Notes under the pieces: model-generated
Seen by the model: the letters and a program-made list of their open reading frames with translations, nothing else
Database searches by the model: none
What the model was told of the DNA's origin: nothing
Assembly: GCA_007376405.1 (NCBI GenBank)
Contig: VMGD01000009.1
Coordinates: 1-58,112 of the forward strand
Direction: 5' to 3'
From: Microgenomates group bacterium Gr01-1014_7
GTDB taxonomy: Bacteria > Patescibacteriota > Microgenomatia > Daviesbacterales > UBA10151
DNA: 58,112 nucleotides
Program-made: the position numbers and the translations under genes
Shown: positions 1-58,112 of the stretch, piece after piece
How positions within the stretch are numbered: the stretch's first letter is position 1
Layout of the letters: the number at the start of each line of letters is the position of its first letter

Positions 1-111
1 AGAAAACTCTTCCAGAAAATCAGAGAAGCTGACAGACAGGACGGTTCGCAGCGTAAATAGTACCTTAATTTCAGTACCATTATTCAATTAGGTATGACTA
101 CCAAAGCTGAA

Positions 112-154
112 GGTGCCAACGTAATCCACCCTCCAGGTGGTATAGGTTGACACC
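112..154 (+). repeat. 43-bp nested imperfect palindrome (REP / IS200-end-like), copy 1, just upstream of the Y1 transposase gene
   Basis: ggtgccaac...ccacc-ctcca-ggtgg...gttgacacc. The outer 8-9 bp and inner 5 bp inverted repeats are nested. About 33/43 identical to 883-925, same orientation. Confidence 0.6.
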
Positions 155-182
155 TATTCTCCTTTAATAGTATTCTCAAGTA

Positions 183-866
183 ATGGCTACTTTCAGAAGA
201 GTAATTTTCGCGAATGATGAAATTTACCATGTATTTAATAGAGGAGTTGAAAAAAGGCCAACTTTTACCAATAAAAGAGAACTGGACCGGGCGGTGGAGA
301 CACTGGATTATTATAGATTTGCAGATTTGCCTGGTAAATTATCCAAATTCTTAACCCTTCCCTTAGAGGAGAGAATAAAAATAATCAAAAATATTAAGAC
401 TGATTTTAAAAAATTAGTGGATATAATCAGTTATTGTTTAATGCCGAATCATTTTCATTTTCTGCTTAAGCAAAAGGTTGAACACGGCATTTCCGTTTTT
501 ACGGCTAACTTTACCAATTCCTACACCCGTTACTTTAATTCCCGGCACGAAAGAATCGGGCCGTTATTTGAAGGAATTTTTAAAGCCGTACGCATTGAGT
601 CGGAAGAACAATTTATTCACGTATCCAGGTATATCCATCTAAATCCTGTTACTTCATACATGATTGAGCCGGAACGGCTGGCAACTTACCTTTGGTCATC
701 CTATCCCGAATATATGAATTTATCCCCAAACAATATTGCCGAAAAAGATGCTATTTTAAGTTTAATATCTTCAAAGAATGCAAAAGAAAAATATAAACTT
801 TTTGTTTTAGATCAGGCGGACTATGCGCGCAAGCTCGATCAAATTAAACACCTAATTCTAGAATAA
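183..866 (+). CDS. HUH/Y1 tyrosine transposase, IS200-like / REP-associated (RAYT-type)
   Basis: HUH motif in MPNHFHFLLKQ and catalytic Tyr context SRYIHLNPV, typical of the Y1_Tnp / COG1943 family. 227 aa. Confidence 0.85.
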   Translation: MATFRRVIFANDEIYHVFNRGVEKRPTFTNKRELDRAVETLDYYRFADLPGKLSKFLTLPLEERIKIIKNIKTDFKKLVDIISYCLMPNHFHFLLKQKVEHGISVFTANFTNSYTRYFNSRHERIGPLFEGIFKAVRIESEEQFIHVSRYIHLNPVTSYMIEPERLATYLWSSYPEYMNLSPNNIAEKDAILSLISSKNAKEKYKLFVLDQADYARKLDQIKHLILE

Positions 867-882
867 AATGATTTTGAGAAAG

Positions 883-925
883 GGTGCCAAGCCAGTCCAC
901 CCTCCAGGTGGTTTGAATTGGCACC
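883..925 (+). repeat. 43-bp nested imperfect palindrome, copy 2, just downstream of the Y1 transposase gene
   Basis: ggtgccaa...ccacc-ctcca-ggtgg...ttggcacc. Same architecture and orientation as 112-154. Confidence 0.6.
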
Positions 926-932
926 TGTTCCT

Positions 933-1226
933 CTACTTACTGCCCAGGAATTTTTGGACAAAGTCATTTACGAAATTTGATCCCCTTGAGATGATAAAGC
1001 CTGATAATAGAAAATCCAAAAAAGGATTGCCGCTATCCAGTCCCAATAAGCTGCTGAAAATATTTATTTGATAGGTAAAACACAAAAAAATAGCAGTAGC
1101 CAGAGCTATCAGCGGCAGATACGGACGGACTTCCTTCACGCTTCCAACCAGATATTCAATAATTGACTCATTAAGCGTGGCAAAAGCAAATACTATTGCC
1201 AGTGGAGACAAACTAAAATTTTCCAA
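933..1226 (-). CDS. small multi-TM membrane protein, holin-like (putative)
   Basis: 97 aa with 2-3 hydrophobic segments, immediately downstream of the amidase gene. No family motif recognised. Confidence 0.45.
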   Translation of the reverse strand: MENFSLSPLAIVFAFATLNESIIEYLVGSVKEVRPYLPLIALATAIFLCFTYQINIFSSLLGLDSGNPFLDFLLSGFIISRGSNFVNDFVQKFLGSK

Positions 1227-1235
1227 TTTATACTA

Positions 1236-1252
1236 CCCCGATTAAATCGGGG
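1236..1252. repeat. palindromic hairpin CCCCGAT-TAA-ATCGGGG, member of a dispersed hairpin family
   Basis: Core cccgatttaatcggg recurs at 28204-28224. Lies between the amidase stop and the next start. Confidence 0.4.
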
Positions 1253-1265
1253 CTTCCTTTCCGGG

Positions 1266-2210
1266 CTAGAATATGAATTTGTATAAATTAATCAATGCAC
1301 CGAGTATTGTCAATGAGGTATCTTTTGGAGGTTGCGGCGGCAGGGGAGGGGCAGGTGGAATGGGTACCAGTCTTTCTCTTAAATTATTAATTTCCTGATC
1401 TTTTTCCTGTACAGTTTCCTGCAGGGCAAAAACCTGCTGATTGACTGATGACAGAGATGCTTGGAGATTATTGATCTGATCCTGCAAGGAGGGGACTTCT
1501 TTGCCGGTTCTTACCAGATTTTTATGCTCCTCGGAGGAAACCATGGAACGCATAATATCATCAATACTCATTGAACTATTGGTGTAAGTCTGCAAACCAC
1601 CCATGTCAGGGTCCCGGCCTAAAACTGTTATGTAAAGTCCACTTATCTTTGCACCGCGATCAGATGGCGGTTGAGAAATCCCACCTTTTACAATTTCCGG
1701 ACGCCAGGAGGACCAATTATCACCCGGACAGGTGGTTGATTGACCGGGCAGCTCTTTATGGCCCTTGACCGCATCCCAGGAATTTACATTGGATAAATTG
1801 GGGTAATTATTAATGAAAAAATCACAAAGAGTATGTGCGCAGTCCATCTGTTCACTAGATGGCACTCTTCCTGATGTAAAATTTCCCACCAGGCAAATAC
1901 CAAGTACCTGCTCGTTTAAGTTAGCTACATTAGCCCGTGCTGTTGAGATATCTCCGACATAAAACACCGTGCCATTTTTGGCAATTAAAAAATGATATCC
2001 GATCCCGCCCCAACCATTGCTGTTAATGTGAAAGTTGGCGATTTCATCCGGAGTTTGACTATCAGGACCGGCAGTATGATGTATTGCCAGAAAATTAACC
2101 TGACTTAAGGGTCTGACCCAGCTCCAGTTAAAAGAGTCCCCGGGAATCGTGTCTCTTATATCAACAAATTGATTGCCCAGGGAGGGAATTGAAAGATTAG
2201 TTCTGGCCAT
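1266..2210 (-). CDS. N-acetylmuramoyl-L-alanine amidase (Amidase_2/PGRP type) with C-terminal coiled-coil, Pro-rich and hydrophobic tail
   Basis: Motifs AIHHTAG, GWGGIGYHFLI, GHKELPGQSTTCPG. Start placed at the internal ATG (MARTNLS) because the longer ORF overlaps the plus-strand gene at 2386-2745. Confidence 0.8.
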   Translation of the reverse strand: MARTNLSIPSLGNQFVDIRDTIPGDSFNWSWVRPLSQVNFLAIHHTAGPDSQTPDEIANFHINSNGWGGIGYHFLIAKNGTVFYVGDISTARANVANLNEQVLGICLVGNFTSGRVPSSEQMDCAHTLCDFFINNYPNLSNVNSWDAVKGHKELPGQSTTCPGDNWSSWRPEIVKGGISQPPSDRGAKISGLYITVLGRDPDMGGLQTYTNSSMSIDDIMRSMVSSEEHKNLVRTGKEVPSLQDQINNLQASLSSVNQQVFALQETVQEKDQEINNLRERLVPIPPAPPLPPQPPKDTSLTILGALINLYKFIF

Positions 2211-2385
2211 TTTTGAGGGCAGGATGGAGTTATAGTACAGAACTAGTCTGCCTATGTCAACCCGTTCAAGTTTTGCTTCGCAAAATTTGCGCGGGTCAGC
2301 CACTTGACAGACTGATTTTTTTATTGGACTATTAAAGTATGGCCCCACTTCGTTAAAACTTCGCGGGGTAAAGGAGGTGAGTAAT

Positions 2386-2745
2386 TTGCAAATTATAGTA
2401 GCTTTAGTCATAAACGCTCTGGCACTTCTCCTGACAGCATATGTTGTCCCCGGATTTAAGGTTGACAATTTCACTACAGCACTGCTCGCTGCAGTTGTTT
2501 TGGGAGTAGTTAATACTTTCATCAAACCGGTATTATCTTATGTAACAGCACCATTAACGATTGTTACTCTGGGACTATTTACATTTGTAGTTAATGCAAT
2601 TGTACTTTTTATAGTTTCTTATTTTGTACCGGGGCTGATGATTGGCGGATGGGTTAGCGCAATTTTAGGAGCAATAGTGCTTTCGGTTGTGGCAACAGTT
2701 CTTAATTCATTACTTAAAGATCTGGCGAAATACGGGAAGAAGTGA
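2386..2745 (+). CDS. phage holin family 4 / DUF360 (YvlD-like) membrane protein
   Basis: Four hydrophobic helices with a typical PGFKVDNF...VLGVVNTFIKP pattern. AAGGAGG lies 8 nt before TTG 2386; the alternative start is GTG 2377. Confidence 0.7.
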   Translation: MQIIVALVINALALLLTAYVVPGFKVDNFTTALLAAVVLGVVNTFIKPVLSYVTAPLTIVTLGLFTFVVNAIVLFIVSYFVPGLMIGGWVSAILGAIVLSVVATVLNSLLKDLAKYGKK

Positions 2746-3430
2746 AGGATCTAAGCGTATGAGGTGTAGCCTTTACTGAAAGGCCTAGTTTTTTGACATA
2801 CTTTTCTACAATCCTCTGGATTGAGCGGGGAGTAAGTCTCATTGCTTCGCCGTCATTTTCCACTACAACTCTTCCCTGAAACCTGATAAATAAAGGTTTA
2901 AAGCTGTCCTTCCTTACGCATCTCCTCATATATAGATATTTTTCCAGCCAGCGACCCGAATTGACTCCGTTACGATTAAGCAAAACAAGCTCCGATACCC
3001 GAAGTCCTGTGGAAAATATAGTTTCCAGGATAGCTTTATCTCTTATTCCATTTATTTTTGTAGTATCAGGCGCATCAAGAAGCACCATAAGCTGTGTATC
3101 GTTTAATACTTTCAAAGGAGATGCTTCTTGTTTATCCAGTTTAACTTCTTCCTTGGATAAACTTTTAATATTTTGCTCTTCAAGGTAGCGTAAAAATGTT
3201 CTAAGAGCAATTAAATAACAGTTGCGGGTCTTTCGTTTTAATGGTTTTTTTGAAAGATAAAGTTTATAACTTTTAACAAGTTTTAAATCTACGCTCTCCG
3301 GCTCAATATCACCGGCAAAATCCAAAAATTTCTTTAAGTATTGGTCATAGTTTCGAATAGTCAACAAAGATGCATTGCGCTCAACTTCAAGACATTCAAG
3401 AAAGTCCGTTAGAAGGGAAGAAAGAATCAT
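2714..3430 (-). pseudogene. tyrosine recombinase XerC/XerD-like, degenerate (internal deletion, 3' truncation, no catalytic Tyr)
   Basis: N-terminal SAM-like domain and ILETIFSTGLRVSEL (Arg box) are present. The GKGxKxR segment is missing. The ORF ends at TPHTLRSF before the HxxR..Y region, unlike the intact paralog at 14619-15629. Confidence 0.5.
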
Positions 3431-4152
3431 AGAAAAGCCAAACCCAGAATTCCCAAAACAGTCAAAACCGAACCTATTATTGCTATAGCAAATGTTAACT
3501 CCGGGGTGCCGGGACCTCTGCCTGTTTGATCAACTAAATTATCAATGGTTCTGTAACCAGCTGAAGGAGTAGCTATTCCTGTTTGACCTTGAGGCAAATA
3601 AACAACTGCCGGTCCAGGGGTTGGACTGGCACAGCTACCAGCTCCAATAGTATAGCTGCCGTTTCCAACCGAGGATAAAACATCCGCTACTGTTCCGCGC
3701 TGAACCACATTGGAATCGGTTGTTTTGGCTTTATTATTGGGATCAAAATCAAAAGTAATGGCGGTTGCTCCGGCCGGTGCAGCCTCCAGAACAGTAAAAT
3801 TTATTGTGGCCAAAGTACCCTTGCCGGAAAAAGCAGAGGCAACAGAGGCCAGACCGGATATAGTTACCCGCCCCGTAGTTGAATCTATATTTGAACCCGG
3901 ATAATCGCTATAAATAGTACCGTTTAAAATGGAAGTGGCAGTAAAACGGGTGGGATCGTAAACTAAAATTGCATCTGTCCCGTCTGTGTCGGCGCTTTGA
4001 GCATCAAGAGTTACAGTCAGGGCAAAACCGCAGCCTTTATTAAAGGTACCTGATGTGGGGGAAACCGACAGCGTTGCAGCAAAGGCGGCAGACGGTAATA
4101 TAACCGTTATAATGATTATAATTGTTATAATAGTTATAATTTTTATATTCAT
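3427..4152 (-). CDS. cohesin-like domain surface protein with signal peptide and C-terminal TM anchor
   Basis: Signal MNIKIITIITIIIIITVILPSAAFA. Cohesin-like pattern TLSVSP...FALTVTLDA...ILVYDPTRF...ATINFTVLE...ITFDF. C-terminal hydrophobic tail. ATGA overlap with the next gene. Confidence 0.7.
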   Translation of the reverse strand: MNIKIITIITIIIIITVILPSAAFAATLSVSPTSGTFNKGCGFALTVTLDAQSADTDGTDAILVYDPTRFTATSILNGTIYSDYPGSNIDSTTGRVTISGLASVASAFSGKGTLATINFTVLEAAPAGATAITFDFDPNNKAKTTDSNVVQRGTVADVLSSVGNGSYTIGAGSCASPTPGPAVVYLPQGQTGIATPSAGYRTIDNLVDQTGRGPGTPELTFAIAIIGSVLTVLGILGLAFL

Positions 4153-4814
4153 TTAATTACAATTTCCAGATTTCCAACTTCTTCCAGCAAATCTTTTCCG
4201 CTTTCAGTACCCACAATGTTGGAATCTGCTGTTGAACCGGGAGTAAAATCCAAAGTTATTTTTGCAACTCCTTTTTTTAGGGTCTTAAAATTAACTATAG
4301 CAAAAATATCTTTTCCCGAAAAACCAGATGTTCCGGGAGTGGCAATTCCGGAAATACTCAAAAACCCCGAGGGGTCAACTTTGCTTAGTGGAAACTTTGA
4401 AAAAATTGTGCCCTGATGAATATCTCCGTCAATTGCCGAAAGCATTGCCGGATCAAACTTTGCCACCACATCAACTCCTGCTGTAAACTTTGGGGAATTT
4501 ACCCCAACCGAAACTGCAATTGTATCTCCGACTTTTACCTCTTTTTTATCGCTAGTTAAGAAAATTGCGCCTTTGTTTGATTCCCTGGTAGCAGGCAGAT
4601 TTAAAATTCCACCATCAGGGGAAGCTGTAGAAGAAGGTTTGATAACAGAACGAAGCCCAAAAATAAGTTCTATGACCACAATAATACCTAAAACTATGAA
4701 AATATTTTTCGGGGTTATCCATTTACGTCCCGCAGAAATTGGAGGTTGAGGGAGCTGAGGTGTAGATGTTCCTCCTGTCGGAACAAAAATATTCGGCTGA
4801 GCAGTATTATCCAT
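4149..4814 (-). CDS. N-terminally membrane-anchored cohesin-domain protein
   Basis: TM segment IFIVLGIIVVIELIFGL, then VKVGDTIAVSVGV...VDVVAKFDPAMLSAI...FAIVNFKTLKKGVAKITLDF...DSNIV, a classic cohesin beta-sandwich pattern. Confidence 0.75.
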   Translation of the reverse strand: MDNTAQPNIFVPTGGTSTPQLPQPPISAGRKWITPKNIFIVLGIIVVIELIFGLRSVIKPSSTASPDGGILNLPATRESNKGAIFLTSDKKEVKVGDTIAVSVGVNSPKFTAGVDVVAKFDPAMLSAIDGDIHQGTIFSKFPLSKVDPSGFLSISGIATPGTSGFSGKDIFAIVNFKTLKKGVAKITLDFTPGSTADSNIVGTESGKDLLEEVGNLEIVIK

Positions 4815-4851
4815 ATAAGTTTACAATACTACATTTCTACTGTCTTTGTCA

Positions 4852-7827
4852 TCATGGGCTTGGACTTGGTGACGGTGTCGGGCTTGGACTGGAACTCGGA
4901 GTCGGAGTTGGACCAGCTGACGGAGAGGGAGTTGGTGTAGTAGAGGTACCTGTGGGGGTCGGGCCGCCAGAGGGAGTAGGAGAAGGTGAGGTAGCAGGAC
5001 TGATAATAGTAAGCGACCCTGCCGGGGTGGGGGATACGGTAATAGACAAAGGCCCTGGCTCCGGTTCGGAATCATCGGAATTGTTAAAATAAGGTCTCAT
5101 ACAAGCCCAGTCAAAGGAATTAACCCTACCATCACCGTTAAGGTCAGCCCTTTTTTCTCCTGTTGCAGCTTGCGCCACCACCCATTCCCGAATCATCTGT
5201 CCAAAATCAGCACTGTTAATTTTTCCATCCCCCTGCACCGGGAAAATATCACCAACAGGTAAATCCAGCGAACCTAATCTGGTAGTGCCCCTGTTGGCAA
5301 AAAATTCAACTACCCTCCGCAGAGTACCCGGAGCTTTTATGCCTATACGATAACCTCTACCTTGTTGAAGTCTCGTGCGGAGTCCGGATATTAATCCGTT
5401 TGCACCGATACTGACGGTTTCCTGTACAACACTTCCGCCCTCACGGCCTTCGGCAATAGTTGCAGTTACATTAGATAAGGTTTGTGTCAAAGTTTGCCTG
5501 CAGAAAAAGTTAGCTCCCAGTTGCAGTTGGGATGTTGCAACAGAACAGGTGGTGGACTGCGTTGCGGCACCATCCTGACGGGTTAAAATGATTGGGAAGG
5601 ATTGGCCGGTTGTGGCTGTCTGATTCAGGGTGGCAGTAACTTGACTGTCACTCCAGGAATCAATATTAAGGGCAGTTGAGCCGGTTTTAACAGACCCGTC
5701 CCTTCCTTGGCTCGCTCCAAAGAATCTACCGGTTAATGTAAAGCGCACGCCTCCATCAACACCAAGGTCACATGATATGCCTCCACCAGTAACATCCAAA
5801 GTGGGATCAGGATTAACAATCCTTATGGTAAATGGCCCTATTGGACCGGAATCTGTTGCCTCACCGGCAGGACCGGTACCTAAAAACTTAACCCAAATTT
5901 CATGGTCTATATCAACAGTTCTATTTCTGAAGCTGTAGGGAAGAGTCAGGGGAGATGCTGTATAAGCTACCTCCGTATAAAGACTTGCATCCCCCAACCC
6001 TGCGCTTGATTCGGCAATTCTTACCCTGGTAGTTGTAGCAGCCAAAGGATCAACAGTTAACTCTGCCGAATTATCAACACAACCGCTGCCTGCCGTTCCT
6101 GTTATAACCATACCCCTTGTTTGTCCGGAGAATCTATAGCTTTGGCCGGGCTGAGTGGGTACTCTCGGAGTATAATCCGATACAGGTCTTATAGAACCAT
6201 CAGCATTAACATTTATATCAACCTCTGACCCGTCAGGAGCATGCACGGTAATAAAAACATCATTGGCAATATTATTTGTTCTGTAACCCCAAACTCCGTC
6301 AACATTATGGAAAGCCGCCACGTCTACCCTTTCTCCAATCCTTATCCTTCTGTTTCTAACCCAGTTTGTTTCACCCTGCCCTCTGAGACGAACTTCGGTT
6401 CCCTGATATATACAGGCGGAAAGAGCAGGTCTTCTGGCAACTCTGACTATAAATGGCGCGCAAACTTCGGCATTGCTGCCCGTTGCATCTGTAGCAATTC
6501 TTGATTCTACTGTGTATTCGTTTTCCCTGGCAGTACTTGTATTGGCCAAAATATTCATAGCCCAGCCTGAATCCGGAGCTTGAATTCTACCTGGTCTTTG
6601 GGTAAAGGTAATATTCGGTATTGTTGTACCCGGAGAAGGCGCAGGAGTAATAGGAAGTACAGTGGATGTGGGCTGTAAAACAATGCTTGTTGCCGGAGTT
6701 CTTGTGACATTCAACCGCACGTTTCCACCGCTGTCCCTGACAGGATATACATTCTCACCACCCGGCCCGGTTTCACCAGCTAGCGCGGTTAAACCTTCAG
6801 GAACTGCATTAGTACAAATTAGAGCAACAGGCGATGGAGTAGGGGTTGGGGAAGGACACAAAGTCGTAGTAAAGCTGCGAACAGGTGAATGAATACCTGC
6901 GCCTGTTACAGGAGTACCCACGGGATTCGCCTGACCGTTAAAAACCCTGACAAAGTAAGTTCTGCCCGGCACAGGTCTAAATACTCCTGCTGGTCCTGTT
7001 GTAATCAGATGATTAAAACCTGTTAGATCAGCGGTGTATTGAGTTCTTCCCGCAATAGCCACAAAATCCCTATGGTAAAAGTTTGTGCCCGCAAAATTCG
7101 AATCTTCTGAAATATCAATCCAGAATCTGTCACTAAACGACTGACCCTGCCAGTGTATGATAATTCTTCCCAGCTGATCATTAGTCAAATTAGATGAGAA
7201 ACAACTTGGTAGTAAATCAAGGGTAAATGCAACATCAGTAATAAAGGGCTGACCCGGGGCAAGGGATGGGGTTGGAGAAGGGGATATTCCGGGCAGAGAG
7301 TATTGGCCGCTAACATTGTCGGTTGAGGAAATCAAGCTTGTGCTCGTGGCGGCAATAAATCTGGTATTTGCCCCGTCAATAGTAATCGGGACAGGGCTTG
7401 ACCCTGCAGCTGCCAAAAGTCTGGCTGTAAGAGTACCAACTTCCACTCCTCCTCTTCTTGGTTCACCCGAAGTATTCACCACCACAAATCTTCTATTATC
7501 CGCAGTTATAAAAACCTGTCTGAAATTAGGGGTTGTTGGAGAAAATCTTACTATTTCTATCTTGGTGGCATCAAAATTTAATGAAATATCAGCGCCGGAA
7601 ACATCGGCGTTAGAATTCATCATGATCCTGATAGGAAATTCAACTCCGGCAGCCCTGGTATCTGTTGCAGGAACCAGTCTAAAAGAAGCTACCTCTCCTG
7701 TAGCCCTGGAACGCAAAATCTGCTGCTGGCGGACAAGATACATTGTTGCCGGTATGGCAACAAGCAACGCTATTATACCTGCCAGCATAAGCCACTTTCT
7801 ATTTAAGTTTTTAACTGCGTTAATCAT
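4852..7827 (-). CDS. large secreted/surface protein with N-terminal anchor motif, cohesin-like module, uncharacterised modules, dockerin and PT-rich tail
   Basis: 991 aa. N-terminus ...LLVAIPATMYLVRQQQILRSRA. Dockerin ADLNGDGRVNSFD. C-terminal PTPSPS tail. Confidence 0.85.
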   Translation of the reverse strand: MINAVKNLNRKWLMLAGIIALLVAIPATMYLVRQQQILRSRATGEVASFRLVPATDTRAAGVEFPIRIMMNSNADVSGADISLNFDATKIEIVRFSPTTPNFRQVFITADNRRFVVVNTSGEPRRGGVEVGTLTARLLAAAGSSPVPITIDGANTRFIAATSTSLISSTDNVSGQYSLPGISPSPTPSLAPGQPFITDVAFTLDLLPSCFSSNLTNDQLGRIIIHWQGQSFSDRFWIDISEDSNFAGTNFYHRDFVAIAGRTQYTADLTGFNHLITTGPAGVFRPVPGRTYFVRVFNGQANPVGTPVTGAGIHSPVRSFTTTLCPSPTPTPSPVALICTNAVPEGLTALAGETGPGGENVYPVRDSGGNVRLNVTRTPATSIVLQPTSTVLPITPAPSPGTTIPNITFTQRPGRIQAPDSGWAMNILANTSTARENEYTVESRIATDATGSNAEVCAPFIVRVARRPALSACIYQGTEVRLRGQGETNWVRNRRIRIGERVDVAAFHNVDGVWGYRTNNIANDVFITVHAPDGSEVDINVNADGSIRPVSDYTPRVPTQPGQSYRFSGQTRGMVITGTAGSGCVDNSAELTVDPLAATTTRVRIAESSAGLGDASLYTEVAYTASPLTLPYSFRNRTVDIDHEIWVKFLGTGPAGEATDSGPIGPFTIRIVNPDPTLDVTGGGISCDLGVDGGVRFTLTGRFFGASQGRDGSVKTGSTALNIDSWSDSQVTATLNQTATTGQSFPIILTRQDGAATQSTTCSVATSQLQLGANFFCRQTLTQTLSNVTATIAEGREGGSVVQETVSIGANGLISGLRTRLQQGRGYRIGIKAPGTLRRVVEFFANRGTTRLGSLDLPVGDIFPVQGDGKINSADFGQMIREWVVAQAATGEKRADLNGDGRVNSFDWACMRPYFNNSDDSEPEPGPLSITVSPTPAGSLTIISPATSPSPTPSGGPTPTGTSTTPTPSPSAGPTPTPSSSPSPTPSPSPSP
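5080..5265 (-). other. dockerin type I-like module (two EF-hand-like Ca loops)
   Basis: PVQGDGKINSADFGQMI ... DLNGDGRVNSFDWACM. The second loop fits DxNxDGxVNxxD exactly. Confidence 0.7.
7348..7695 (-). other. cohesin-like module at the N-terminus of the 991-aa protein
   Basis: FRLVPATDT..GVEFPIRIMMNS..VSGADISLNFDATKIEIVRF..VGTLTARLLA..PITIDG pattern. Confidence 0.5.
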
Positions 7828-10448
7828 GGTCTAAAATTCCTGTTCCATATATCAAAATCCGCGTCAAGCACTCCGCCAATACAATCAAAGTTTGCTGTTT
7901 GTGTAGTGAGCGGCCCAAATCTTTCATTTCTCCAGATATTAAAGTCTCTAAGATCTGTATTTCCATCACCATTTGCATCCCCTGTGGGCCTTTGTATACA
8001 GACAGCAACAGATGGAGCGGGGGAAGGGGAAACACTGCATTGAGCTACTGTGAAGCTGGGCGGACGAGGAAATTCTCGTTGTTGGGCAGTATCTATACCA
8101 AAACTGTGTCTTCCATCAGTAAATACTCTGAAATGATAGATGGTATTTGGGGTAAGTTGCAAAGCTTGCCCGCCTTGAATACGGTGGAAATTACTTAGGT
8201 TTACTTCCGGAAAAGTAATAGTGGTTGGGTTGAGAGCAGAATAGAATGCATTATAATAATTATCATCGAAGTTTGGCCTGGTTGAAATATCAACATAGAA
8301 ACCAGGTCCGGTAGTTCCATCGGGACGGTTAACTGTTCCAGGTCTTCCTGAAAATACAATTGAACCTCCAGCCTGGGTGGGGCCGGAAACACATGATTGG
8401 ACTCCTGTATGTCCCAAATCAAATATCTGTAAAACCCCGGGGGGAGGGGGAGGAGAAGGTGGTGTAGGAGAAGGTGATGCGGTACAAACGATTAATCTGT
8501 TTGCAGTAATGGTTGTTGGCATGGAACCAGTTAACACCTGTATTTGCCCTCCTGTTCGTTGTACTATCCTTACATAATAGTCAATATTTGGTGTAATACT
8601 TAACGGATCCCCAGGATTTACTGTACCAACAGAAACAAAACCAGAAAAATTAGTTTGAGCAAGAGATGAACTTACGCTTTTTTCAAAAACCTGGCCGGTA
8701 AAGTTATTACTCGAGCTTATTTGAACAAATAAAGTGGAAGGCAAATTGCCACTGCCTACCCAGTTAATGCTGGCAGCGCTGTATGTAGAAGGGTTATTAA
8801 TACAGCTTGGAGGAGTAATTGAATTTATGGTAATTTGTCCTGCAATAGGGGAAGGGGTTGGAGTAGGGGTAAGGGAAGGGGTTGGAGTAGGGGAAAGTAT
8901 TGGAGAATAATTAATACCTGCAGAAAATGGCAAACCTATAGGTACACCTGTATCAGAATAAAACTGGGCGCAGACCCATCTTGATCCGTAGACGGTTCCT
9001 GCCCTTAAACCAGTCAAATCCCATCTATCAATAGTGAATGTGTTTCCGGATCTTGTTCCCCTGGTTGTATTATTCATGTCAATGATCTCAACATTCGACG
9101 GTCCACCTGCAATAATGTTGTCTAAATTATATCTACAGTCAGCATCTGATACACTGCTGACTGATACCCTAACAAAAGTAGGCAAACTTGGTGCCGAAGT
9201 GGGAGAAGGTGTAGGAGTGGCAGATGGTCTGGGGGTAGGACTTGGAGAGGGGGTGGGAGTGGGAGTAGCCGCACCTGCCACCGTAACATTTGCAGTACAC
9301 TCTGCTATTATTTGAGTGCCGGCAGCGTTTCGATTTTGGAAAGTCAATGTATAATTTCCAGCAGGGGTGGAACTTGTAATAGGTATGATGAATGTATAAC
9401 GGGTCTGATTTGGAATTGGGGTGGTGAGTATTCCCCCTTGAGCATTGATGTACCATGAGCAATTACCTCCCGGGTAGACACAGGCAAGATAATCTCCAGC
9501 AGGCGGAGGACCCAACAAAGCAGTAAAAGTGGCTATTTGACCAGCTGTTAATGTGGTTGATGGTGTAACAACTACTGCACATGTACTGGCAGGAGTCGGA
9601 GTTGCAGGAGGAGCAGTAGGAGTTAAAGTTGTTGCGCTGCATTGGGTAGAACAGGCTGAACAGGAAATACAGGTAACTAACCCGTCAGCACTCGATGTAC
9701 CGGGTTGGCAAAGATGAGCGCTACATACAGGTGCACCCGTCCTCCTGTCACAACTGCATGTTTGTCCAGAGCCAGGAGTTATAAGAGGGAATTGGGGGAT
9801 AGTAGGCTGTGGAGAGCAAAAAGGAAGACAACTTGGTGGAGGTGTTGGTCCACAATAGGGAGGACAACTTGGCGAAGGTGGTGGCCCACAATTAGGATAG
9901 CATGGTGGAAGAGTTGACCCTCCTCCTCCCGGCGGATCTCCTGAATACCATGTCATATAGCTTATGGGTTGCAGAGACCCGCAGATCCAACCCTGATCGC
10001 CAAAACAGGGCTGGTTAAATACATCAATCTGAATAGTCCAACCAGGAGCGGTTGGAGCAATTGCAAACCCGGCAGGATTTGCAGGGTCTATGGGATGCCC
10101 CTGGATATCTTGAGTTATTAAACCACTGTTACAATTAGCAACAGGGGGACCCTGACAGGCAAAAACATAAATAAATCTTCCCGGTCCACCTGCACATGTT
10201 CCTGTAGAAGGATTACAACCACTAGCTAACGTAGCTAACGGACTGGAACCAAAAACGTTGGTGTAGTAGCCTGATAAAAATCTTACAGCTCCAGGGGGAA
10301 GCACATCTGCTTTCGGTTTAAAAATTTGAGTTCGCTGGACCAGGTATAAGGTGGCAGGCAAAGCTATTGCCACAATTGCCAAAATTATCCATTGTATGAA
10401 GCCAGCTTCTTGCTTCGCAATAAAGCCTTTATTGTTAAATTGTTTCAT
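7824..10448 (-). CDS. large secreted Cys/Pro-rich surface protein with N-terminal anchor motif and C-terminal dockerin-like module
   Basis: N-terminus ...IVAIALPATLYLVQRTQIFKPKA. C-terminus GDANGDGNTDLRDFNIW. Start taken at the ATG in caATGAAACAATT, which is shared with the paralogous start at 12657. The ORF could extend to 10466. Confidence 0.8.
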   Translation of the reverse strand: MKQFNNKGFIAKQEAGFIQWIILAIVAIALPATLYLVQRTQIFKPKADVLPPGAVRFLSGYYTNVFGSSPLATLASGCNPSTGTCAGGPGRFIYVFACQGPPVANCNSGLITQDIQGHPIDPANPAGFAIAPTAPGWTIQIDVFNQPCFGDQGWICGSLQPISYMTWYSGDPPGGGGSTLPPCYPNCGPPPSPSCPPYCGPTPPPSCLPFCSPQPTIPQFPLITPGSGQTCSCDRRTGAPVCSAHLCQPGTSSADGLVTCISCSACSTQCSATTLTPTAPPATPTPASTCAVVVTPSTTLTAGQIATFTALLGPPPAGDYLACVYPGGNCSWYINAQGGILTTPIPNQTRYTFIIPITSSTPAGNYTLTFQNRNAAGTQIIAECTANVTVAGAATPTPTPSPSPTPRPSATPTPSPTSAPSLPTFVRVSVSSVSDADCRYNLDNIIAGGPSNVEIIDMNNTTRGTRSGNTFTIDRWDLTGLRAGTVYGSRWVCAQFYSDTGVPIGLPFSAGINYSPILSPTPTPSLTPTPTPSPIAGQITINSITPPSCINNPSTYSAASINWVGSGNLPSTLFVQISSSNNFTGQVFEKSVSSSLAQTNFSGFVSVGTVNPGDPLSITPNIDYYVRIVQRTGGQIQVLTGSMPTTITANRLIVCTASPSPTPPSPPPPPGVLQIFDLGHTGVQSCVSGPTQAGGSIVFSGRPGTVNRPDGTTGPGFYVDISTRPNFDDNYYNAFYSALNPTTITFPEVNLSNFHRIQGGQALQLTPNTIYHFRVFTDGRHSFGIDTAQQREFPRPPSFTVAQCSVSPSPAPSVAVCIQRPTGDANGDGNTDLRDFNIWRNERFGPLTTQTANFDCIGGVLDADFDIWNRNFRP
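7827..7991 (-). other. dockerin-like module (first loop canonical, second degenerate)
   Basis: DANGDGNTDLRD fits DxNxDGxxxxxD; the second repeat is DCIGGVLDADFD. Confidence 0.5.
9795..9902 (-). repeat. three tandem 12-aa Cys/Pro repeats (36-nt units)
   Basis: CYPNCGPPPSPS / CPPYCGPTPPPS / CLPFCSPQPTIP. Confidence 0.7.
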
Positions 10449-10462
10449 TGTTAAATTGTTAA

Positions 10463-10873
10463 TCATGGTCTTGGTGTTGGACTGGGACTTGGTGTCGGGC
10501 TTGGATTAACGGTTGTCGGGGATGGAGTAACTGATGGACCGGTACCGGTAGGAGAAGGTGACACAGCAGAAGTAGGAGCCGGACTGCCGGATGGGGAAGG
10601 GGTGGAAGTAGGTTGAGTACCCGGAACATTAGGGGCAGTAATAACTAAATCCACTCTGGCATTACCGTCGGCATCCAGTTTTAAAATAGTCCTATTATTT
10701 CTGGTGGCCACATTAGGCCCGGAAAAAGTTACTCCTCTGGGCGGTTCTACTGCTTTGGATTTTAAAGTCTGTTCCTTTTTGATAAGCTGAAGGCCCAGAG
10801 GAATACCCGTAATTAAAATTAAAAGGATTAAAACAGTTATTAAATTTTTTTTGTTCTTTAAGAAGTCATTCAT
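10463..10873 (-). CDS. small secreted PT-rich protein with the shared N-terminal anchor motif
   Basis: LITVLILLILITGIPLGLQLIKKEQTLKSKA followed by a PT-rich tail. ATGA overlaps on both sides. Confidence 0.7.
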   Translation of the reverse strand: MNDFLKNKKNLITVLILLILITGIPLGLQLIKKEQTLKSKAVEPPRGVTFSGPNVATRNNRTILKLDADGNARVDLVITAPNVPGTQPTSTPSPSGSPAPTSAVSPSPTGTGPSVTPSPTTVNPSPTPSPSPTPRP

Positions 10874-11124
10874 GGATAAGTTAACCTTAATTTAACATTT
10901 GGTTCAGTGCTTACTGGAGTTCCCGCAGCATTAGTGCCAATATCAACAAAGCCGGTACCTGTACGGAAAAATTCCATCGGAGCAGTTCCCGTTGCCCTGG
11001 GTTTAAAAATTTGGGTTTGACGGGCAAGATACATAGTCAGGGGAATAGCTATCAATAAAATAAGCAATCCGATAATAGTTAAAAGCTGCTTTTTAGATTT
11101 AAATAACAAAGTGATCCGCTCCAT
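10870..11124 (-). CDS. small secreted protein with the shared N-terminal anchor motif
   Basis: MERITLLFKSKKQLLTIIGLLILLIAIPLTMYLARQTQIFKPRA. The longer ORF (to 11169) starts at a TTG and adds an implausible 15-aa extension. Confidence 0.55.
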   Translation of the reverse strand: MERITLLFKSKKQLLTIIGLLILLIAIPLTMYLARQTQIFKPRATGTAPMEFFRTGTGFVDIGTNAAGTPVSTEPNVKLRLTYP

Positions 11125-11211
11125 AGGGACTATATTATAATAATGTATTATAGTAGAGGCTTTTGTCAATCCTTAAGGTGCATGTTAAGGGAAGTCTGAA
11201 TTTTTAATAAA

Positions 11212-11257
11212 AACGGCAATCTCAGTTTTTAAATCAATAAGTATTTTAATTGCCGTT
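11212..11257 (-). terminator. hairpin AACGGCAAT-(28 nt)-ATTGCCGTT followed by a T-run on the minus strand, possible terminator after 11306-12385
   Basis: 9-bp perfect stem. The minus-strand sequence continues TTTATTAAAAA. The large loop makes this tentative. Confidence 0.35.
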
Positions 11258-11305
11258 AGTGTTTGTCATTCTGGCTTGTCCCCGATTACAGGTGCAATAA
11301 GGTTA

Positions 11306-12385
11306 TTAACGAGGAAGAAGACCAAAATCTATTATCCAGTCACTGATAGAGCCGTCGTTCCTGGCAGAAGGAAGAGGATAAGTGATAAAAAAACCATTAT
11401 TTGCCGTAGTTAATTCATATTCTGCAGGTACGGTTAAATCCAGCCTGTAGGAACCCGCAGGAAGATTCTGGAAACTGTATCTTCCATCAGATCCGGTGGT
11501 TGTACTGAAGACTTGCCCGTTGGGATAGTTTGCCTGATTTGTTAATTCAACTGACATGTTTGAAAGAGCTTGTTCGCTTGAACTCCTGCTTCTATTTCTA
11601 TTCAAGTCTTCAAAAACGATCCCGGATACTGTATAAGTTCTTTGTGAGGGCGAACTGGACGGGGTAGGACTGGGGTTTGCTGAAATGGACGGCTCAACAA
11701 TAGATCCTGCCGGAGTGAATTCGCATTGGCCTCTGGTAAGGGTAACATGGTCGAACCATCCTGCCCCTCCTCCCGTATCTGATCTAAGATAGATCTTAAA
11801 CTGCGCGCCCTGTCTTGGCGAAATAATTGAATCGTTAAGATAAATATTTTGTTCATCCCAATTCCAGTCAGTTCCGGGGCCGGTGAAACGAAAGACTTTT
11901 TCTTGTCTGGGAGCTGCAACCGATCTAATTCCCACAGTTAACTGGTCACCATAGGTCCGTATTTTGCGGAACACCCGCAAACAAAGCGTTTCACCTTGAT
12001 TAAACGTATCATTAATAGTTTGGGTTAATTGAAATGCTGCTCCCTGGGGGTTAACAATTTTAGCCGACCCTGCCCGGTATCTTGAACGCAGTTCCGCAGG
12101 AGCTACTGCAACAGTTGTATCCTGCTGACAGGGGTATGCACCTGCAGTTTCAGGACGCACTAAACCAAGTGAGTCTTCACAGGTCCAGCTAACTAACCGT
12201 GCGCTTGGCGAGGCAACTTCAAAACTGCCGTTTCGCAACAAGTTTACAGGAGGAGTTTCTTGAGCTTTGGGTTTAAAAACAGTAGTACTTTGGGAGAGTA
12301 TAAGCAGGACAGGGAGAGCTACCAGCAAAATAATAATAGGTATGGCAGGCAATACAAACCCCATTTGTTTTCTTAAAAAGCTCAT
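11306..12385 (-). CDS. secreted protein with shared N-terminal anchor motif, jelly-roll/CBM-like region and C-terminal SdrD-B/Cna-B-like domain
   Basis: N-terminus ...LLVALPVLLILSQSTTVFKPKA. C-terminus YTVSGIVFEDLN...GSDGRYSFQNLPAGSYRLDL. Confidence 0.8.
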   Translation of the reverse strand: MSFLRKQMGFVLPAIPIIILLVALPVLLILSQSTTVFKPKAQETPPVNLLRNGSFEVASPSARLVSWTCEDSLGLVRPETAGAYPCQQDTTVAVAPAELRSRYRAGSAKIVNPQGAAFQLTQTINDTFNQGETLCLRVFRKIRTYGDQLTVGIRSVAAPRQEKVFRFTGPGTDWNWDEQNIYLNDSIISPRQGAQFKIYLRSDTGGGAGWFDHVTLTRGQCEFTPAGSIVEPSISANPSPTPSSSPSQRTYTVSGIVFEDLNRNRSRSSSEQALSNMSVELTNQANYPNGQVFSTTTGSDGRYSFQNLPAGSYRLDLTVPAEYELTTANNGFFITYPLPSARNDGSISDWIIDFGLLPR

Positions 12386-12408
12386 AATTTATAGTGGTCA
12401 TAAAGCAA

Positions 12409-12657
12409 TTAATTTGTCAAGCCCTCTAAATCCCTTATCCTGATAGTTACATCTAAGAAATCAGTATCATAAACTCTTTGTCCATTAACTTCTCTGGTGG
12501 GCAGGGGTGAGCCCTGAGGATCAGTAACCTCAAAAGCATTATATATTTCATTACTGGCTTTGGATTTTAATATTTTTTCAGTCCTGACCAGATAAATAGT
12601 CAGGGGAATAGCTATCAGCAATATTACCAATAAACTTAAACTAATTAATTGTTTCAT
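12409..12657 (-). CDS. small secreted protein with the shared N-terminal anchor motif
   Basis: MKQLISLSLLVILLIAIPLTIYLVRTEKILKSKA. The upstream 19 codons of the long ORF are made of repeat sequence (LRLRSGQA). Confidence 0.6.
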   Translation of the reverse strand: MKQLISLSLLVILLIAIPLTIYLVRTEKILKSKASNEIYNAFEVTDPQGSPLPTREVNGQRVYDTDFLDVTIRIRDLEGLTN

Positions 12658-12659
12658 TG

Positions 12660-12683
12660 CCTGCCCTGAGCGAAGTCGAAGGG
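12660..12683 (-). repeat. 24-bp GC-rich mini-repeat (cccttcgacttcgctcagggcagg on the minus strand)
   Basis: Matches 39121-39145 and 21700-21724. Absent from the otherwise paralogous site at 10436-10470. Confidence 0.6.
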
Positions 12684-12717
12684 TTAAATTGTTAAATTGT
12701 TTTAAATTATTCATAAT

Positions 12718-14562
12718 TTATCTGCATTCATTTCTTCTGTCAATCTGATCATACGCCCAGCTATAAGATATACATCTGGCAGGACATTCAGTTGCTGTAC
12801 CGCAAGCAGCGCCCCTTCCCAAATTCCTTCCTTGAGCAGGGCTTGGAGTGGGAACAGTACATCTGTAATACCCTCCTGCAATACCATATGTGCAGGTAGC
12901 TGGAGGACGGCAGGGAGTGCCGCCAATACTGCATATTTGATTTAGCTCTATGTAGGCAGGGGAAGTAGTGGGAGTTTGAATACTTCCGGGAGTTGGATAA
13001 GTATAACCAGGACCTCTTGGAGGTGTGGGACCTCCACTTCCTTGCGAGCTAACAGTAATGTAAGTATCAACACTCTGACATAAGGGAGTATTGTTTTGAT
13101 CAAAAGCTGTAAACCTGAATACATAATTTCCAATGGCATCAGCTCCGTAGTTGGGATAAGTTACACTCCATATGCCTGTCCGGGAATTAAAGTTTTGCTG
13201 AAAGTTTGGAATATCCGCGGGAGGATTAATGGGTATTCCTCTAAATAACCCTGACCACTGTGCATTTGTTGCTGATGAAGGAATCTGCGTAACTTCAAAA
13301 GTCCCGGTGCCCCCAACTACGATTATAGCCGGATCACTTAAGGAAGAACCTCTACAGTTTATTCCTCCGGTACAGTTAACTTTAAGTGCACAATATGGAA
13401 GTGAGCCTGTAAGGGGGGAAGGGGATGGAAGAACAGTTCCCAGGAAATTTAGATAGTTAAAATTAAATAAAACCGGCCTGGTTGTCCCGTCCGAAAAACC
13501 TATGGTCATATAAACAGGGAAAAGTTGGGGAGTACCAAATGTACCCGGAAGGTTGATGGGGATTTCCATCGTACTTGAATCAAAAGTGCGTCCATTGACG
13601 GATATGGATGTTATTGTTCTGCGCGGAGGAACTGTCGGAGAAGGTGTCGGAGTTGGCGGTAAAACGGGAGCGGTAATAATTAAAGGCTGCGGGTCAGAAT
13701 CCAAAACTTCCTGTGAACCATTTCTATGCATATACGCTACCAGGTTATATGTACCGGGAGAGGTGGCTGGGGGAATTGCTATGATATATAAATTGGGGAT
13801 TACTTCTGAAGCAAGCAAAGCATTAATTTCTTTGGTACTTTTGAATGTACTTTGAGCAAAAGCTTCTTTAATTATTCCGGTCCTTAAACCTACTGGTTCC
13901 AGTGCAAAAATTTCCCTGTACCTGTCCGGGTCGGAAGGATCCAGCCCATCCTCATGCTCAATCAAAAAAACACTAATAATTCCTCCTGCCGCACTCTGAC
14001 CGGGAGAGCCAATAATCTGTACATCAGTATCTACTGCTCCTCCATAGAAGGAAGGTATCAGGGTTGCATACCAGTCCCTAATAGCCCGGGGAAAATTGGG
14101 ATTGGTATTAAAAATACAGGGCGCAAGCCTTGATTCGCTGTAAGTACACATAAAATCAGCAAATCTGTCACTGGTTGGGAATTGAGTATTAAAACTATTG
14201 AAAAGGCATCTTAAACTTAAATTAATATCTGTTGTCGGCCGGGTGGGTTCACAACCCAATGCATCAGCATAACCTTCTTCCCCCTGTGCTCCGGATTCTT
14301 CTATCCAAAGAGTTAAAACAAAAGCCGGATTCCAGCCATTAGCTATAGACTGGTTAACTATTGTGTCCCAATTTTGCAACTGGGCATTTGGCCATCTTGC
14401 CCGGATCAGGTTTCTTACTGCTTGCGGATTGGCAACCCTTACATCAGTATCCCTAAAGGGGATAGTATAAGTTAATGTCAGAGCATCCGGATTTAGGGAA
14501 TGTGCGTCTTTGGGAATTACAAAAAAGATTATGCTGAAAACAAGTAAAAGTATTAATTTCAT
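12718..14562 (-). CDS. secreted protein, function unknown, Cys-rich C-terminus (first gene of the surface-protein operon)
   Basis: Signal MKLILLLVFSIIFFVIPKDAHS, PT linker, 614 aa. The LWIEESGA segment only faintly resembles a glycosidase catalytic Glu context. Confidence 0.75.
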   Translation of the reverse strand: MKLILLLVFSIIFFVIPKDAHSLNPDALTLTYTIPFRDTDVRVANPQAVRNLIRARWPNAQLQNWDTIVNQSIANGWNPAFVLTLWIEESGAQGEEGYADALGCEPTRPTTDINLSLRCLFNSFNTQFPTSDRFADFMCTYSESRLAPCIFNTNPNFPRAIRDWYATLIPSFYGGAVDTDVQIIGSPGQSAAGGIISVFLIEHEDGLDPSDPDRYREIFALEPVGLRTGIIKEAFAQSTFKSTKEINALLASEVIPNLYIIAIPPATSPGTYNLVAYMHRNGSQEVLDSDPQPLIITAPVLPPTPTPSPTVPPRRTITSISVNGRTFDSSTMEIPINLPGTFGTPQLFPVYMTIGFSDGTTRPVLFNFNYLNFLGTVLPSPSPLTGSLPYCALKVNCTGGINCRGSSLSDPAIIVVGGTGTFEVTQIPSSATNAQWSGLFRGIPINPPADIPNFQQNFNSRTGIWSVTYPNYGADAIGNYVFRFTAFDQNNTPLCQSVDTYITVSSQGSGGPTPPRGPGYTYPTPGSIQTPTTSPAYIELNQICSIGGTPCRPPATCTYGIAGGYYRCTVPTPSPAQGRNLGRGAACGTATECPARCISYSWAYDQIDRRNECR

Positions 14563-14618
14563 ATATACATTTATACAAACATGTTTTAGGTAATCGTGTC
14601 AATCAAGAGGGGATTAAG

Positions 14619-15629
14619 TTATTCTCTTTTTGCTAAAGGGTGATACTTTCGGTGAGTTTCTTGAGCAAATCTATCCGAGGCATTCACATACCTTGTAGTT
14701 GTATTAAGAGATTCATGGCCCAATAAAATTTGAATTGCAGCAGGACTGGCACCCTCTTCAACCAAGTAAGTAGCAAAACCATGCCTAAACGAGTGAGGGG
14801 TAGTAGGAAGATTGATCCTTAAAGCTTCTCTGTATTTTTGAATTATCCCTTCAATATAACGGGCTGTAAGTCGCTGGGGTATACCTTTTCCGGCTGTCTT
14901 ACTTTTAGTTGGTACAAATAGCGCTTGTTCTCGATCCTGTCTCAATTTTAAATAACTCTCCAAGTAAGACTTGGCACGATCGGTTAAATAAACAAATCTT
15001 TGTTTTCTACCTTTACCGGTTATAAAAATCTTACCCTCATCATTTAAATCACGTTTATTTAGATTGACTAATTCGGAAATACGCATCCCCGTAGAAAAAA
15101 GGGTTTCTAAAACTGCTCTATTTCTTGCACCAATCAGCAAGTTTTTTTCCAAACGAGAGGGGCTTTCTATCAAAGCAACTAAATCTTGAAAATCCGCCAC
15201 ATTCGGATGGGGTCTTTCTCTTTTAACCATCTTGAAGAAATCAGGAATAATTGGACAATCATATTCTTGATCGATTAAGAACCTAATGTAGGCTCTCACA
15301 GCTGACAAACATCTGTTAATACTAGTTGCAGTTAATCTGCGTGGCGAATCCTCTTTCAGAAAGGAGGTTTTTCTATCATTTGATGCAAGATAGGCTTTGA
15401 ATTCCAAGACAGAGCGTTTATCTAAATCTTTAATAAATAGGTTTCTCGATTCGAGAAAGTTGTCAAACAACAACAAATCGCTTTTGTAATGGTAAATCGT
15501 CTCAGGAGAATAATTATTGGTTTCCAAAAATAAATAGAAGTCTTCAATTAAATCCAATCTTAAAGCTTTATGATTACCAATACTACTTTTAGGTTCAGAC
15601 ATTTGATTTAAGGGCGTTAAGCCTTTCAA
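14619..15629 (-). CDS. tyrosine recombinase XerC/XerD family (intact)
   Basis: RNRAVLETLFSTGMRISEL, GKGRKQR, HSFRHGFATYL, LLGHESLNTTTRYV (R-K-H-R-H-Y set present). Confidence 0.9.
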   Translation of the reverse strand: MKGLTPLNQMSEPKSSIGNHKALRLDLIEDFYLFLETNNYSPETIYHYKSDLLLFDNFLESRNLFIKDLDKRSVLEFKAYLASNDRKTSFLKEDSPRRLTATSINRCLSAVRAYIRFLIDQEYDCPIIPDFFKMVKRERPHPNVADFQDLVALIESPSRLEKNLLIGARNRAVLETLFSTGMRISELVNLNKRDLNDEGKIFITGKGRKQRFVYLTDRAKSYLESYLKLRQDREQALFVPTKSKTAGKGIPQRLTARYIEGIIQKYREALRINLPTTPHSFRHGFATYLVEEGASPAAIQILLGHESLNTTTRYVNASDRFAQETHRKYHPLAKRE

Positions 15630-16095
15630 AGATTAAATTAAGACCTTGATTTATCGGGTCGATTACAGTCTCAACTCTAGAACGTCCTTTTCCTCCTTTA
15701 AAGTCGCCAGCGGAAGGTCTTAAATAAAAGAATTGATCCCTTTTTATAGAATCTCTTGGAAAAACTAAGAATTTATATAGGGAGAGATCCTCCTCAAGTA
15801 ACACAAAAACATAATAATCCGATATTGATCTCTTTAATGCTCCAAATTGCCAACCTGAAGCATATGCCTTATCTGCGCTTTCTTTAACATAACTATATGT
15901 AGAACGCTTACAGTTTCTGCTATAAACTGCTGTTTTCACTTCTAGAGTAATATTTCCTTCTACGATTATATCTGCCAAGCTATTTATATTGTGATTACCT
16001 AAAATATAACAGTTAAAACCTTTTTTAAGTATTTCGGAATAGAGGAGTGCTTCACCTAATTTTCCCAAAATAGTTCTACCAGAGGAGTTTCTCAT
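15595..16095 (-). CDS. PD-(D/E)XK nuclease-fold protein (PDDEXK_5-like)
   Basis: GKLGEALLYSEILKKGF...ADIIVEGNITLEVKT gives a D..E.K arrangement. Overlaps the Xer gene start. Confidence 0.6.
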   Translation of the reverse strand: MRNSSGRTILGKLGEALLYSEILKKGFNCYILGNHNINSLADIIVEGNITLEVKTAVYSRNCKRSTYSYVKESADKAYASGWQFGALKRSISDYYVFVLLEEDLSLYKFLVFPRDSIKRDQFFYLRPSAGDFKGGKGRSRVETVIDPINQGLNLIFERLNALKSNV

Positions 16096-16924
16096 ATTTT
16101 TATATTTTAATCCTTTTACACCAACCTTTAAATTTTATCATCAGTAGGTAAGTATAATTATCTTACTTGTAATGCTGATTACAAGAATCATATCATGCCT
16201 AAATGGGCTTTGTCAAGCGTTAAAATGAACTCCTTTAGAACTACATATACTATTAAGAATTATTCATGAAGATTTCTTTATTAAAAATTAGGTAAAAATA
16301 ATAAAGGAAAACCCTCTCTATCTTCCTCTCATGCCTGTTTAGGCTGAGGCCCGTAAAGGGCCCTAAAACGGTTTGAAAGGGAAGGGGTGCTACCAAACAT
16401 CATGTAAATAAGCTTGTCACAAAGACCCAAACTATAAAACTTAATGAAAATAATTTGCATGAAAAATATTATGAATTTTTGGGGGCGAATATAGCCTTTT
16501 TAAGTACCAGAAAAATTTGGTAAAAATTTCCAGCTTTTGGAATTAAAATATTTCCTAAAGGTTCAAAAGGTCTCCCCTTGACCAAAATATATATCCATAT
16601 ATTGTGCGACATCAAACATAGAAGGGAATTTAAAAGACTTCCCAAAAAGAGGATAAGAGGAAGAGACTTCATCACTCTTTACCACGAAGTGGCAAGCTTT
16701 GCTTATCTTAACTGTTACTCTTATACCGGACAAGAACACCTCTCTTCTCGGGTGGGCTTCGGGTATTGTCAGTGAGTCCCATAGTTTTCCACATTCGTGC
16801 CTGTTGACTACATCAAACCATATCATACTTTCTTTTCACGAAAATTTGCATTTTTTTCACGCCTCTCCTCTACTTTAGCTTGTTATAACAATATAATTGA
16901 AAATTGTGAATTGAAAATTCAATT

Positions 16925-17737
16925 CTACCCTGTCCATGAAGTAGTCAGAAAGCTAACTATCAGGACCACCGCCCCTATCCCCAGATATTCCCAAACCAGC
17001 CTCCTGCTTCCCCTGCCCCGCAGGAAATTAGTGGTAAGTCCTATAAGGACATACATCGATGAAGAAAGAGCCAAAGACCAGATCGTGGTTGGCATTGGCC
17101 AAAAGGAAAAGGCCAGAGCCAGCTCCCCCATTACAAAACTCAACACCAAACTTTGTACAAAAACCGCTACTCCTACCTGATCTTCCATATTAATGGACCA
17201 AAGGACTTGTAAAATCAATGGGAAGGAAATCAAAAAAACAACCAGACCATTCCACAAAAATAATAAATTAAAAGCATAAACTACATTATATATAAAGAAG
17301 GCTGACAGAAGGGTAAAGAGAAAAGCTGCGGTTGAAGCAGCCCGGTAAAGCGGAATTGTTCTTATGGCTGCCACATTAAAGACGTTTTGAGCCAAAAGCA
17401 AAAGGTAAACAAAAAGTCCAAAGATAACAGCCACGGGCAGCCGGGTTAACCACCTGACCGGCAGTAAAAAATAAAAGCTGGCAACAGCCGCGGTAAAAAA
17501 AACCGGCAGGATCAGCAAAACCACAGCTTTGGTGAAGTTCAAACCTTCCCAAAGGGACCAGAGAGACAAAACATAAGATAAAATTGAAAGGCCCGCTATG
17601 AATTTAAACCTCAGATTAAAATCAACCAGTTGTGTTGATAGTAACCCTATAGTTAGTAGGGTTGAGGTTAAGATTATTTTTTGTCTTTTGTTTAGATTAA
17701 ATGGAGTCACTTTGCTGCTAATTTTAGCACATGGCAA
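16925..17737 (-). CDS. polytopic membrane protein, function unknown
   Basis: 270 aa with about 8 hydrophobic helices. Confidence 0.7.
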   Translation of the reverse strand: MPCAKISSKVTPFNLNKRQKIILTSTLLTIGLLSTQLVDFNLRFKFIAGLSILSYVLSLWSLWEGLNFTKAVVLLILPVFFTAAVASFYFLLPVRWLTRLPVAVIFGLFVYLLLLAQNVFNVAAIRTIPLYRAASTAAFLFTLLSAFFIYNVVYAFNLLFLWNGLVVFLISFPLILQVLWSINMEDQVGVAVFVQSLVLSFVMGELALAFSFWPMPTTIWSLALSSSMYVLIGLTTNFLRGRGSRRLVWEYLGIGAVVLIVSFLTTSWTG

Positions 17738-18240
17738 ATAGCAATGGCTAAGGCGTCGGTGGCGTCATCCAAATGTCCACCTTTCCATTTGAGCTTGAGT
17801 TTACTGCGTCTTCTGCCGTTAACCCCTAAAAATCTTCTGACTCCTTCATGAACCTGATCCTTATCGGCCCGTCCCGACCCGGCCACCATCAGTTTAACTG
17901 AAAGTCCAGCATACTCAGTTATGGAAACTTTGTGCTTGGCAGAAGACATTAAAACTATTCCCCTGGCCTGTCCAACAGCTATAGCAGTTTTTAAGTTTGC
18001 CCCAAAAAACAACATCTCTACAGCAATAGCATCAGGCTGGTATTTTTTTATTAAGTCATCCAAAGCTCGGGACAAAGTCCAAAGTCGCTCTGGCATTGGT
18101 TTCTCTTTATCAGTAAAGATATTTCCATAGCCAATCAGCTCAATATCATAGCGAAATTCCCTACCCAAAATATCATCAGGCACTTTTATTACTCCATATC
18201 CGGTTGTAGCTGTTCCAGGGTCAATCCCTAAAATTATCAT
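17707..18240 (-). CDS. ruvC: crossover junction endodeoxyribonuclease RuvC
   Basis: MIILGIDPGTATTGYGVI, AVEMLFF, DATDALAIAICH. The alternative start is 18258. Confidence 0.9.
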   Translation of the reverse strand: MIILGIDPGTATTGYGVIKVPDDILGREFRYDIELIGYGNIFTDKEKPMPERLWTLSRALDDLIKKYQPDAIAVEMLFFGANLKTAIAVGQARGIVLMSSAKHKVSITEYAGLSVKLMVAGSGRADKDQVHEGVRRFLGVNGRRRSKLKLKWKGGHLDDATDALAIAICHVLKLAAK

Positions 18241-18946
18241 ATACTTTTTGAATATCATCCATCTCCTCTAATTTTTCTATAAACTCTATTACTTTTTGGG
18301 CAACTTCTTTATCATTTATAGGTTGTAAAATAGTTGGTTTCATTACCAAATTCTGGTTCTCTACCCCAAATCCTGCCTGAGTAATTTTATTACCCACTTC
18401 GACAAGTTTACTTCCCTCAGTGTAAACTAAATACCCTTGCATGAGGGGCTCTATATCTTCTGCCCCAAGATCTATTAATTCCAGTTGCTCATCTTCACTG
18501 CTGCCCCCTTTAGACACTACTTTTACCTCTCCTTTTGCCGAAAACATATAGGCCGTACTCCCCGACCCTCCCAAACTCCCTCCTGCTCTTTCAAAAATAT
18601 TCTTAATTTCCTGCAAAGTCCTCAATTTATTATCTGTTACTCCCTCCAGGTAAAAGGCCACTTTACCGGGCCCGAATCCTTCATAAGTAACTTCCTCCAG
18701 AGTTTGTCCGGGAAGCTTACCCAATCCCCTGTCAATGGCCCTCTGGACATTTTCCTTGGGCATGTTAACAGCTCTTGCAGCCTCCATCCCCATCCTTAGC
18801 CTCGGGTTTGAGTCAGGGTCACCTGATCCACCCTGTTTAACAGCTATGGTTATAGCGTTAGCCACCTTGGTAAAAGTTTGGCCCCTTTTTATATCCGCAG
18901 CCCCTTTTTGCCGCTTTATAGTAGACCATTTAGAATGTCCACTCAT
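18221..18946 (-). CDS. YebC/PmpR family DNA-binding transcriptional regulator
   Basis: MSGHSKWSTIKRQKGAADIKRGQTFTK. Confidence 0.9.
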   Translation of the reverse strand: MSGHSKWSTIKRQKGAADIKRGQTFTKVANAITIAVKQGGSGDPDSNPRLRMGMEAARAVNMPKENVQRAIDRGLGKLPGQTLEEVTYEGFGPGKVAFYLEGVTDNKLRTLQEIKNIFERAGGSLGGSGSTAYMFSAKGEVKVVSKGGSSEDEQLELIDLGAEDIEPLMQGYLVYTEGSKLVEVGNKITQAGFGVENQNLVMKPTILQPINDKEVAQKVIEFIEKLEEMDDIQKVYDNFRD

Positions 18947-18972
18947 AAGGATAAATGGTAACACACCTAAAT

Positions 18973-19230
18973 CTATCCGTAAACGCCCTGGCGGTGTTCA
19001 ATTTTAACTATCTCAAGCCTACTCTCTTTGGGATTAAACTTATATACTATTCTATAATCACCTATCCTAAACTTATATTTACCTCCAAGTTCCCCTCCCA
19101 GTTTAGCACCAGCCAAAGGATTGGTTTTTAGTTTATCAAACGCTTCGTCTATTTTATTTTGAATTTTGAGCGGAAATTTAGAAATTGCTTTATCAGCTTT
19201 ATTGGAAAGAAGGAATATTTTAGCGGACAT
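18973..19230 (-). CDS. type II toxin, RelE/ParE family
   Basis: 85 aa, YRIVYKFNPKESRLEIVKIEHRQGVY. Overlaps the antitoxin gene. Confidence 0.8.
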   Translation of the reverse strand: MSAKIFLLSNKADKAISKFPLKIQNKIDEAFDKLKTNPLAGAKLGGELGGKYKFRIGDYRIVYKFNPKESRLEIVKIEHRQGVYG

Positions 19231-19495
19231 TTCTTTTCTTTAGTTTTTCTTTAAATTCTTCCAGAGTTACATATTCTCCTCTTGCAATCTCTGCCTCGGC
19301 TTCTTTTATATCCGCCGTAGAATGCTCTAGGGTGTAGATGGTTTCTTCAAGCAAGTCAAGATAATCCGGAGATACCAAAGTAGCTTTTACCCTGCCATTT
19401 TTAGTTAGATCTACACGGGTATATTCCTCGTCTATCATATCAACGAGTTTGAGTAAATCTTTTCTTGCTTCGGTTACAGGTATTACTTGAGTCAT
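19220..19495 (-). CDS. type II antitoxin, Phd/YefM family
   Basis: MTQVIPVTEARKDLLKLVD...GRVKATLVSPDYLDLLEET. The alternative GTG start is at 19513. Confidence 0.8.
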   Translation of the reverse strand: MTQVIPVTEARKDLLKLVDMIDEEYTRVDLTKNGRVKATLVSPDYLDLLEETIYTLEHSTADIKEAEAEIARGEYVTLEEFKEKLKKRNVR

Positions 19496-19553
19496 GATAA
19501 AAAGAGTGTACACTTAAATGAGCACTTTGTCAATACCAACAATTCCCGAAACA

Positions 19554-19583
19554 TTGACAAGGTTACCCTTTTATCTCTATACT
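19554..19583 (+). promoter_or_regulatory. sigma70-like promoter TTGACA-18-TATACT upstream of the TPR gene
   Basis: TTGACA at 19554-19559 and TATACT at 19578-19583, with the ATG at 19596. Confidence 0.4.
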
Positions 19584-19595
19584 CTTTGGCGAAGA

Positions 19596-20345
19596 ATGGA
19601 CAATCCGCAGTCATCAAATCTCTCAGGACTGGCAATAGACGCGGCGCTTACTTCCCGATGGGATGAGGCTTTAAAACTTAATAGAAAAATCATCAAACTT
19701 GACCCTCAAAATGTGGATGCGCTAAACCGCCAGGCCCGGGTTTATATGGAAATGGGAAGATATAATTTGGCTAAAAAATATTACAGCCAGGTAGCAAAGA
19801 TCGACCCGTACAACCCTATTGCCTTAAAAAACTTAAAGATAATTAAGGCTTTTAAACCCAACGGAAGGAATGAGGAGTACCATGAAAATCATACTGGCGG
19901 GGTTTCCCCTTCTTTCAAGCTGGAAGCTTCCCTTTTTTTGCAGGAGCCGGGAAAAACTAAGGTTGTAGCACTCCTTAAGGTGGCGGAGCCGCAAAAACTT
20001 TCCCAGGCATATTGCGGAATGAAAGTTAACATGGTGGTTAAAAATCACGGAATCACTATAATTGATCCAAACTTAAATTACCTCGGGGTTTTGCCGGATG
20101 ACACCAGCCATCATCTGCTCAAACTAATCCGCGGAGGAAATAAATATGATTTATTTATTAAGTCTATCAGGGTTAACGGCTTAGCCGTTCTCATAAAAGA
20201 AACTCACAGAAGTAAAAGATTTAAAAACCAGCCCTCATTTTTGGAAAGCTCGGGCACAGTTCCAACTACGGAGATGTTTACTCCGCTTGATCGTGATGGC
20301 ACGGATGAAGAACTGGCAGAAGCCGAAGAAGAAGCGGTTGTTTAA
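19596..20345 (+). CDS. TPR-repeat protein
   Basis: DEALKLNRKIIKLDPQNVDALNRQARVYMEMGRYNLAKKYYSQVAKIDPYNPIA. The long ORF starts at 19518 but would include the promoter-like hexamers. Confidence 0.7.
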   Translation: MDNPQSSNLSGLAIDAALTSRWDEALKLNRKIIKLDPQNVDALNRQARVYMEMGRYNLAKKYYSQVAKIDPYNPIALKNLKIIKAFKPNGRNEEYHENHTGGVSPSFKLEASLFLQEPGKTKVVALLKVAEPQKLSQAYCGMKVNMVVKNHGITIIDPNLNYLGVLPDDTSHHLLKLIRGGNKYDLFIKSIRVNGLAVLIKETHRSKRFKNQPSFLESSGTVPTTEMFTPLDRDGTDEELAEAEEEAVV

Positions 20346-20467
20346 TGGCTTCTGCGTTTGGATGTTTTGGATGTCCAAAGAGTTAGTCCTGCCAAAAACA
20401 TAATTGCGATTAGTAACAAGGTATAAGCTACGGCAGTACTGGTAAAAAAGTTTTCAGCGTTTATCAT
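20342..20467 (-). CDS. 41-aa single-TM small protein (below the ORF-track cutoff)
   Basis: MINAENFFTSTAVAYTLLLIAIMFLAGLTLWTSKTSKRRSH. TM helix plus basic tail. Its ATG overlaps the stop region of the upstream small ORF. Confidence 0.3.
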   Translation of the reverse strand: MINAENFFTSTAVAYTLLLIAIMFLAGLTLWTSKTSKRRSH

Positions 20468-20675
20468 AATAATTTTTCCTTTCAGTCAACCAGAAACTTA
20501 ACAATAATCCCACTATACCAAATGGTAGATTTGTAATCAATAGGTTTATATATCGATCAGCAGGAATGCCAAAAAATCCCGGGCTAACCACCAGTATTCC
20601 AAACCATCCGGAAGTTAAATTAACAGATATTGAAGCTAAAACCTCAAAGCTGGTCTTTACGGAAAAATAATGCAC
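20454..20675 (-). CDS. small two-TM membrane protein
   Basis: 73 aa with two hydrophobic segments. Confidence 0.4.
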   Translation of the reverse strand: MHYFSVKTSFEVLASISVNLTSGWFGILVVSPGFFGIPADRYINLLITNLPFGIVGLLLSFWLTERKNYYDKR

Positions 20676-20707
20676 AGAAAAATTATAACACTACCAAACT
20701 CCAAATT

Positions 20708-21367
20708 TCATTTTAAAGGTTTATCACCTTCAACAAATCCTTTGAAAGTACCATCTAAATCAAATCCATTAGCAATTAGTATTAAATACCCTATTGTGCT
20801 TCCCTTAAACACTGATTGAGGAATAATATGGCTTTGAAATTGAGCTCGCACTAGGTTGTCGATGTCACTAGGATTACTCAACCCATATCCTGTTTCCAAA
20901 ACATCAAGTTCTCTGGCAAAAATCCATAATGTAGGAGTATTTTCATCCAAAATTTCTGCAGCTTTCCAAAATCTATCTTTAGCGGTCAACATATCTGAAC
21001 GTGTAATTCCAAATTGGCTAAACGTCCAATCTTTTGCTCGTTCTAATGCCTGAAAAAAGTCCGCTGGATTATCTGGTACAGGCTCTCTCTTTCTATATTT
21101 TTGATAAGCTGCTACCAGTTCAACCATATTCCAGGCTACTAATAAATCTCCACGCCGTAATAGTTTCCCTGTCATATACTCTGGCAACCCATTAGGATAA
21201 TTTATCTCATCAATCGCAGATTGTGATCTTACTACATCAGCGAATCTGTTTCTATAACCAGAACGTGAGGGTAAACCTACATCCCCTCTCATTCTGGCAA
21301 ATACAGCCTCTCTTTCCTGATTATTTAGTCCATAGCTACCTGAATTTTGTCCTACAAACTCGCTCAT
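20708..21367 (-). CDS. hypothetical protein
   Basis: 219-aa ORF with non-repetitive composition. No motif recognised. Confidence 0.65.
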   Translation of the reverse strand: MSEFVGQNSGSYGLNNQEREAVFARMRGDVGLPSRSGYRNRFADVVRSQSAIDEINYPNGLPEYMTGKLLRRGDLLVAWNMVELVAAYQKYRKREPVPDNPADFFQALERAKDWTFSQFGITRSDMLTAKDRFWKAAEILDENTPTLWIFARELDVLETGYGLSNPSDIDNLVRAQFQSHIIPQSVFKGSTIGYLILIANGFDLDGTFKGFVEGDKPLK

Positions 21368-21390
21368 GACGTAAAATTATATCATTTATC

Positions 21391-22089
21391 CTATATTTTA
21401 ATCAAACTCAAGATTTCATCAGGAGTTAAATGGGGGTTTTCATTAGCCACTGCGTAACTTCTGTTTTTATAAAATTCCAAAATTTGAGAATCGGAAAAGA
21501 CTTTTGGTAGTTTGTACAATTTATGGGGAGCTAATTTTTCTAACTCTTCCAGTAACTGTTTTCTCCTTGACTGACTGTCTGATACTACTATTGCCCTAAT
21601 TTGAGGTTTAAAAGCCCTTGAAATTAACACTTGCCACCAGAAATGCTCGGATTCATTAAGCTGCGGAAAATTGACAAATACCCCTTTCCCCTTTACGCGC
21701 TTGTCCCGAGCGTAGTCGAGGGATTCCCCTTTCCCCTCTTTAATCCCTACTTCCCAGGCGGAAATCCGATCCGAACTAACATCCGTATAGTCCTCAAGCT
21801 CAAGGAGATCAAGCATATCATATAGATCTGCAAGTAACTTTGGGCCGAATATAAGCAGTGTTGATTTATTTCCCTTGAAAAGCCTTTCAAAACTTAAAAT
21901 TAAATTGCGCTTTAAAAAATCCTCTGCAAGATTAGTTAAAATTCTGCTGTTGAGAGCCTTCGGATTACGGATTAAAAATAGTGCATACTGAGACTCTGAG
22001 GGAATTTCCTGGTAATCCTTCATGGATCGAAGAGCCAGCAGAAAAGATATAGCTACAATCACAATAAAAAGCACTATCCATAAAATCAT
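21391..22089 (-). CDS. N-terminally anchored hypothetical protein carrying an in-frame mini-repeat insertion
   Basis: TM segment MILWIVLFIVIVAISFLLAL. ATGA-type overlap with the upstream LCP gene. Confidence 0.7.
   Translation of the reverse strand: MILWIVLFIVIVAISFLLALRSMKDYQEIPSESQYALFLIRNPKALNSRILTNLAEDFLKRNLILSFERLFKGNKSTLLIFGPKLLADLYDMLDLLELEDYTDVSSDRISAWEVGIKEGKGESLDYARDKRVKGKGVFVNFPQLNESEHFWWQVLISRAFKPQIRAIVVSDSQSRRKQLLEELEKLAPHKLYKLPKVFSDSQILEFYKNRSYAVANENPHLTPDEILSLIKI
21681..21737 (-). repeat. GC-rich mini-repeat (core 21700-21724) flanked by identical 12-bp direct repeats
   Basis: cccctttcccct at 21681-21692 and again at 21726-21737. The 45-bp period keeps the frame (GKG-ESLDYARDKRVK-GKG). 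Confidence 0.65.
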
Positions 22090-23051
22090 AATGATGACGC
22101 GAAGTCTTCTCCAAGAAAAACATTAATCTGGGCCCTGGATGAAACTTCTTCCGCTAAATTGGGGTCACCAAATATTTGCCAAAGCCGATCCAGCGTTTTT
22201 GATTTTTCACCCGAAATAACTGTTTTTTCCAGTCTTTTTTCCGAATTTGTAGTGATAATAACATCTCCTCCAATATTGCTGATTATTCTGGCTGCCTTTA
22301 CTGCCAGCTGTGGATGATCTGTGGAGTTAAAAACAGCTATAGTTTTGTGCTCAGCTTTAATAACCGGATCAACCATATTGGAGATGGCAGAATCCAGTCT
22401 TTGGCTGTCAACAGTCAGCACTTCTGTTCCATCTGCCAAACCGGTTTTTTCCAAAATTCCCTTGCTTTCCAGGTTAACCTGGTTTAATTTATCAAAACGA
22501 ACCCTGCTCATCCCCATCTTTAGCCGGATCAGTTCAACCGGAGTAAGATCGCTTCTGAGATTTTGCAAAATACTAACCAGAGAAAAAGGGTCTTTTAACT
22601 GCATGATTAAACTATCTGTAGGCATTTTTGAGAATTTCCCGGTAAAATCCAAAATCCCCTCAATTGGTAAACCAAAAAACTGACTAAGGCTTGCTCTTAG
22701 CAGATCATCCCCTCCCAAATCATAAATAGATGAAACCTGCCATTTACCAAATCCGCGGGCAACTTCCAAAAAAGTTGCATCGGGAATATTTATGAAGTTT
22801 ATTTTTTGGTCTTTTGGGTTAAAGGAAACAAGGGAAATCTCCTTAGCGCGGATCAAAAAATTAAGATTAAAATCTCCATTCCAAAGATAACTCTTAGATG
22901 ATGTTACTTTCCAGGGGCTAAACATAGTTTGGGTCAGCTTAACTGCCTGGGATAAAAGCAGCAAGCTTAAAACTATCCCCAGAGTTATCACTGCCAGCCT
23001 GAGTGTTTTCGCTGTTCGTCTTTTTGATTGAGAGAGTTTCCAGCCGCGCAT
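22086..23051 (-). CDS. LytR-CpsA-Psr (LCP) family protein with LytR_C-like C-terminus
   Basis: N-terminal TM segment. ISLVSFNPKDQKINFINIPDATFLEV...KWQVSSIY and the C-terminal IAVFNSTDHPQLAVKAARII. Confidence 0.7.
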   Translation of the reverse strand: MRGWKLSQSKRRTAKTLRLAVITLGIVLSLLLLSQAVKLTQTMFSPWKVTSSKSYLWNGDFNLNFLIRAKEISLVSFNPKDQKINFINIPDATFLEVARGFGKWQVSSIYDLGGDDLLRASLSQFFGLPIEGILDFTGKFSKMPTDSLIMQLKDPFSLVSILQNLRSDLTPVELIRLKMGMSRVRFDKLNQVNLESKGILEKTGLADGTEVLTVDSQRLDSAISNMVDPVIKAEHKTIAVFNSTDHPQLAVKAARIISNIGGDVIITTNSEKRLEKTVISGEKSKTLDRLWQIFGDPNLAEEVSSRAQINVFLGEDFASSL

Positions 23052-23075
23052 ACTATTAGTTTAAACAATTCCCCC

Positions 23076-23105
23076 TTGACCGCGCAAGTATTTTAAAGCT
23101 ACACT
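23076..23105 (+). promoter_or_regulatory. candidate promoter TTGACC-18-TACACT for the small Cys-rich ORF
   Basis: TTGACC at 23076-23081 and TACACT at 23100-23105. The GAGGGGGTGA SD lies 8 nt before the ATG at 23137. Confidence 0.35.
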
Positions 23106-23136
23106 TAAAGTATACGAGAGGGGGTGAGTTTATTTT

Positions 23137-23412
23137 ATGGACGATCAAAATAATCCAGGCGGCGGAACTCCGGCAGATGATCAGGGTGGTGGACAAACCC
23201 CACCTGCAACTGATCAATCGGCAGAAACACCGGTAACACAATCTGAAGAAAAATGTGTTACTTGCGGAAATCAAGCTTCCGGTGGAAATTGTGTTGCCTG
23301 CGGCCAGGGATCAATCAGTTGTACTTGCACACCTTCAGGTGGATCGCAGCCTCAAGGTTCTGGCCCTGCCATGGGTGGAGGTGAGACACCTCAAGGCGCA
23401 CCTGCAATGTAA
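23137..23412 (+). CDS. small Gly/Pro/Cys-rich protein with CxxC...CxxC zinc-ribbon-like core
   Basis: CVTCGNQASGGNCVACGQGSISCTC. Has its own SD and a downstream terminator. Confidence 0.6.
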   Translation: MDDQNNPGGGTPADDQGGGQTPPATDQSAETPVTQSEEKCVTCGNQASGGNCVACGQGSISCTCTPSGGSQPQGSGPAMGGGETPQGAPAM

Positions 23413-23426
23413 GAAGATAAAAGTAT

Positions 23427-23464
23427 CACGGGTGGTAAAGTTTTACTGCCCGTGGTATTTTTTT
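23427..23464 (+). terminator. rho-independent terminator
   Basis: CACGGG..GGTAAA-gt-TTTAC..CCCGTG stem followed by TATTTTTTT. Confidence 0.65.
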
Positions 23465-23483
23465 AGCTACCCATTGAACCGTA

Positions 23484-23747
23484 TTACTTTACTGTCGGAG
23501 GAGGATTTGAAGACATATCAACCTGATATTTAGTCATAAGTGAATCCATTCTAGGTGGAGAAACGCCCAAAATTTCACCTGCTATCATGGGGTCTATAAT
23601 TTCCCCCCTTAGAATATCCATAACGTAAATTGTTTTTGCTTTTGCAGCTATCTCCTCTGGGGTATCTCCAAGAAGATATGTAACCTCCTCCGGCAACTCA
23701 AATTCAACTGCGATTCTGACCCATCCAGCCCGAGCAACTTCTACCAT
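23484..23747 (-). CDS. UPF0175-family HTH antitoxin-like protein
   Basis: IAVEFELPEEVTYLL...EIAAKAKTIYVMDILRGEI..MIAGEILGVSPPRMDSLMTKYQV pattern. Confidence 0.55.
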   Translation of the reverse strand: MVEVARAGWVRIAVEFELPEEVTYLLGDTPEEIAAKAKTIYVMDILRGEIIDPMIAGEILGVSPPRMDSLMTKYQVDMSSNPPPTVK

Positions 23748-23884
23748 AGTTATTGTAGAATACCATAAAAACATTAGTAGTCAAGATATCTATTTTGTTA
23801 AGGTTTTAATCAGAAAATTAACTTTTACCTGCTTTTTCTTTTGGAGCGTTCTGCAAGGGTGGGATATGAAACTATGGCTATAAA

Positions 23885-25603
23885 TTACTCCCATGCCAAA
23901 GTCTTTTTAGACAGTCTTTCCAGTTCAATTCTGCTTCTATCCTTAAAGAAATCCCCATCCTCCATATGGTCCTTTAATTTTTCCACCAGAAAATCTCCTG
24001 CCAAAATCTCCGGAATTATTACAAAGTCCGCACCCTTTTTATATAAAGACTGGGCATCATCCGGCGTTTCCGCCCTGACAATTACCGGAATATTAATGTG
24101 CCTTGACTTTAACTCTTCCAAAAGAAGCAAATTATCATCCAAACTGGCAGAAGTAGAAATCACCATACGGGCATTGTTCAAATTTAGCCCGTCCAAAACT
24201 TCCGGGTCCCCCATATCCCCATAAACCACCGGAATTTTTTCAGCAAGCAATGCCTCAACCTGATGAGGATTAAAATCCAAAACTATTTGAGCTATCTTTT
24301 CTTTCTTTAAAAGTTTAACTATCTCTCCCCCTACCTTTCTTGCGCCAATTACGATCACGTGGCCTTTTACATCGTGAGCTTCCATATTTTGATTAACCCA
24401 ATCCCCTGCAAAATGTTTTGATTTCCTTTCAAAAAATCCCAAAACCGGTCCTAATCTCTTATATAATCTATTGGAGTTTGTAATCATAATTGAGGCCACA
24501 ATCATTGAAAGCACTGCCGATAAAGCAATGGTGGTGAGGGCTGACCGGCTTACAACTCCCAGTTCAAATCCTACTAAAAGTAAAATTAAAGAAAATTCAC
24601 TGATGTGGGTTAAGCTTAAAGAGGTTTGAAACATAGTATGTTTTCTGAATCCGAAAATTCCAAGTATAAGTAGAAAGATTGTGGGTTTAATAAGTAATGT
24701 ATAGCCTGTGAAGATAAACATTAGAGGATAAATTTTGTCAACTTCCGTAAAATCAACCTGTGTCCCTAAATAAACAAAAAACAATGCAACAAAAAACTCC
24801 CGTAGAGGCTTTACCTTTCCCTGAATTTGGAAGTGGAATGGAGAACTCGCTAGCGCCACACCGGCCAGAAATGCGCCAATTACAACCGAAAAACCCAAAA
24901 GGATGGCAAAAGAAATGTATATAAAACACCAAGCCAGTGCGGTGATAAAAAGCAACTCATTTTGTCTGGATACTGCCTTAAACACTCCTGATAAGAGGTA
25001 TTTGCTGGATAATGTGGCAAGCCCGAAAAGTAAAACCGCTTTCAACAAAAGTGCAATAAGAGGAAAAGTTTGCTGAAGACCTAAGCCGAAAACCGAATTT
25101 GAAACAGTCAAAAAAACCAAAAGCAATACTGCCAAAAGATCCTCCAAAAGAAGTATTCCTACAGCCAATTTGCCATAAAGTGCGCCTGCATCCTTCTTAT
25201 CAATCAAAAGCTTCACTACCAAAATTGTTGATGAGAAGGCAAGTCCCACCCCTAAATACCATGACTCAATTGCCCCAAAACCTAAAAGCTGGGCAATGCT
25301 TGAACCTGTAATTGTGGTTATAAAAATTTGCAGTATCCCGGCCAAAAGAATCGGTTTACCCAGGCTTTTAATCTCGCGGAAATCAAGTTCCATCCCAACC
25401 AAAAACAGCACAAAAGCAATCCCTATCTCGGGAAAAAAATGTAAAACTTCCGATGCTCTGGGATCAAAAATGGCAGTTGAGGCAATCAAAAGTCCTCCTA
25501 TAAGATAGGCAACTAAAAGGGGCAGTTTAAGTCTAAAGGTAATAAAACCTAAGATTGAGGATAAACCCAGTATTATGGCAAGTTGTAGAAAAATATTATT
25601 CAT
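23885..25603 (-). CDS. CPA2 cation:proton antiporter (Kef-type) fused to an RCK/TrkA-N domain
   Basis: About 12 TM helices, then GHVIVIGARKVGGEIVKLL...VVYGDMGDPEVL. Confidence 0.85.
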   Translation of the reverse strand: MNNIFLQLAIILGLSSILGFITFRLKLPLLVAYLIGGLLIASTAIFDPRASEVLHFFPEIGIAFVLFLVGMELDFREIKSLGKPILLAGILQIFITTITGSSIAQLLGFGAIESWYLGVGLAFSSTILVVKLLIDKKDAGALYGKLAVGILLLEDLLAVLLLVFLTVSNSVFGLGLQQTFPLIALLLKAVLLFGLATLSSKYLLSGVFKAVSRQNELLFITALAWCFIYISFAILLGFSVVIGAFLAGVALASSPFHFQIQGKVKPLREFFVALFFVYLGTQVDFTEVDKIYPLMFIFTGYTLLIKPTIFLLILGIFGFRKHTMFQTSLSLTHISEFSLILLLVGFELGVVSRSALTTIALSAVLSMIVASIMITNSNRLYKRLGPVLGFFERKSKHFAGDWVNQNMEAHDVKGHVIVIGARKVGGEIVKLLKKEKIAQIVLDFNPHQVEALLAEKIPVVYGDMGDPEVLDGLNLNNARMVISTSASLDDNLLLLEELKSRHINIPVIVRAETPDDAQSLYKKGADFVIIPEILAGDFLVEKLKDHMEDGDFFKDRSRIELERLSKKTLAWE

Positions 25604-25611
25604 AATTTAAG

Positions 25612-26361
25612 TTACTTAAGTAACTTAAGTGATTTATTTAAATCATCAGGCAGCGGACTCTCAACCTCCATCCATTCCCCACTGACCGGATGATAAAATC
25701 CTATTTTTTTAGCATGTAAAAACATTCTCGGACACCACCTTTTATCCAACCGGTACATTTTCCTGCCAACGTAGCGTTCATCCGAAACAATTGGGTGATT
25801 AATATATTTTAAATGTACCCTAATTTGATGTGTCCGTCCAGTTAGAGGTTGGCAGGAAACTAAAGTAAACTGATTGTAGTTCATTCTCTCTAATTTTCTC
25901 ATGTGTATTTTATTGTAGTCTTTAAAAATTAATTGAAAATTGAAAATTGAAAATTGAAAATTGCCCAAAGGGTTATATTCTGTTACTGCTTCTTTTCCAT
26001 CCAGCAGAACCGTAAATTTTTCTCTGTTTCCCGGATTTCTGCCAATGCTCCCTTCCACTTTCCCCCCTTTTTCCACTAAACCATGCACCAGCGCCAAATA
26101 TTCCTTTTTTATTTTTCTTTCTTTAAATTGTGCCTGCAGATTTTCCAAAACTTCTTGAGTTTTAGCCACCAGCAGTATTCCTGAGGTATCCTTATCAAGC
26201 CGGTGAACTATACCTGCTCTATCCAGAGTATTCCCGCGCTCTCTTAACCAATCTTCCAGGGTATTTTCAGACTGAGTCTCCGATTTATCAACCACCAATC
26301 CGGCAGGCTTATCTAAAACCAAGAGATAATCATCCTGAAAGAGAATTTTAATATCATCCAT
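25612..26361 (-). CDS. RluA-family pseudouridine synthase with a repeat-derived insertion
   Basis: HRLDKDTSGILLVAKT and TGRTHQIRVH. The insertion NFQFSIFNFQLIF is encoded by a heptanucleotide array. Confidence 0.85.
   Translation of the reverse strand: MDDIKILFQDDYLLVLDKPAGLVVDKSETQSENTLEDWLRERGNTLDRAGIVHRLDKDTSGILLVAKTQEVLENLQAQFKERKIKKEYLALVHGLVEKGGKVEGSIGRNPGNREKFTVLLDGKEAVTEYNPLGNFQFSIFNFQLIFKDYNKIHMRKLERMNYNQFTLVSCQPLTGRTHQIRVHLKYINHPIVSDERYVGRKMYRLDKRWCPRMFLHAKKIGFYHPVSGEWMEVESPLPDDLNKSLKLLK
25931..25963. repeat. tandem heptanucleotide repeat (aattgaa) x about 4.7 inside the pseudouridine synthase CDS
   Basis: aattgaaaattgaaaattgaaaattgaaaattg. A related palindromic copy lies at 16897-16926. 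Confidence 0.8.
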
Positions 26362-26740
26362 TCGAGGTTTTCTGCAGGTAGCTTTTGATTTCTGTTAAAA
26401 CCTGATCTGGGCTAAGGGCTGATTTTATTAAATAACCTGCTGCCCCCAGTGCAAAAGCCTGTTTGATAATAGCATCCTGGCCCAAATTGGTTAAGACTAC
26501 GATAGTTAAGCCGGCAGCTTTACCAGGAGCTATTTTTAATTCTCTAAGTAACTGCAAACCGTCTTTTTTAGGTAGCATGATATCCAAAAGAGCCAAATTA
26601 TATTCATTCTCCCTAAGCTCCTTTAAAGCCGTCTCTCCATCTACCGAACAGTCAACCAAATACCCTTCCCCTTCCAAAAGCTCCTGATAAAATTCTCTTA
26701 AAAACTGATCATCTTCAATGATTAAAATCCGCTTGTTCAT
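26354..26740 (-). CDS. single-domain response regulator (CheY-like receiver)
   Basis: MNKRILIIEDD...LALLDIMLPKKDG...VVLTNLG...K. Start taken at the internal ATG; the long ORF begins in a TTATAAT repeat. Confidence 0.85.
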   Translation of the reverse strand: MNKRILIIEDDQFLREFYQELLEGEGYLVDCSVDGETALKELRENEYNLALLDIMLPKKDGLQLLRELKIAPGKAAGLTIVVLTNLGQDAIIKQAFALGAAGYLIKSALSPDQVLTEIKSYLQKTSNG

Positions 26741-26746
26741 ATAACA

Positions 26747-26781
26747 GTTATAATTATTATAATCATAATAATGATTATATT
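26747..26781. repeat. TTATAAT-unit AT-rich array
   Basis: gttataattattataatcataataatgattatatt. Related arrays lie at 4100-4150 and 40302-40338. Confidence 0.5.
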
Positions 26782-28127
26782 GCAACCGGCTCAAGTGTCT
26801 TAGCTTCACCTTTTGGCCTGACATGAAATTCTTCAGATTCTTTCAATACCTCTTGTGTTGCAATTGGGAGGGAAAAGGTAAAAGTTGAACCTTTATCTAC
26901 TCCCTCGGACTGCGCCCAAATGCTTCCGTGCATCATCTCCACCAGACTCTTGGAAATATAAAGTCCGAGGCCTGTTCCACCGGATGTAGAAATTGAAACA
27001 TAAGAATTATCAAGTCTCCCGAATTTTTTAAATAACTTGCCCACATCTTCTTTGACAATTCCCAATCCATTATCTCTGACCGAAACCTCAACCATTTTCC
27101 CGTCTGTAAAAAAATCCACAGTGATCATACCTCCGGGATAATCAAATTTCAAAGAATTACCCAGTAAGTTAAGCAAAACCTCATGCACTTTATCAGGATC
27201 GGCAAAAACTTGGGGAATTTTATGTTCCAAAACTAAAAGCGAAAGTCTTTTCTCCATAGCTTTGACTTTAACTTCTTCCATCACATCTTTGACTAAAGCC
27301 ACAATATCAAAGACTTTAGGATTGATTTCAATGTGGCCGGATTCAATCCTGGAAACATTGAGCATATCATTAACCAGATTAATCAACCTCTCCGTGGAAA
27401 TCAGAGTTCTGTATAAATATCTTTCCAATTTTTGTGAGAGCGGAATATCGGATTTATGAAGAGCCATCCAGACGTACGAACGGATAGCAGTCATTGGTGT
27501 CCTTAGTTCATGTGAGGCAACAGACACAAACTCATCCTTCAGCTTATCCAGCTGATGAAGCTTGGCATTCATTTCATAAACTTGCTGTGTAATTTGAGTT
27601 AAAGAACTCTCTGTATCTTGCAAGCGATATCCCAAATCTATTAGCCTCGTTATCATCTGCATGAATTCAATCTCTTCCGGGTTAATTTTATCTGAACTTG
27701 CAGGAGAAGCTAAAACTAAAATGCCTGAGAAGTTATGCGTATTCTGTATCGGTAAAATTAGCAAAGAGCGGATTTCTGAAAATTTTGGAAAAGATAAATC
27801 AACTAATTCTTTTATATCCGATATCAAAAGCGGCCTGCCATACAAAAGTTCCATCTCCCAACTGCTTCCCCGCTCCAAAAGGATTTCCGTATGGATAACT
27901 TCTTTTTCGGATACTATTTTTGTTTGTTTGTCTACAAAAAATCCGCGCTGCAGCTTATGATCCGGATCGACAAAAATAGCAGACAAAAACTCATAACAGT
28001 ATCCTAAAGAGGCCAATTCTTCTAAAACCGTAGGCAAAAATAACTGAAGTAATTTAGTCCCCTCCTCTAAATCTAGCACTGCTTGTTGCAGTTTTAAGAA
28101 AACAGTTATTTTATCCTCTGACAGCAT
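26775..28127 (-). CDS. soluble sensor histidine kinase (GAF-like N-terminus, HisKA, HATPase_c)
   Basis: FVSVASHELRTPMTAIRSY, the N-box LLNLLGNSLKF, and GGTGLGLYISK. Confidence 0.9.
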   Translation of the reverse strand: MLSEDKITVFLKLQQAVLDLEEGTKLLQLFLPTVLEELASLGYCYEFLSAIFVDPDHKLQRGFFVDKQTKIVSEKEVIHTEILLERGSSWEMELLYGRPLLISDIKELVDLSFPKFSEIRSLLILPIQNTHNFSGILVLASPASSDKINPEEIEFMQMITRLIDLGYRLQDTESSLTQITQQVYEMNAKLHQLDKLKDEFVSVASHELRTPMTAIRSYVWMALHKSDIPLSQKLERYLYRTLISTERLINLVNDMLNVSRIESGHIEINPKVFDIVALVKDVMEEVKVKAMEKRLSLLVLEHKIPQVFADPDKVHEVLLNLLGNSLKFDYPGGMITVDFFTDGKMVEVSVRDNGLGIVKEDVGKLFKKFGRLDNSYVSISTSGGTGLGLYISKSLVEMMHGSIWAQSEGVDKGSTFTFSLPIATQEVLKESEEFHVRPKGEAKTLEPVAI

Positions 28128-28145
28128 AAGATTAATACATTATAT

Positions 28146-28224
28146 GTCATTCTGGAGCGAAGCGATAGAATCCTGTTGAGATCCTTCACTGATCGTTCAG
28201 GATGATCCCGATTTAATCGGGATC
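28146..28224. repeat. composite intergenic repeat block: inverted pair of GC-rich mini-repeats plus hairpin GATCCCGAT-TTA-ATCGGGATC
   Basis: gtcattctggagcgaagcgatagaatcc / atccttcactgatcgttcaggatgat. The second half closely matches 39121-39145. Confidence 0.55.
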
Positions 28225-28501
28225 AGTTTTTCAGGATATCGGGAATATCGGAAGCGGGGATTTTATCTGAAAGCGGCTCTATAGCTTCCTTGCATACCTC
28301 AATTGAGGCTTTCCCAAAAAGTTTGGAATATTGATTAACTAAATTCCCTAAAACTTCTTTTTTATTACCGCTTACTTTAATATCGTCGGCAGAGGAAACT
28401 TCCAGGCCGGATACCTTCTTTGCCTGATCCAGCGCAACCGGTCCAATGATTGCCTGTTGTTCCTTAATTATATTGCTGACTGCCTGGGCAACTGGATCCA
28501 A
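28223..28501 (-). CDS. small soluble hypothetical protein
   Basis: 92-aa ORF directly downstream of the membrane protein gene. Confidence 0.55.
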   Translation of the reverse strand: MDPVAQAVSNIIKEQQAIIGPVALDQAKKVSGLEVSSADDIKVSGNKKEVLGNLVNQYSKLFGKASIEVCKEAIEPLSDKIPASDIPDILKN

Positions 28502-28502
28502 T

Positions 28503-29312
28503 TTAAGCCTCCTTCAATTTAGAACAAAATCCTAAGACTCCAAAAGTAAGTAAAAATAAACCTGTAGTCAGTAATAGATCTCCAAATTGCCCATTATAAA
28601 AAGTTCCTACTGTTGTTGTATAGGAAAATACGGCATCTGCAACAGTCATAACGGCTAAACCTGCCAGAATTGAAATAATATCGTATAGATATTTACCCCC
28701 AAGGTACTGAAACGAAAGACCGGATATGATAACAGCAATAGTTAGAGCTAGAAAATCTCCCAGAGGATATGCAATATCAAGAACGATTTTAAGCGGAGTT
28801 TCACCCAGAGGAACCAATACTCCACCTCTAGCAATTACCACGAGAAAATAATAAGAAATACCCAAAAGAATAATCGGGGCCAAAGCAACAAACACTTTGG
28901 CAAAATTATTTCTTAAACCATATTTAGCTCCTGTTGCTTTAGCAAGGTAGACTGTTCCCAATCCGTAGAAGAATATACTGGGTGCAAAACCTAAATCGGC
29001 AAGTGATGGATATGGTGCGGGTTCACCCAGGAAAAAGTTGTAATAAGACCATATTGTTTCTCCAAAACCCCAACAAAAAAGTCCCAAACCTATGAAAAAG
29101 ACTGCTTTCCCAACAGCGCTTCCAAACCCACCCCACATCCTTGATTTTACCATTGCGATAAAGCCACCGATTAGAGGAATTAAACCAAATAAAAATGAGT
29201 ATAGATAATTATAGAAACCTTCCTTGGAACCACTATTAAACAGTAAAACCCAAAAAACAACTAAGAAAACCAAAAAGGCTAAAGATACTTTTTGATAAAC
29301 ATTTATCCTCAT
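28503..29312 (-). CDS. polytopic membrane protein, function unknown
   Basis: 269 aa with about 8 TM helices. Confidence 0.7.
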   Translation of the reverse strand: MRINVYQKVSLAFLVFLVVFWVLLFNSGSKEGFYNYLYSFLFGLIPLIGGFIAMVKSRMWGGFGSAVGKAVFFIGLGLFCWGFGETIWSYYNFFLGEPAPYPSLADLGFAPSIFFYGLGTVYLAKATGAKYGLRNNFAKVFVALAPIILLGISYYFLVVIARGGVLVPLGETPLKIVLDIAYPLGDFLALTIAVIISGLSFQYLGGKYLYDIISILAGLAVMTVADAVFSYTTTVGTFYNGQFGDLLLTTGLFLLTFGVLGFCSKLKEA

Positions 29313-29345
29313 TACATTAAGTGTAAACCTTACGGTTTTAAAATG

Positions 29346-30485
29346 TCAAATAAAATACACATCTGGTTTGGGGAAACCGTTAAAGGGGCTGACTGTGGTA
29401 AGACCATACGCTCCCACATGATGAACAATCAGCTTATCTCCAACTTCTACATCTTGTGGCAGTAAAGCTTCCCTGGTAATCACATCTGGTGAATCACCTG
29501 TTGGACCGGCTAGCGCATATAATGATTCTCCCGCGTCCCCCACAGGTCTCATACTACTTATTGGGTATCTGGTAGAACCTTGATAAGCCATAGTTTCAAA
29601 TAAGCCATTATAAACTCCAAGATCTAAAAATAACCAGGTACTACCTCTTCTTTCCACTCTTGCTATTACACTGGCAACAGCCACTGCAGTATCGGCAACC
29701 ATTCCTCTTCCCGGCTCCAAAATCAATTTTGGCTGATATGGAAGTTTCTCATATTGTTCAAGCGTATATTGGGCAATTTCTTCTAATTCGGGGATATTCT
29801 CGCTGGATGTATATTTGCAAGGATAACCGCCTCCCAGATTTAATACATCTAATTTGATTCCCATTTCCTGCAAATCCTCAAGGACCGAACGCAGTATCCC
29901 TAAGACTTCTGCCCAGGCCTTTGGGTCAGATGCTTGCGAGCCAACATGAAAGCTTATGCCGTAAGGGTGTAAACCCAATTCTTTAGCCCGGATAAGCAAT
30001 GGAATAATGCTTGAAGGATCAGTGCCGAATTTTTCTGAAAATTTAAAGACAGACCCTGAATCGTTGGCAATGGTTCTAACATAAACTTTAGCCCGGGGTG
30101 TAATAGCTGCAATTTTCTCAATTTCAGGGAATGAGTCACAGGCATACCTGTCTACACCGTAATCAAAAAATTCTTTAATATGGGAAGCCGGTTTTATTGA
30201 TGTTCCATAGATGATTTTTGCAGCAGGTACTTTTATTTTTTTTAGCATATCAAGTTCATATTTGGAGGCAACCTCGAAACTACTTCCTATTTCCTGAAGT
30301 GTTTTTAAAACTCCAGGTTCAGAATTTGCTTTCATAGCATAGTGAATTGTGGATCCCGGAAAAAGTTTTTTAAATTTACGGTAGTTACCGGTGATTTTTT
30401 TCTTACTAAATAGAAAGAACGGAGTTTTATATTTGAGTTTTGCTAAAAATTCAGGATTAAATGTATTAGTGATTATTTTAGTCAT
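29346..30485 (-). CDS. type III PLP-dependent decarboxylase (Orn/Lys/DAP/Arg decarboxylase family, ODC-like)
   Basis: HYAMKAN (PLP Lys), HVGSQ, LNLGGGYP, EPGR. Confidence 0.85.
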   Translation of the reverse strand: MTKIITNTFNPEFLAKLKYKTPFFLFSKKKITGNYRKFKKLFPGSTIHYAMKANSEPGVLKTLQEIGSSFEVASKYELDMLKKIKVPAAKIIYGTSIKPASHIKEFFDYGVDRYACDSFPEIEKIAAITPRAKVYVRTIANDSGSVFKFSEKFGTDPSSIIPLLIRAKELGLHPYGISFHVGSQASDPKAWAEVLGILRSVLEDLQEMGIKLDVLNLGGGYPCKYTSSENIPELEEIAQYTLEQYEKLPYQPKLILEPGRGMVADTAVAVASVIARVERRGSTWLFLDLGVYNGLFETMAYQGSTRYPISSMRPVGDAGESLYALAGPTGDSPDVITREALLPQDVEVGDKLIVHHVGAYGLTTVSPFNGFPKPDVYFI

Positions 30486-30491
30486 ATTTTA

Positions 30492-31391
30492 TTAGTTTCG
30501 CATAGAAAGAATTACAATTCCGGCAATGATAATAAAGGTTCCTGCGCGCTGAATCGAAGATACCCTTTCTTTGAGGAAAATGTGAGCAAGTATGATAGTC
30601 GGCAGAGAAAATGCTCCGGAAAGCACGGCAATAATACTGGTAAATGATGTTACGCTAAACCCTAAACTTATTGCTGAATATGCTATGACCTCACCCAAAC
30701 CTATAAGTATCAGAAATTTCCAAAGGTGGGGTTTAACGACTCCAAGATTTACTCGTTGAAGTTTGGATATTATAACTGCTGTAAGAGTCATAAATATATA
30801 CATAAATAATGCATAAGTCAACCAGTCTTTACCACCAACAAATTGATCCCAGGATACTGTCCAGATAGCGGCAAGTATGACTGCCAGTCCTATTTCCTTT
30901 AGTCCGGGTATATGAATTAAATTAAGTCGTCTTGAGCGTAAAGCTTGAGAATCTAGGTTCAACAGCAGAATACCGCCGAATATAACAGCCACAGCTAACA
31001 ATATAGATGCACTTACTTTTTCCCCAAGTAGCGTTATCGACAATAAAGCTGCTAAACCAGAATAAGAAGCAAAAACAGGATTTAATACTGCCAGTTGTCC
31101 CTTGCCAAAGCCTATATATACAAGTAGATAAATGAGCGCCTGCAGTACACCAAAAAAAATTAACAACCCCCATCCTGCCATGTCAGTTGGAATAGACAGT
31201 TGTTGCCCGATCACAACCGACTGGTAGAGTGCTATTAGGGAAAACGCAAGCGTACCAAACAAATGGGCCCAAACCAGACTAACAATACTGCCCACTCTAT
31301 CAATTGTTTTTTTGGCAAAAAAGTCGGCAAAACCCCAACCCAGCATTGCCCCAAGTCCCGTAAATATAGCAATTAGCAATTCCTGTTGCAT
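30492..31391 (-). CDS. EamA/DMT family transporter
   Basis: 10 TM helices with two EamA-like halves. Confidence 0.8.
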   Translation of the reverse strand: MQQELLIAIFTGLGAMLGWGFADFFAKKTIDRVGSIVSLVWAHLFGTLAFSLIALYQSVVIGQQLSIPTDMAGWGLLIFFGVLQALIYLLVYIGFGKGQLAVLNPVFASYSGLAALLSITLLGEKVSASILLAVAVIFGGILLLNLDSQALRSRRLNLIHIPGLKEIGLAVILAAIWTVSWDQFVGGKDWLTYALFMYIFMTLTAVIISKLQRVNLGVVKPHLWKFLILIGLGEVIAYSAISLGFSVTSFTSIIAVLSGAFSLPTIILAHIFLKERVSSIQRAGTFIIIAGIVILSMRN

Positions 31392-31435
31392 TTATCTTGA
31401 ATAATATCATAAATATTTAGAAAAGAGATAATAGT

Positions 31436-31795
31436 CTATTTAGAAACTTTTTTGGAGCAGGAGAGGCAAAGGCTGGCTGTGGGCATGGCCAGGAGTCTGC
31501 CCAGTTCAATCTGTTTACCGCATTTTTCACACTTACCATAAGAGCCGCTTTTAATTTTGGAAAGGGCCACTATGATGGAGGTCTTGGTGTCTTTGAGCTG
31601 TTTTTCCAGAATTACGGTTTTGGTATGAGTATCGGCAATATAGGAGTCAGTCCCTGGCTCACTGGTTTCGGCTAAACTGCCGTCATTTACCGGATCATCC
31701 TCTTCCACTTCTTTTAAGTTTTTCTCCACCTGAGCTTGCTGGCGGAGCAAAACTCTTTTAATACTGTCTACTTTTTTTCCAGGAAAGCCTAACAT
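31436..31795 (-). CDS. DksA/TraR C4-type zinc-finger protein
   Basis: GSYGKCEKCGKQIELGRLLAMPTASLCLSC. Confidence 0.8.
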   Translation of the reverse strand: MLGFPGKKVDSIKRVLLRQQAQVEKNLKEVEEDDPVNDGSLAETSEPGTDSYIADTHTKTVILEKQLKDTKTSIIVALSKIKSGSYGKCEKCGKQIELGRLLAMPTASLCLSCSKKVSK

Positions 31796-32648
31796 TAAAC
31801 CTCCTTAAGATTTTTTTAAGATTTCTTAAATTCCAGACAAGTGCCGTTTTTTGATTATACCAGTATTTTTTAAGTCTTTCCATAGTAACTTCTTTAGGTA
31901 AGTTCTTTAAATCAGAAATTAATTTTCTTTTTGTTACTTTATAGAAAATATAAACTCCGCAAAATAAAAATACAAAAAATAATAAAAATTCATTTTGTGC
32001 TCGCAAGGGGCTGGTTAACAGTTTAACTGCCCCAAAATAAATTAAAGATAAAGATAAAATCTTGCCTCTTTGATGAAAGTGAGTAGCAGAAGACCAGAGT
32101 CTGGAAAGCGCAAATAAAAATAGTAATGCCTCCAGGACTTGCACAGGAAATCTTTTGCCCAAAACTCCAACCATATTAACTGAGAAAAAAAGATTATTAG
32201 GTGCCCCAACTCCACACCCGCCCAGGAAGCATCCCAGATCAGATAAAACAAGAGCACCAACCACTCCAACAGAGGCAATATCCAAAGCTTGTAAAAAATT
32301 ATCCTTTTTTTTGCGGACCAGAAAGTAAAGAGTTAATACTCCCCCGATTATCCCTCCCCAAAAAGAAAATCCGGGGTATTTATAAATAACTAAAATCCCA
32401 AACAGGTGTTGGGAGAAAAATTGAAAATTCTCCAGAACAAAGTATATTCTGGCCCCAATTAACCCTCCAATCAGGGTTAAAAGTGTTAAGTCCAAAACTT
32501 TTTCCTCATCCAAATCCCAGGCCCGGGCCAGCCTCCAAATCAGGAATATTCCCAGCAAAAACCCCAAAGCCAGAAATACTCCAAAAGAGGACACACTTAG
32601 ATTTCCCAAAGAAAAAAGTACCGGAAACATATCCAAATAGGCTACCAC
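31758..32648 (-). CDS. lgt: prolipoprotein diacylglyceryl transferase
   Basis: LSVSSFGVFLALGFLLGI...IGGLIGARIYFVL...FWGGIIGG. The alternative start is 32630. Confidence 0.8.
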   Translation of the reverse strand: MVAYLDMFPVLFSLGNLSVSSFGVFLALGFLLGIFLIWRLARAWDLDEEKVLDLTLLTLIGGLIGARIYFVLENFQFFSQHLFGILVIYKYPGFSFWGGIIGGVLTLYFLVRKKKDNFLQALDIASVGVVGALVLSDLGCFLGGCGVGAPNNLFFSVNMVGVLGKRFPVQVLEALLFLFALSRLWSSATHFHQRGKILSLSLIYFGAVKLLTSPLRAQNEFLLFFVFLFCGVYIFYKVTKRKLISDLKNLPKEVTMERLKKYWYNQKTALVWNLRNLKKILRRFNVRLSWKKSRQY

Positions 32649-32701
32649 ACTCCCCTTCTTGAATCAAATTGACAAAGTCTGGTATACTTAATAGTTACTA
32701 A

Positions 32702-33145
32702 ATGACTGCAACTGCACATGCGCTAGTAGGAGGAGCAATTGCCGCCTCCATCCCCAACCCCGCCATTGGTTTACCTCTTGCAGCCATTTCCCACCCCATT
32801 TTGGACATGATCCCCCACTGGGATTTGGGAGTGGGATGGAGGAAAAAGAATAAAGTCACTCTTTTTACAGAATCAGTACTGGATTTAATAATTGGTATTG
32901 TTTTTGCATATATTTTCTTTGGAAGGCACATTGATCCTATATATTTCCTGGCCTGTATCTTTTTTTCTGAAATCTGGGATTTATTAATGATGCCTTATCT
33001 ACTTTTTGGCTGGAATTTCCCCCCTTTTTCAACAGCCTATAGATGGCAGCATAAAATTCAAAGCAATATTAAACTCCCCTGGGGAATTCTTACTCAGGCA
33101 GTTACAGTTTATGGAGTAGTGCTAGCTTTGAGATTCATTCATTAA
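32702..33145 (+). CDS. membrane-bound metal-dependent hydrolase-like protein (DUF457/YdjM-like)
   Basis: TATAHALVGGAIA...ISHPILDMIPHWD. Confidence 0.5.
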   Translation: MTATAHALVGGAIAASIPNPAIGLPLAAISHPILDMIPHWDLGVGWRKKNKVTLFTESVLDLIIGIVFAYIFFGRHIDPIYFLACIFFSEIWDLLMMPYLLFGWNFPPFSTAYRWQHKIQSNIKLPWGILTQAVTVYGVVLALRFIH

Positions 33146-34021
33146 ACTTTTAAGATATTCTCTAAATTCTCCATTAATTTCCGGGTGCTCCAGCGCTAAA
33201 TCAACCACAGTTTTCATATATTCAAACTTATTTCCGGTATCTCTAAAAATGGCATTTTGAAGCTCCACAGCATGAACAGAAATTCCATCATCTATCATCC
33301 CTTGAAGTCCCAGGGTATAAACTAGCTCCTCTCCCTCTTTTAAATTTGGTATCGCCTTCTCCAGATGCTCATAAATATCAGGCGTATAAAGATAGCCGCT
33401 AACTATTGCCATATCAGAGGGAGATATTTCCCTGCTTCCAGGCTTTTCTATTATTTTTTGCACCTTAATGACATGTCCATTAACCTCTTCTCCCCCTGCA
33501 AAACCATATTTTTTGTAGTCTTCATCATTTCTTGCTTTCATACTGCCTAAGATTGTTGAATCATATTTTTCGTATGCTTCAATCATTTGCTTTGCTCTGG
33601 AAGGAGTAGCATCTACAAAATCATCTCCCCAAAAGACCAAAAATGGGTCATCTCTCATGATGTGTTTAGCATTTAAAATAGGAGTAGCATTGCCATCCGG
33701 GCCTTTTTGACGAATATAAACAAATTCGGCCAAATCCGAAATCTTTCTAACCATTACCAGAGCATCAGTTTTACCCATCTTTTCTAATTTATCTTCAAGT
33801 TCAGCATTATTATCAAAATGATCCTCAATACTTCTTTTATTCCAACCTGTCACTATAACAATTGTTTCAATGCCCGCCGTCACTAACTCTTCAACTACTC
33901 GCTGAATAATTGGTTTGTCCACCAGAGGCATCATTTCCTTGGGCATGGCCTTGGTTTGGGGAAGGAAACGAGTTCCGAAGCCAGCCGCCGGTATTAAAGC
34001 TTTAGTGATCTTTTTGGCCAT
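33122..34021 (-). CDS. galU: UTP--glucose-1-phosphate uridylyltransferase
   Basis: KALIPAAGFGTRFLPQTKAMPKEMMPLVDKPIIQ. Confidence 0.9.
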   Translation of the reverse strand: MAKKITKALIPAAGFGTRFLPQTKAMPKEMMPLVDKPIIQRVVEELVTAGIETIVIVTGWNKRSIEDHFDNNAELEDKLEKMGKTDALVMVRKISDLAEFVYIRQKGPDGNATPILNAKHIMRDDPFLVFWGDDFVDATPSRAKQMIEAYEKYDSTILGSMKARNDEDYKKYGFAGGEEVNGHVIKVQKIIEKPGSREISPSDMAIVSGYLYTPDIYEHLEKAIPNLKEGEELVYTLGLQGMIDDGISVHAVELQNAIFRDTGNKFEYMKTVVDLALEHPEINGEFREYLKSLMNESQS

Positions 34022-34025
34022 TACT

Positions 34026-34589
34026 CTATTCTTTCACTCTTTCCACATATTGTCCAGTTCTGGTATCCACTTTTACCTTTTCCCCCACACCAATAAACAT
34101 GGGGACTTTAACGACCAACCCGTTATCCAGAGTTGCTTCCTTAAACACATTGGAAACAGTATTGCCCCTCTCTCCCGGGCCGGTTTCTGCTATCTCGTAC
34201 ACCAGGCTGTTTGGCAACTCCAAACCCAGTGCTTCCCCCTCGGAAATTATTAAACTGACTTCCAATCCGTCTTTTAAATATTTAATCTGTTCACCCAAAC
34301 TTACCTCCCTTAGGGAAAATTGCTCAAAGGCAGTATCCATAAAATGAAATAAATCGCCATCTCTGTATAAAAACTGAGCTTTTTTCTTTTGCACATCAGC
34401 TTCATCAACTCTTGCTCCGGTGATAAAAGATTTCTCCGTCACTGAACCGGTTTTTAAATTTTTTACTTTTAACTTTATATTTCCAGATCCTCTGCCCATT
34501 TTGACATGATCATAGGAAAGTACCTGCAAAATATTCCCTGCTTCCTTAAAAACAGTTCCATTTCGAAGATCAGTTACATTAAGCGCCAT
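34026..34589 (-). CDS. efp: elongation factor P (Arg at the loop tip)
   Basis: Full-length EF-P pattern. The loop is HVKMGRGSGNIK. Confidence 0.9.
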   Translation of the reverse strand: MALNVTDLRNGTVFKEAGNILQVLSYDHVKMGRGSGNIKLKVKNLKTGSVTEKSFITGARVDEADVQKKKAQFLYRDGDLFHFMDTAFEQFSLREVSLGEQIKYLKDGLEVSLIISEGEALGLELPNSLVYEIAETGPGERGNTVSNVFKEATLDNGLVVKVPMFIGVGEKVKVDTRTGQYVERVKE

Positions 34590-34600
34590 AATCCTAGATT

Positions 34601-37063
34601 TTACTTCTTTTTAAGAAAATTTTCTATCACTTTGCTATCCCTTTTCAGCCATTCTGCATTTGAGTAAATTTGTTCCAGGGCTTGGGCTATGGTTCTTTGG
34701 GCTTCAGGTACAGGATTTTTGCGGACAAAGCTTTCAATATCTTTGGCATCTGAAAGTTTGGTAAAATCCCCAGCTGCCTGGAACACTCTGGTAAAGTAAT
34801 GACCGCCGGCATATCTTTCTTTTAACATTTTCCAGTTTGCTTTAACAAACTCCCACGCAAAGTAACGACCATTCGGATTACCCCACACAGAAGCTATAAT
34901 CCCCAAACTATTTTGAAACCTGACATGTTTGGAAATTGCAAACTCCAAAGTTTTTTTAAGTAATTTTTTTCTTTTAAAAAGCCCCAGAGCTCTGCCAATT
35001 CTATCCTTTTCCTGTTGGTTATCTTCTTTCTTATACATTTTAATCAAAGTATTAAATTCTTCCAAATCACCATTTTCCGCCACCAGATTATAAACTACTC
35101 CGCGCAGATCAGGGTCCAGATTTACTTTTTTAAACAGTTCCTGTGCTTTTTTGATAGTATCCTCATCCCCAAAACTGCCCAGTTTATATAACACCATTCC
35201 CCGCAGCAGCGCATCCGTATGCTTCTCCCCCCCCTTTTTATCCCAGCCCATTTTATTTGCAATCCTGCCATAAATTTCCCTGCCGTACTTTTTAAAATCC
35301 TCATAAAATTCCTCTAAGAAGAGTAAGGAATCCAGCTGGCTAATATGCCCGGTCAGCTCACTCCAGACAGTATAATCTAACTCTTTCATATAACTTAGAG
35401 CAAGTTCCAGAGCCAAAGTAGTTGGTGTTTGGTCTGATTGAGCCAGATCAAATGTATCCCTAATTAATCCCAGCCTATCGGGAGCGGACAAATTATTCAG
35501 CTTTTTAAGATAATCTCTTGGATAATCTACTCTGACAAAACTTGCCTCATTCTGGTTTAATTTCTCTCCTTTGTTGGGAATTGTTACTACCTTTTTGTCC
35601 ATCAAAATGTTGCCTAAAGGGATACTCCAAATCGTTTTGTCTTGAGTTTCTTTTTTAGATATGGGACTTGAGAAAAACCTGCTTTGTGTTAACTGTAACC
35701 TGTTGCCCTCCCCACTTTCAGTGTGGGCCCGCTGTACCCTTACTAATGGGTGACCCGGCTTTGAAGTCCAGTTTTTCATCACCAGTCCTACAGGTTTTCC
35801 AGATACTTCTTCCAATGCCTTCCATAAATCTTCTGTTCGAGCATTCCCATACGCATGTTTTTTAAGATAATGCTGTAAGCCTTTTTGAAAATCTTTTTCC
35901 CCCTGATATTTCCAAAGCATCCGCAAAATGGTGGCCCCTTTTGAATAAGAAACTTTGTCAAAAATCTCGGAAATCTCTGCCGGATGACCAACCGGAACCT
36001 CAATAGGATGAGTGTTTTTTAGGCTGTCCAGGGAAAATACTGTGCCCATCTCGCTTGATACAAATTGGGTCCAGATATCCCACTGGGGAAAAATACTATC
36101 TATGGCCAGATATTCTATAAAACTGGCAAAGCCTTCATTTAGCCAAAGATCGCTCCACCACTCCATGGTTACCAGATTCCCAAACCACTGGTGAGCCAGT
36201 TCATGGGCAATCACCATGGCCACCCATTGTTTATTGCCGGTTGATGAAGAAGCCTCATCAATTAAAAGTGTTGATTCCCTGTAAGTCACAGCTCCCCAAT
36301 TCTCCATTGCCCCTGAGGCAAAATCAGGAATGGCAATCAGATCCAAAACAGGAAGTGGATAATCAATACCAAAGTAATTTTCATAAAACTTTAAGACTTT
36401 TATAGCAACATCCAGCGCGAATTTTGCCTGATCTTTCTTACCCGGTGTAGTAAAAACTCTAACTAAAATATTATTTTTGGTTTTATTCTCTATATATTCA
36501 AATTCCCCTACAATAAAAGCCAGAAGATAAGTGGACATTTTAGGAGTTGGTTCAAACTCCACCACCTTAAGGCCTGTTTCATGTTCCCAGACACTGGACT
36601 CCACAGTATTTGAAATGGCAGTGGTGTGGGCAGGAATCATCAAAGTCACATCAAAAATGGCTTTTTGGGAAGGCTCATCAAAACAGGGAAAGGCACGTCT
36701 GGCATCTGTTGCTTCAAACTGAGTTACCGCCAAATGTCTATCTTCCCCGTATTGACTCCGGTAAAACCCTCTCATCTTATCATTCAAAATACCTTTAAAT
36801 TTAAGTTTTATCTGGTGCTTACCTGCCGGGATTGCTCTATTGTAGGTTAATTTTACTGTTTCCTCCTTCTCGTTATAACTTACTTTTGCCTCATCACTTT
36901 CTATTTCCAGATCAGCCGAGTGCAAAGTAATTTCTTTGCCTGGTTTATCTAAGTTCAAATAAATAGTTTCTTCTCCGCGAAAAGTAAACTTTTCCAAATC
37001 AGGATGAAGCATTATTTTATATCTTTCGGGCCTGACATGGCTGGCAAGTCTAACATTTTTCAT
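34601..37063 (-). CDS. pepN: M1-family aminopeptidase N
   Basis: GAMENWG, HELAHQWFGNLVTMEWWSDLWLNEGFA. Confidence 0.9.
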   Translation of the reverse strand: MKNVRLASHVRPERYKIMLHPDLEKFTFRGEETIYLNLDKPGKEITLHSADLEIESDEAKVSYNEKEETVKLTYNRAIPAGKHQIKLKFKGILNDKMRGFYRSQYGEDRHLAVTQFEATDARRAFPCFDEPSQKAIFDVTLMIPAHTTAISNTVESSVWEHETGLKVVEFEPTPKMSTYLLAFIVGEFEYIENKTKNNILVRVFTTPGKKDQAKFALDVAIKVLKFYENYFGIDYPLPVLDLIAIPDFASGAMENWGAVTYRESTLLIDEASSSTGNKQWVAMVIAHELAHQWFGNLVTMEWWSDLWLNEGFASFIEYLAIDSIFPQWDIWTQFVSSEMGTVFSLDSLKNTHPIEVPVGHPAEISEIFDKVSYSKGATILRMLWKYQGEKDFQKGLQHYLKKHAYGNARTEDLWKALEEVSGKPVGLVMKNWTSKPGHPLVRVQRAHTESGEGNRLQLTQSRFFSSPISKKETQDKTIWSIPLGNILMDKKVVTIPNKGEKLNQNEASFVRVDYPRDYLKKLNNLSAPDRLGLIRDTFDLAQSDQTPTTLALELALSYMKELDYTVWSELTGHISQLDSLLFLEEFYEDFKKYGREIYGRIANKMGWDKKGGEKHTDALLRGMVLYKLGSFGDEDTIKKAQELFKKVNLDPDLRGVVYNLVAENGDLEEFNTLIKMYKKEDNQQEKDRIGRALGLFKRKKLLKKTLEFAISKHVRFQNSLGIIASVWGNPNGRYFAWEFVKANWKMLKERYAGGHYFTRVFQAAGDFTKLSDAKDIESFVRKNPVPEAQRTIAQALEQIYSNAEWLKRDSKVIENFLKKK

Positions 37064-37104
37064 AGGATGAGTTTAACCCAAAATGCTGATATAATTCAAC
37101 TTAC

Positions 37105-37187
37105 GTCCAGGTGGCGGAACGGTTTACGCGATAGTCTCAAAAACTATTGGTCGCAAGGCCATGTGGGTTCGAATCCCACCCTGGACA
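37105..37187 (+). tRNA. tRNA-Leu (anticodon CAA), class II with long variable arm, no encoded CCA
   Basis: Acceptor GTCCAGG/CCTGGAC, anticodon stem-loop ATAGT-CTCAAAA-ACTAT, T-arm GTGGG-TTCGAAT-CCCAC, discriminator A. Confidence 0.9.
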
Positions 37188-37209
37188 CAAGTGTTATACT
37201 AAAGATTAT

Positions 37210-37758
37210 ATGGCTCGTTTTAGGTTAGAAGATGATAGTAAGGAAAAAATTACCCTGCTTATTAGAGAACGTATTCCCTGGTTAATTTTGGGTCTCTGCG
37301 GCGGGATTTTGGCAACCTTTATTGTCTCAAGGTTTGAAAATATTTTGTCCCGTAATATCTCTTTAGCTTTCTTCTTACCAGTAATTGTTTATATGTCTGA
37401 CGCAATCGGGACACAAACAGAAAATGTTTATGTCAGGAATTTGGCCAAATTCAAAGATAATTTCTTTAAATATCTTTTTAAAGAAATGCTGGTTGGAATT
37501 TGTTTTGGTCTCATTTTCGGACTACTGCTTGGGCTTTTTGTCAAAATCTGGCTAGGCTCCGATTATGTGGCTTTGACTGTGGCAACAGCCATGTTTATTG
37601 ACGGCAGTCTTGCTCCTGTTGTCGCGCTTATTGTCCCGGAACTTCTATTCAAAGAACATACTGACCCCGCCCTAGGAGCAGGTCCTTTTACCACCATAAT
37701 TCAAAACCTGATCAGTTTGTCTGTTTATTTAATTGTGGCTGTGCTGATTATTTTCTAA
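37210..37758 (+). CDS. MgtE-like divalent cation transporter, TM domain only
   Basis: FFLPVIVYMSDAIGTQTENV and 5 TM helices. The start is moved to ATG 37210 because the long ORF overlaps the tRNA. Confidence 0.7.
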   Translation: MARFRLEDDSKEKITLLIRERIPWLILGLCGGILATFIVSRFENILSRNISLAFFLPVIVYMSDAIGTQTENVYVRNLAKFKDNFFKYLFKEMLVGICFGLIFGLLLGLFVKIWLGSDYVALTVATAMFIDGSLAPVVALIVPELLFKEHTDPALGAGPFTTIIQNLISLSVYLIVAVLIIF

Positions 37759-39116
37759 GCCGCCGCCGGCAGCTCTTTCTCACTCTTTTCTGTTTGAGTC
37801 TTACGGGTTTTTTCCATTCCGTAGAATTTGGTTCGGTCTGCCCGGAAAACCAGATTTATTTCCCCGGTTGGCCCGTTTCTGTGCTTTTGAATATCCAGCG
37901 TGACCTGTTCCGGTCGCTCCATATCTTCTCTCCAAAGAAACATCACCACATCCGCATCCTGCTCAATGGCCCCGGATTCCCGTAAATCCGCCAGCTGGGG
38001 CCTTCTGGTTCCCCGCTGCTCAACTGCCCGGGACAGTTGGGATATGGCCAGGACCGGAATTTTTAGCTCCCTGGCCAGATTTTTAAGATTCTGGGAAATC
38101 TCGGAAACCTCCTGAACTCTATTTTCCAGATTCCTGCCCCGGATCAGCTGCAAATAATCAACAATCAACAGTTTTAATCCGTGTTCAATTTGCAGCCTTC
38201 TGGCTTTTGTTCTCATCTCGGAAATGGTCGCTCCCGGCGTATCATCAATAAACAATGGTGCTTCGGCCAGCTCCCCCATGGCCAATGACAACCTGTCAAA
38301 ATCCTTTTCATCCAGTCTGCCGGTTTTTAGCTTCCAGGCATCAATATCTGCCTGACCCACCAGAAGCCGGTCCACCAGCTCCTCCTGGCTCATTTCCAAA
38401 GAAAAAATCCCCACCGGCAGCCCAGCATTAACTGCCACAAACTGGGCAATATTTAAAGCCAAAGAGGTTTTCCCCTGACCCGGACGGGAAGCCAAAATCA
38501 ACAAATTTGAATCCTGCATACCAGCCAGTTTATTATCCAAATCCCGAAAACCTGTGGGCACTCCCCGGAGTTTTCCGGAGGATTTTTGCAACTCATCCAA
38601 ACGGTCAAAAGACTCAGTTAGCGCATCTTTGATTGGCAAAAAATCTCTGCTGACATTTTCCTGAGAAATGGCAAATATCCCCTGCTCTGCCTGCTCCAGC
38701 AGCTCATCCACTTCCTGGGCCTCATCATAAGCTCTCTCAATCAGACGGGTTGCTTGAGCAATTAAAGTTCTCCTGATGGCATGCTCTTTGATAATCCGGG
38801 CATATTGTTCAATATGAGCGGAGGTGGGAACCACATTAACCAGAGTAGTTAAATAGGCAGAGCCTCCGACTTTATCATAAAAACCTTTGCGTTTTAGCTC
38901 CTCTGTCACAGTCACCAAGTCAATCGGTTCTCTTTTTTCAAACAGGGCTTGAACAGCTTCATAAATCGGGGCATGCTGCTCGCTTCTGTAAAAATTAGCC
39001 GGATGCAGCAGCTCAGATATCCGGACAATAGAATCTTTGTCAATAAGAAGCGCCCCCAAAAGGGACTGTTCAGCTTCTATATTTTGCGGTGGAAGTTTAG
39101 ATACCGGTTGTGCCAT
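37755..39116 (-). CDS. dnaB: replicative DNA helicase DnaB
   Basis: PPQNIEAEQSLLGALL, Walker A GSRPGQGKTS, RNGPTG. The start is at MAQPV; the upstream codons (PERSRRI) are repeat-derived. Confidence 0.9.
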   Translation of the reverse strand: MAQPVSKLPPQNIEAEQSLLGALLIDKDSIVRISELLHPANFYRSEQHAPIYEAVQALFEKREPIDLVTVTEELKRKGFYDKVGGSAYLTTLVNVVPTSAHIEQYARIIKEHAIRRTLIAQATRLIERAYDEAQEVDELLEQAEQGIFAISQENVSRDFLPIKDALTESFDRLDELQKSSGKLRGVPTGFRDLDNKLAGMQDSNLLILASRPGQGKTSLALNIAQFVAVNAGLPVGIFSLEMSQEELVDRLLVGQADIDAWKLKTGRLDEKDFDRLSLAMGELAEAPLFIDDTPGATISEMRTKARRLQIEHGLKLLIVDYLQLIRGRNLENRVQEVSEISQNLKNLARELKIPVLAISQLSRAVEQRGTRRPQLADLRESGAIEQDADVVMFLWREDMERPEQVTLDIQKHRNGPTGEINLVFRADRTKFYGMEKTRKTQTEKSEKELPAAA

Positions 39117-39120
39117 ATAG

Positions 39121-39160
39121 ATCCTTCGACTTCGCTCAGGATGATTTTGCAAGCAAAATC
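39121..39160 (+). repeat. GC-rich mini-repeat plus hairpin GATTTTGC-AA-GCAAAATC
   Basis: atccttcgacttcgctcaggatgat matches 12660-12683 (reverse complement) and 28181-28206. Overlaps the dnaB SD region and the 3' end of the MBL gene. Confidence 0.6.
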
Positions 39161-39795
39161 AGTTGTGGTTCTTCGGGCAGTTTATCTTTAGTAATAGACA
39201 GTTTCGGGACTGGAGTGATATTTTCCGCTCCCATTTCTTTCAAAAACCCCTCCACTCCTTCCAGTTCAAATTTTAGTCCATCAATTTTGTAATGCATGGG
39301 GATTATAATCTTTGGTTCCAGCTGGGATACAATTCCTGCAGCTGTCTTCCCGTCAATTGTATATACAGATCCCACGGGAATGAGCAAAATATCCACCTCC
39401 CCGATTTGAGTTAATTGCTCCTCAGTCAGTTTGCTTTGTCCCAAATCCCCGAGGTGAACAATATTTAACCGGTCCAGCATAATATTGAAAATAATATTTT
39501 TCCCTCTCTCGGAACCATTGCTGTCATCATGGAAAGAAGAAATGCCTGTTATCACCACCCCTGCAACCTCATATTCCCCAGGGTCTTTGAACACGGCAGG
39601 CTTCTCTCCTTCCGCATTATGCACAACTCCGGTGTTATTATGATCACCATGACCATGAGTTGATAAAACTACATCTGCGCTTAATTCTTTAGGAAGTTTT
39701 AAAGCGGTAAATTCCGGATCGTAAGGGTCAATCACCACTGTAGCAACCTTACCCTTTAATCTAAAAAGTGCCTGCCCGCCCCAATAAATATCCAT
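39136..39795 (-). CDS. MBL-fold metallo-hydrolase
   Basis: LSTHGHGDHNN motif. 219 aa. Confidence 0.8.
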   Translation of the reverse strand: MDIYWGGQALFRLKGKVATVVIDPYDPEFTALKLPKELSADVVLSTHGHGDHNNTGVVHNAEGEKPAVFKDPGEYEVAGVVITGISSFHDDSNGSERGKNIIFNIMLDRLNIVHLGDLGQSKLTEEQLTQIGEVDILLIPVGSVYTIDGKTAAGIVSQLEPKIIIPMHYKIDGLKFELEGVEGFLKEMGAENITPVPKLSITKDKLPEEPQLILLAKSS

Positions 39796-39852
39796 TGGAT
39801 TTGCATAGTAACAAAAAGTTTAAACATAGACAATATGTTAAAATGTTTTTAG

Positions 39853-40287
39853 ATGAAACTGAATAAAAAAATTCCTGCCAAACATTTTTATTTATCCCAA
39901 ATACTGATACTTATAGTTGGGCTGGCACTTTTGGCAGGCCTTTACTATATCCTAAATATTCAGTACCAAAAACCAAATAAGCCTTTTTCAAACGGCCCGG
40001 TTACCACTCCTCCTAAAACTCTAAGACTGGACCTGGATAATCCGGATGATGACTTTTTAAGCTTTCAATCCTCCGTGATTGTTTCCGGACAAACAGGTCC
40101 TTTAAAAGATGTGCTGATTTTTACGGATTCTCAGAATTTGATTATTGAGTCTAAAAAAGACGGCTCATTTTCCACGGTTTTAATCTTAAATGAAGGAGAA
40201 AACAAGGTTACGGCAGTAGTTTTTGACACCACAGGCGATTCCCGCTTAGTAGAGAGAACAGTATATTATTCTAAGGAAAAACTATGA
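39853..40287 (+). CDS. N-terminally anchored protein with Ig-like beta domain
   Basis: TM segment YLSQILILIVGLALLAGLYYIL, then VIVSGQT...GENKVTAVVFD. Confidence 0.65.
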   Translation: MKLNKKIPAKHFYLSQILILIVGLALLAGLYYILNIQYQKPNKPFSNGPVTTPPKTLRLDLDNPDDDFLSFQSSVIVSGQTGPLKDVLIFTDSQNLIIESKKDGSFSTVLILNEGENKVTAVVFDTTGDSRLVERTVYYSKEKL

Positions 40288-40997
40288 AAGAAAGCATAAA
40301 AGTTATAATTTTTATAATGATTATAATGATTATATTACCTCCCGCCTATGCTGCAGATTCCACCCCTTCTGCCGAGGTAAAGACAAAACTTGAGGAATTA
40401 AAAAAAGAAATTGCTTCCAAAGCAGCCAAATTAAAGCAGGAGGTTAATAAAAAACTAAAAGACAAAGCCTATATTGGCAAAATTAAAACCAAATCCCCAA
40501 CAGCCATAACTTTAGCCACCAAAAACAGCCCCAAAATAGTTAATATTAATCAGGACACTATGTTTGAAAGCCAACTGAAAAGCAAAAAATCTCCCAATCT
40601 TAAAGGTTTAATTGAAGAAGATTATCTGGCAGCCCTGGGAGATGTGGATGAAACCGGAGTACTCACTGCCAAAAAAATCATTTTACTACCCCAGCCAAAG
40701 GCTGGTCAGCCTCTGGCTGAAAAAACTTATTTATGGGGTCAAGTGGTGGCTGTTTCGGATAAACTGGTTACTATCAAGGATAGAAGTCTAAAAAGTATTG
40801 CTGTTTCCATCCCAAATTCTGCCAAAGTTAGTACCGGTGGTTTCATTATTCTGACAGGAATAACTGGCAAAAACGATTTTTTTGAAGCCGACTTTGTCCA
40901 TGTTATCCCGCAGGGCGGGATTATCAAACCCAAAAAGGTGGCCAGTCCTTCAGCTCAAGTTTCCAGTCCCTCTGCCAAACCCAAAACTACCCGCTAA
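40284..40997 (+). CDS. secreted protein, function unknown
   Basis: Signal MKESIKVIIFIMIIMIILPPAYA, whose core is encoded by a TTATAAT array. ATGA overlap with the upstream gene. Confidence 0.65.
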   Translation: MKESIKVIIFIMIIMIILPPAYAADSTPSAEVKTKLEELKKEIASKAAKLKQEVNKKLKDKAYIGKIKTKSPTAITLATKNSPKIVNINQDTMFESQLKSKKSPNLKGLIEEDYLAALGDVDETGVLTAKKIILLPQPKAGQPLAEKTYLWGQVVAVSDKLVTIKDRSLKSIAVSIPNSAKVSTGGFIILTGITGKNDFFEADFVHVIPQGGIIKPKKVASPSAQVSSPSAKPKTTR

Positions 40998-41685
40998 ATA
41001 CCTCTATCACTTCTTTTTCTGCTTCTGTTAAATCTTTAACAGTATCCACACCTCTCCAGTAATCAGTGCTTTTAAAAACCAGGAACCTGTCTGAGGGCAA
41101 TTTAGGGAAAGTTTCTATTTCATGATCTCCGACGTTTGGCAAAAGGGGTTCTATTTCTCTGGAAAAAACATATATTCCGGCATTAATCCAGTGAGGCAGA
41201 ATTGGTTTTTCCTTAAATCCCAAAATCTCATCAGCGCCGTTAAATTCCACAATTCCATAAGGGCTGCGCAGTGGCACCACCACAATAGTTGCCATAGCCT
41301 CGCTTTCTTCGTGTTTTTTAATCAAGCCTTCTATATCCAGTTTCCAAAGATTATCTCCGTTTGTAATAAGAACATTTTCCCAATCATTTGGCAGTATTTG
41401 CATTGCTTTTTTAATCCCTCCCCCACGTCCAAGGGGAGTTTCTTCAACAGAAAATAAGGCTCTAATTCCATACTTTTTCCCTGAATCAAGATGTTTTTGC
41501 AAAGCTTCTCTTTTGTAACTTGTGGCAAAAACAACTGTTTCAATACCCGCATTTTTAAGCTGATCCAGCTGGTAAGCCAAAATCGGCCTGCCGCCAACCT
41601 CCACCATTGGCTTGGGCCGGTCATTAGTATATGGTCGCAGCCTCTCCCCTTTCCCGCCTGCCAAAATTATCGCGGATTTAACCAT
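40987..41685 (-). CDS. sugar-phosphate nucleotidyltransferase (NTP_transferase family)
   Basis: AIILAGGKGERLRPYTNDRPKPMVEVGGRPIL. Confidence 0.85.
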   Translation of the reverse strand: MVKSAIILAGGKGERLRPYTNDRPKPMVEVGGRPILAYQLDQLKNAGIETVVFATSYKREALQKHLDSGKKYGIRALFSVEETPLGRGGGIKKAMQILPNDWENVLITNGDNLWKLDIEGLIKKHEESEAMATIVVVPLRSPYGIVEFNGADEILGFKEKPILPHWINAGIYVFSREIEPLLPNVGDHEIETFPKLPSDRFLVFKSTDYWRGVDTVKDLTEAEKEVIEVFSG

Positions 41686-41715
41686 GCAAATAATCTTACC
41701 ACTCTCATAGGGAAT

Positions 41716-41743
41716 TTGACAAATAGAATTTTTATGATATACT
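41716..41743 (+). promoter_or_regulatory. sigma70-like promoter with extended -10 (TTGACA-16-TGaTATACT)
   Basis: TTGACA at 41716-41721, TG at 41735-41736, TATACT at 41738-41743. Confidence 0.6.
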
Positions 41744-41749
41744 AATAAT

Positions 41750-42012
41750 TACAACTAAATATTTAAAGGCGTTTTACTGGAGTCACGATCCAGGAGCCGA
41801 GAGCCAAAATGCTCTACGGAATGATCTAAGCCGTAAAAAGATAGACAGACGATGTTGGAAAACCAAAGTCGCCACTAAGAGTCATGTATCAGAACGGTAC
41901 ACGGAAAACAGGATGGGACCGCGGGAGCGGTCTTTTTATTTTTAAAAAGACACCTCTCGTTCCTTGTTCATTAGCCTTTATGGGTTAGTGATCAGCGAAC
42001 GGGAGGTTTTTT
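41750..42012 (+). promoter_or_regulatory. T-box riboswitch-like leader, predicted tRNA-His specificity
   Basis: AGGAUGGGACCGCG (41910-41923) matches the T-box sequence at 13/14 positions. Antiterminator: AGGA/UCCU, 7-nt bulge UGGGACC, GCGGGAG/CUCUCGU. Competing 10-bp helix 41953-41962/41997-42006 plus U6 sequesters GGGAGG. Hairpin 41777-41795 displays CAC. Confidence 0.7.
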
Positions 42013-42028
42013 GTTGGAAAGGAAAGTT

Positions 42029-42841
42029 ATGAAAACAAACGATAAAAAAACAGAATATGAATTCACAATCCTCCGTCCCGGAGGAAATGATCAAATGCTT
42101 ATACAGGGGCTTGTTCCAAAAAATAAAAAACGCTTGATTAATGATGAAATGATTAAGCGTTTTCCAAATGTGGAGCAGGTTAGTTTCTATGCATTTGATC
42201 GAAAAAATAACTTTGCTACTTTGGAACTTGCCGGAGGTGAATTTTGTGGAAATGCCACCAGATCACTCGCCTACTTACTTTTAAATGGCAACAAAGGAAA
42301 AATAAAAATTAAAGTTTCTGGTACAAAAAGAGTTTTAAATGCTGGAATAAATCAAAAAAATACTGCATTTGCCCAAATGCCAATTTCTAATCTGAAATCT
42401 TTTACAAAACTCAAAAGTAATTTATTCAGAGTAGATCTAGAAGGTATTACCCAATTGGTTTTTGTACAAACTAGACAGATTAATCCTAGTAATCTCAAGC
42501 GTTATGCTCTTAAACTCCTACAACAAGAAAATCTAATTTACTCAGTTCCAGCTGCCGGGGTAATGTTCATTACCGATTGGGGTGAATATATTGAACTTAA
42601 ACCTATTGTCTGGGTTAGAGATATTGAAACACTACTTTACGAGACAGCTTGTGCTAGCGGAACAGCTGCTGTAGGAATTTGGAAAGCAACCCAAAGTAAA
42701 GCAACCTCTACACAAGTTAAAATTTTGCAACCTTCCCTCAAAATTATCACTGCTGAGATTTATAAAGATAGCGATGACTTAGTGGATGTGTATATAGATG
42801 GAGATATAGAAATCCTGGAAAAAGGAAGTGTGGGATTATGA
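42029..42841 (+). CDS. DapF-fold two-cysteine PLP-independent racemase/epimerase-like protein
   Basis: LRPGGNDQMLI, AGGEFCGNATRS (first Cys) and YETACASGTAAVG (second Cys). The alternative TTG start is 42011. Confidence 0.7.
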   Translation: MKTNDKKTEYEFTILRPGGNDQMLIQGLVPKNKKRLINDEMIKRFPNVEQVSFYAFDRKNNFATLELAGGEFCGNATRSLAYLLLNGNKGKIKIKVSGTKRVLNAGINQKNTAFAQMPISNLKSFTKLKSNLFRVDLEGITQLVFVQTRQINPSNLKRYALKLLQQENLIYSVPAAGVMFITDWGEYIELKPIVWVRDIETLLYETACASGTAAVGIWKATQSKATSTQVKILQPSLKIITAEIYKDSDDLVDVYIDGDIEILEKGSVGL

Positions 42842-43653
42842 ATGAGTTAGTTGAATTAACTTTATATAATCTTGAACAACTTGAGCAAACTGGTAGACCT
42901 TTACCAGCTAGAGAAGAACTAAAGAGTAGATTAATCGAACTTGCAGAAAGTAGATCGGTTCCTGTAGTTGTATTTAATTGCTTAAATCCTGATTGGAGAC
43001 CGGGTTCAAAACGGGATTATCCAAAAGCAGCATTCTCTTTTAATCCTGAAACTTCAATCTGCAGATATTATCAAGATTATGTAGCGATCACTTTGCTCGC
43101 ACTTCAAGACCTGGGAACTCCAAATCTAAATATTGTTATACCGGATAGTGAACTACTGGATGAAAGGGTTTTTTCTTTCGCTCAATCCAAAGAAGAAAGA
43201 ATAGATACAAGTCTAAGTGCAAAATCAGCATTATCCTCTGTTCTGACAGAATTAGATAATCCGGAGCAAGCAGTAACTCTTTGGAGTGAATATTGTGCAG
43301 GGCAATCACTCAAAACTCCCTTTGAATATACAACTGAAAACTATCGTAGGATCCAGTCGGATCCTGGACTGCAGAAAAAAGTACAAGATCAAATAAAAGA
43401 TTCCGCAAGATTTTTTGATAAAAAAGGTGTTAATTTTAAAAAAATTGATCCAAGGGTAATTTATGAACGGATTGCCTGGTATGAGGCAATGTATATGGGT
43501 GAAGGTCAGGCTCTTTTGGAATCTGGGGCTATTGTATTAAACTTTGAAGATAGTCGAATTGCCGCCTGGTTTCAACGAGGAGCAGATAGCAAATTACCAA
43601 TATTAACCCCTGTCAATGCTAATGATTTTTACGCCTGGAGAAGAAAAAGTTAA
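42838..43653 (+). CDS. hypothetical protein (271 aa), translationally coupled to the racemase-like gene
   Basis: ATGA overlap. No recognisable motif. Confidence 0.7.
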   Translation: MNELVELTLYNLEQLEQTGRPLPAREELKSRLIELAESRSVPVVVFNCLNPDWRPGSKRDYPKAAFSFNPETSICRYYQDYVAITLLALQDLGTPNLNIVIPDSELLDERVFSFAQSKEERIDTSLSAKSALSSVLTELDNPEQAVTLWSEYCAGQSLKTPFEYTTENYRRIQSDPGLQKKVQDQIKDSARFFDKKGVNFKKIDPRVIYERIAWYEAMYMGEGQALLESGAIVLNFEDSRIAAWFQRGADSKLPILTPVNANDFYAWRRKS

Positions 43654-43670
43654 GGGTTTGGTGATATGAT

Positions 43671-44267
43671 ATGACTATGATTAAAGTACCGCCAATACCA
43701 AAAAAGAGAATAGCAATTTTTATAGATGCTGCTAATTTTGAGATCAGCCTGAAGCAATGTGGTCTGAGGGTAGATTATAAAAAACTTTTAACTGAATTCC
43801 GAACTAAAGGAAAATTAACCATATTAAGATATTACAGTCCTGTCTTTAAGACTAAGGGACAGAATCGCTTTTTCTCCTTTATAAAAAATCAGGGCTTTAA
43901 AATAGTCACTAAAAGTATTAAGGTTATTAGGAAACGCAATAAAAAATCTCAAAACAAAGCTAATTTTGATGTTGAGATAACCTTTGATGCGGCTGTCAAT
44001 ATAGGCAAATATGAAACTATGATACTTTTTTCAGGAGATTCCGATTTTGTTTACTTAGTATCTCAGCTGAAAAAAAGTAGCATTACTACTACAGTAATCT
44101 CGCCTCAGTGGCGGACAGCCAGAGAGCTTAAAAAAGTTGCCGATACATTTATTGATTTACGGGAATGTGATTTTGTCATTAAAAAGCCCCCTTTCGGGGG
44201 CGCTCACAACAGCCTTTCGACTGCAAAAGCAATATACAACAAAAAAGGAGAAAAGTCAAGTGATTAA
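43671..44267 (+). CDS. NYN-domain (LabA-like) protein
   Basis: KRIAIFIDAANFEISL...NFDVEITFDA...MILFSGDSDFVYLV. Confidence 0.75.
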   Translation: MTMIKVPPIPKKRIAIFIDAANFEISLKQCGLRVDYKKLLTEFRTKGKLTILRYYSPVFKTKGQNRFFSFIKNQGFKIVTKSIKVIRKRNKKSQNKANFDVEITFDAAVNIGKYETMILFSGDSDFVYLVSQLKKSSITTTVISPQWRTARELKKVADTFIDLRECDFVIKKPPFGGAHNSLSTAKAIYNKKGEKSSD

Positions 44268-45165
44268 AGCACCGCCAACACCAAAGGGGTTTAGGGATAT
44301 AAAGCCTGAACTTGCCGCAAAAAGACGTGAAACAATAAATAAAATTGCCGGCGTCTTGGAAGAATATGGTTTTATTCCAATTGAAACTCCCACCATTGAG
44401 TTTGCCGAAACACTGGAAGGAAAATATGGAGAAGAAGAAAGGCTGATTTATAAATTCACAGATCGAGGTGGCAGGAATCTTGCTTTGCGTTTTGATTTAA
44501 CAGTTCCTCTTGCCAGATATGTGGCAACTTACAATCCTCCCCTACCTTTCAGGCGTTACCAAGTAGGCCAGGTTTTTAGAGGAGAAAATCCGCAAAAAGG
44601 CAGGTGGAGAGAATTTACTCAATTTGATTTTGACAGTGTTGGATCTAGTAATCCGTCGGAGGATGCAAAAGTTGTAGCTGTTGCCATAAAGTGCATGAGG
44701 AAGCTTGGGTTCTCAAATGCTCAAATGTCTGTTAATGACAGAGCTAATTTTGCAGATTTCCCCTCGGAGATTGTTAGAGCTATAGATAAGCTTAATAAAA
44801 TTGGTGAAGAGGCAGTTTTGCAAGAGCTTGTGAGCAATGGTTTATCCCAGCAGGTAGCCAAGGAGTCTGTTTCTAAAATCAGATCACAAAAACCAACTTC
44901 AAATCTTAAAGATTTGTTTAAGATTCTAAAGGAAGAATATAAATTAGAAGAAGGCAAAGATTTTGCTTTTGATCCTAGCTTAGCAAGAGGTTTGGATTAT
45001 TACACAGGAGCTATTTTTGAACTAAAAGAGGAGAAATATCAAGGTTTATCCATTGGTGGCGGGGGCAGGTATGACAATTTAATTGGAAGTTTTGCCAAAA
45101 AAGATATTCCTGCAGTTGGATTCTCCTTTGGATTGGACAGGATGCTGGAAATCCTCTATCCTTAA
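44260..45165 (+). CDS. hisS: histidyl-tRNA synthetase catalytic core without anticodon-binding domain (HisRS/HisZ-like)
   Basis: LRFDLTVPLARY, FRRYQVGQVFRGENPQKGRWREFTQFDFD (motif 2), GGGGRYDNLIG...GFSFGLDRM (motif 3). GTG start lies 9 nt after AGGAG. The protein ends right after motif 3. Confidence 0.75.
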   Translation: MIKAPPTPKGFRDIKPELAAKRRETINKIAGVLEEYGFIPIETPTIEFAETLEGKYGEEERLIYKFTDRGGRNLALRFDLTVPLARYVATYNPPLPFRRYQVGQVFRGENPQKGRWREFTQFDFDSVGSSNPSEDAKVVAVAIKCMRKLGFSNAQMSVNDRANFADFPSEIVRAIDKLNKIGEEAVLQELVSNGLSQQVAKESVSKIRSQKPTSNLKDLFKILKEEYKLEEGKDFAFDPSLARGLDYYTGAIFELKEEKYQGLSIGGGGRYDNLIGSFAKKDIPAVGFSFGLDRMLEILYP

Positions 45166-45168
45166 AGG

Positions 45169-46107
45169 ATGAGCTCTCAAATAATCACCAAACCACTCCC
45201 TTACATTGCTTTAATACTGGCCCATTTAATTTGGGGTATAAATTTTGTGGTGGCTAAAGTTACTTTGCAGGAATTCCCACCCATGAGTCTGGCACTTTTG
45301 CGTTTTGCTCTTGCTTCCCTTTTTTTGGCCCCATTTTTTTTCGCTCAAACCAAAAAAATTAAAATAGACAAAAAAGATTTACCCGCCCTTATTGCAGTTG
45401 GTGTTTTTATTATCACTTTAAATATTGCCTTTTTCTTTGAAGGCATAAAGCGGACCACAGCCATAGACGCCTCGGTTTTAACCCTGATTATTCCCATTCT
45501 TTCGGTCATCATAGGCTGGTTATATTTCAAGGAAAAAATATACCTGGTTAATCTGGCGGGCGTTGCGGCAGCCTTTTTAGGAGCGCTGATTATCATTGGC
45601 CTGCCTCAATTTTTTACGGGTACATATTCTACCCAAATGCTTTTGGGTAATATTTTAATAATTCTGGCCTCAATTTCCTGGGTAATAGGGGCAGTTATAT
45701 CCAAAAAAGTCCTCACCAAATATCCCTCACTGGTAGTTACTGCCATTGCCTTTATGGTGGGAACTGTGGCCATGCTTGTTCCGGCAGGCCTTGAGTACAT
45801 AAAAAACCCATCCTGGCCCGGCCAAATTACTATTTTGGGTCTAATGGGTCTAACCTATATGACTCTTCTCTCCTCCATCTCCGCTTATTTTCTGTTTGAA
45901 TGGGGCCTTTCCAAAACCACCATCACCGCAGCTGATTTATTCCAGTATATTGAGCCCTTTATTGCAGCTTTCCTGGCAGTAACCATACTGGGTGAGCAAC
46001 TTTCCACTTCCTTTTTAACCGGAGCCTTTTTAATTACCATTGGAGTATTTTTAGGAACCCTGGCCAAAGCCATCCACCGCAGACACCACAAAGCGCACAG
46101 AGTGTAG
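45169..46107 (+). CDS. EamA/DMT family transporter
   Basis: 10 TM helices with an EamA duplication. Confidence 0.8.
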   Translation: MSSQIITKPLPYIALILAHLIWGINFVVAKVTLQEFPPMSLALLRFALASLFLAPFFFAQTKKIKIDKKDLPALIAVGVFIITLNIAFFFEGIKRTTAIDASVLTLIIPILSVIIGWLYFKEKIYLVNLAGVAAAFLGALIIIGLPQFFTGTYSTQMLLGNILIILASISWVIGAVISKKVLTKYPSLVVTAIAFMVGTVAMLVPAGLEYIKNPSWPGQITILGLMGLTYMTLLSSISAYFLFEWGLSKTTITAADLFQYIEPFIAAFLAVTILGEQLSTSFLTGAFLITIGVFLGTLAKAIHRRHHKAHRV

Positions 46108-46142
46108 AAATTCTGTAGCCAATTTGTTATACTACCTGCATT

Positions 46143-46469
46143 ATGAAAGCAGACATCCATCCTAATTGGAATCCTGAGGCTAAAGTGACTTGCGCCTGCG
46201 GGGCCAGCTTTATAACCGGCTCAACGATGAGCGAAATCCGTGTGGAAATTTGTTCTGCCTGTCACCCGTTTTTTACCGGAGCGCAAAAGTTTGTTGATAC
46301 CCTTGGCCAAGTAGACAGATTTGTTAAGAAAGTGGAAGTTTCCAAAGCTAGTCAAGAGGAAAGAAAAAGAATTCTGGAACACAAAAAGGCAAAGCTGGAG
46401 GAGCGCAAAAAGGAAAGACCCTCCCTCAAAGATCTCCTGATGCAGGCCAGAAAACAGGCTGCATCTTAG
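46143..46469 (+). CDS. rpmE: 50S ribosomal protein L31 with Lys-rich C-terminal extension
   Basis: MKADIHPNW...CACG...[13 protein letters not shown]. Confidence 0.9.
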
Positions 46470-47360
46470 ATGGACTATATTCAGCAGCAAATTGATAATA
46501 TTGATCGCCAGATCGAGGAAAATAAACTTCTCCTCTCTGATCCGGATGTAGGCCAAATGGCCCAAGCGGAAATTACCGAACTGGAGAAACAGAAAGAGGA
46601 ACTGCAAACTTCGGCAAACACCTCGAAAGAACCAGGGTCCAATCCAAATATATCCATTCTGGAAATCCGCTCGGCTGCCGGCGGGGATGAAGCCGGCATT
46701 TTTGCCGGAGATCTACTGCGGATGTACACCAAATTTGCTCAAAGCAAGGGCTGGAAAATAGAAGAACTGGACCGCTCCGAAGGAAAACTGGGCCAGATCA
46801 AAGAAATTGTACTCAAAATCACAGGAAAAGATTCTTACTTATGCCTCAAATATGAGTCGGGTGTTCACAGGGTACAAAGAGTACCCGTTACCGAATCCGG
46901 AGGAAGAATTCATACTTCAACCGCAACTGTGGCAGTTTTACCGGAAGTTTCCGAGAAAGAAGTTTCTATAAATCCGGCTGATATAGAGTTTGAAGCCTTT
47001 AGATCGGGTGGAGCCGGGGGCCAAAACGTTAATAAAGTCTCAACAGCAGTCAGATTGAAACACATCCCAACCGGAATTGTAGTCACTGCCCAAACAGAGC
47101 GATCGCAACTTCAAAACAGGGAGAATGCCATGAATCTTTTACGCTCCAAACTGTGGGAAATTCAACAACAAGGCGCAGTCGGTTCAATTGATGCTCAAAG
47201 ATCTGCCCAAGTTGGTAGTGGCGAGCGTTCCGAAAAAATCCGTACCTATAATTTTCCCCAAAACAGGGTTACGGATCATAGAATCAATAAATCCTGGCAT
47301 AATCTGGAGGTAATCTTAGATGGGGACCTTGACCCAATCATCCATGCGCTCCAGGCCTAA
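46470..47360 (+). CDS. prfA: peptide chain release factor 1 (N-terminally shortened)
   Basis: [10 protein letters not shown] (PxT tripeptide), [12 protein letters not shown] (GGQ). Confidence 0.9.
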
Positions 47361-48060
47361 GCAGTATATCCAAGGCTGGGTTGAATTTTACAAGCTGAAA
47401 TTTAAAGTTACTCCGGATGTCCTCATCCCCCGCCCGGAAACAGAATTCTTGGTAGATCAAGTCTTGCAATTTGCCAAAAATCAAGCTTTTACAGCTTTAG
47501 ATATTGGAACAGGTTCAGGAAATATTGCAATCTCTATTGCTAAAAATAACAAAAAGATTAAGGTTTTTGCAACAGAAATATCGGAAAAAGCTTTGGAAGT
47601 AGCAAGAAAAAATGCCAAATTAAATAAAGTTGAAAAGAGAATCTTTTTTATTCAAAGCGATCTGTTATCTAATGTAAAAAATGTGCCTGATGTCATTGTC
47701 ACTAATCTTCCATATATTCCAACAGCAAGGATTAGTTATTTAGATCCGAGCGTGAAGGATTTTGAACCTGTTATTGCTCTGGACGGCGGCCCGGACGGCT
47801 TTGATCTCTACAGAAAACTATTTGCTCAAATAAAAAATAAATTTACGAACGGTGTCAACTCATCCCACCCCAGGGGTGGGATACGCACACACCGTCTTAA
47901 ATTAATAGTCTGCGAGATTGATTATACTCATGGAGAGCTGGCTGCAAATGAGGCTCAAAAATACTTTCCAAATGCTGAAATTGAAGTAAAGCACGATTTA
48001 GCCAAAAAACAAAGGATTTTGGTAATTACTCCGCTGGAGTTTCTTCCAGGGAAGCTGTAA
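47320..48060 (+). CDS. prmC: release-factor glutamine N5-methyltransferase PrmC/HemK (short form) with in-frame palindrome insertion
   Basis: [34 protein letters not shown] lies 9 nt before ATG 47320. Confidence 0.85.
47849..47895 (+). repeat. 47-bp nested palindrome related to the transposase-flanking elements, inside prmC
   Basis: ACGGTGT-caactca-TCCCACCCC-a-GGGGTGGGA-tacgc-ACACCGT. Confidence 0.6.
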
Positions 48061-49105
48061 GTTTCAGAGTTTTTCCGTCTCGCCATATTTCCAAATCTAT
48101 TTTTTTTCCGATTGAACCGCTTTTTATAGCCTCGGGAATTTTGCTTTCCGAATCCACATTTTGCCCGTTTATCTTAGCAATAATATCCCCCTGCCTTACC
48201 CCTGATTTTTCCGCCGGACCATCCTCCACCACTTCCTGAACATAAACCCCTTGCGGTACCTCATTTAAAATAGCCACATCTTTGGTGATAAACCTGTATC
48301 TTATTCCCAAAAACGGCCGGGAAATTGTTCCTTTTTTCTCAAATTCTGAAACCAGGGCTTTAACCGAATTTATGGGAATGGCAAAACCGATATTTTGCGC
48401 TCCCTCAGTGGTGGCCACATTAACCCCGATCACCTGACCGGCAGAATTAAGTAATGGCCCACCGGAATTGCCCGGATTTATAGCCGCATCAGTTTGAATC
48501 AGATCATCAAGACTTTCAAAAAATCCCTCATATGGACTGCCTACCTCAACCTTTCTTCCCAACCCCGAAACAACTCCTGTGGTAACAGTATTGGTAAAGC
48601 GGCCCAGGGCATTGCCTACAGCAATAACTGTCTGTCCAATCTTTATTTTGGATGAATCCCCCAGTTCAAGTGCTTTTAACCCGCCTGTCAGTGGAATATC
48701 CACCTGCACAATTGCCAAATCAAGCGTAGGATCCCGGTAAATTTTCCTGACCTCAAATTTTTGCCCGTCTTTGCCGACAACAGTATATTTCACTTTTCGG
48801 TCAGCAACTACGTGTTTATTAGTCACAATAACCCCCCGCTCCGAAACTAAAAAACCTGTGCCTATAGTCGCATCTTCTCTTTTGGGAATGGCAAACGGAT
48901 CAAAAGGATTGATTACCCGCCGGCTTACACCGATTGCCACCACCGTTGGCGAAGCTTTTTCCACCGCGGAAATCACCGCATTTTCCTCTTTGACAATGGT
49001 TTTTGTTTCTTCGGCAGGTTTATGGCTAGGGGCTTTGGCCTGATAAAGCGCAACCGCAATGATTATTCCTACAGCAATAGTAATTACAGTTGAGCGATTA
49101 TTCAT
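48026..49105 (-). CDS. htrA: HtrA/DegP-family serine protease with PDZ domain
   Basis: TNKHV, D, GNSGGPLLN catalytic context. C-terminal PDZ (GDIIAKINGQ). Confidence 0.9.
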   Translation of the reverse strand: MNNRSTVITIAVGIIIAVALYQAKAPSHKPAEETKTIVKEENAVISAVEKASPTVVAIGVSRRVINPFDPFAIPKREDATIGTGFLVSERGVIVTNKHVVADRKVKYTVVGKDGQKFEVRKIYRDPTLDLAIVQVDIPLTGGLKALELGDSSKIKIGQTVIAVGNALGRFTNTVTTGVVSGLGRKVEVGSPYEGFFESLDDLIQTDAAINPGNSGGPLLNSAGQVIGVNVATTEGAQNIGFAIPINSVKALVSEFEKKGTISRPFLGIRYRFITKDVAILNEVPQGVYVQEVVEDGPAEKSGVRQGDIIAKINGQNVDSESKIPEAIKSGSIGKKIDLEIWRDGKTLKLTASLEETPAE

Positions 49106-50364
49106 TCCAGAAGTTCCAGAGCTTTGTCCAGTTGCGGATCGCTATCTTCTTCTTTTTCTTCGGCCTCTGGCCGAGGCGCTTCTACCTTAATATCCGGATC
49201 AAATCCCTTTGTATCATTAACCCACCTGCCACTGGGAGTCAACCATTTGGCCACTGTTATATGAATGCCTGTGTTATTTGCCAAATCCTGCGCCTCCTGT
49301 ATTGTTCCTTTGCCAAACGATTTTTCTCCAATTAGTTTAGCTCTTTTTCGATCCTGCAATGCTCCTGCCACAATTTCCGAAGCCGAAGCCGAGCCTTTAT
49401 TAATTAAAGCTTCCATAGGGATTTTTGTTAACCGGCCGGCTCTGTTAACTTTAAAGGCCACCCGTTGCCCCGTATTATTCTCCTGTAACACCACATCTCC
49501 CCCTTCTAAAAACTCCGAAGCTGCAAATACTGCCCCTTCCAAATAACCTCCCGGATTATTTCTTAAATCTAAAATCAAAGCTGCGGGATTTTTGGCAACT
49601 ATCTGATCAACAGCCTGCTTCCACTCCTCCTCTGTCCTCTCCCCAAACCGGGACAGTTTTATCACCGCCACATGTTTGCCAGCTTTACTCTGTTTAAATG
49701 AAACCTCTACACTCTTAACAATGATCGTTTCCCGGGTCAAAATAAAATTCCGCGTATCCGAATCCCCTTCTCTAAAAATTGTTAAACCCACCTGAGTTCC
49801 CTTTGGCCCTCTGATTAAATTAACCGCTTCCGGCAGACTCATGCCAAATGTATCCTTTTCATCAATTTTGACAATCATATCTTGGGGCTTAATCCCCGCT
49901 TTTTTGGCAGGAGTTCCATCAAGGGGGGCTATCACCAAGAGCCTTTTCCCTCCGAGTCCATCCGCAGAAGCAGTGGCTTCATTAAATCCAAGCTGAATCC
50001 CCACGCCTTCAAAACTTCCACCAAGTTCCTCTTTGGTTGATTTTTGCTGTTGTGGAGGCAAAAATACAGTGTAAGGATCCCCAATTGCCGAGACCATCCC
50101 GGAAATTGCCCCGTAGAACATCTTTTGCGGATCAAGAGCCTTTTTGTCTATATATGTTCGGGATATTAGATCCCAGGTATCCCAAAAAAGCTTAAAATCT
50201 AAATTGACATTTTTTGGGAGCTCCCTGTTGGTAACGGAAAAGATTGGTTTATAATTTGCCCATTTAACCTCTATATCTCTGTGGCCTAACTGCCATCCCA
50301 GCAAAAAGGTCAGTGTGGCAATAGCAATTAATCGGAGGTTAATTAATTTAAAGAAATCTCTCAT
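49102..50364 (-). CDS. ctpA: S41 carboxyl-terminal processing protease
   Basis: PDZ (GIKPQDMIVKID), LDLRNNPGGYL, GSASASEI. Confidence 0.85.
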   Translation of the reverse strand: MRDFFKLINLRLIAIATLTFLLGWQLGHRDIEVKWANYKPIFSVTNRELPKNVNLDFKLFWDTWDLISRTYIDKKALDPQKMFYGAISGMVSAIGDPYTVFLPPQQQKSTKEELGGSFEGVGIQLGFNEATASADGLGGKRLLVIAPLDGTPAKKAGIKPQDMIVKIDEKDTFGMSLPEAVNLIRGPKGTQVGLTIFREGDSDTRNFILTRETIIVKSVEVSFKQSKAGKHVAVIKLSRFGERTEEEWKQAVDQIVAKNPAALILDLRNNPGGYLEGAVFAASEFLEGGDVVLQENNTGQRVAFKVNRAGRLTKIPMEALINKGSASASEIVAGALQDRKRAKLIGEKSFGKGTIQEAQDLANNTGIHITVAKWLTPSGRWVNDTKGFDPDIKVEAPRPEAEEKEEDSDPQLDKALELLE

Positions 50365-50383
50365 GGAAGGTTTGCGAATTAGT

Positions 50384-51526
50384 CTACACTATAATCTCCA
50401 GATTGGCAACCGGAACCTTAACTTTACGCCTTTTAGTCTCCACCAATGCCATAAATGCTCTAAGACCTGAAGGTATTAAAGTTTCAGTTTTATCCACAGA
50501 TAAAACTTTGCCCTGTTCGGCGGGGAATGAATTGCCAATAATCCTGACTTGCAAACCCTCTTTAATTTCCCAAAGCTCCTGATCCCCTCCGGGAGTTATA
50601 AATTCCTTGTCTTGAATGGGCGGTAGGCTTACCTTTGTCACTTTAACTAAACTGCCGGATTCAAACGACGGCAGATATAAAAGGCCTTTGTTTCCATCAA
50701 TTGAAGCAAACTTTCCATCATGCGCTTTTAGAATTTCATAAATATCCTCTCCAATAGACACTGAGCCAAACCCCTCACAGACTAAGATTGAAACCCCAAT
50801 ATCATTCTCTAATTTTTTGGGAAAAATTAACCTTCCTCCTGCCATCCCTTTGTAATCTTTAACATTGATCCCACCTGTAATGATTCCGCTTATTCCGGAA
50901 GAAATCGAAGAAGTGATGGCATCTTTAAAAACCAGGCTTCCTCCCACCAAAATATGTTCCTCTTCTTTTGGAGATATAAAAGATCTGTCAATAAACTGAT
51001 CTCTTTTAGAGATTACATGCAGAGTTCCATCTCTGACTCTTCCCGAACCAAACATACCATGGACTACACTTGCCTGTGTTCTGATAACAATCTGGCCTTT
51101 TTGTTTATCCACCATCTCAACCACTCCAAAAACTCCCGCAGGCAAGTCCTCTTTTTTGGGCAAAAACTTAAGCCTAAGCTCCCCGGTTTTAGGATTCATA
51201 AAATCCAAAACCCCATCAGAGGGAGAGGTAACAATTTTTTTACCTTCAAAAAAACTGCTTCTATAAGCTAACAGCTCGCCTCTATAGATCCGCTGACTTA
51301 AAGTTCTCCGCATATATTTTTCCACATCTTTTGGAGAAACTTTCAAAAGATCTGCCAAATTTATGGTCCGGAAGCCTGCTGAAACTTGAGCAGTACCCAA
51401 AACTTCCGCAGGTGAAACCTCCTGGCCTACTTTCACATTCAAAACTCCTGCTCCTTTGAGACTTCTCCTGATCCGTATAATCACATCTTTCTCTATTCTT
51501 ATTCTTTTAGGAATAACCAAGCTCAT
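50384..51526 (-). CDS. hypothetical protein (380 aa)
   Basis: Long ORF coupled to the upstream gene by an ATGA-type overlap. No motif recognised. Confidence 0.7.
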   Translation of the reverse strand: MSLVIPKRIRIEKDVIIRIRRSLKGAGVLNVKVGQEVSPAEVLGTAQVSAGFRTINLADLLKVSPKDVEKYMRRTLSQRIYRGELLAYRSSFFEGKKIVTSPSDGVLDFMNPKTGELRLKFLPKKEDLPAGVFGVVEMVDKQKGQIVIRTQASVVHGMFGSGRVRDGTLHVISKRDQFIDRSFISPKEEEHILVGGSLVFKDAITSSISSGISGIITGGINVKDYKGMAGGRLIFPKKLENDIGVSILVCEGFGSVSIGEDIYEILKAHDGKFASIDGNKGLLYLPSFESGSLVKVTKVSLPPIQDKEFITPGGDQELWEIKEGLQVRIIGNSFPAEQGKVLSVDKTETLIPSGLRAFMALVETKRRKVKVPVANLEIIV

Positions 51527-52188
51527 ATTCTCCTCCCGTCAATTAAAAGCCCCAGTCTCCCTCCATAAACCTCCAGGGCAGCTTCTTTTTTACCCAAAAG
51601 TTTGCCGTTTGTGAACTTATATGAAATTTCACATCTTTTCTTTGGGCAGGGCACAACTGTCAAGCTGCCTGCTTGAATTCTTACATTTTTCCCCAAAACA
51701 TTCATATCCAGCGTATCACCGGATCCTCCAAATTGAGGGGTCACAACCGAGCCAACCACCTCATCGGTATCATCTGTTAAAACTACAGTCCAAAGATCTT
51801 CAAAAAGGTCCTGCTTTTTCCTGTTTAAAAGCAGTCCGTCCACAAAAACCCAGGTTAAAACAGGCATGTTCGGAACAAAGCGCTCAAAACGGCAGGGGAT
51901 TAAAATCTTTCTCAGGGCAATGTTTAAAAAGGGATTATCTCCCAAAAGGGGACCTCCTTTTTCGGTTGGTTTTGGCCCGTTAAGACGCAGGGCTTCTCTT
52001 AAGATTGCTAAATCAATTTGCATATCTGTAGGTGTCAGAGGAAGCGATTGAGGATATAAAATTTTATTGGCCAGATAATTTTCCAACTGAATTGGATTGG
52101 GGGCAGGCTTTAACCAGGAGATTAAATTATTTATATCTATTTGATCAAGATTATCAAAGCTGTCAAAAAGTCCGGACAGTTTGGGCAT
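51523..52188 (-). CDS. hypothetical protein (221 aa)
   Basis: ORF between rpsR and the 380-aa unknown. Confidence 0.65.
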   Translation of the reverse strand: MPKLSGLFDSFDNLDQIDINNLISWLKPAPNPIQLENYLANKILYPQSLPLTPTDMQIDLAILREALRLNGPKPTEKGGPLLGDNPFLNIALRKILIPCRFERFVPNMPVLTWVFVDGLLLNRKKQDLFEDLWTVVLTDDTDEVVGSVVTPQFGGSGDTLDMNVLGKNVRIQAGSLTVVPCPKKRCEISYKFTNGKLLGKKEAALEVYGGRLGLLIDGRRI

Positions 52189-52200
52189 AGGTCCAGTTTA

Positions 52201-52512
52201 CTAGACTTTAGGAGTAAAAGGAAGAAGGGCTAAATGGCGGGCATATTTGATATTTTTGGCCACAGCTCTTTGATGTTTGCTGCAAACTCCGCTTCGCTGT
52301 TTGGCCACAATTTTGGCCCGGTCAGTTAAAAATCTTCTCAATGTTGCTATGTCTGTATAAGTTGGGGTAATTTTATGTTTGCAAAATAAACAAAACCTTT
52401 TTGGTCTGGCTTCTCTGGGTACTTCCTCCACCACTGCCTGCGGCTTTTCCTCTTTTAATGTCTCCCTCTTTCCTTTGGAAATAATTTTTCTGGTAATTTT
52501 CTTTGCCGGCAT
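52201..52512 (-). CDS. rpsR: 30S ribosomal protein S18 with basic N-terminal extension
   Basis: CLFCKHK...YTDIATLRRFLTDRAKI...RSGVCSKHQR. Confidence 0.9.
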   Translation of the reverse strand: MPAKKITRKIISKGKRETLKEEKPQAVVEEVPREARPKRFCLFCKHKITPTYTDIATLRRFLTDRAKIVAKQRSGVCSKHQRAVAKNIKYARHLALLPFTPKV

Positions 52513-52538
52513 AACTGGAGGATTATATCTTATCGACC

Positions 52539-53003
52539 CTAAAACGGCAAGTCTTCTTTTACTTCTTCCTTAGGAGGAGTTTGGAGCTCAGCCACTTCAC
52601 CTTTTTCCTTAGCCTTTTCCTTCACCTCCGGCTCCGGAACCGGTGCTACGTACGGCTCCCCGTTGGCTGCTTTGGGGGTCAAAATTATCATGTCTTCAAT
52701 CACAATTTCCGTAGTTTGCCTCGTAGCACCATCCTGTCCTTCCCAACTGCGGGTCTGCAGCCTTCCGGATATAAACACCTTCATACCTTTTTTCAAAAGC
52801 TGGTTGCAAAGTTCTGCCAGTTTATTCCAGGAAACCAATCGATGAAAATCCACCTCTTCTTTTCGCTCACCCTCGGAAACATAAGTGCGGTTAGTAGCCA
52901 AACCAAAAGTGCAAACTGCAGCGCCACTGGGGGTAAACCGAAGTTCCGGGTCTCTGGTTAAATTACCTATCAATTCTACTCTATTCCAGCTTCTACTTGC
53001 CAT
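52539..53003 (-). CDS. ssb: single-stranded DNA-binding protein
   Basis: NRVELIGNLTRDPELRFTPSG, acidic tail ending DLPF. Confidence 0.9.
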   Translation of the reverse strand: MASRSWNRVELIGNLTRDPELRFTPSGAAVCTFGLATNRTYVSEGERKEEVDFHRLVSWNKLAELCNQLLKKGMKVFISGRLQTRSWEGQDGATRQTTEIVIEDMIILTPKAANGEPYVAPVPEPEVKEKAKEKGEVAELQTPPKEEVKEDLPF

Positions 53004-53029
53004 GATTCCTTAACTCTAGACTCTAGAGA

Positions 53030-53308
53030 CTAGACTCTAACCAGCAAATATCTTAGCAGATTTTCTTCTATCTTTAACTGTTTGTCAAGACCCTTTGCAG
53101 CCTTTGGATCGGCACTGATTTGAAAGTGAGCAAAATACCCTTTAGATTGCTTTTTAACAGGGTAAACTAACTCCCGCTCCCCCCATAAATCCTCTTTTGT
53201 AACCTTTCCATCCCCAGTTGCCTTCTTCACCAGCCCGTCCAAAAGACCTTTCCTCTCCTTTTCTTCCAACCCGGGCTTTAAAACTAAAGTCAGTAAATAT
53301 GAATTCAT
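53030..53308 (-). CDS. rpsF: 30S ribosomal protein S6
   Basis: MNSYLLTLVLKP...WGERELVYPVKK...GYFAHF. The start is at the internal ATG. Confidence 0.85.
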   Translation of the reverse strand: MNSYLLTLVLKPGLEEKERKGLLDGLVKKATGDGKVTKEDLWGERELVYPVKKQSKGYFAHFQISADPKAAKGLDKQLKIEENLLRYLLVRV

Positions 53309-53390
53309 AGTGGTAATAGTACCGTAAACATGAGCCAAATTCAAGAGTTTGTAGCAAATACTTGCATATTTAAGTATAATTTATGAGTAA

Positions 53391-54698
53391 ATGGCAACAG
53401 CAGAAAAATCTTTAACTGAATATACCAGAGCTGAACTTTTAATTACAGCTGGCAGAAAAGTAAAAACTTTTGGGAGACCGAGTAGTAATATATTAAGCTG
53501 GCGTAGAGGCCTACCACAAGGCAGCTATAGCGAAGGCCACAATGTATTAACTGATACTCCAGATATTCCCCGAGAAGCTGTACTTATTGGTGATCGGACT
53601 GAATTTTTATTCATGGAGCATTACAAAAGACCCCGCAGATGGGATATTTTGTTTATACCACAGGGCAGAAATCCTCTTGCAGAAATTATGAATCAAACCC
53701 GACCCCTAGAAGGTGGACGTTTTGATCCGCTTAAGGTGGAAGAACTTGGTAAAGGTAAAGCCTATGCGGTCCTTTATAGAACAAGCGCCCAAGAAACAAA
53801 GAAAATTGCTCAAGCGATCCCGGAAAAAGGTAGCAAGATAGTTGATTTAAGCGCCGAGATAATTGACCTGGATAAGATGAATGACGAAGAGATTGATGAA
53901 GATACAGCCTTCATGCTTGAATCCGCACTTTGTGTAGAAGAATATTTATCCGATTACGGTAGTGCGGGTGAAACTGATTTTAGAATATGGGGAGGACTAA
54001 ACAGCGCCTATCACCAGTGGATCGAACAAGAATCACTACACATCATTGGATTGGAGCAAATTCTCTTAAGAACAAATATACGAATGAAGGACGGGACAAT
54101 TAAGAACGGTTTTAGGACATCTCAAGAAATAAGAGAGCTAAGAAGACAAATTAAACAGAGGGAATGGATTGAACCATTTATTACTCCGGATCCGGTATTA
54201 AATGCCTGCGAGTTAACAGTTTATCCCATGGAACAAGAAGAAATTACGGCCGGTATTTATCATGCTGCTGCTGCCCGCTGCATAGAGAAAGCACCTACAG
54301 TCGCTAAACTCCTTAGAATGATTGCGGGAGATGAAAATGATCACTATAACTGGTTTACAGTAGGAGTAGCACAATTTGCCAAATTTGCCAAAGAAGCAAC
54401 TACTCATGCCATTGGTAAGGTAATCAGAAATTTCTATATGCCGGCAGATGAAATACTGGATCCCAAAGCAGAAAGGTTAAAATCTTTCCATAGTACTGTG
54501 GGGGTAAATAGATATTCCCTGGCAAGACACTTATATACAACCACCATGAGACTTGTTAAATCTCCGCTTTTTGATTTTCTGGATCCCTCCGAAGTAAGAA
54601 CTGCTGTTAGCGAGTATGCCGAAATAGATCCCAATGATGATCAAAAGTTTAGAGAACTTATATTAACTCGTCCTGCCAAAAACTTAGCTCTTATTTAA
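53391..54698 (+). CDS. acyl-ACP desaturase-like di-iron carboxylate protein with about 165-aa unknown N-terminal extension
   Basis: VEEYLSDY, WIEQESLH (ExxH), EQEEITAGIYH, AGDENDHYNWF (ExxH). These mirror the TEEALPTY / EENRH / QERAT / DEKRH ligand set. Confidence 0.7.
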   Translation: MATAEKSLTEYTRAELLITAGRKVKTFGRPSSNILSWRRGLPQGSYSEGHNVLTDTPDIPREAVLIGDRTEFLFMEHYKRPRRWDILFIPQGRNPLAEIMNQTRPLEGGRFDPLKVEELGKGKAYAVLYRTSAQETKKIAQAIPEKGSKIVDLSAEIIDLDKMNDEEIDEDTAFMLESALCVEEYLSDYGSAGETDFRIWGGLNSAYHQWIEQESLHIIGLEQILLRTNIRMKDGTIKNGFRTSQEIRELRRQIKQREWIEPFITPDPVLNACELTVYPMEQEEITAGIYHAAAARCIEKAPTVAKLLRMIAGDENDHYNWFTVGVAQFAKFAKEATTHAIGKVIRNFYMPADEILDPKAERLKSFHSTVGVNRYSLARHLYTTTMRLVKSPLFDFLDPSEVRTAVSEYAEIDPNDDQKFRELILTRPAKNLALI

Positions 54699-55675
54699 GC
54701 AGCTTCCGGATAATCATATACTGAAGGCAAATCGGCAAAAAATCTCGTATATCTAGGATCTCCCCTGTTTGGTCTTAAATCCCAAACAGGTTTAAATACT
54801 ACATCAGCTAATGCTATATCTGCTTCGGTAGCTTCATAAGCTTTATGTGCCTGATCTGTTGTAAAAGGCTTACCAATTACCATTTCAAAAGTAAAATTTA
54901 TTGGACGATTACCGCCATCTTCTAAGCTGTCCGGGCCAAAAATTAAATGAGGTCCATCGGTTCTTATAGGTAAAACTATTTGCCCTGGTTTCTTGAAAAA
55001 AGCAGAAACTTCCGGTTTGGGACGCTGAGTTAATCCATCGTGAGGGGGGAAATCAGTTTCAGGAAAAATAGTCATTCTTTTTGTCAAAGAAACTTGTTCT
55101 GCCAAAGTTCTAATTGAACGCCTTGTCAACATGGAAAAACTGCTCTTGCAAGCTTCCAAAAGTTTCCTTTGTTCTTCACTAAACTCACCGGCCAGATCAC
55201 CTGTTATTCCCCTGGTAATTCCCATTGTGTCTTGTGGAGCTACAACCACAACTGCAATTTCATTCGCGGGCAAATAAAGCCCTCTATAACGTTTATATAT
55301 ATCCAGTCCTCCCGGATGAACTTGTAGGTCAGCAAAATTTTTCTTCTCTACCGACTCCAAAGCTTTTCTTCCGCAAGCTATATCAACATAAGTTTGATGG
55401 TTTCTTGTAGTTATCAAAACAGTATTTAACTTATCAGCTTTATCTTCAGCCTCTTCTAAATTCTCCAATCCTATAACTTCTATTTCGCTGGCATACCAGT
55501 TGACAATACCTCTCATTATTCTATCCTGCCTATCACTTGTAGGAATTAACACCTCATCATTATCCAGGATATAGTTAACCACATCAAATCTTTCTCTGGC
55601 AAATTTTAATAATTGTTCTGCTTCACGTTCTAACCCTGTAATCATAGAAGAAAATTTTATCTTTTTTAAGCTCAA
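54695..55675 (-). CDS. LPLAT/PlsC-family acyltransferase-like protein
   Basis: TTRNHQTYVDI (HX4D) and TIFPETDF (FPEGT-like). Convergent with the desaturase-like gene, with a 4-nt overlap. Confidence 0.65.
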   Translation of the reverse strand: MSLKKIKFSSMITGLEREAEQLLKFARERFDVVNYILDNDEVLIPTSDRQDRIMRGIVNWYASEIEVIGLENLEEAEDKADKLNTVLITTRNHQTYVDIACGRKALESVEKKNFADLQVHPGGLDIYKRYRGLYLPANEIAVVVVAPQDTMGITRGITGDLAGEFSEEQRKLLEACKSSFSMLTRRSIRTLAEQVSLTKRMTIFPETDFPPHDGLTQRPKPEVSAFFKKPGQIVLPIRTDGPHLIFGPDSLEDGGNRPINFTFEMVIGKPFTTDQAHKAYEATEADIALADVVFKPVWDLRPNRGDPRYTRFFADLPSVYDYPEAA

Positions 55676-55687
55676 AAGTCAAAAATG

Positions 55688-56620
55688 TCAGCTGCTTACT
55701 AAAAATTCAATTACATCCCCGTCTTTTACTATATAATCTTTTCCTTCTGTCCTGATCCAGCCTTTGGATTTGGCAGCCGCATATGACCCTGCTTCTATTA
55801 ATTTATCATATTCTATAACCTGGGCCCGGATAAAGCCTTTTATAAAATCAGTATGAATTACTCCTGCAGCCATTTGGGCATTGGTACCATTTTTTATAGT
55901 CCAGGCCCTGACCTCTTTTTTACCTGCTGTCAGAAAAGAAATCAACCCCAGCAGTTTATATGCAGCCTTGATTAATTTTTCCAAACCTGTTTCCTCAATT
56001 CCCATTTCTTTCAAGTACTGCATTCTCTCCTCTTCATTCAAATCTACAAATTCCTCTTCAAGTTTTGCCGAAATTACCAACGCGTTTTCTTCCCTTAATT
56101 CTTTATTCTTTATTCTTAATTCTTTTTCATCAACATTGTATACATACAAAACTGGCTTTGTAGATAACTTATCAATTTTGTCTATATCAGCCAAGGCCAG
56201 TTCAGTTTCTACAAGCTCCTTATCTTCCTGGGGACTTACTGAACCGCCTGCCCTAACAACATTTGGATCTTCAAAATCCCTTAAAACATGAATTATGGCA
56301 TCAACTTCCCGGATATGAGATAAAAATTGATTTCCCAAACCCTCCCCCTGGCTAGCTCCTTTAACAAGTCCTGCAATATCCACAAATTCAACAGCTGCAG
56401 GCACAATTGGAGGCAAATTGTCCATTTTCTCTTCATTTTTCACCAGTTCTGCTAATCTTTGCAACCTCTTATCAGACACAGCAACTACTCCAACATTTGG
56501 CTCAACCGTGGCAAAAGGATAATTGGCCGAAAGCGCCACCCTTTTTTTCAAAAGGGCATTAAAAAGTGTACTCTTCCCCACATTGGGAAGCCCCACTATC
56601 CCACATTTTAAAGATGACAT
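55688..56620 (-). CDS. ychF: redox-regulated ATPase YchF (short form)
   Basis: [18 protein letters not shown]-terminal TGS-like [11 protein letters not shown]. About 50 aa shorter than typical. Confidence 0.9.
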
Positions 56621-56633
56621 ATTTAGATGTATT

Positions 56634-57857
56634 TTATGTTGTTTGTGCTACCCAAACGAGAAAAGAGACTGCACTAACTATAAAAGCAGTCATCATAAGC
56701 AGGATAACTCTTTTTTTAGAGAATCTTTTTCGTATAAGCATAAATGGCAGGACTATTAACGACAGAATTGCCGCCCAGAATAATATCCCAAAAAAGTAAG
56801 CGGAAGGCGGTATTACTTTCTTTTCAAGCACGACTGCGAAATAACTCGTACCGGGTGAATTGGCTATCACTGTGCAATTTTTTCCGGATTTCCCACACTT
56901 ATCCCTCTGAATCTCAAGCTCATTCCACTTTTGCTGGTCATTATACCACCGCAGCACTCGTACATGCTCGTAGGCTTCCGGATCGGGTAACTCCGGAAAA
57001 AGCTCAAACATGGCCTCTTTGAAGGGATGCTTTTCTTCTTTTTCAACAGCTGTCCCTACCCTGAAATAAAAGTTTATATCATATTTTTTCTGGTCCGGCT
57101 CCTCCTCCGGCACCTCTTGTTCATCGTATTCAATAGGCCCTCCTTTCTCCTCGTTACGCAGGAGTTGGGGTGTAGTTGCTCCATCGAAAATCGTAATTTC
57201 CCCTTTGGCATATTTTATGGGTTCGGCGGTTGAAAAGATTGCCCTGCCTAGAGGTAATCCGTTAGGCAATTGCGTGTTGACTACCTGGTTTTTTTTCAAA
57301 TTTTCCAAGGATAGCTCAAGTTTAACAACAGTATGTTCTTCCCAATATTCAACAATTTCATTTGGCTCGATTTCGTTTCCTGCGAGATCATGAGCTTGCC
57401 CGAGAGGAATATTTTTGGATTTTAAAAAAAGCTCGTCAAATGGTCTTGCCAGACCTCCCCAAAGCGGAGTGATTTTCCCTGTGAAAGAATCATTCTCCGC
57501 ATTATTCTGGCCGACATCAGTCGTTTCTTGGTTCTGAGGGGCCTCATTAGTTGTCTCTTGCCGGTCAGGGCATTTTTCATAACAGGCAGTTTCCTGCGCC
57601 TTACAGGCATTAAGGCACGCCTCATCTATACGCGTCCCATCATAAACGGCATCTTCATTAATTGGACAACTATCCCTGCAGGGATAAAAACCATTCCAGC
57701 ATTTCAGGAAGCACTGATAGTCTTTGGTTTGATAGTAGGGGCCATAATCGACCGCCTTCACGGGGCTGGAAGTTGCAGTGTGAACGAAGTACGCCCCGAT
57801 AAAAATAGCTGCAATGATAGTAAAAATGCGAATAACGGTATTCATAGAGATTTTCAT
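56634..57857 (-). CDS. secreted Cys-rich protein with C-terminal TM helices, function unknown
   Basis: Signal-anchor at the N-terminus, a CxxxC-rich segment, and two C-terminal TM helices. Confidence 0.7.
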   Translation of the reverse strand: MKISMNTVIRIFTIIAAIFIGAYFVHTATSSPVKAVDYGPYYQTKDYQCFLKCWNGFYPCRDSCPINEDAVYDGTRIDEACLNACKAQETACYEKCPDRQETTNEAPQNQETTDVGQNNAENDSFTGKITPLWGGLARPFDELFLKSKNIPLGQAHDLAGNEIEPNEIVEYWEEHTVVKLELSLENLKKNQVVNTQLPNGLPLGRAIFSTAEPIKYAKGEITIFDGATTPQLLRNEEKGGPIEYDEQEVPEEEPDQKKYDINFYFRVGTAVEKEEKHPFKEAMFELFPELPDPEAYEHVRVLRWYNDQQKWNELEIQRDKCGKSGKNCTVIANSPGTSYFAVVLEKKVIPPSAYFFGILFWAAILSLIVLPFMLIRKRFSKKRVILLMMTAFIVSAVSFLVWVAQTT

Positions 57858-57925
57858 AGCATTATTATCTTAGCATATGCTGACAATAAGACTTTTCTCT
57901 AATCTGAGGTATAATTTAAACATAT

Positions 57926-58112
57926 ATGCTGGAGTTGCTTCAACTTATTGTTATTTCCCTTAAAGTTATTATTCCTGCTTTAATGCTTATTCGAAGAACC
58001 ATGATTTTTCCTCTTTTTGGATTATGGGGAAATTATTTTCTGGATGTTATAGACGGCGATATTCTTTTATCTTTAGGGATGACTGATGCAACTTATCAGC
58101 TAATAGATAAAT
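57926..58112 (+). CDS. 5' partial ORF, membrane protein (runs off the window)
   Basis: MLELLQLIVISLKVIIPALMLIRRTMIFPLFGLWGNYFLDVIDGDILL... remains open to the end of the window. Confidence 0.35.
   Translation, partial: MLELLQLIVISLKVIIPALMLIRRTMIFPLFGLWGNYFLDVIDGDILLSLGMTDATYQLIDK

Follow-up and report, generated by a model that had tools for sequence, protein, structure and literature searches.

The closest described counterparts of the locus analysed here are the cellulosomes of Firmicutes, such as those of Acetivibrio cellulolyticus (ScaA/ScaB/ScaC), Clostridium thermocellum (SdbA/OlpB) and Ruminococcus flavefaciens (ScaB/ScaE). The Daviesbacteria operon shares with them the cohesin beta-sandwich and a two-repeat, calcium-type dockerin, cell-bound cohesins that dock dockerin proteins (docking is predicted here), an adaptor possessing both a cohesin and a dockerin, and at least two dockerin sequence types per system. 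Cellulosomes have multi-cohesin scaffoldins anchored by SLH domains or sortase, whereas the operon has one cohesin per protein and anchoring by transmembrane helices. Unlike cellulosomes, it has no carbohydrate-binding module (CBM) on a scaffoldin and no glycoside hydrolase cargo in the window (the whole stretch of 58,112 nucleotides that was analysed), its cargo bears a lineage-specific N-terminal leader, and Daviesbacteria are small-genome CPR hosts. Cohesin-dockerin homologs outside cellulose degradation are also represented by modules from Archaeoglobus fulgidus (cohesin 2xdh) and Clostridium perfringens (2jh2 and 2vo8, toxin or glycosidase complexes), which matched the structure model of protein A as well. 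Peer et al. 2009 reportedly surveyed such non-cellulosomal cohesin and dockerin modules across all three domains of life. In Archaeoglobus and C. perfringens the modules are either isolated or part of enzyme-enzyme complexes. The Daviesbacteria locus differs as a conserved operon in which two membrane sockets accompany hypervariable cargo, with module numbers that match throughout a candidate phylum.

A large part of bacterial diversity belongs to the CPR, most of whose members are considered dependent on other cells. To our knowledge, little is known about how CPR lineages beyond Saccharibacteria build their surfaces or attach. In the cultivated Saccharibacterium Southlakia epibionticum, the dockerin-domain envelope protein SEML1_0315 was essential in a transposon screen, and the authors speculated on the targeting of host glycans; cohesins are unmentioned in the main text on this protein (PMC10633639). 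SEML1_0315 is likewise a dockerin-annotated CPR envelope protein, from a different CPR lineage, and is likened to the proteins described here by annotation, not by sequence.

We interpret the operon, which comes from a tiny, uncultured bacterium of groundwater type, as a non-cellulosomal cohesin-dockerin assembly of Candidatus Daviesbacteria, a membrane-rooted, modular display or fibre system, and assign this reading, in which we infer binding, pairing and role, a probability of roughly 0.68. No published description of the operon was found in the literature searched. It is best read as extending the known kind of cohesin-dockerin system with a non-cellulosomal, lineage-wide membrane-socket version. 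All open reading frames listed in the initial annotation were present on the minus strand of the 58-kb window (Table 1). The genome had been called CPR-like, and its closest named homologs were indeed from Candidatus Daviesbacteria (Patescibacteria/Microgenomates group). The five ATGA overlaps said to chain the genes were all verified (3427-3430, 4149-4152, 7824-7827, 10463-10466 and 10870-10873) and suggest translational coupling of the operon genes. However, the overlap at 3427-3430 links the cohesin A gene to a truncated Xer-like recombinase gene and not to a surface protein. The extent first given, 3427-10466, does hold proteins A to D, but the gene cluster runs on to approximately 12714, perhaps 14562. 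No further cohesin or dockerin modules were found elsewhere within the window.

Table 1. Features of the operon, with positions in the window.
Feature	Position	Strand	Description
Xer-like tyrosine recombinase gene, truncated	2714..3430	-	Pfam; its start overlaps the stop of A
Protein A	3427..4152	-	241 aa; putative signal peptide (cleavable-looking), cohesin A, disordered linker of ~40 aa, predicted C-terminal transmembrane anchor
Transmembrane helix of A, C-terminal	3433..3504	-	aa 217-240; AF2 helix
Cohesin A module	3631..4077	-	aa 26-174; beta-sandwich 26-173, pLDDT mostly >90
Protein B	4149..4814	-	221 aa; short cytoplasmic N-terminus, predicted N-terminal transmembrane anchor, linker, cohesin B
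Cohesin B module	4152..4568	-	aa 83-221; HMM without window copy E 5.1e-45
Protein C	4852..7827	-	991 aa; leader, cohN, variable fn3-like middle, conserved stalk with IPT/TIG, C-type dockerin, Pro/Thr/Ser-rich tail
C-type dockerin of C	5071..5262	-	aa 856-919; Dockerin_1
Conserved stalk before C-type dockerin	5263..6078	-	alignment row window:5068-6078 spans stalk and dockerin
cohN, divergent cohesin at N-terminus of C	7297..7695	-	aa 45-177
Protein D	7824..10466	-	880 aa from first ATG; leader, Cys/Pro-rich and fn3-like regions, D-type dockerin at extreme C-terminus
D-type dockerin of D	7830..8003	-	aa 822-879; family HMM
Protein E	10463..10873	-	136 aa; leader, short domain, Pro/Thr tail; ATGA overlap with D
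Protein F	10870..11169	-	leader and ~40-aa domain; probable start ATG at 11124
Protein G	11306..12385	-	359 aa; leader and SdrD_B/prealbumin-like adhesin-type domain
Protein H	12409..12714	-	leader and short domain; probable start ATG at 12657

The two membrane cohesins proposed initially were both recovered. Cohesin A scored 42.4 bits against Pfam Cohesin (PF00963, cut-off 24.1; E 1e-10) and matched a family HMM built without the window copy at E 1.6e-73. In the AlphaFold2 model of A (mean pLDDT 83), a signal helix is followed by a beta-sandwich (residues 26-173), from which a disordered linker leads to a helix at the C-terminus (residues 217-240). Other beta-sandwich families had been named as a point to check, and the best 50 of the 78 Foldseek matches of this model in PDB (E <= 0.001) were all cohesins. 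The top match was 6kgf_C (E 1.3e-11, TM 0.80), and the structural neighbours among the matches listed were anchoring and adaptor scaffoldins of Firmicutes cellulosomes. Among A, B and cohN, the fold was checked by a structure model for A only. The C-terminal helix of A is preceded by the motif GxGPGTPELT, with residues near-invariant across 70 homologs, and no NCBIfam match to known C-terminal sorting signals was found in A. Cohesin B scored 31.9 bits against the same Pfam family (E 1.7e-7) and matched type II cohesins in PDB using phmmer (5g5d_A at E 6.5e-5); a hydrophobic stretch at approximately residues 37-58 was read as its transmembrane anchor. These results confirmed A and B as single-cohesin membrane proteins, with a predicted C-terminal (A) and N-terminal (B) helix as anchor. 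Searches of Pfam and NCBIfam gave no match to SLH or LPXTG families; A and B have predicted transmembrane helices instead. Protein A had 832 homologs, the best 120 of which were 55-83% identical, and all homologs with a source name carried Daviesbacteria or Microgenomates names. Database labels on some of these proteins read merely "cohesin domain-containing" or "hypothetical".

The cohesin proposed at the N-terminus of C stood at the profile level and fell short in Pfam, where cohN alone scored 16-19.6 bits, under the cut-off of 24.1. It matched a family HMM built without the window copy at E 2.2e-16, and seven of the ten family members matched Pfam Cohesin, with a best E of 8.2e-8. Aligned with hhalign, the cohN family profile matched the cohesin B profile with 97.3% probability (E 2.4e-11), and cohesins were its only matches among PDB sequences. 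The identification of cohN as a cohesin is thus convincing at the profile level only. The dockerin placed in the C-terminal region of C was clear, with 38.4 bits against Dockerin_1 (PF00404, cut-off 22.9) and matches to the PDB dockerins 1daq and 2mte; 41 of the 42 members of the C-type family matched Dockerin_1. We compared its calcium loops with the consensus D-x-N/D-x-D-G-x-hydrophobic-N/D-x-x-D, in two tandem loop-helix repeats. By inspection, the second loop (DLNGDGRVNSFD) was canonical, and the first (GDIFPVQGDGKINSAD) had a non-canonical 5-residue insertion found family-wide. With a cohesin and a dockerin in one polypeptide, C has the predicted layout of an adaptor.

The stalk was common to all C-type cargo proteins and included an IPT/TIG Ig-like domain. 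TIG was found in 22 of the 42 C-type family members, and in PDB the stalk matched the corresponding domain of cyclodextrin glucanotransferases (E 2e-8). An ortholog of C in locus L003 was 50% identical, in the same gene order. The homolog search recovered one relative with full-length C, apparently because low-complexity Pro/Thr stretches swamped the word index, and three with the conserved C-terminal 323 aa. An AlphaFold2 model of full-length C from a 5-sequence alignment was unusable (pLDDT 39.7), so that the domains in D and in the middle of C are read from weak sequence matches (fn3-like Pur_ac_phosph_N, TIG). Neither C nor D showed a glycoside hydrolase or any other catalytic domain in searches of Pfam, NCBIfam and PDB sequences. 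No carbohydrate-binding module was found on A, B or C, and each cohesin protein in the window had a single cohesin, so no multi-cohesin scaffoldin was present. This, together with the lack of SLH and sortase signals, agrees with the earlier statement that the operon is not a classical cellulosome.

Protein D had been given as 874 aa; the ORF exists, but this length is obtained only with a start at Met7. The dockerin proposed at its C-terminus had no Pfam match in the window copy, and was supported instead by a family HMM built without that copy (E 2.3e-13) and by the L003 ortholog, which scored 25.7 bits against Dockerin_1, over the cut-off of 22.9. The D-type family profile matched solved PDB dockerins at E 3.6e-11, and seven of its 15 members matched Dockerin_1. 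As read by eye, the first loop (DANGDGNTDLRD) was canonical. The second (NFDCIGGVLDAD) was degenerate in the window, positions 5 and 9 having been replaced by I and L; both positions are intact in the L003 ortholog. PDB sequence searches with D and with protein I gave nothing useful.

The leader had a hydrophobic stretch of approximately 20 residues with a conserved S-[KR]-A about 10 residues beyond it. Of 95 leader-bearing ORFs in 60 loci, 93 shared the operon strand and lay upstream of cohesin A; 52 of these had a dockerin. A global search detected 86 leader-bearing proteins, in which Dockerin_1 was the commonest Pfam domain (22/86). Leader-bearing proteins elsewhere carried Peptidase_M11, M64, M6, M12, pectate-lyase-like beta-helix, BNR, CBM_4_9 and alpha-1,3-glucanase-type domains, many together with dockerins. 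Judged from the sequences, the leader is a lineage-specific mark of presumptive cargo. In some orthologous cargo (P0123-P0125, L019, L054) an ordinary cleavable signal peptide was found in its place, and there the dockerin would be the sole anchor. Among the smaller genes, an equivalent of E precedes a cargo gene in L004-L006, and the cluster representative of F (P0126), which starts from a later Met, matches F exactly over all of its 79 aa. Protein G had the leader motif and matched Pfam SdrD_B at E 2.7e-13; its N-terminal stretch read as CBM-like by eye and had no Pfam match.

The census comprised 63 loci from species-representative genomes, of which 46 were distinct and extended 7 kb or more upstream. 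The order C-type dockerin, cohesin B, cohesin A was found in 44 of the 46 distinct Candidatus Daviesbacteria loci. Cohesin number tracked dockerin number (Spearman 0.73), the commonest relation being one cohesin more than dockerins. In the automatic census, a D-type dockerin and an extra N-terminal cohesin occurred together in five loci, each alone in one, and neither in 39 (Fisher p 2.6e-5, with phylogenetically non-independent loci). Inspection of the exceptions brought to light one D-type dockerin and a second subtype of N-terminal cohesin that this census had overlooked. To avoid bias, all loci were re-scanned with a model of the second subtype and relaxed dockerin matches. The two modules then occurred together in 9 of 9 loci, in 1:1 or 2:2 numbers, although these counts are phylogenetically non-independent; the remaining loci gave no new matches to either module. 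The suggestion that C extends the chain through its own cohesin thereby gained support, with the pairing predicted from matched numbers.

Extra B-like cohesins were found in 6 of 10 loci with two C-type dockerin proteins: in L039 and L066 the extra cohesin is a tandem copy, and in L055, L056, L058 and L062 it follows the dockerin within an adaptor fusion. This fusion was also present in L061, where upstream sequence is truncated. In the adaptor of L032, an A-like cohesin takes the place of a B-like one. In a Mantel mirror-tree comparison the C-type dockerin correlated with cohesin B (r 0.40, p 2e-4) and hardly with cohesin A (r 0.09). However, the non-interface stalk, serving as control, correlated better with cohesin B (r 0.57). 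The dockerin-B signal is therefore not interface-specific and is no evidence for pairing, and we dropped the mirror-tree assignment of the C-type dockerin to B. Nor did the two repeats of this dockerin differ in signal when analysed separately. The membrane cohesins were conserved between species and the cargo was hypervariable. Cohesin A was the best conserved component and had no obvious partner of its own; it may have a further partner or role, for example in clamping the same dockerin together with B.

In the assembly that we propose, the cytoplasmic membrane would hold A and B, whose cohesins would point away from the cell. C would be exported and dock by its C-type dockerin on the membrane pair A/B, with cohesin B as the likelier socket, and its cohN would capture the D-type dockerin at the C-terminus of D. 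The leaders of the cargo proteins would be cleaved. The outcome would be a chain rooted in the membrane and running through B/A and C to D, built of Ig-like and fn3-like domains and containing no enzyme, and the gene order D-C-B-A would run from distal to proximal. The combination of variable cargo and conserved sockets is more in keeping with an exchangeable fibre or adhesin at the surface than with a metabolic machine. The initial interpretation was upheld in each part open to analysis; the host-attachment or surface-layer role that it proposed is a putative one.

An enzyme-display platform, analogous to a cellulosome or amylosome, would place secreted hydrolases on the membrane cohesins for the digestion of polymers or of host or prey envelopes, with C and D as substrate-binding or not-yet-recognisable catalytic subunits. 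The peptidase, beta-helix, CBM_4_9 and glucanase-type domains on leader proteins of other genomes, many with dockerins, point in this direction, as do the high diversity of cargo genes (including a 1094-aa neighbour in L004) and protein G, with its CBM-like stretch beside an adhesin-type domain. We nevertheless consider this explanation unlikely, since neither C nor D matched a catalytic family, the part common to all C-type cargo is a structural stalk with a dockerin and not an enzyme, and a multi-cohesin scaffoldin is missing.

The modules might instead not bind each other. The cohesins would then serve as generic spacers or ligand binders with a beta-sandwich fold and the dockerins as EF-hand-like tails stabilised by calcium, and the genes would simply be neighbours encoding envelope proteins. 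We know of no demonstrated partner for many non-cellulosomal cohesin and dockerin homologs, which favours this possibility, and the partly degenerate dockerin of D and the lack of an assignable partner for cohesin A are in line with it. However, the strict gene order and matched module numbers across approximately 46 species-level loci are hard to explain without pairwise interaction, and dockerin-cohesin fusions with adaptor layout recur; we regard the absence of binding as improbable. The leader could also be an uncleaved membrane anchor, with dockerins that bind in trans to the cohesins of neighbouring cells or build a lattice in cis, giving cell-cell adhesion or an S-layer-like lattice and no fibre. 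Its hydrophobic stretch is long enough to span the membrane, and the S-[KR]-A lies farther from it than signal peptidase I sites usually do. Were the leader uncleaved, N-terminal membrane anchoring of the cargo would invalidate the simple fibre model. Against this, orthologous cargo in other lineages has ordinary short signal peptides, an argument that function tolerates a free N-terminus, and an uncleaved leader appears very improbable.

Beyond the membrane-rooted display or fibre system, we tentatively raise the possibility of a dedicated plug-and-socket surface system in Daviesbacteria, possibly also in related Microgenomates. The leader would export diverse cargo (fibres here, peptidases and beta-helix enzymes elsewhere), and two orthogonal cohesin-dockerin specificities would load it onto the conserved membrane pair. 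The product would be a pilus-like organelle held together non-covalently, with hypervariable distal subunits that set the attachment target, possibly a host. The operon predicts surface proteins, their assembly order and the parts that vary between species, and the binding of its modules is testable with small recombinant proteins, which provides a concrete experimental handle. If true, cohesin-dockerin assembly would be extended from polysaccharide degradation to the envelope architecture of ultra-small bacteria, and new, possibly orthogonal cohesin-dockerin pairs would become available for protein engineering.

The G+C content was raised over 4-14 kb of the window, most simply because the coding sequence there is Pro/Thr/Gly-rich. 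We rejected a reading as a recent genomic island, against which the conserved position of the locus across the lineage argues. The operon was flanked by two tyrosine-recombinase genes. A shufflon or inversion reading was also discarded, as a repeat search found no meaningful inverted repeats around the operon; the direct repeats at the operon were Pro/Thr-linker codons and leader-coding DNA. The Xer-like recombinase is conserved next to the operon among related loci; L003, L023 and L050 have a full-length version (298-314 aa), and in L005 it is truncated, as in the window.

The operon region is a co-directional run of genes on the minus strand, lettered A to I in order of increasing coordinate, next to a recombinase gene (see table). 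All five ATGA start/stop overlaps named in the initial annotation were found, but the one at 3427-3430 joins A to a recombinase and not to a surface protein, the start of the Xer-like recombinase gene sitting on the stop codon of A. Such overlaps of a stop with the next start codon suggest that synthesis is coupled. No Pfam, NCBIfam or PDB-sequence match was obtained for I.

Genes of the operon region and positions of the shared N-terminal leaders
Gene	Position	Strand	Length (aa)	Leader position (strand)	Remarks
I	12718-14562	minus	614		ordinary signal peptide
H	12409-12714	minus	101	12538-12657 (minus)	
G	11306-12385	minus	359	12248-12385 (minus)	
F	10870-11169	minus	99	10978-11124 (minus)	
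E	10463-10873	minus	136	10733-10873 (minus)	
D	7824-10466	minus	880	10293-10448 (minus)	
C	4852-7827	minus	991	7702-7827 (minus)	
B	4149-4814	minus	221		
A	3427-4152	minus	241		
Xer-like tyrosine recombinase	2714-3430	minus	238		truncated; catalytic C-terminus lost

The cohesins of A and B both exceeded the Pfam Cohesin cut-off (42.4 and 31.9 bits, respectively, against 24.1), and B matched solved type II cohesins in a sequence search. An AlphaFold2 model of A (70 homologs; mean pLDDT 83) comprised an N-terminal signal helix, a beta-sandwich (residues 26-173), a disordered linker (178-208) and a C-terminal helix (217-240), in agreement with the C-terminal anchor proposed earlier. When this model was compared with the PDB using Foldseek, the best 50 of 78 matches (E ≤ 0.001) were all cohesins. 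The top match was the CohA2 cohesin of Clostridium acetobutylicum, solved in complex with a dockerin (E 1.3e-11, TM 0.80), and the listed matches included non-cellulosomal cohesins from Archaeoglobus and Clostridium perfringens. The dockerin at the C-terminus of C scored 38.4 bits (cut-off 22.9) and aligned with the CelS dockerin across both repeats; judged by sequence, its identity is unambiguous.

The two other modules claimed initially, a cohesin at the N-terminus of C (cohN) and a dockerin at the C-terminus of D, were not recovered by the Pfam check: cohN alone scored 16-19.6 bits, under the cut-off, and the window copy of D had no Pfam dockerin match. However, a profile of cohN relatives gathered from related loci matched the profile of cohesin B with 97.3% probability (E 2.4e-11) and that of cohesin A with 88%, and its only matches among PDB sequences were cohesins. 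Pfam Cohesin was matched by seven of the ten cohN family members, and an HMM trained without the window copy detected cohN at E 2.2e-16. Similarly, the D-type dockerin family profile matched solved dockerins (E 3.6e-11), the ortholog of D in a related locus (L003) lay above the Pfam dockerin cut-off, and an HMM trained without the window copy recovered the D dockerin at full length (E 2.3e-13). Read by eye, its calcium loop 1 is canonical, and loop 2 lacks two ligand positions kept in the L003 ortholog. The initial observation is thus confirmed, with the proviso that cohN and the D dockerin rest on profiles.

These modules belong to the cohesin and dockerin families, and the system is no cellulosome, as had been noted. 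Unlike a cellulosome, the operon has no multi-cohesin scaffoldin, CBM, CAZyme cargo, or SLH or sortase anchoring; it resembles the anchoring and adaptor layer of one, moved onto single cohesins with membrane anchors. Outside cellulosomes, cohesins and dockerins are known from all domains of life.

A had 832 detectable homologs, the best 120 of which were 55-83% identical and about 240 aa long. Source-named homologs came from Candidatus Daviesbacteria or Microgenomates, and the lineage is Patescibacteria group, Microgenomates group, Candidatus Daviesiibacteriota. A scan of one genome per species yielded 63 loci. Titles more precise than “bacterium” were Daviesbacteria, Microgenomates or Patescibacteria, save for “uncultured Gammaproteobacteria” (about half of the titles, from binchicken co-assemblies), which we took to be placeholder names. 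Modules were typed by competing HMMs. Of the 46 distinct loci that extend 7 kb or more upstream of A, 44 have, in this order, a large protein with a C-type dockerin at its end (as in C), cohesin B and cohesin A. The neighbours were also kept, namely YebC, RuvC and DUF5656 upstream, and a Xer-like recombinase, a holin-family protein and an amidase downstream. The cargo proteins, encoded upstream of B and A, differed greatly between species in their N-terminal parts, and a C-terminal stalk with an IPT/TIG domain and the dockerin was common to all C-type cargo.

Cohesin and dockerin counts were correlated over the loci (Spearman 0.73), cohesins most commonly equalling dockerins plus one. In an automatic census, D-type dockerins and extra N-terminal cohesins occurred together in five loci, each without the other in one, and neither in 39 (Fisher p 2.6e-5, with no correction for phylogeny). 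Three exceptions were traced to a second N-terminal cohesin subtype (L019, L054) and to D-type dockerins just below threshold (L025). A re-scan of all loci, using a model for the new subtype and relaxed dockerin thresholds, added matches solely where the partner module was already present. The two module types therefore occur together in nine of nine loci, 1:1 or 2:2, and in none of the other loci. Two C-type dockerin proteins are encoded in ten loci, and six of these likewise have an extra B-like cohesin, either in a tandem duplicate of the cargo-plus-B unit (L039, L066) or fused right after the dockerin as a natural adaptor (L055, L056, L058, L062). The upstream-truncated L061 has this fusion too, and in L032 an A-like cohesin has the adaptor role. 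The chain thus seems to have been lengthened in two ways in different Daviesbacteria lineages, cohesin and dockerin being gained together. In our view, this joint gain is the strongest argument for functional cohesin-dockerin pairs. One Daviesbacteria genome, ND2_Bin_11, has a second locus (L065; JAKFWZ010000078.1, about 8000-16700). Its products are a protein combining two B-like cohesins with a C-type dockerin, a fusion of an A-like cohesin with a D-type dockerin, and three more proteins ending in D-type dockerins, a make-up showing that the system is open to expansion and rewiring.

The initial interpretation was supported as far as in silico tests reach, and we put the probability of a functional cohesin-dockerin assembly at about 0.7. 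A and B would be inserted in the membrane so that their cohesins face outward. Exported C would dock through its C-type dockerin onto this pair, probably onto B, and its cohN would capture the C-terminal dockerin of D, so that the gene order D-C-B-A would mirror the distal-to-proximal order of assembly. We give this specific chain, D on C on B, roughly even odds. The tandem and fused duplicates favour B as the putative partner of the C-type dockerin, by six loci to one (seven with L061). In a Mantel test the C-type dockerin also correlated with B (r 0.40, p 2e-4) and hardly with A (r 0.09), but we discarded this result because the stalk, a control expected to lie off the interface, correlated with B more strongly (r 0.57). 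No partner could be assigned to A within the locus; it may bind the C-type dockerin jointly with B, or a protein whose gene lies elsewhere. Of all the components, A is the best conserved. Its C-terminal segment, GxGPGTPELTFxxAIxGSxLTxLGxLGLAxL (3433-3540), in which GxGPGTPELT precedes the helix, is nearly invariant among the 70 homologs and stops precisely at the C-terminus, with no basic tail. This conservation goes beyond the needs of a plain membrane anchor and recalls a sorting signal; no NCBIfam model matched the segment.

C to H share an N-terminal leader, found nowhere else in the 58-kb window. In it, a basic stretch is followed by a hydrophobic helix, about 20 residues long and with (I/L)P conserved, and then by a polar, Q-rich segment ending in S/P-[KR]-A (consensus ...AIPLxxYLVRQxQIxKSKA). 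In 60 distinct loci, the leader was borne by 95 ORFs, of which 93 mapped to the cargo region, upstream of A, and were all encoded on the operon strand; 52 of these had a dockerin and about 20 were small, resembling E, F and H (73-138 aa). When 1.84 billion cluster representatives were searched exhaustively with a profile of the leader, 759 proteins matched (E ≤ 0.001), and in all 150 listed, with one repetitive exception, the match started within about 35 residues of the N-terminus. Among 86 of these proteins, each of at least 150 aa, Dockerin_1 was the commonest Pfam domain (22). Others were metallopeptidase (M11, M64, M6, M12), pectate-lyase-like, BNR and CBM domains, so the same system probably displays enzymes in other genomes. 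Some orthologous cargo proteins have an ordinary signal peptide in place of the leader, which suggests that a free N-terminus is the functional state. The leader is lineage-specific, and is not known to match any signal described so far.

E, F and H consist of the leader and a domain of about 35-40 aa (...IEF...V.L.L.Y), which elsewhere forms the N-terminal part of longer leader proteins (P0130, P0132, P0141) and might serve as a cap, a plug or an assembly element. G has an SdrD_B/prealbumin-like, adhesin-type domain; its N-terminal stretch looked CBM-like by eye and had no Pfam match. In D, residues about 180-290 (window about 9600-9930) comprise Cys/Pro-rich repeats (PPCYPNCGPPPSPSCPPYCGPTPPPSCLPFCSP), and these and further Cys-rich stretches suggest disulfide-rich extracellular segments. 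Signals in C and D were limited to Ig-, fn3- and TIG-like domains and Pro/Thr or Cys/Pro linkers, so a fibre or adhesin is likelier than an enzyme complex in this organism. The biological role may be attachment, envelope structure or enzyme display. A dockerin-annotated envelope protein was reported to be essential in a cultivated Saccharibacterium (PMC10633639). Our literature search found no description of the operon or of any Daviesbacteria or Microgenomates cohesin-dockerin system; some database entries already bear the name “cohesin domain-containing protein”. Conserved throughout a candidate phylum, the operon has module numbers that match and a leader dedicated to its cargo, and the hypothesis is directly testable using small recombinant modules.

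The Xer-like recombinase adjoins the operon in related loci as well, truncated in L005 and full-length in L003, L023 and L050. In the window, a second, intact recombinase (14619-15629) forms the other flank of the cluster. Inverted repeats were not found. Just downstream of the operon, 183-866 encodes an IS200-like Y1 transposase, 1266-2525 an Amidase_2 peptidoglycan hydrolase with DUF4214, and 2377-2745 a Phage_holin_4_2 family membrane protein. The remaining window is ordinary chromosome (DnaB, HisRS, Lgt, M1 peptidase, S41 protease, a two-component system and tRNA-Leu). The same sequence is also present on contigs from two public metagenome assemblies. Over the operon (4000-14000), G+C was 0.43-0.46, against about 0.37-0.41 elsewhere, and the sign of the GC skew was flipped, for which Pro/Thr/Gly-rich coding would be the simplest explanation.

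Follow-up and report, generated by a model that had tools for sequence, protein, structure and literature searches.

Why should six adjacent genes, whose products are otherwise unrelated, begin with the same stretch of amino acids? The locus that raises this question comes from Candidatus Daviesbacteria, an uncultivated, groundwater-type bacterium of the Candidate Phyla Radiation (CPR). Hardly any CPR bacteria have been cultivated, and little is known of how they assemble their cell surface or make contact with hosts. The best reading of the sequences is that the shared stretch would represent a signal class of Candidatus Daviesbacteria and their close Microgenomates relatives within the CPR.

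A common N-terminal block in six genes

In the window, i.e., the whole stretch of 58,112 nucleotides that was analyzed, six consecutive minus-strand ORFs between 4852 and 12714 (4852-7827, 7824-10466, 10463-10873, 10870-11169, 11306-12385, and 12409-12714) are headed by a common gapless block of 36 amino acids. A preliminary description of this DNA had quoted six peptide strings from the region, and every one was found at the N-termini of these ORFs. The consensus given there, searched as a regular expression in all six reading frames of the 58-kb window, matches at these six places only. A profile of the block (a 36-column HMM) gives the six ORFs 45-70 bits, compared to 6 bits for the next best six-frame ORF in the window. 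The putative signal blocks are as follows, with ↓ marking the boundary behind an invariant alanine:

7696..7803, minus strand: signal block of the 991-aa dockerin protein (gene 4852-7827), NRKWLMLAGIIALLVAIPATMYLVRQQQILRSRA↓TG, HMM 60 bits
10302..10409, minus strand: signal block of the 880-aa protein (gene 7824-10466), ...IALPATLYLVQRTQIFKPKA↓DV, HMM 59 bits
10745..10852, minus strand: signal block of the 136-aa protein (gene 10463-10873), KKNLITVLILLILITGIPLGLQLIKKEQTLKSKA↓VE, HMM 50 bits
10987..11094, minus strand: signal block of a small protein (ORF 10870-11169), KKQLLTIIGLLILLIAIPLTMYLARQTQIFKPRA↓TG, HMM 70 bits
12257..12364, minus strand: signal block of the 359-aa protein (gene 11306-12385), ...LLVALPVLLILSQSTTVFKPKA↓QE, HMM 46 bits
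12550..12657, minus strand: signal block of a small protein (ORF 12409-12714), MKQLISLSLLVILLIAIPLTIYLVRTEKILKSKA↓SN, HMM 61 bits

Both small ORFs are likely shorter than annotated here: the true start of ORF 10870-11169 probably gives 79 aa, matching database protein P0001, and that of ORF 12409-12714, at 12657, probably gives 82 aa, matching database protein P0002. In the 991-aa protein, the codon of the invariant Ala lies at 7702-7704, and a Pfam scan places the dockerin at residues 864-914. The 136-aa protein has an orthologue in the related locus L013; the 359-aa protein, with an SdrD_B/prealbumin-like domain, has the most divergent block of the six. That the mature parts are unrelated, as the preliminary description had stated, holds because their mutual similarity is not significant (best BLASTP E = 0.008). 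When the mature small domain was compared with PDB structures by Foldseek, no match was significant (best E = 1.6, weakly Ig/filamin-like). The weaker copy of the motif that had been proposed in 4149-4814, LRSVIKPSS, has to be given up: the HMM finds no match there, and the post-helix sequences of the orthologues are unrelated.

Counting back from the invariant Ala as -1, the block has three parts. The n-region carries a dibasic pair, K/R-K/R, at -34/-33 (K or R at -34 in 78% and at -33 in 86% of the sequences, with the full pair in 124 of 163). The h-region (-31 to -11) consists of 21 strongly hydrophobic residues with A-I-P in mid-helix, and has a subclass with G-I-x-A-G; a very hydrophobic stretch of 21 residues is of membrane-anchor length. 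The 10-residue c-region (-10 to -1) is polar and basic, [RQK]-Q-x-Q-I-[FL]-K-[PSG]-[KR]-A, and in the six blocks of the cluster, which open with KK, the post-helix consensus reads Y-L-V-x-Q-x-Q-I-[FL]-K-[PSG]-[KR]-A. The mean net charge is +2.8 in the c-region, compared to +1.6 in the n-region. It is unusual for a translocated segment to be so charged; the basic "Sec-avoidance" c-regions known from Tat signals are similar in this respect.

Conservation ends abruptly at the alanine, with a relative entropy of 2.3-4.6 bits per column from -13 to -1 and less than 1 bit from +1 on. A-1 is present in 100%, L-12 in 99%, and Q-7 in 98% of the sequences, and ten more positions between -22 and -2 are 77-99% conserved across 150+ unrelated proteins when equivalent residues are pooled. 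The residue at -3 is Pro (∼50%), Ser (40%), or Gly (8%), and +1 is A, T, S, or D. Within one operon the motif comes in two co-varying flavours, QTQIFKP[KR]A and QQQI[LI]KS[RK]A. AlphaFold2 models of two small-protein families place the end of the helix at -8 in one and at -6 in the other, with a separately folding mature part. The P0002 type (12409-12714) is modelled as a helix over residues 2-26, a stretch with pLDDT <50 at 28-34 (motif positions -7 to -1), and a folded beta domain at 38-82; in the P0001 type (10870-11169), the helix runs to -6 and gives way to coil at lower confidence (pLDDT ∼57). In both models the last 5-7 motif residues up to A-1 are non-helical and of low confidence.

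Spread of the motif and its cargo

The motif extends well beyond this cluster. An exhaustive profile search found 1083 protein clusters at E<=1e-3. Among the matches listed (150 of the 1083 clusters), the block is N-terminal in all 150, the invariant Ala falls at residue 29-68 (median, 42), and the proteins are 49-1461 aa long. All verified genomic matches with informative organism labels come from Candidatus Daviesbacteria, Microgenomates, or Patescibacteria metagenome-assembled genomes (MAGs), and Daviesbacteria-type MAGs have several motif loci per genome. DNA identity among the six blocks is 37-60%, the same residue often being encoded by different codons; the block is under protein-level selection.

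When the six proteins and their neighbours were scanned against Pfam-A and NCBIfam, no model covered the N-terminal block, and no signal-block model matched among 87 scanned family members either. The sole N-terminal match, TarQ (E = 0.0076; 15 bits against a cut-off of 350), was set aside as membrane-helix noise. Nor was the motif found in the literature searched on signal peptides, sorting signals, signal peptidases, or secretion in Microgenomates, Patescibacteria, CPR, or Daviesbacteria. The signal is absent from Pfam-A, NCBIfam, and the literature searched.

What does the block deliver? The Pfam scan of the 87 motif proteins found a dockerin in 14, and DUF1554, FG-GAP, M64 peptidase, CBM4_9, BNR, and beta-helix domains in others. 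None of 97 motif proteins of at least 150 aa has a C-terminal hydrophobic anchor, and one has an additional membrane segment; the cargo is extracytoplasmic and single-pass. Three neighbours of the cluster have N-termini of other kinds:

12718..14562, minus strand: 614-aa protein, encoded by the operon's first gene; its signal peptide (…VIPKDAHS↓LNP) is of the short classical type, and the motif is absent
4149..4814, minus strand: 221-aa protein with a cohesin domain; a plain membrane helix forms its N-terminus, and the motif does not match
3427..4152, minus strand: 241-aa protein with a cohesin domain; a classical signal peptide (AFA↓ATL) heads it, and a hydrophobic anchor lies at its C-terminus

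With the 614-aa protein, which has no Pfam match, an ordinary signal peptide occurs side by side with the motif class, and the 241-aa cohesin protein is likely the surface scaffold for the dockerin protein of gene 4852-7827. The motif and classical signals also precede similar domains. The cohesin-like first domain of the 991-aa protein begins 5 residues past the invariant Ala, and homologous cohesin-like domains begin 1-7 residues past classical AxA sites: AFA↓A (3427-4152), VLA↓A (L013), and TFA↓Q in an L013 protein of 719 aa, whose homology to the 991-aa protein spans ∼590 residues. A 629-aa L013 protein has a motif-like n/h-region yet ends in VYA↓DD.

A probable cleavable signal peptide and its alternatives

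We give a probability of roughly 60% to the reading that the block is a lineage-specific class of cleavable Sec-type signal peptide, cut after the invariant Ala. This Ala is most likely the -1 residue of an SPase I-like site, as suggested by the sequence boundary, the AlphaFold2 models, and the domain offset. The preliminary description had considered cleavage upstream of the motif; the evidence points instead to the motif end as the cut site, which would make the motif the c-region itself. On this account, the n- and h-regions would direct the protein to SecYEG with its N-terminus in the cytoplasm, and the last seven residues (Q-7 to A-1) would continue beyond the helix in extended form on the outer face of the membrane, where a type I signal peptidase (S26 family) would cut behind the Ala. 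The mature proteins would be released with a small first residue (A/T/S/D) and a first beta-strand 3-8 residues on, as surface or secreted proteins, and the dockerin modules on many of them would dock onto the membrane-anchored cohesin proteins whose genes close the same operon.

The block shares with type I signals the N-terminal position, the positive n-region, and a hydrophobic h-region, at the long end, followed by a polar c-region in the 9-11 range. SPase I sites have small uncharged residues at -1 and -3 and no Pro from -3 to +1, and Pro at -3 violates von Heijne's (-3,-1) rule. Ala at -1 (100%) and Ser (40%) or Gly (8%) at -3 conform; Pro (50%) does not. The preliminary description, which had called the ending atypical of SPase I, was right for P-x-A (∼50%), outside the rule, and wrong for S-x-A and G-x-A (∼48%), which fit it. 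S-x-A is an accepted SPase I motif, c-regions of 9-11 residues are normal in Gram-positive bacteria, and Pro is absent from the listed accepted P3 residues (PMC12190922).

Several points tell against this reading: the Pro at -3 in ∼50% of the sequences, the c-region charge above that of the n-region, the anchor-like length of the h-region, and the conservation from -13 to -4, which known SPase I specificity does not explain. Y-13, L-12, Q-7, I-6, [FL]-5, K-4, and [KR]-2 are conserved far beyond what SPase I normally demands, implying an additional lineage-specific reader. This reader may be a signal peptidase (co-evolved or paralogous) whose P7-P1 groove is extended, or else a factor for targeting or retention. 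Since the conservation from -13 to -1, the Pro at -3 in half of the sequences, and the +2.8 c-region all exceed the ordinary needs of SPase I, a dedicated recognition factor may exist; none was found nearby. The preliminary description's proposal of a lineage-specific signal is borne out as regards protein-level selection and unrelated extracytoplasmic cargo, but not as regards a dedicated system of the PEP-CTERM or sortase kind.

We put forward only tentatively that the block is the tag of an undescribed N-terminal sorting pathway, in which a lineage-specific membrane enzyme or receptor reads Q-I-[FL]-K-[PS]-[KR]-A, and perhaps the A-I-P/Y-L-V face of the helix, and routes or processes a surface-protein regulon to a cohesin-dockerin surface assembly. 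A candidate enzyme would be a signal-peptidase paralogue with a Pro-tolerant S3 pocket. Presumed episymbionts might use such an assembly to attach to hosts or substrates.

It is unlikely that a non-housekeeping, lineage-specific enzyme (such as a specialised S26 paralogue, like SipW for TasA, a rhomboid-like protease, or a sortase-like enzyme) processes the block and thereby marks a surface-protein regulon, as an N-terminal counterpart of LPXTG/sortase or PEP-CTERM/exosortase. The geometry does mirror that of C-terminal sorting signals (basic cluster, membrane helix, conserved outer-face motif), and the invariant Q-7 and L-12 and the two co-varying flavours within one operon point the same way. 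The classical signal peptides in the same operon indicate that the motif is a separate class, and in L039 three motif genes are immediately preceded by a sortase gene. However, this is the only locus with a sortase adjoining motif genes, a second sortase gene (L008) being ∼10 kb from them, in searches with Staphylococcus aureus SrtA against the window and the loci up to L056 and with the L039 sortase against the window and all loci then fetched. A tblastn search with Bacillus subtilis SipS, covering the window and the fetched loci up to L056, turned up no S26 peptidase, and no dedicated peptidase was found in the syntenic loci, which speaks for the Sec-type reading. None of the 97 motif proteins has a C-terminal sorting signal, and a sortase-type acyl-enzyme would be expected to capture the signal-peptide fragment, not the cargo.

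Nor do we favor the idea that the block is an uncleaved N-terminal signal-anchor, whose post-helix YLVxQxQIFKPKA would be a stalk attached to a partner common to them all, whether the cell wall, a membrane protein, or the head groups of lipids, so that all such proteins would be tethered to the cell surface; this, too, seems improbable. An anchor would account for the 21 strongly hydrophobic residues, the three conserved basic residues directly behind the helix, and the Pro at -3 that SPase I disfavors, while the conservation from -13 to -4 suggests a binding partner. However, it does not sit well with the sharp boundary at the invariant Ala and the small residues after it, or with the low AlphaFold2 confidence for the last 5-7 motif residues (pLDDT <50 and ∼57). 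Homologous domains have classical cleavable AxA sites at the same offset, one L013 homologue has a classical signal peptide, and a second anchor would be superfluous for dockerin cargo.

The chance that the block is a Tat-type signal with a lysine pair is very small. In studied systems a KK pair does not support Tat export, and here KK dominates, with RR in only 4 of 163 sequences; on this count and the strongly hydrophobic h-region, far more so than Tat h-regions, we rejected a Tat signal peptide. The cargo is large and rich in Pro/Thr linkers and includes Ca-dependent dockerins, and no TatA or TatC was found among the window ORFs scanned. What speaks for Tat is the n-region pattern [NST]-K-K-[NQ]-[LI]-[IL], which mimics Z-R-R-x-Phi-Phi, the long signal (median, 42 residues), and a basic c-region that could act as a Sec-avoidance element (PMC12190922).

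A lipoprotein (SPase II) signal, which has its lipobox L-[AS]-[GA]-C with Cys at +1, was dismissed on the count of Cys at +1 (0 of 163), and a type IV prepilin (class III) signal, which is cut at G↓F(M) ahead of the helix and has Glu at +5, on that of G↓F at the site (0 of 163) and on the position of the conserved motif behind the helix, not before it. A translational arrest peptide was likewise rejected, as it would fit poorly with a motif just 10 residues past the helix and with half of the copies lacking Pro. Hardly credible at all is a recent, functionally meaningless duplication or gene conversion of 5' ends in one paralogous cluster, which the preliminary description had raised: the six genes are adjacent and a 42-nt patch is 86% identical between two blocks (family D7), but a DNA-level repeat or recent duplication is refuted by the 37-60% DNA identity, with its many synonymous differences, by the unrelated mature parts, and by the spread over 1083 clusters in many MAGs and loci.

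Known systems and the operon

A close general likeness is to Sec/SPase I signals of monoderm (Gram-positive-type) bacteria, which share the N-terminal position, the basic n-region, an h-region with a helix breaker, a polar c-region of ∼10 residues ending in Ala, a small +1 residue, and extracytoplasmic cargo; in homologues, the motif is interchangeable with classical AxA signals. However, ordinary signals are barely conserved even between orthologues (mean identity, 32% for the signal of the cohesin anchor), whereas here L-12, Q-7, and A-1 are 98-100% conserved across 150+ unrelated proteins, with Pro at -3 in half and a c-region charge of +2.8.

Several known signal classes resemble the block in part. 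The YSIRK-G/S signals (PF04650/TIGR01168) of staphylococcal and streptococcal surface proteins likewise have a conserved element within a cleavable signal, are lineage-restricted, and serve many unrelated surface proteins, which suggests a role in the place or manner of their secretion. The comparison in the preliminary description is apt as an analogy but fails as family membership: in YSIRK signals the conserved element is found where the n- and h-regions meet, and the cargo has LPXTG anchors, whereas here the h- and c-regions are conserved and the cargo is without a C-terminal anchor. [YF]SIRKxxxGxxS is absent by eye, and there is no Pfam or NCBIfam match in the six proteins or the 87 members. 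SipW-cognate signals (TIGR04088; TasA, TapA, camelysin-type) are also a recognizable subclass beside ordinary signals, and in Bacillus their dedicated S26 paralogue offers a model for a dedicated signal peptidase. However, their consensus differs and sipW adjoins its substrates, whereas no S26 gene was found adjoining the motif clusters; membership was rejected, with no NCBIfam match and no S26-like gene found by tblastn in the window or the loci up to L056. In ESPR (PF13018; autotransporters and two-partner secretion), a conserved part thought to modulate translocation kinetics makes the signals of large surface proteins unusually long and recognizable. ESPR is a proteobacterial N-terminal extension before a normal signal, whereas here conservation falls on the h- and c-regions, the lineage is a monoderm one of the CPR, and Pfam gives no match. 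Finally, LPXTG/sortase and PEP-CTERM/exosortase signals also combine a short outer-face motif with a membrane helix and a cytoplasmic basic cluster on many unrelated surface proteins of one lineage. Theirs are C-terminal, with transpeptidases in the same genomes, whereas ours is N-terminal, with no partner enzyme found in the loci examined; membership was rejected on the C-terminal tripartite signal, seen in 0 of 97 proteins.

As a sequence tag for >1000 exported protein families, the motif allows a simple and specific listing of the Daviesbacteria surface and secreted proteome from metagenomes, in which generic predictors may take a 21-residue helix with Pro at -3 for a membrane anchor. It is also a concrete handle on the cognate peptidase or receptor through phylogenetic profiling. 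If the signal needs its own processing enzyme, it would represent a new N-terminal sorting system; if not, it would still be an unusual case of a signal peptide whose sequence is strongly constrained and has Pro at P3. In addition, the motif links the secretome to a cohesin-dockerin operon that is both conserved and hypervariable and has recombinase genes on its flanks:

14619..15629, minus strand: intact XerC/D-like tyrosine recombinase, bracketing the cluster upstream, its position conserved in related loci
2714..3430, minus strand: second tyrosine-recombinase gene, bracketing the cluster downstream, truncated and without the catalytic Tyr region

No inverted repeats were found bracketing the cluster, so reading it as an invertible segment or shufflon is unsupported. 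The direct-repeat families D1-D4 are codon repeats of Pro/Thr/Ser linkers.

A shared N-terminal block in six consecutive genes

Six consecutive ORFs on the minus strand (4852-12714) form a tight operon, with 4-nt overlaps of stop and start codons at several junctions:

4852-7827, minus strand: 991-aa protein with a dockerin
7824-10466, minus strand: 880-aa protein
10463-10873, minus strand: 136-aa protein
10870-11169, minus strand: 99-aa protein
11306-12385, minus strand: 359-aa protein
12409-12714, minus strand: 101-aa protein

Two of these are probably shorter in reality than the mechanical ORF; the database gene calls are 79 and 82 aa. All six begin with a short basic stretch, continue into a hydrophobic helix, and then carry a shared peptide. 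The six peptides quoted in the preliminary description are all found at these N termini, and its consensus, searched as a regular expression in the six-frame translation of the window, matches the six sites and none besides. The block aligns over 36 residues with zero gaps, and an HMM built from it scores the six ORFs at 45-70 bits, versus 6 bits for the next-ranked ORF in the six-frame translation of the window. The weaker version proposed for 4149-4814, a 221-aa cohesin protein, did not hold up: it gets no score from the HMM, and its orthologues differ wholly in sequence past the membrane helix. The mature parts are indeed unrelated, with no significant mutual similarity (best E = 0.008).

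The block is not a local duplication, the outcome that the preliminary description had named as fatal to its own proposal. DNA identity among the six blocks is 37-60%, and identical residues are encoded by identical codons about 20-60% of the time; the low DNA identity and differing codons therefore indicate conservation at the protein level.

An exhaustive HMMER search of the 36-column profile against 1.84 billion cluster representatives returned 1083 proteins at E<=1e-3, 45 of them at E<=1e-10. Among the 150 matches listed, every match is N-terminal, placing the conserved Ala between residues 29 and 68 (median 42), in proteins of 49 to 1461 aa. Two in-frame degenerate-DNA scans covered one genome per GTDB species, and their matches were afterwards checked with the HMM. 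An initial, narrower scan gave seven stretches, five of them real, and the same five were found again in a later one. Verified loci come from 13 metagenome-assembled genomes (MAGs) labelled Candidatus Daviesbacteria, one labelled "Microgenomates group," three labelled "Patescibacteria group," and ∼12 third-party MAGs labelled "uncultured Gammaproteobacteria (binchicken...)"; NCBI taxonomy places Daviesbacteria within the Microgenomates group of the Patescibacteria group. Several of the Gammaproteobacteria-labelled contigs share the recombinase, cohesin, and RuvC/YebC neighbours of the window, and the label on these MAGs, whose motif genes are of Daviesbacteria type, is probably wrong. The loci so labelled (binchicken_..., ERP..., SRP...) are L004, L006, L016, L024, L033, L036, L038, L045, L047, L052, L053, L055, and L067. 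In genomes labelled as other taxa (Staphylococcus, Flavobacterium, Nostoc, and others), the DNA pattern matched as often as expected by chance and never on a motif, and none of 14 out-of-frame matches fell on one. In total, 77 motif ORFs were found across 42 loci, some of which are duplicates of one contig, at a density of up to four per 8 kb; several separate loci can occur in one genome (e.g., CALRFD01 and MFDK01).

Anatomy of the block and its reading as an export signal

With the invariant Ala numbered -1, the block divides into the segments listed here.

Residue preferences along the block
n-region: -34 and -33, K/R; -32, N/Q
h-region, -31 to -11 (21 hydrophobic residues): A-19 (77%), I/L-18, P-17 (85%), Y-13 (80%), L-12 (99%), V-11
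Position -10: R/Q/K
-9 to -5: Q-9, T/Q-8, Q-7 (98%), I-6 (90%), F/L-5
-4 to -1: K-4 (82%), P/S/G-3 (50/40/8%), R/K-2, A-1 (100%)

Relative entropy is 2.3-4.6 bits over -13 to -1 and <1 bit at +1, which is mostly A, T, S, or D. The block comes in two co-varying flavours, QTQIFKP[KR]A and QQQI[LI]KS[RK]A: of 102 sequences with Pro at -3, 100 have Phe at -5, and of 61 with Leu or Ile at -5, 55 have Ser at -3. The operon in the window holds both, and a further subclass has G-I-x-A-G in place of A-I-P. Mean net charge is +2.8 in the c-region versus +1.6 in the n-region.

We read the block as a cleaved Sec signal peptide, with a probability of roughly 0.6, and place it as a sequence-constrained, lineage-specific subclass among the signals cut by type I signal peptidase (SPase I). 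Conservation stops exactly past the invariant Ala, and small residues come next. In the AlphaFold2 model of a first small-protein family, a helix covers residues 2-26 and ends at -8, positions -7 to -1 have pLDDT <50, and the mature part, 45 residues long, is modelled with confidence as a small beta domain; in a second family, the helix ends at -6 and gives way to coil of lower confidence. Domain boundaries also favour cleavage. In the 991-aa protein, the cohesin-like first domain starts 5 residues past the Ala, and the homologous domains of two cohesin anchors start 1-3 residues past classical AFA↓A and VLA↓A sites. At locus L013, a 719-aa protein that matches the 991-aa protein at 34% identity over 596 aligned positions has a classical TFA↓Q site 6 residues ahead of the equivalent strand, and a 629-aa protein has a motif-like n- and h-region yet ends in VYA↓DD. 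The window also encodes classical short signals, within the motif operon and outside it (AHS↓L, AFA↓A, AYA↓A); the organism thus makes ordinary SPase I substrates too, and the motif forms a class apart. S-x-A is an accepted P3-P1 pattern, and c-regions of 9-11 residues are normal in Gram-positive bacteria (PMC12190922).

However, several features sit poorly with the reading as a plain signal peptide. Half of the members have Pro at -3, contrary to the (-3,-1) rule; the c-region is basic, which is unusual for a translocated flank; the h-region has the length of a membrane anchor; and known SPase I specificity does not account for the near-invariant L-12 and Q-7 or the strongly conserved Y-13. 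For comparison, four orthologous cohesin anchors have classical signal peptides with a mean identity of only 32%; for the motif-type signals of six unrelated proteins, identity is 38% overall and 47% across the last 19 residues. We infer that a reader beyond a generic peptidase may recognise the block. Judging from structural work on LepB, the seven nonhelical residues from Q-7 to A-1 would approximate the length of substrate that the SPase I groove holds in extended form. We regard a processing pathway dedicated to the block as unlikely. An uncleaved anchor would agree with the long h-region, yet the boundary at the Ala favours cleavage and this reading is improbable.

Like YSIRK-G/S, SipW-cognate, and ESPR signals, the block is a recognisable element common to many surface proteins; the defining features of each of these are absent from it. 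It likewise lacks what defines lipoprotein, prepilin, Tat, and C-terminal sorting signals. The block is covered by no model in Pfam or NCBIfam, and no published description of it was found in the literature searched.

Cargo proteins and neighbouring genes

Pfam searches of 87 block proteins of 150-900 aa from elsewhere found dockerins (14), DUF1554 (5), and scattered matches to FG-GAP, M64 and M11 peptidases, CBM4_9, BNR, beta-helix, TIG, and SdrD_B; every module found is of an extracytoplasmic kind, and most of the proteins had no Pfam match. Among all 97 block proteins of >=150 aa, none has a C-terminal hydrophobic segment or a sortase signal, one has an extra membrane segment, and 32 have Pro/Thr/Ser linkers. 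The small (∼80 aa) motif proteins (10870-11169, 12409-12714, 10463-10873; database proteins P0003-P0019) fall into conserved families set by mature parts of 40-50 residues, such as ..NAFEVTD...LDVxIRIxDL and ..PNVKLRITY.P. These short modules also open the mature part of far larger proteins, ahead of Pro/Thr linkers. For the mini beta-domain of one small-protein family, confidently modelled by AlphaFold2, no significant match was found in the PDB.

A type I dockerin occupies residues 864-914 of the 991-aa protein. The last two genes of the operon encode cohesin-domain proteins, of which one has an N-terminal membrane helix and the other combines a classical signal peptide with a C-terminal anchor; 3427-7827 is a cohesin-dockerin set in a CPR bacterium. 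In the latter protein (241 aa, 3427-4152), a P/A-G-T-x-E/Q-L-T motif precedes the anchor (3427-3513) in four of four orthologues (the others are L010 17546-18268, L012 4271-4972, and L013 6404-7111). The hydrophobic helix forms the very end, the basic tail is absent, and NCBIfam has no match to the anchor motif, which might itself serve as a C-terminal sorting signal.

Tyrosine recombinases (10 loci) and cohesin proteins (7 loci) recur most often beside motif genes. The window encodes no S26 peptidase, and tblastn found none in the related loci examined. At one locus, L039, three motif genes follow directly on a sortase gene, and a second sortase gene lies ∼10 kb from a motif gene at L008; none was found at other loci. 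At L039 (1968-7224; Patescibacteria MAG Ike-100m-12), the sortase (PF04203) is followed by motif genes of 126, 125, and 1284 aa, and none of the three products has an LPXTG-type C terminus.

Chromosomal setting of the cluster

Synteny at this locus extends to at least six other contigs (L010, L012, L013, L036, L071, and L072), with the order YebC, RuvC, DUF5656, XerC/D-like recombinase, variable motif genes, 991-aa-type protein, two cohesin proteins, second recombinase, amidase_2, and (gyrA). Across genomes, the 3′ genes (991-aa type and cohesin proteins) are conserved and the 5′ genes differ. In the window, 2714-15629 comprises a surface-protein cluster with a tyrosine-recombinase gene on either side; its chromosomal position is conserved, and no inverted repeats bracket it. 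In both the window and L010, the second recombinase (2714-3430 in the window) is a truncated form without the catalytic Tyr region. Compared with the full-length L012 and L013 orthologues, the window's copy is missing an internal segment of ∼20 aa (GKGGKER region) and the C-terminal ∼47 aa with the catalytic tyrosine; judged by sequence, it is probably inactive. The L010 protein ends at the same place, just past HTLR, and both genomes have nonetheless retained the truncated form.

Two 48-nt imperfect direct repeats (112-159 and 883-930, 79% identical) enclose an IS200-like gene (Y1 transposase) at 183-866, and L004, L008, and L024 carry related transposase genes. G+C is 0.43-0.46 in 4000-14000, the cluster, versus about 0.37-0.41 in both flanks, and GC skew is positive in 8000-14000; much of this pattern is due to codon repeats of the Pro/Thr/Ser linkers (repeat families D1-D4). 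Upstream of the pair formed by a recombinase and a 166-aa ORF, ∼800 bp (16096-16924) are mostly without an ORF of >=90 aa and contain a 16-nt palindrome at 16875-16896; this stretch is a possible regulatory region for the operon.

Follow-up and report, generated by a model that had tools for sequence, protein, structure and literature searches.

The region examined lies on the plus strand of contig VMGD01000009.1 from Microgenomates group bacterium Gr01-1014_7, which was analyzed as one stretch of 58,112 nucleotides (the window). A leader of about 280 nt precedes an operon whose genes encode, in order, a histidine-racemase homologue, a protein of unknown function, a NYN protein, a HisRS and an EamA transporter (Table 1). 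The near-consensus promoter proposed in the first-pass annotation was found with its extending TG, transcription is predicted to start near position 41750 (an inferred start site), and promoter-like hexamers are present at an equal upstream distance in the aligned homologous loci. The segment 41750-42031 folds with a z score of -4.8 relative to shuffled sequences. The product of the first regulated gene matched PDB entry 9cr6 ('histidine racemase') with E = 8e-17 and scored 86 bits against the NCBIfam HisR/CntK model, which is under the curated cut-off, the JGI names being a further basis for the assignment. The HisRS gene scored 290.6 bits against TIGR00442 (hisS) over profile positions 2-312 of 406, and also matched Pfam tRNA-synt_His. 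It had been taken for the last gene of the operon but is the fourth, since the EamA, L31, RF1 and PrmC genes come after it on the same strand. The sole tRNA gene in the window is that of tRNA-Leu(CAA).

Table 1. Predicted features of the leader and of the operon that it precedes (window coordinates)
Feature	Position	Strand	Description
Sigma-70-type promoter	41716-41743	+	TTGACA, 16-nt spacer, TG-extended TATACT; 11/12 positions match
Ultrashort Stem I	41768-41798	+	Base helix P0, GGC 41768-70 / GCC 41796-98
Stem I upper stem	41777-81 / 41789-93	+	CUGGA / UCCAG, 5 bp
Codon loop	41782-88	+	GUCACGA, 7 nt; His codon CAC 41784-86
Stem II hairpin	41800-41815	+	AGAG 41800-03 / CUCU 41812-15; conserved A-rich loop CCAAAAUG
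Stem IIA/B pseudoknot	41816-41842	+	IIA, ACGG 41816-19 / CCGU 41831-34
F-box-like element	41831-36	+	CCGUAA, aligned on F-box CGUUA by the Rfam model
IIB pairing	41824-27 / 41839-42	+	Loop AUCU / AGAU; complementary variants
Stem X, lineage-specific extra stem	41850-41871	+	CGAU-G-UUGG, loop AAAA, CCAA-A-GUCG
Stem III	41872-41909	+	Hairpin 41882-41905; purine-rich flanks, 5' CCACUAAGAG and 3' GAAAAC
T-box motif	41910-41923	+	AGGATGGGACCGCG (= AGGAUGGGACCGCG); 13/14 positions of conserved AGGGUGGNACCGCG
Antiterminator	41910-41964	+	A1, AGGA 41910-13 / UCCU 41961-64
T-box bulge	41914-20	+	UGGGACC, 7 nt; UGGG 41914-17 against tRNA-His 3' CCCA
Antiterminator A2	41921-27 / 41954-60	+	GCGGGAG / CUCUCGU; recovered by RNAalifold
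T1, early intrinsic terminator	41915-41943	+	GGGACCGC 41915-22 / GCGGUCUU 41927-34, tetraloop GGGA
T2, classical T-box terminator	41953-42012	+	CCUCUCGUUCC... / ...GAACGGGAGG, 41997-42006, then U6 42007-12
Likely SD	42017-27	+	GGAAAGGAAAG, purine-rich, outside the T2 helix
First regulated gene	42029 (ATG) to 42841	+	270 aa; distant homologue of histidine racemases
HisRS gene, same operon	44272-45165	+	Catalytic domain only

Related loci were gathered by DNA motif searches, a 19-nt pattern from the 3' part being among the motifs used; a search of genome contigs with the racemase-like protein as the query found no related loci. A homologous leader RNA is present in at least 31 CPR/Patescibacteria genomes, including those of Davies-, Woese-, Gottesman-, Ames- and Blackburnbacteria, Paceibacterota and other Patescibacteria, and the assignment of the leader to a CPR bacterium was upheld. 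A covariance model built from the homologues scored the window at 173 bits. Covariation was observed in five helices and the pseudoknot, with 96.7% of the helix cells paired (85.1% in shuffles) and compensatory changes at 16 pairs (115 cells). The covariation score of 0.309, compared with 0.099 for shuffled alignments, was reached by none of 500 shuffles, and slid partners gave 0.09 or less. The first genes after 24 of the 31 leaders include hisG, hisD or hisS, a count that rises to 27 when a tRNA-His gene is included; in several of about 10 loci, the tRNA-His gene starts 0-10 nt past T2.

The 5' part of the leader folds into an ultrashort Stem I, in which the CAC triplet of the codon loop, flanked by U on its 5' side and a purine on its 3' side as in an anticodon loop, is complementary to a GUG anticodon. 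The hairpin with the CAC loop stood as proposed in the first-pass annotation, except that it ends at 41793, not at 41795. The comparison of homologous leaders supported the proposal of a minimal Stem I displaying CAC: P0 and the stem both covary (e.g., AU/GC/UA at P0 and CG/GC/UA at the stem), and the loop AGUCACGA is the same in 30 of the 31 His leaders, the exception (L019) ending in C. Because the loop triplet is invariant, its register (CAC as opposed to ACG, GUC or UCA) is judged from the genomic setting and from the paralogous Arg and Cys leaders described below. The frames GUC (Val), UCA (Ser) and ACG (Thr) were rejected, because the triplets of these sister leaders at this register, CGC and UGC, agree with their Arg genes and with the bulge base for U73, respectively, and because the contexts of the His leaders are histidine-related. 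The second candidate specifier, CAU (41883-85) within GAGUCAUG, was dropped, as it lies in the variable Stem III, the sequence of which differs in every homologue, and is not conserved. A K-turn consensus, a specifier internal loop and a distal platform were absent from Stem I, and the G-A/A-G signature of a K-turn was not consistently found in the His leaders. The long Stem I with K-turn, S-turn and elbow platform is also missing from the accepted ultrashort T-box class.

For Stem II, all four pairs exhibited compensatory changes, and 100% of the cells were paired. Exchanges between GC and AU were seen in helix IIA of 11 of the 33 sequences, and IIB occurs as 14 different complementary sequence pairs, with at least three Watson-Crick pairs in all 31 leaders and at least four in 27, compared to 17% for mismatched partners. 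The IIB test counted Watson-Crick pairs between fixed segments, and replaced a version permitting G-U pairs in any register, which was too noisy. Stem X, in which an internal region with UGU / GAG is conserved, also covaries (four pairs with changes on both sides); aligned to the Rfam T-box model, it shows up as 24 inserted nucleotides. Stem III has a variable hairpin between two flanks (UAAGAG and GAAnA) that are conserved among the CPR leaders; the same Stem III layout is seen in Firmicute T-boxes.

In the 3' part, the 13/14 match to the canonical T-box sequence was confirmed as the sole match to AGGGTGGNACCGCG with at most one mismatch in the window, where 0.01 would be expected from shuffles. 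Its A-for-G variant and the same 3' layout were also seen in leaders of Bacilli and Erysipelotrichaceae from the motif scan, three of which pass the gathering score of the Rfam T-box model (RF00230). Helix A1, the bulge and A2 could be drawn as originally proposed, and RNAalifold recovered A2 together with an A1-type helix from 15 homologues. The antiterminator loop may fold into a stem of its own (GUCUUUUU / AAAAAGAC), and in some CPR His leaders it contains structured inserts of 60-120 nt. Within the His class, the 5' strand of the antiterminator and the UGGG of the bulge are invariant, and the 3' strand differs only by C/U exchanges opposite G, which preserve the pairing; as A1 and A2 are invariant, this class provides no compensatory evidence for the antiterminator.

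Two hairpins followed by U tracts overlap the antiterminator. T1, which had been suggested as an additional early terminator, was found by a terminator scan, folds at -13 kcal/mol and ends in U5AU5 (41933-43). It is kept in 30 of the 31 His leaders; its 3' strand occurs there in five versions, each pairing with GGGACC and each with U5-8 behind it. The T1 helix takes up the tRNA-binding bulge. A role of T1 as the terminator of the divergent upstream gene (40987-41685, minus strand) was rejected, because that gene reads away from the region. The T2 helix, formed by CCUCUCGUUC (41953-62) and GAACGGGAGG, is predicted to fold at -33.9 kcal/mol as an isolated hairpin and reuses 41953-64, the 3' strand of the antiterminator. 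Folds computed for both conformers agree with the mutually exclusive arrangement that had been claimed. In the orthologous leaders, the 5' strand of the T-box is invariant, and T2, with the shared strand, is retained 35-152 nt past the T-box in 29 of 31 homologues, its upper stem varying while pairing is preserved. In the computed folds, once 41966 has been transcribed, the antiterminator is preferred (-28 to -30 kcal/mol vs -18 kcal/mol for T1 alone), and for the full-length leader T1 plus T2 are favored (-53 vs -43 kcal/mol). These modeled energetics fit the behavior of a T-box.

The conservation of T1 also bears on another possibility, namely that the promoter and T1 delimit a free-standing sRNA of about 190 nt (approximately 41750-41943) that acts in trans, for example as a mimic or sponge of tRNA-His, with T2 being a backup or unrelated. 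The promoter and the T1 hairpin with its U tract, conserved in 30/31 homologues, would suit such an RNA, as would the spacing from T1 to the next block, which ranges from 35 to 152 nt, and two homologues, L006 and L009, which stop at T1 and, alone among the 31, lack both the antiterminator 3' strand and T2. However, CCUCUCGUUCCUU, the exact complement of the T-box 5' strand, occurs in 29 of 31 loci at any spacing, invariably with a terminator of its own behind it, the element is in all cases co-oriented with and immediately 5' of His genes or tRNA-His genes, and the Arg and Cys sisters have ordinary antiterminator/terminator pairs. We therefore regard a trans-acting sRNA as improbable, compared with a T-box that acts on the operon behind it.

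A T-box at this position might also act purely on translation, as in the actinobacterial ileS leaders, with the helix 41953-42006 hiding GGGAGG and no termination taking place. Sequestration of this SD-like element by the second helix had been proposed in the first-pass annotation. It would agree with the ultrashort Stem I, a feature that elsewhere marks translational T-boxes (PMC7583486), and with the public gene call of the contig, a 275-residue protein (P0002) that would begin with UUG at 42014, 7 nt past GGGAGG. The ATG at 42029, however, is homologous to the start in the relatives (MKT...) and lies 22 nt downstream of GGGAGG, with a separate SD outside the helix, so that sequestration is unlikely in the window. 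Only 7 of 28 relatives have GGGAGG at SD distance (7-13 nt) from the start codon, and in about 10 a tRNA-His gene, which has no SD, and not a coding gene, directly follows the helix. In addition, the U5-8 tracts after both helices are conserved. These observations leave little room for a purely translational switch and favor transcription attenuation.

The partner of the leader was inferred from the tRNA genes and from leaders of other specificity. The nine tRNA-His genes that adjoin leaders all have the GUG anticodon and G-1, and eight have C73. The UGGG of the bulge is predicted to pair with C73-C74-C75-A76 of tRNA-His, for which there are no binding data. The C73 discriminator that the first-pass annotation had read from UGGG was thus met in the relatives; the tRNA-His of the window genome is not among these nine. 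Fourteen sister leaders share the same architecture, several of them in genomes that also carry His leaders. Twelve have a CGC loop and a bulge of UGGU or UGGC (three with UGGUACA in place of ACC), and 5 of these 12 lie upstream of argH, argG or carbamoyltransferase-type genes; the gene after one Arg leader (L008) had no Pfam match. The remaining two (L136 and L169) combine a UGC loop with the bulge UGGA. U73 is the identity base of tRNA-Cys. The assignment of the UGC leaders to Cys would rest on codon and discriminator only, as the translations gave no cysteine-related function. In the Arg and Cys sisters, the sequences of A1 and A2 differ and are still complementary. Such a joint change of codon, discriminator and gene across a family, here read from sequence comparison, is a hallmark of T-boxes. 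Together with the 31 homologues in the context of His genes or tRNA-His and the GUG/C73 tRNAs, these sisters support the earlier proposal that the leader senses tRNA-His.

The curated T-box model RF00230 gave no match in the window, either at its gathering threshold (93 bits) or at E <= 10, where only chance-level sRNA/miRNA models appeared, and none of 17 His leaders reached the gathering score. The first-pass annotation had stated that the lack of a significant covariance-model hit would refute it, which is formally the case at the window. In contrast, RF00230 matched 6 of 8 sister leaders with 35-64 bits (E = 1e-11 to 4e-4). In the alignment of a sister leader, the model covers the base of Stem I, Stem II, IIA/F-box, Stem III and the antiterminator, with 76 Stem I model positions deleted and a 7-nt loop in their place. 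Of eight Firmicute loci from the same motif scan, five missed the gathering score and three scored 105-123 bits. Because those five Firmicute loci were also missed and the CPR sisters were matched, the failure of the model at the window is not decisive.

A sensor of a non-tRNA ligand, such as free histidine or a protein, with a merely superficial likeness to T-boxes, could appeal to this failure and to the lack of antiterminator covariation in the His class, but is hardly tenable, because triplet, bulge base and pathway shift together in the Arg and Cys sisters, as tRNA recognition and not small-molecule sensing predicts, the bulge fits C73 of the neighboring tRNA-His genes, and the leader has no leader peptide rich in His codons. 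Leader-peptide attenuation on His codons was itself ruled out, the conserved core containing a single CAC and no His-rich ORF.

Overall, these comparisons suggest, with a probability of roughly 0.87, that positions 41765-42012 constitute a tRNA-His-specific T-box riboswitch that controls the downstream operon by transcription attenuation, a reading for which there is no experimental evidence. The leader very probably represents a pared-down T-box type of CPR bacteria that has not been described before and that standard models miss.

In the proposed mechanism, uncharged tRNA-His would bind the codon loop, with Stem II and the pseudoknot buttressing the contact as in the ileS T-boxes, and its free 3' end would pair with UGGG. 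Since T1 of the His leaders is made from the acceptor-binding bulge, the 3' end of the tRNA would compete directly with T1 formation: the pairing would take away the base of T1, which otherwise sequesters GGGACC, and an unrelieved T1 would stop or pause RNA polymerase at its U tract. The tRNA pairing would then stabilize the A1/A2 antiterminator, so that the 12 nt at 41953-64 would be unavailable to T2. When tRNA-His is charged, its 3' end could not dock, T1 and T2 would form, and transcription would end. Binding of uncharged tRNA and induction of read-through by the leader are inferred. Least certain in this scheme is whether T1 serves for regulated termination, for pausing or for both, and the position of T1 inside the antiterminator, ahead of its 3' strand, is awkward for a purely classical mechanism.

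T-boxes are textbook RNA sensors of tRNA charging. With the transcriptional T-boxes of Firmicutes (RF00230; B. subtilis tyrS and glyQS, as well as hisS and his-operon leaders), the CPR leader shares the T-box 14-mer at 13/14 positions, the A1/7-nt bulge/A2 arrangement, the reuse of the antiterminator 3' strand by the terminator, the purine flanks of Stem III (UAAGAG ... GAA), Stem II, the IIA/B pseudoknot with F-box, a C at the third codon position, and the control of aminoacyl-tRNA synthetase and biosynthesis genes. It differs in its phylum and in its Stem I of about 30 nt, compared to about 100 nt, which lacks the specifier internal loop/S-turn, the AG bulge and the distal loop platform for the tRNA elbow, and it has in addition stem X, after the pseudoknot and before Stem III, as well as the earlier, bulge-built terminator.

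The actinobacterial ileS T-boxes (M. tuberculosis, M. smegmatis and N. farcinica; TBDB class II) similarly present the codon in the terminal loop of a short Stem I, with recognition presumably via Stem II and the IIA/B pseudoknot and not via elbow contact (PMC7583486). They are, however, translational, Ile-specific and based on SD sequestration, whereas the CPR leader has two hairpin/U-tract terminators, is predicted to be His-specific, and has Arg and Cys sisters; its Stem II is a short hairpin without an obvious S-turn, and it contains the extra stem. The platform of this class, which consists of an SD sequestrator only, is not met by the CPR leader, in which U tracts follow both helices and the SD of the window is outside T2. 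Transcriptional T-boxes have been stated to generally need a long Stem I (PMC7583486), and an ultrashort Stem I with intrinsic terminators is therefore not a described pattern. The stem Sa of the staphylococcal glyS T-box is likewise specific to its lineage: it is inserted into the antiterminator/terminator domain and escaped standard detection (PMC9177973). Unlike T1 of the CPR leaders, which pairs with the bulge that binds the tRNA and runs into a U tract, stem Sa extends A2 and has not been described as a terminator.

In reviews, T-boxes are described mainly from Gram-positive bacteria (PMC7583486), and the TBDB search for short Stem I variants covered Actinobacteria only (PMC7778990). In our literature searches, no paper joining T-boxes with CPR, Patescibacteria or named CPR phyla was found, and neither a bulge-built terminator nor a T-box directly before the gene of its own ligand was found described. 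More tentatively, and with less than even confidence, the CPR leaders may form a class of their own, which would be transcriptional with an ultrashort Stem I and no elbow contact, make up for this by a programmed early hairpin with a U tract, use T1 and then T2 as two checkpoints, drive its own tRNA-His gene in many genomes, exist in at least His, Arg and Cys versions, and be missed by current models.

As a minimal scaffold that occurs in nature, is about 190 nt long and has a swappable codon and discriminator (His, Arg and Cys), such leaders would lend themselves to structural and synthetic use, and a covariance model built from them would annotate many intergenic regions in CPR genomes that are now blank. 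Their design challenges the rule that ties transcriptional T-boxes to a long Stem I and elbow contact (PMC7583486). T-boxes in CPR would mean that these bacteria of reduced genome, the regulation of which is otherwise almost unknown, still control their amino-acid supply by RNA.

The leader occupies the gap that separates a divergently transcribed nucleotidyltransferase gene from the ATG at 42029, and the fold of its RNA (41750–42031) has an energy of -90 kcal/mol (z = -4.8 versus shuffles). Allowing no more than one mismatch, the T-box 14-mer occurs at a single site in 58 kb, AGGATGGGACCGCG at 41910–41923, with 0.01 sites expected from shuffles. The helices that the first-pass annotation had drawn for a tRNA-His-sensing T-box, namely the antiterminator helices A1 and A2 around a bulge, the early terminator hairpin T1, and the later, strong terminator T2, were all found in the sequence.

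Features of the leader and neighboring genes in the window
Feature	Position	Strand	Remarks
tRNA-Leu(CAA)	37105–37188		long variable arm; sole tRNA in the window
Divergent nucleotidyltransferase gene	40987–41685	minus	bounds the intergenic region
Promoter	41716–41743	+	TTGACA-16-TATACT with TG, near-consensus
Codon hairpin	41777–41793	+	7-nt loop GUCACGA, CAC central at 41784–41786
Extra stem	41850–41871		covarying
A1 helix	41910–41913 with 41961–41964	+	
Bulge	41914–41920	+	7 nt, between A1 and A2
T1 local hairpin	41915–41934	+	then U5AU5; -13 kcal/mol
A2 helix	41921–41927 with 41954–41960	+	
T2 hairpin	41953–42006	+	then U6; -33.9 kcal/mol
Second operon gene	42838–43653		271 aa
HisRS gene	44272–45165		hisS profile positions 2–312 of 406 only

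Rfam at gathering scores reported tRNA-Leu alone and no T-box in the whole window, and no T-box match appeared in 41600–42150 even at E <= 10. The Rfam T-box model RF00230 (gathering threshold, 93 bits) also gave no match in 17 homologous loci from CPR bacteria (Patescibacteria). The first-pass annotation had named the lack of a covariance-model match as grounds for refutation, and the silence of the model alone formally meets this criterion, which left the decision to comparative evidence. The silence on the window is weak evidence, because five of the eight Firmicute loci tested with RF00230 also scored below the threshold, the other three reaching 105–123 bits.

The exact 23-mer around the T-box sequence is present in 12 CPR genomes, and relaxing the pattern to TAAGAG-N15-45-AGGATGGNACCGCG raised the number of CPR leaders to 31. 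In each of them, the loop reads AGUCACG(A/C) and the bulge reads UGGG. The relaxed pattern also retrieved some 70 Bacilli and Erysipelotrichaceae leaders whose 3' part is arranged identically, in the order F-box ... UAAGAG, Stem III, GAAnn, AGGAUGGNACCGCG, loop, CGUUCCU, and terminator. R1, a covariance model trained on 15 CPR leaders, scored 173 bits on the window over 41765–41968, with no other match within it.

In a 33-sequence alignment fitted to the model, paired cells amounted to 96.7%, versus 85.1% after shuffling, and compensatory double changes were observed at 16 pairs (115 cells). The covariation score was 0.309, versus 0.099 in shuffles; it was reached in 0 of 500 shuffles and was at most 0.09 when the partners were slid by 1–3 columns. 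The same helices were obtained from an independent MAFFT and RNAalifold run. Covariation is seen in a 3-bp base helix (AGC/GCU, GGC/GCC, UCC/GGA, or UGC/GCA), in the 5-bp Stem I, in Stem II, in Stem IIA, where CGG/CCG alternates with CAG/CUG, and in the extra stem. The IIA loop pairs with the 4–6 nt immediately upstream of the extra stem in 14 distinct complementary versions, with at least three Watson–Crick pairs in 31/31 leaders and at least four in 27/31, versus 17% for non-cognate partners. From sequence comparison, this pairing is the pseudoknot of Stem IIA/B, in which CCGU(U/A)A represents the F-box. The antiterminator strands are invariant in the His class, the sole changes being C/U opposite G with pairing retained, and His-class covariation thus speaks neither for nor against A1 and A2.

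R1 also revealed a second leader in locus L008 (6320–6560), with the loop AGUCGCGA. Searching for the Stem I frame while leaving the triplet open, and filtering the matches with R1, yielded 13 additional leaders, several of which share genomes with His leaders. The loop triplet is CGC in 12 of these sister leaders (L008, L172, L140, L151, L130, L193, L173, L155, L128, L178, L157, and L134), with the bulge UGGU or UGGC predicting A73 or G73, and the downstream genes, identifiable for five of the 12, are argH, argG, ornithine carbamoyltransferase-like, or further carbamoyltransferase-like. For the other two (L169 and L136), the triplet is UGC and the bulge UGGA, predicting U73, the identity base of tRNA-Cys. 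The downstream gene names rest on visual inspection of translations, without confirmation by a family search. The genes 3' of the two Cys-type leaders encode ATP-grasp-like, unknown, and creatininase-like proteins, with no cysteine-related role assigned to them. The sister leaders share the Stem I/II/IIA-B architecture of the His leaders but differ in the specificity elements, and their antiterminators are ordinary, with sequences unlike the His class (e.g., CAGGG-UGGUACC-GCGAGA...UCUCGU-CCCUG). The triplet, bulge base, and pathway shift together, which fixes the reading register of the loop. Such a joint change is the defining mark of T-box recognition, and the leaders as a group would amount to a CPR T-box family of three or more specificities. 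Separately, a small conserved ORF with a run of Arg codons (MWQIISTMQRRRRNRTLCLRLFVIVQKLR and MWQIISTVQRRWRNRALFLRLFVIVQKPH) lies right after the Arg-type terminator in L172 and L140, about 215–300 nt past the leader start, and possibly adds a leader peptide on top of the T-box.

RF00230 matched six of eight sister leaders at 35–64 bits (E = 1e-11 to 4e-4), under the gathering score but far from chance. In the alignment of L172, AAAGCG...GGAGCU forms the base of Stem I, 7 nt stand in for 76 deleted Stem I model positions, and the extra stem is handled as a 24-nt insertion. The model also aligns Stem II, IIA with CCGUAA (F-box), AGAGAG with Stem III, and the antiterminator. The window is thus tied to the T-box family, because R1 joins it to the sister leaders and RF00230 joins these to the curated family; the apparent functional matches in codon, bulge, and gene context add to this chain. 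The leader passes the defining tests of the family save two, those for a long Stem I and for the Rfam threshold. In the absence of experimental data, our reading is that the leader RNA works like a T-box.

T2 was found in 29 of the 31 His leaders, 35–152 nt past the T-box, and re-employs the 3' strand of the antiterminator, as in classical T-boxes. T1 was found in 30 of the 31, and its 3' strand is of five kinds (GCGGUC, GGUCC, GGUC, GCGGUUC, and, after a 26-nt insert, GGGUCC), each of which pairs with GGGACC of the bulge and is followed by U5–8. Because the structure is conserved across different registers, this comparison argues that T1 is under selection. For window transcripts ending up to 41945, T1 is the sole stable local fold (-18.4 kcal/mol), with no alternative. 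For those ending up to 41966, antiterminator-type folds reach -28 to -30 kcal/mol, versus -18.4 kcal/mol for T1 only (from the shorter transcript), and in the full-length transcript, T1 plus T2 (-53 kcal/mol) is favored over the antiterminator (-43 kcal/mol). Pairing of the tRNA C73-CCA with U41914–G41917 would strip three basal pairs from T1, and in the second T1 register would leave just 3 bp. We infer that tRNA docking would directly oppose T1 and then stabilize the antiterminator against T2.

In L006 and L009, T1 is present without the antiterminator 3' strand and without T2, a layout consistent with T1 itself being subject to regulation. In many Arg-class leaders, a hairpin with U6–8 lies immediately 5' of the T-box sequence instead, so that a U-tract hairpin placed early seems habitual in these leaders. 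Transcriptional T-boxes are said to need fast binding via a long Stem I (PMC7583486), which prompts the speculation that the early hairpin may be a pause letting a slowly binding tRNA dock. A conserved structured insert in the antiterminator loop of L066, L115, L101, and L097 (common sequence ...CGCAGCAUGAGCCGUGUACGAAUAGUACUGAAAAGGCGAAUGCUAAGAU..., closing helix AUCCUCC/GGAGGAU) places 60–120 nt between T1 and the 3' strand; Rfam at gathering scores gave no match for this insert (L066 only). Among Firmicute loci inspected 3' of the T-box (L016, L017, L025, L027, L067, L072, L081, and L125), several T-box-like leaders of Bacilli and Erysipelotrichaceae have GGUAC(C/U) or CGCGGU directly before the terminator U tract. 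These sequences are complementary to the bulge and the 5' strand of A2 rather than to the 3' strand of the antiterminator, and bulge-sequestering terminators may thus not be unique to CPR.

The GGGAGG element of T2 lies 7–13 nt 5' of the start codon in 7/28 relatives and is thus able to double as the SD there. The SD sequestering proposed for the window was not borne out: GGGAGG is 22 nt from the ATG, and a separate purine-rich SD (42017–42027) lies outside T2. A possible UUG start at 42014 is implied by the public 275-aa gene call; the homologues begin at the methionine of MKT.... Since a tRNA gene follows T2 in about 10 relatives, termination is the common mode and translational masking an occasional bonus. 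In L066, L088, L021, and L111, a tiny ORF (e.g., AUG UUU UGA or AUG GAA AUU UUU GA) lies just past the T2 U tract, ahead of another SD, GAAAGGAG, which is the one used by the real gene.

Among described forms, the ileS leaders of Actinobacteria come nearest; they share the ultrashort Stem I but, unlike the CPR leaders, are translational, Ile-specific, and without the extra stem. A long Stem I is generally required by transcriptional T-boxes according to a review (PMC7583486), and the search with the TBDB short-Stem-I model was confined to Actinobacteria (PMC7778990). In the full texts searched, no paper joined T-boxes with CPR, Patescibacteria, or named CPR phyla, although this absence is no proof of novelty. 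We regard the leader as a new variation on a known RNA type, namely a CPR T-box class with a minimal Stem I and tandem terminators, one sequestering the bulge, often before the cognate tRNA gene.

hisG, hisD, or hisS is among the first downstream genes of 24/31 His-type leaders (27/31 with tRNA-His counted too). The operon in the window begins with a gene distantly homologous to histidine racemases (PDB 9cr6, E = 8e-17; NCBIfam HisR/CntK, 86 bits), and its fourth gene encodes HisRS. The second gene overlaps the racemase-like gene by 4 nt, is translationally coupled, and has no match in Pfam or NCBIfam. The window HisRS has the catalytic domain without the C-terminal anticodon-binding domain, and the EamA gene begins 4 nt past its stop; HisRS is full-length (405 aa) in relatives such as L003, and short forms of 295–302 aa recur in two related genomes (L066 and L068). 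Locus L010, from Blackburnbacteria, likewise has a tRNA-Leu(CAA), at 248–332, with the His leader a few kb downstream, a hint that synteny with the window is conserved.

G-1 is present in all nine complete tRNA-His genes of the relatives. Eight of them carry C73, and the ninth carries U73, still able to pair with G, so that both predicted contacts, CAC–GUG and UGGG–C73-CCA, are satisfied there. A tRNA-His(GUG) gene lies 3' of T2 in about 10 loci (L001, L008, L010, L011, L013, L077, L084, L097, L115, and L116), with a gap of only 0–10 nt in L001, L008, L013, and L115. tRNA-His is the first "gene" past the terminator in about one third of the His leaders, with no space for its own promoter. In this arrangement, the T-box ligand would come from read-through transcripts, constituting a positive feedback, and these genomes would rely on read-through, leaky or induced, to supply an essential tRNA.
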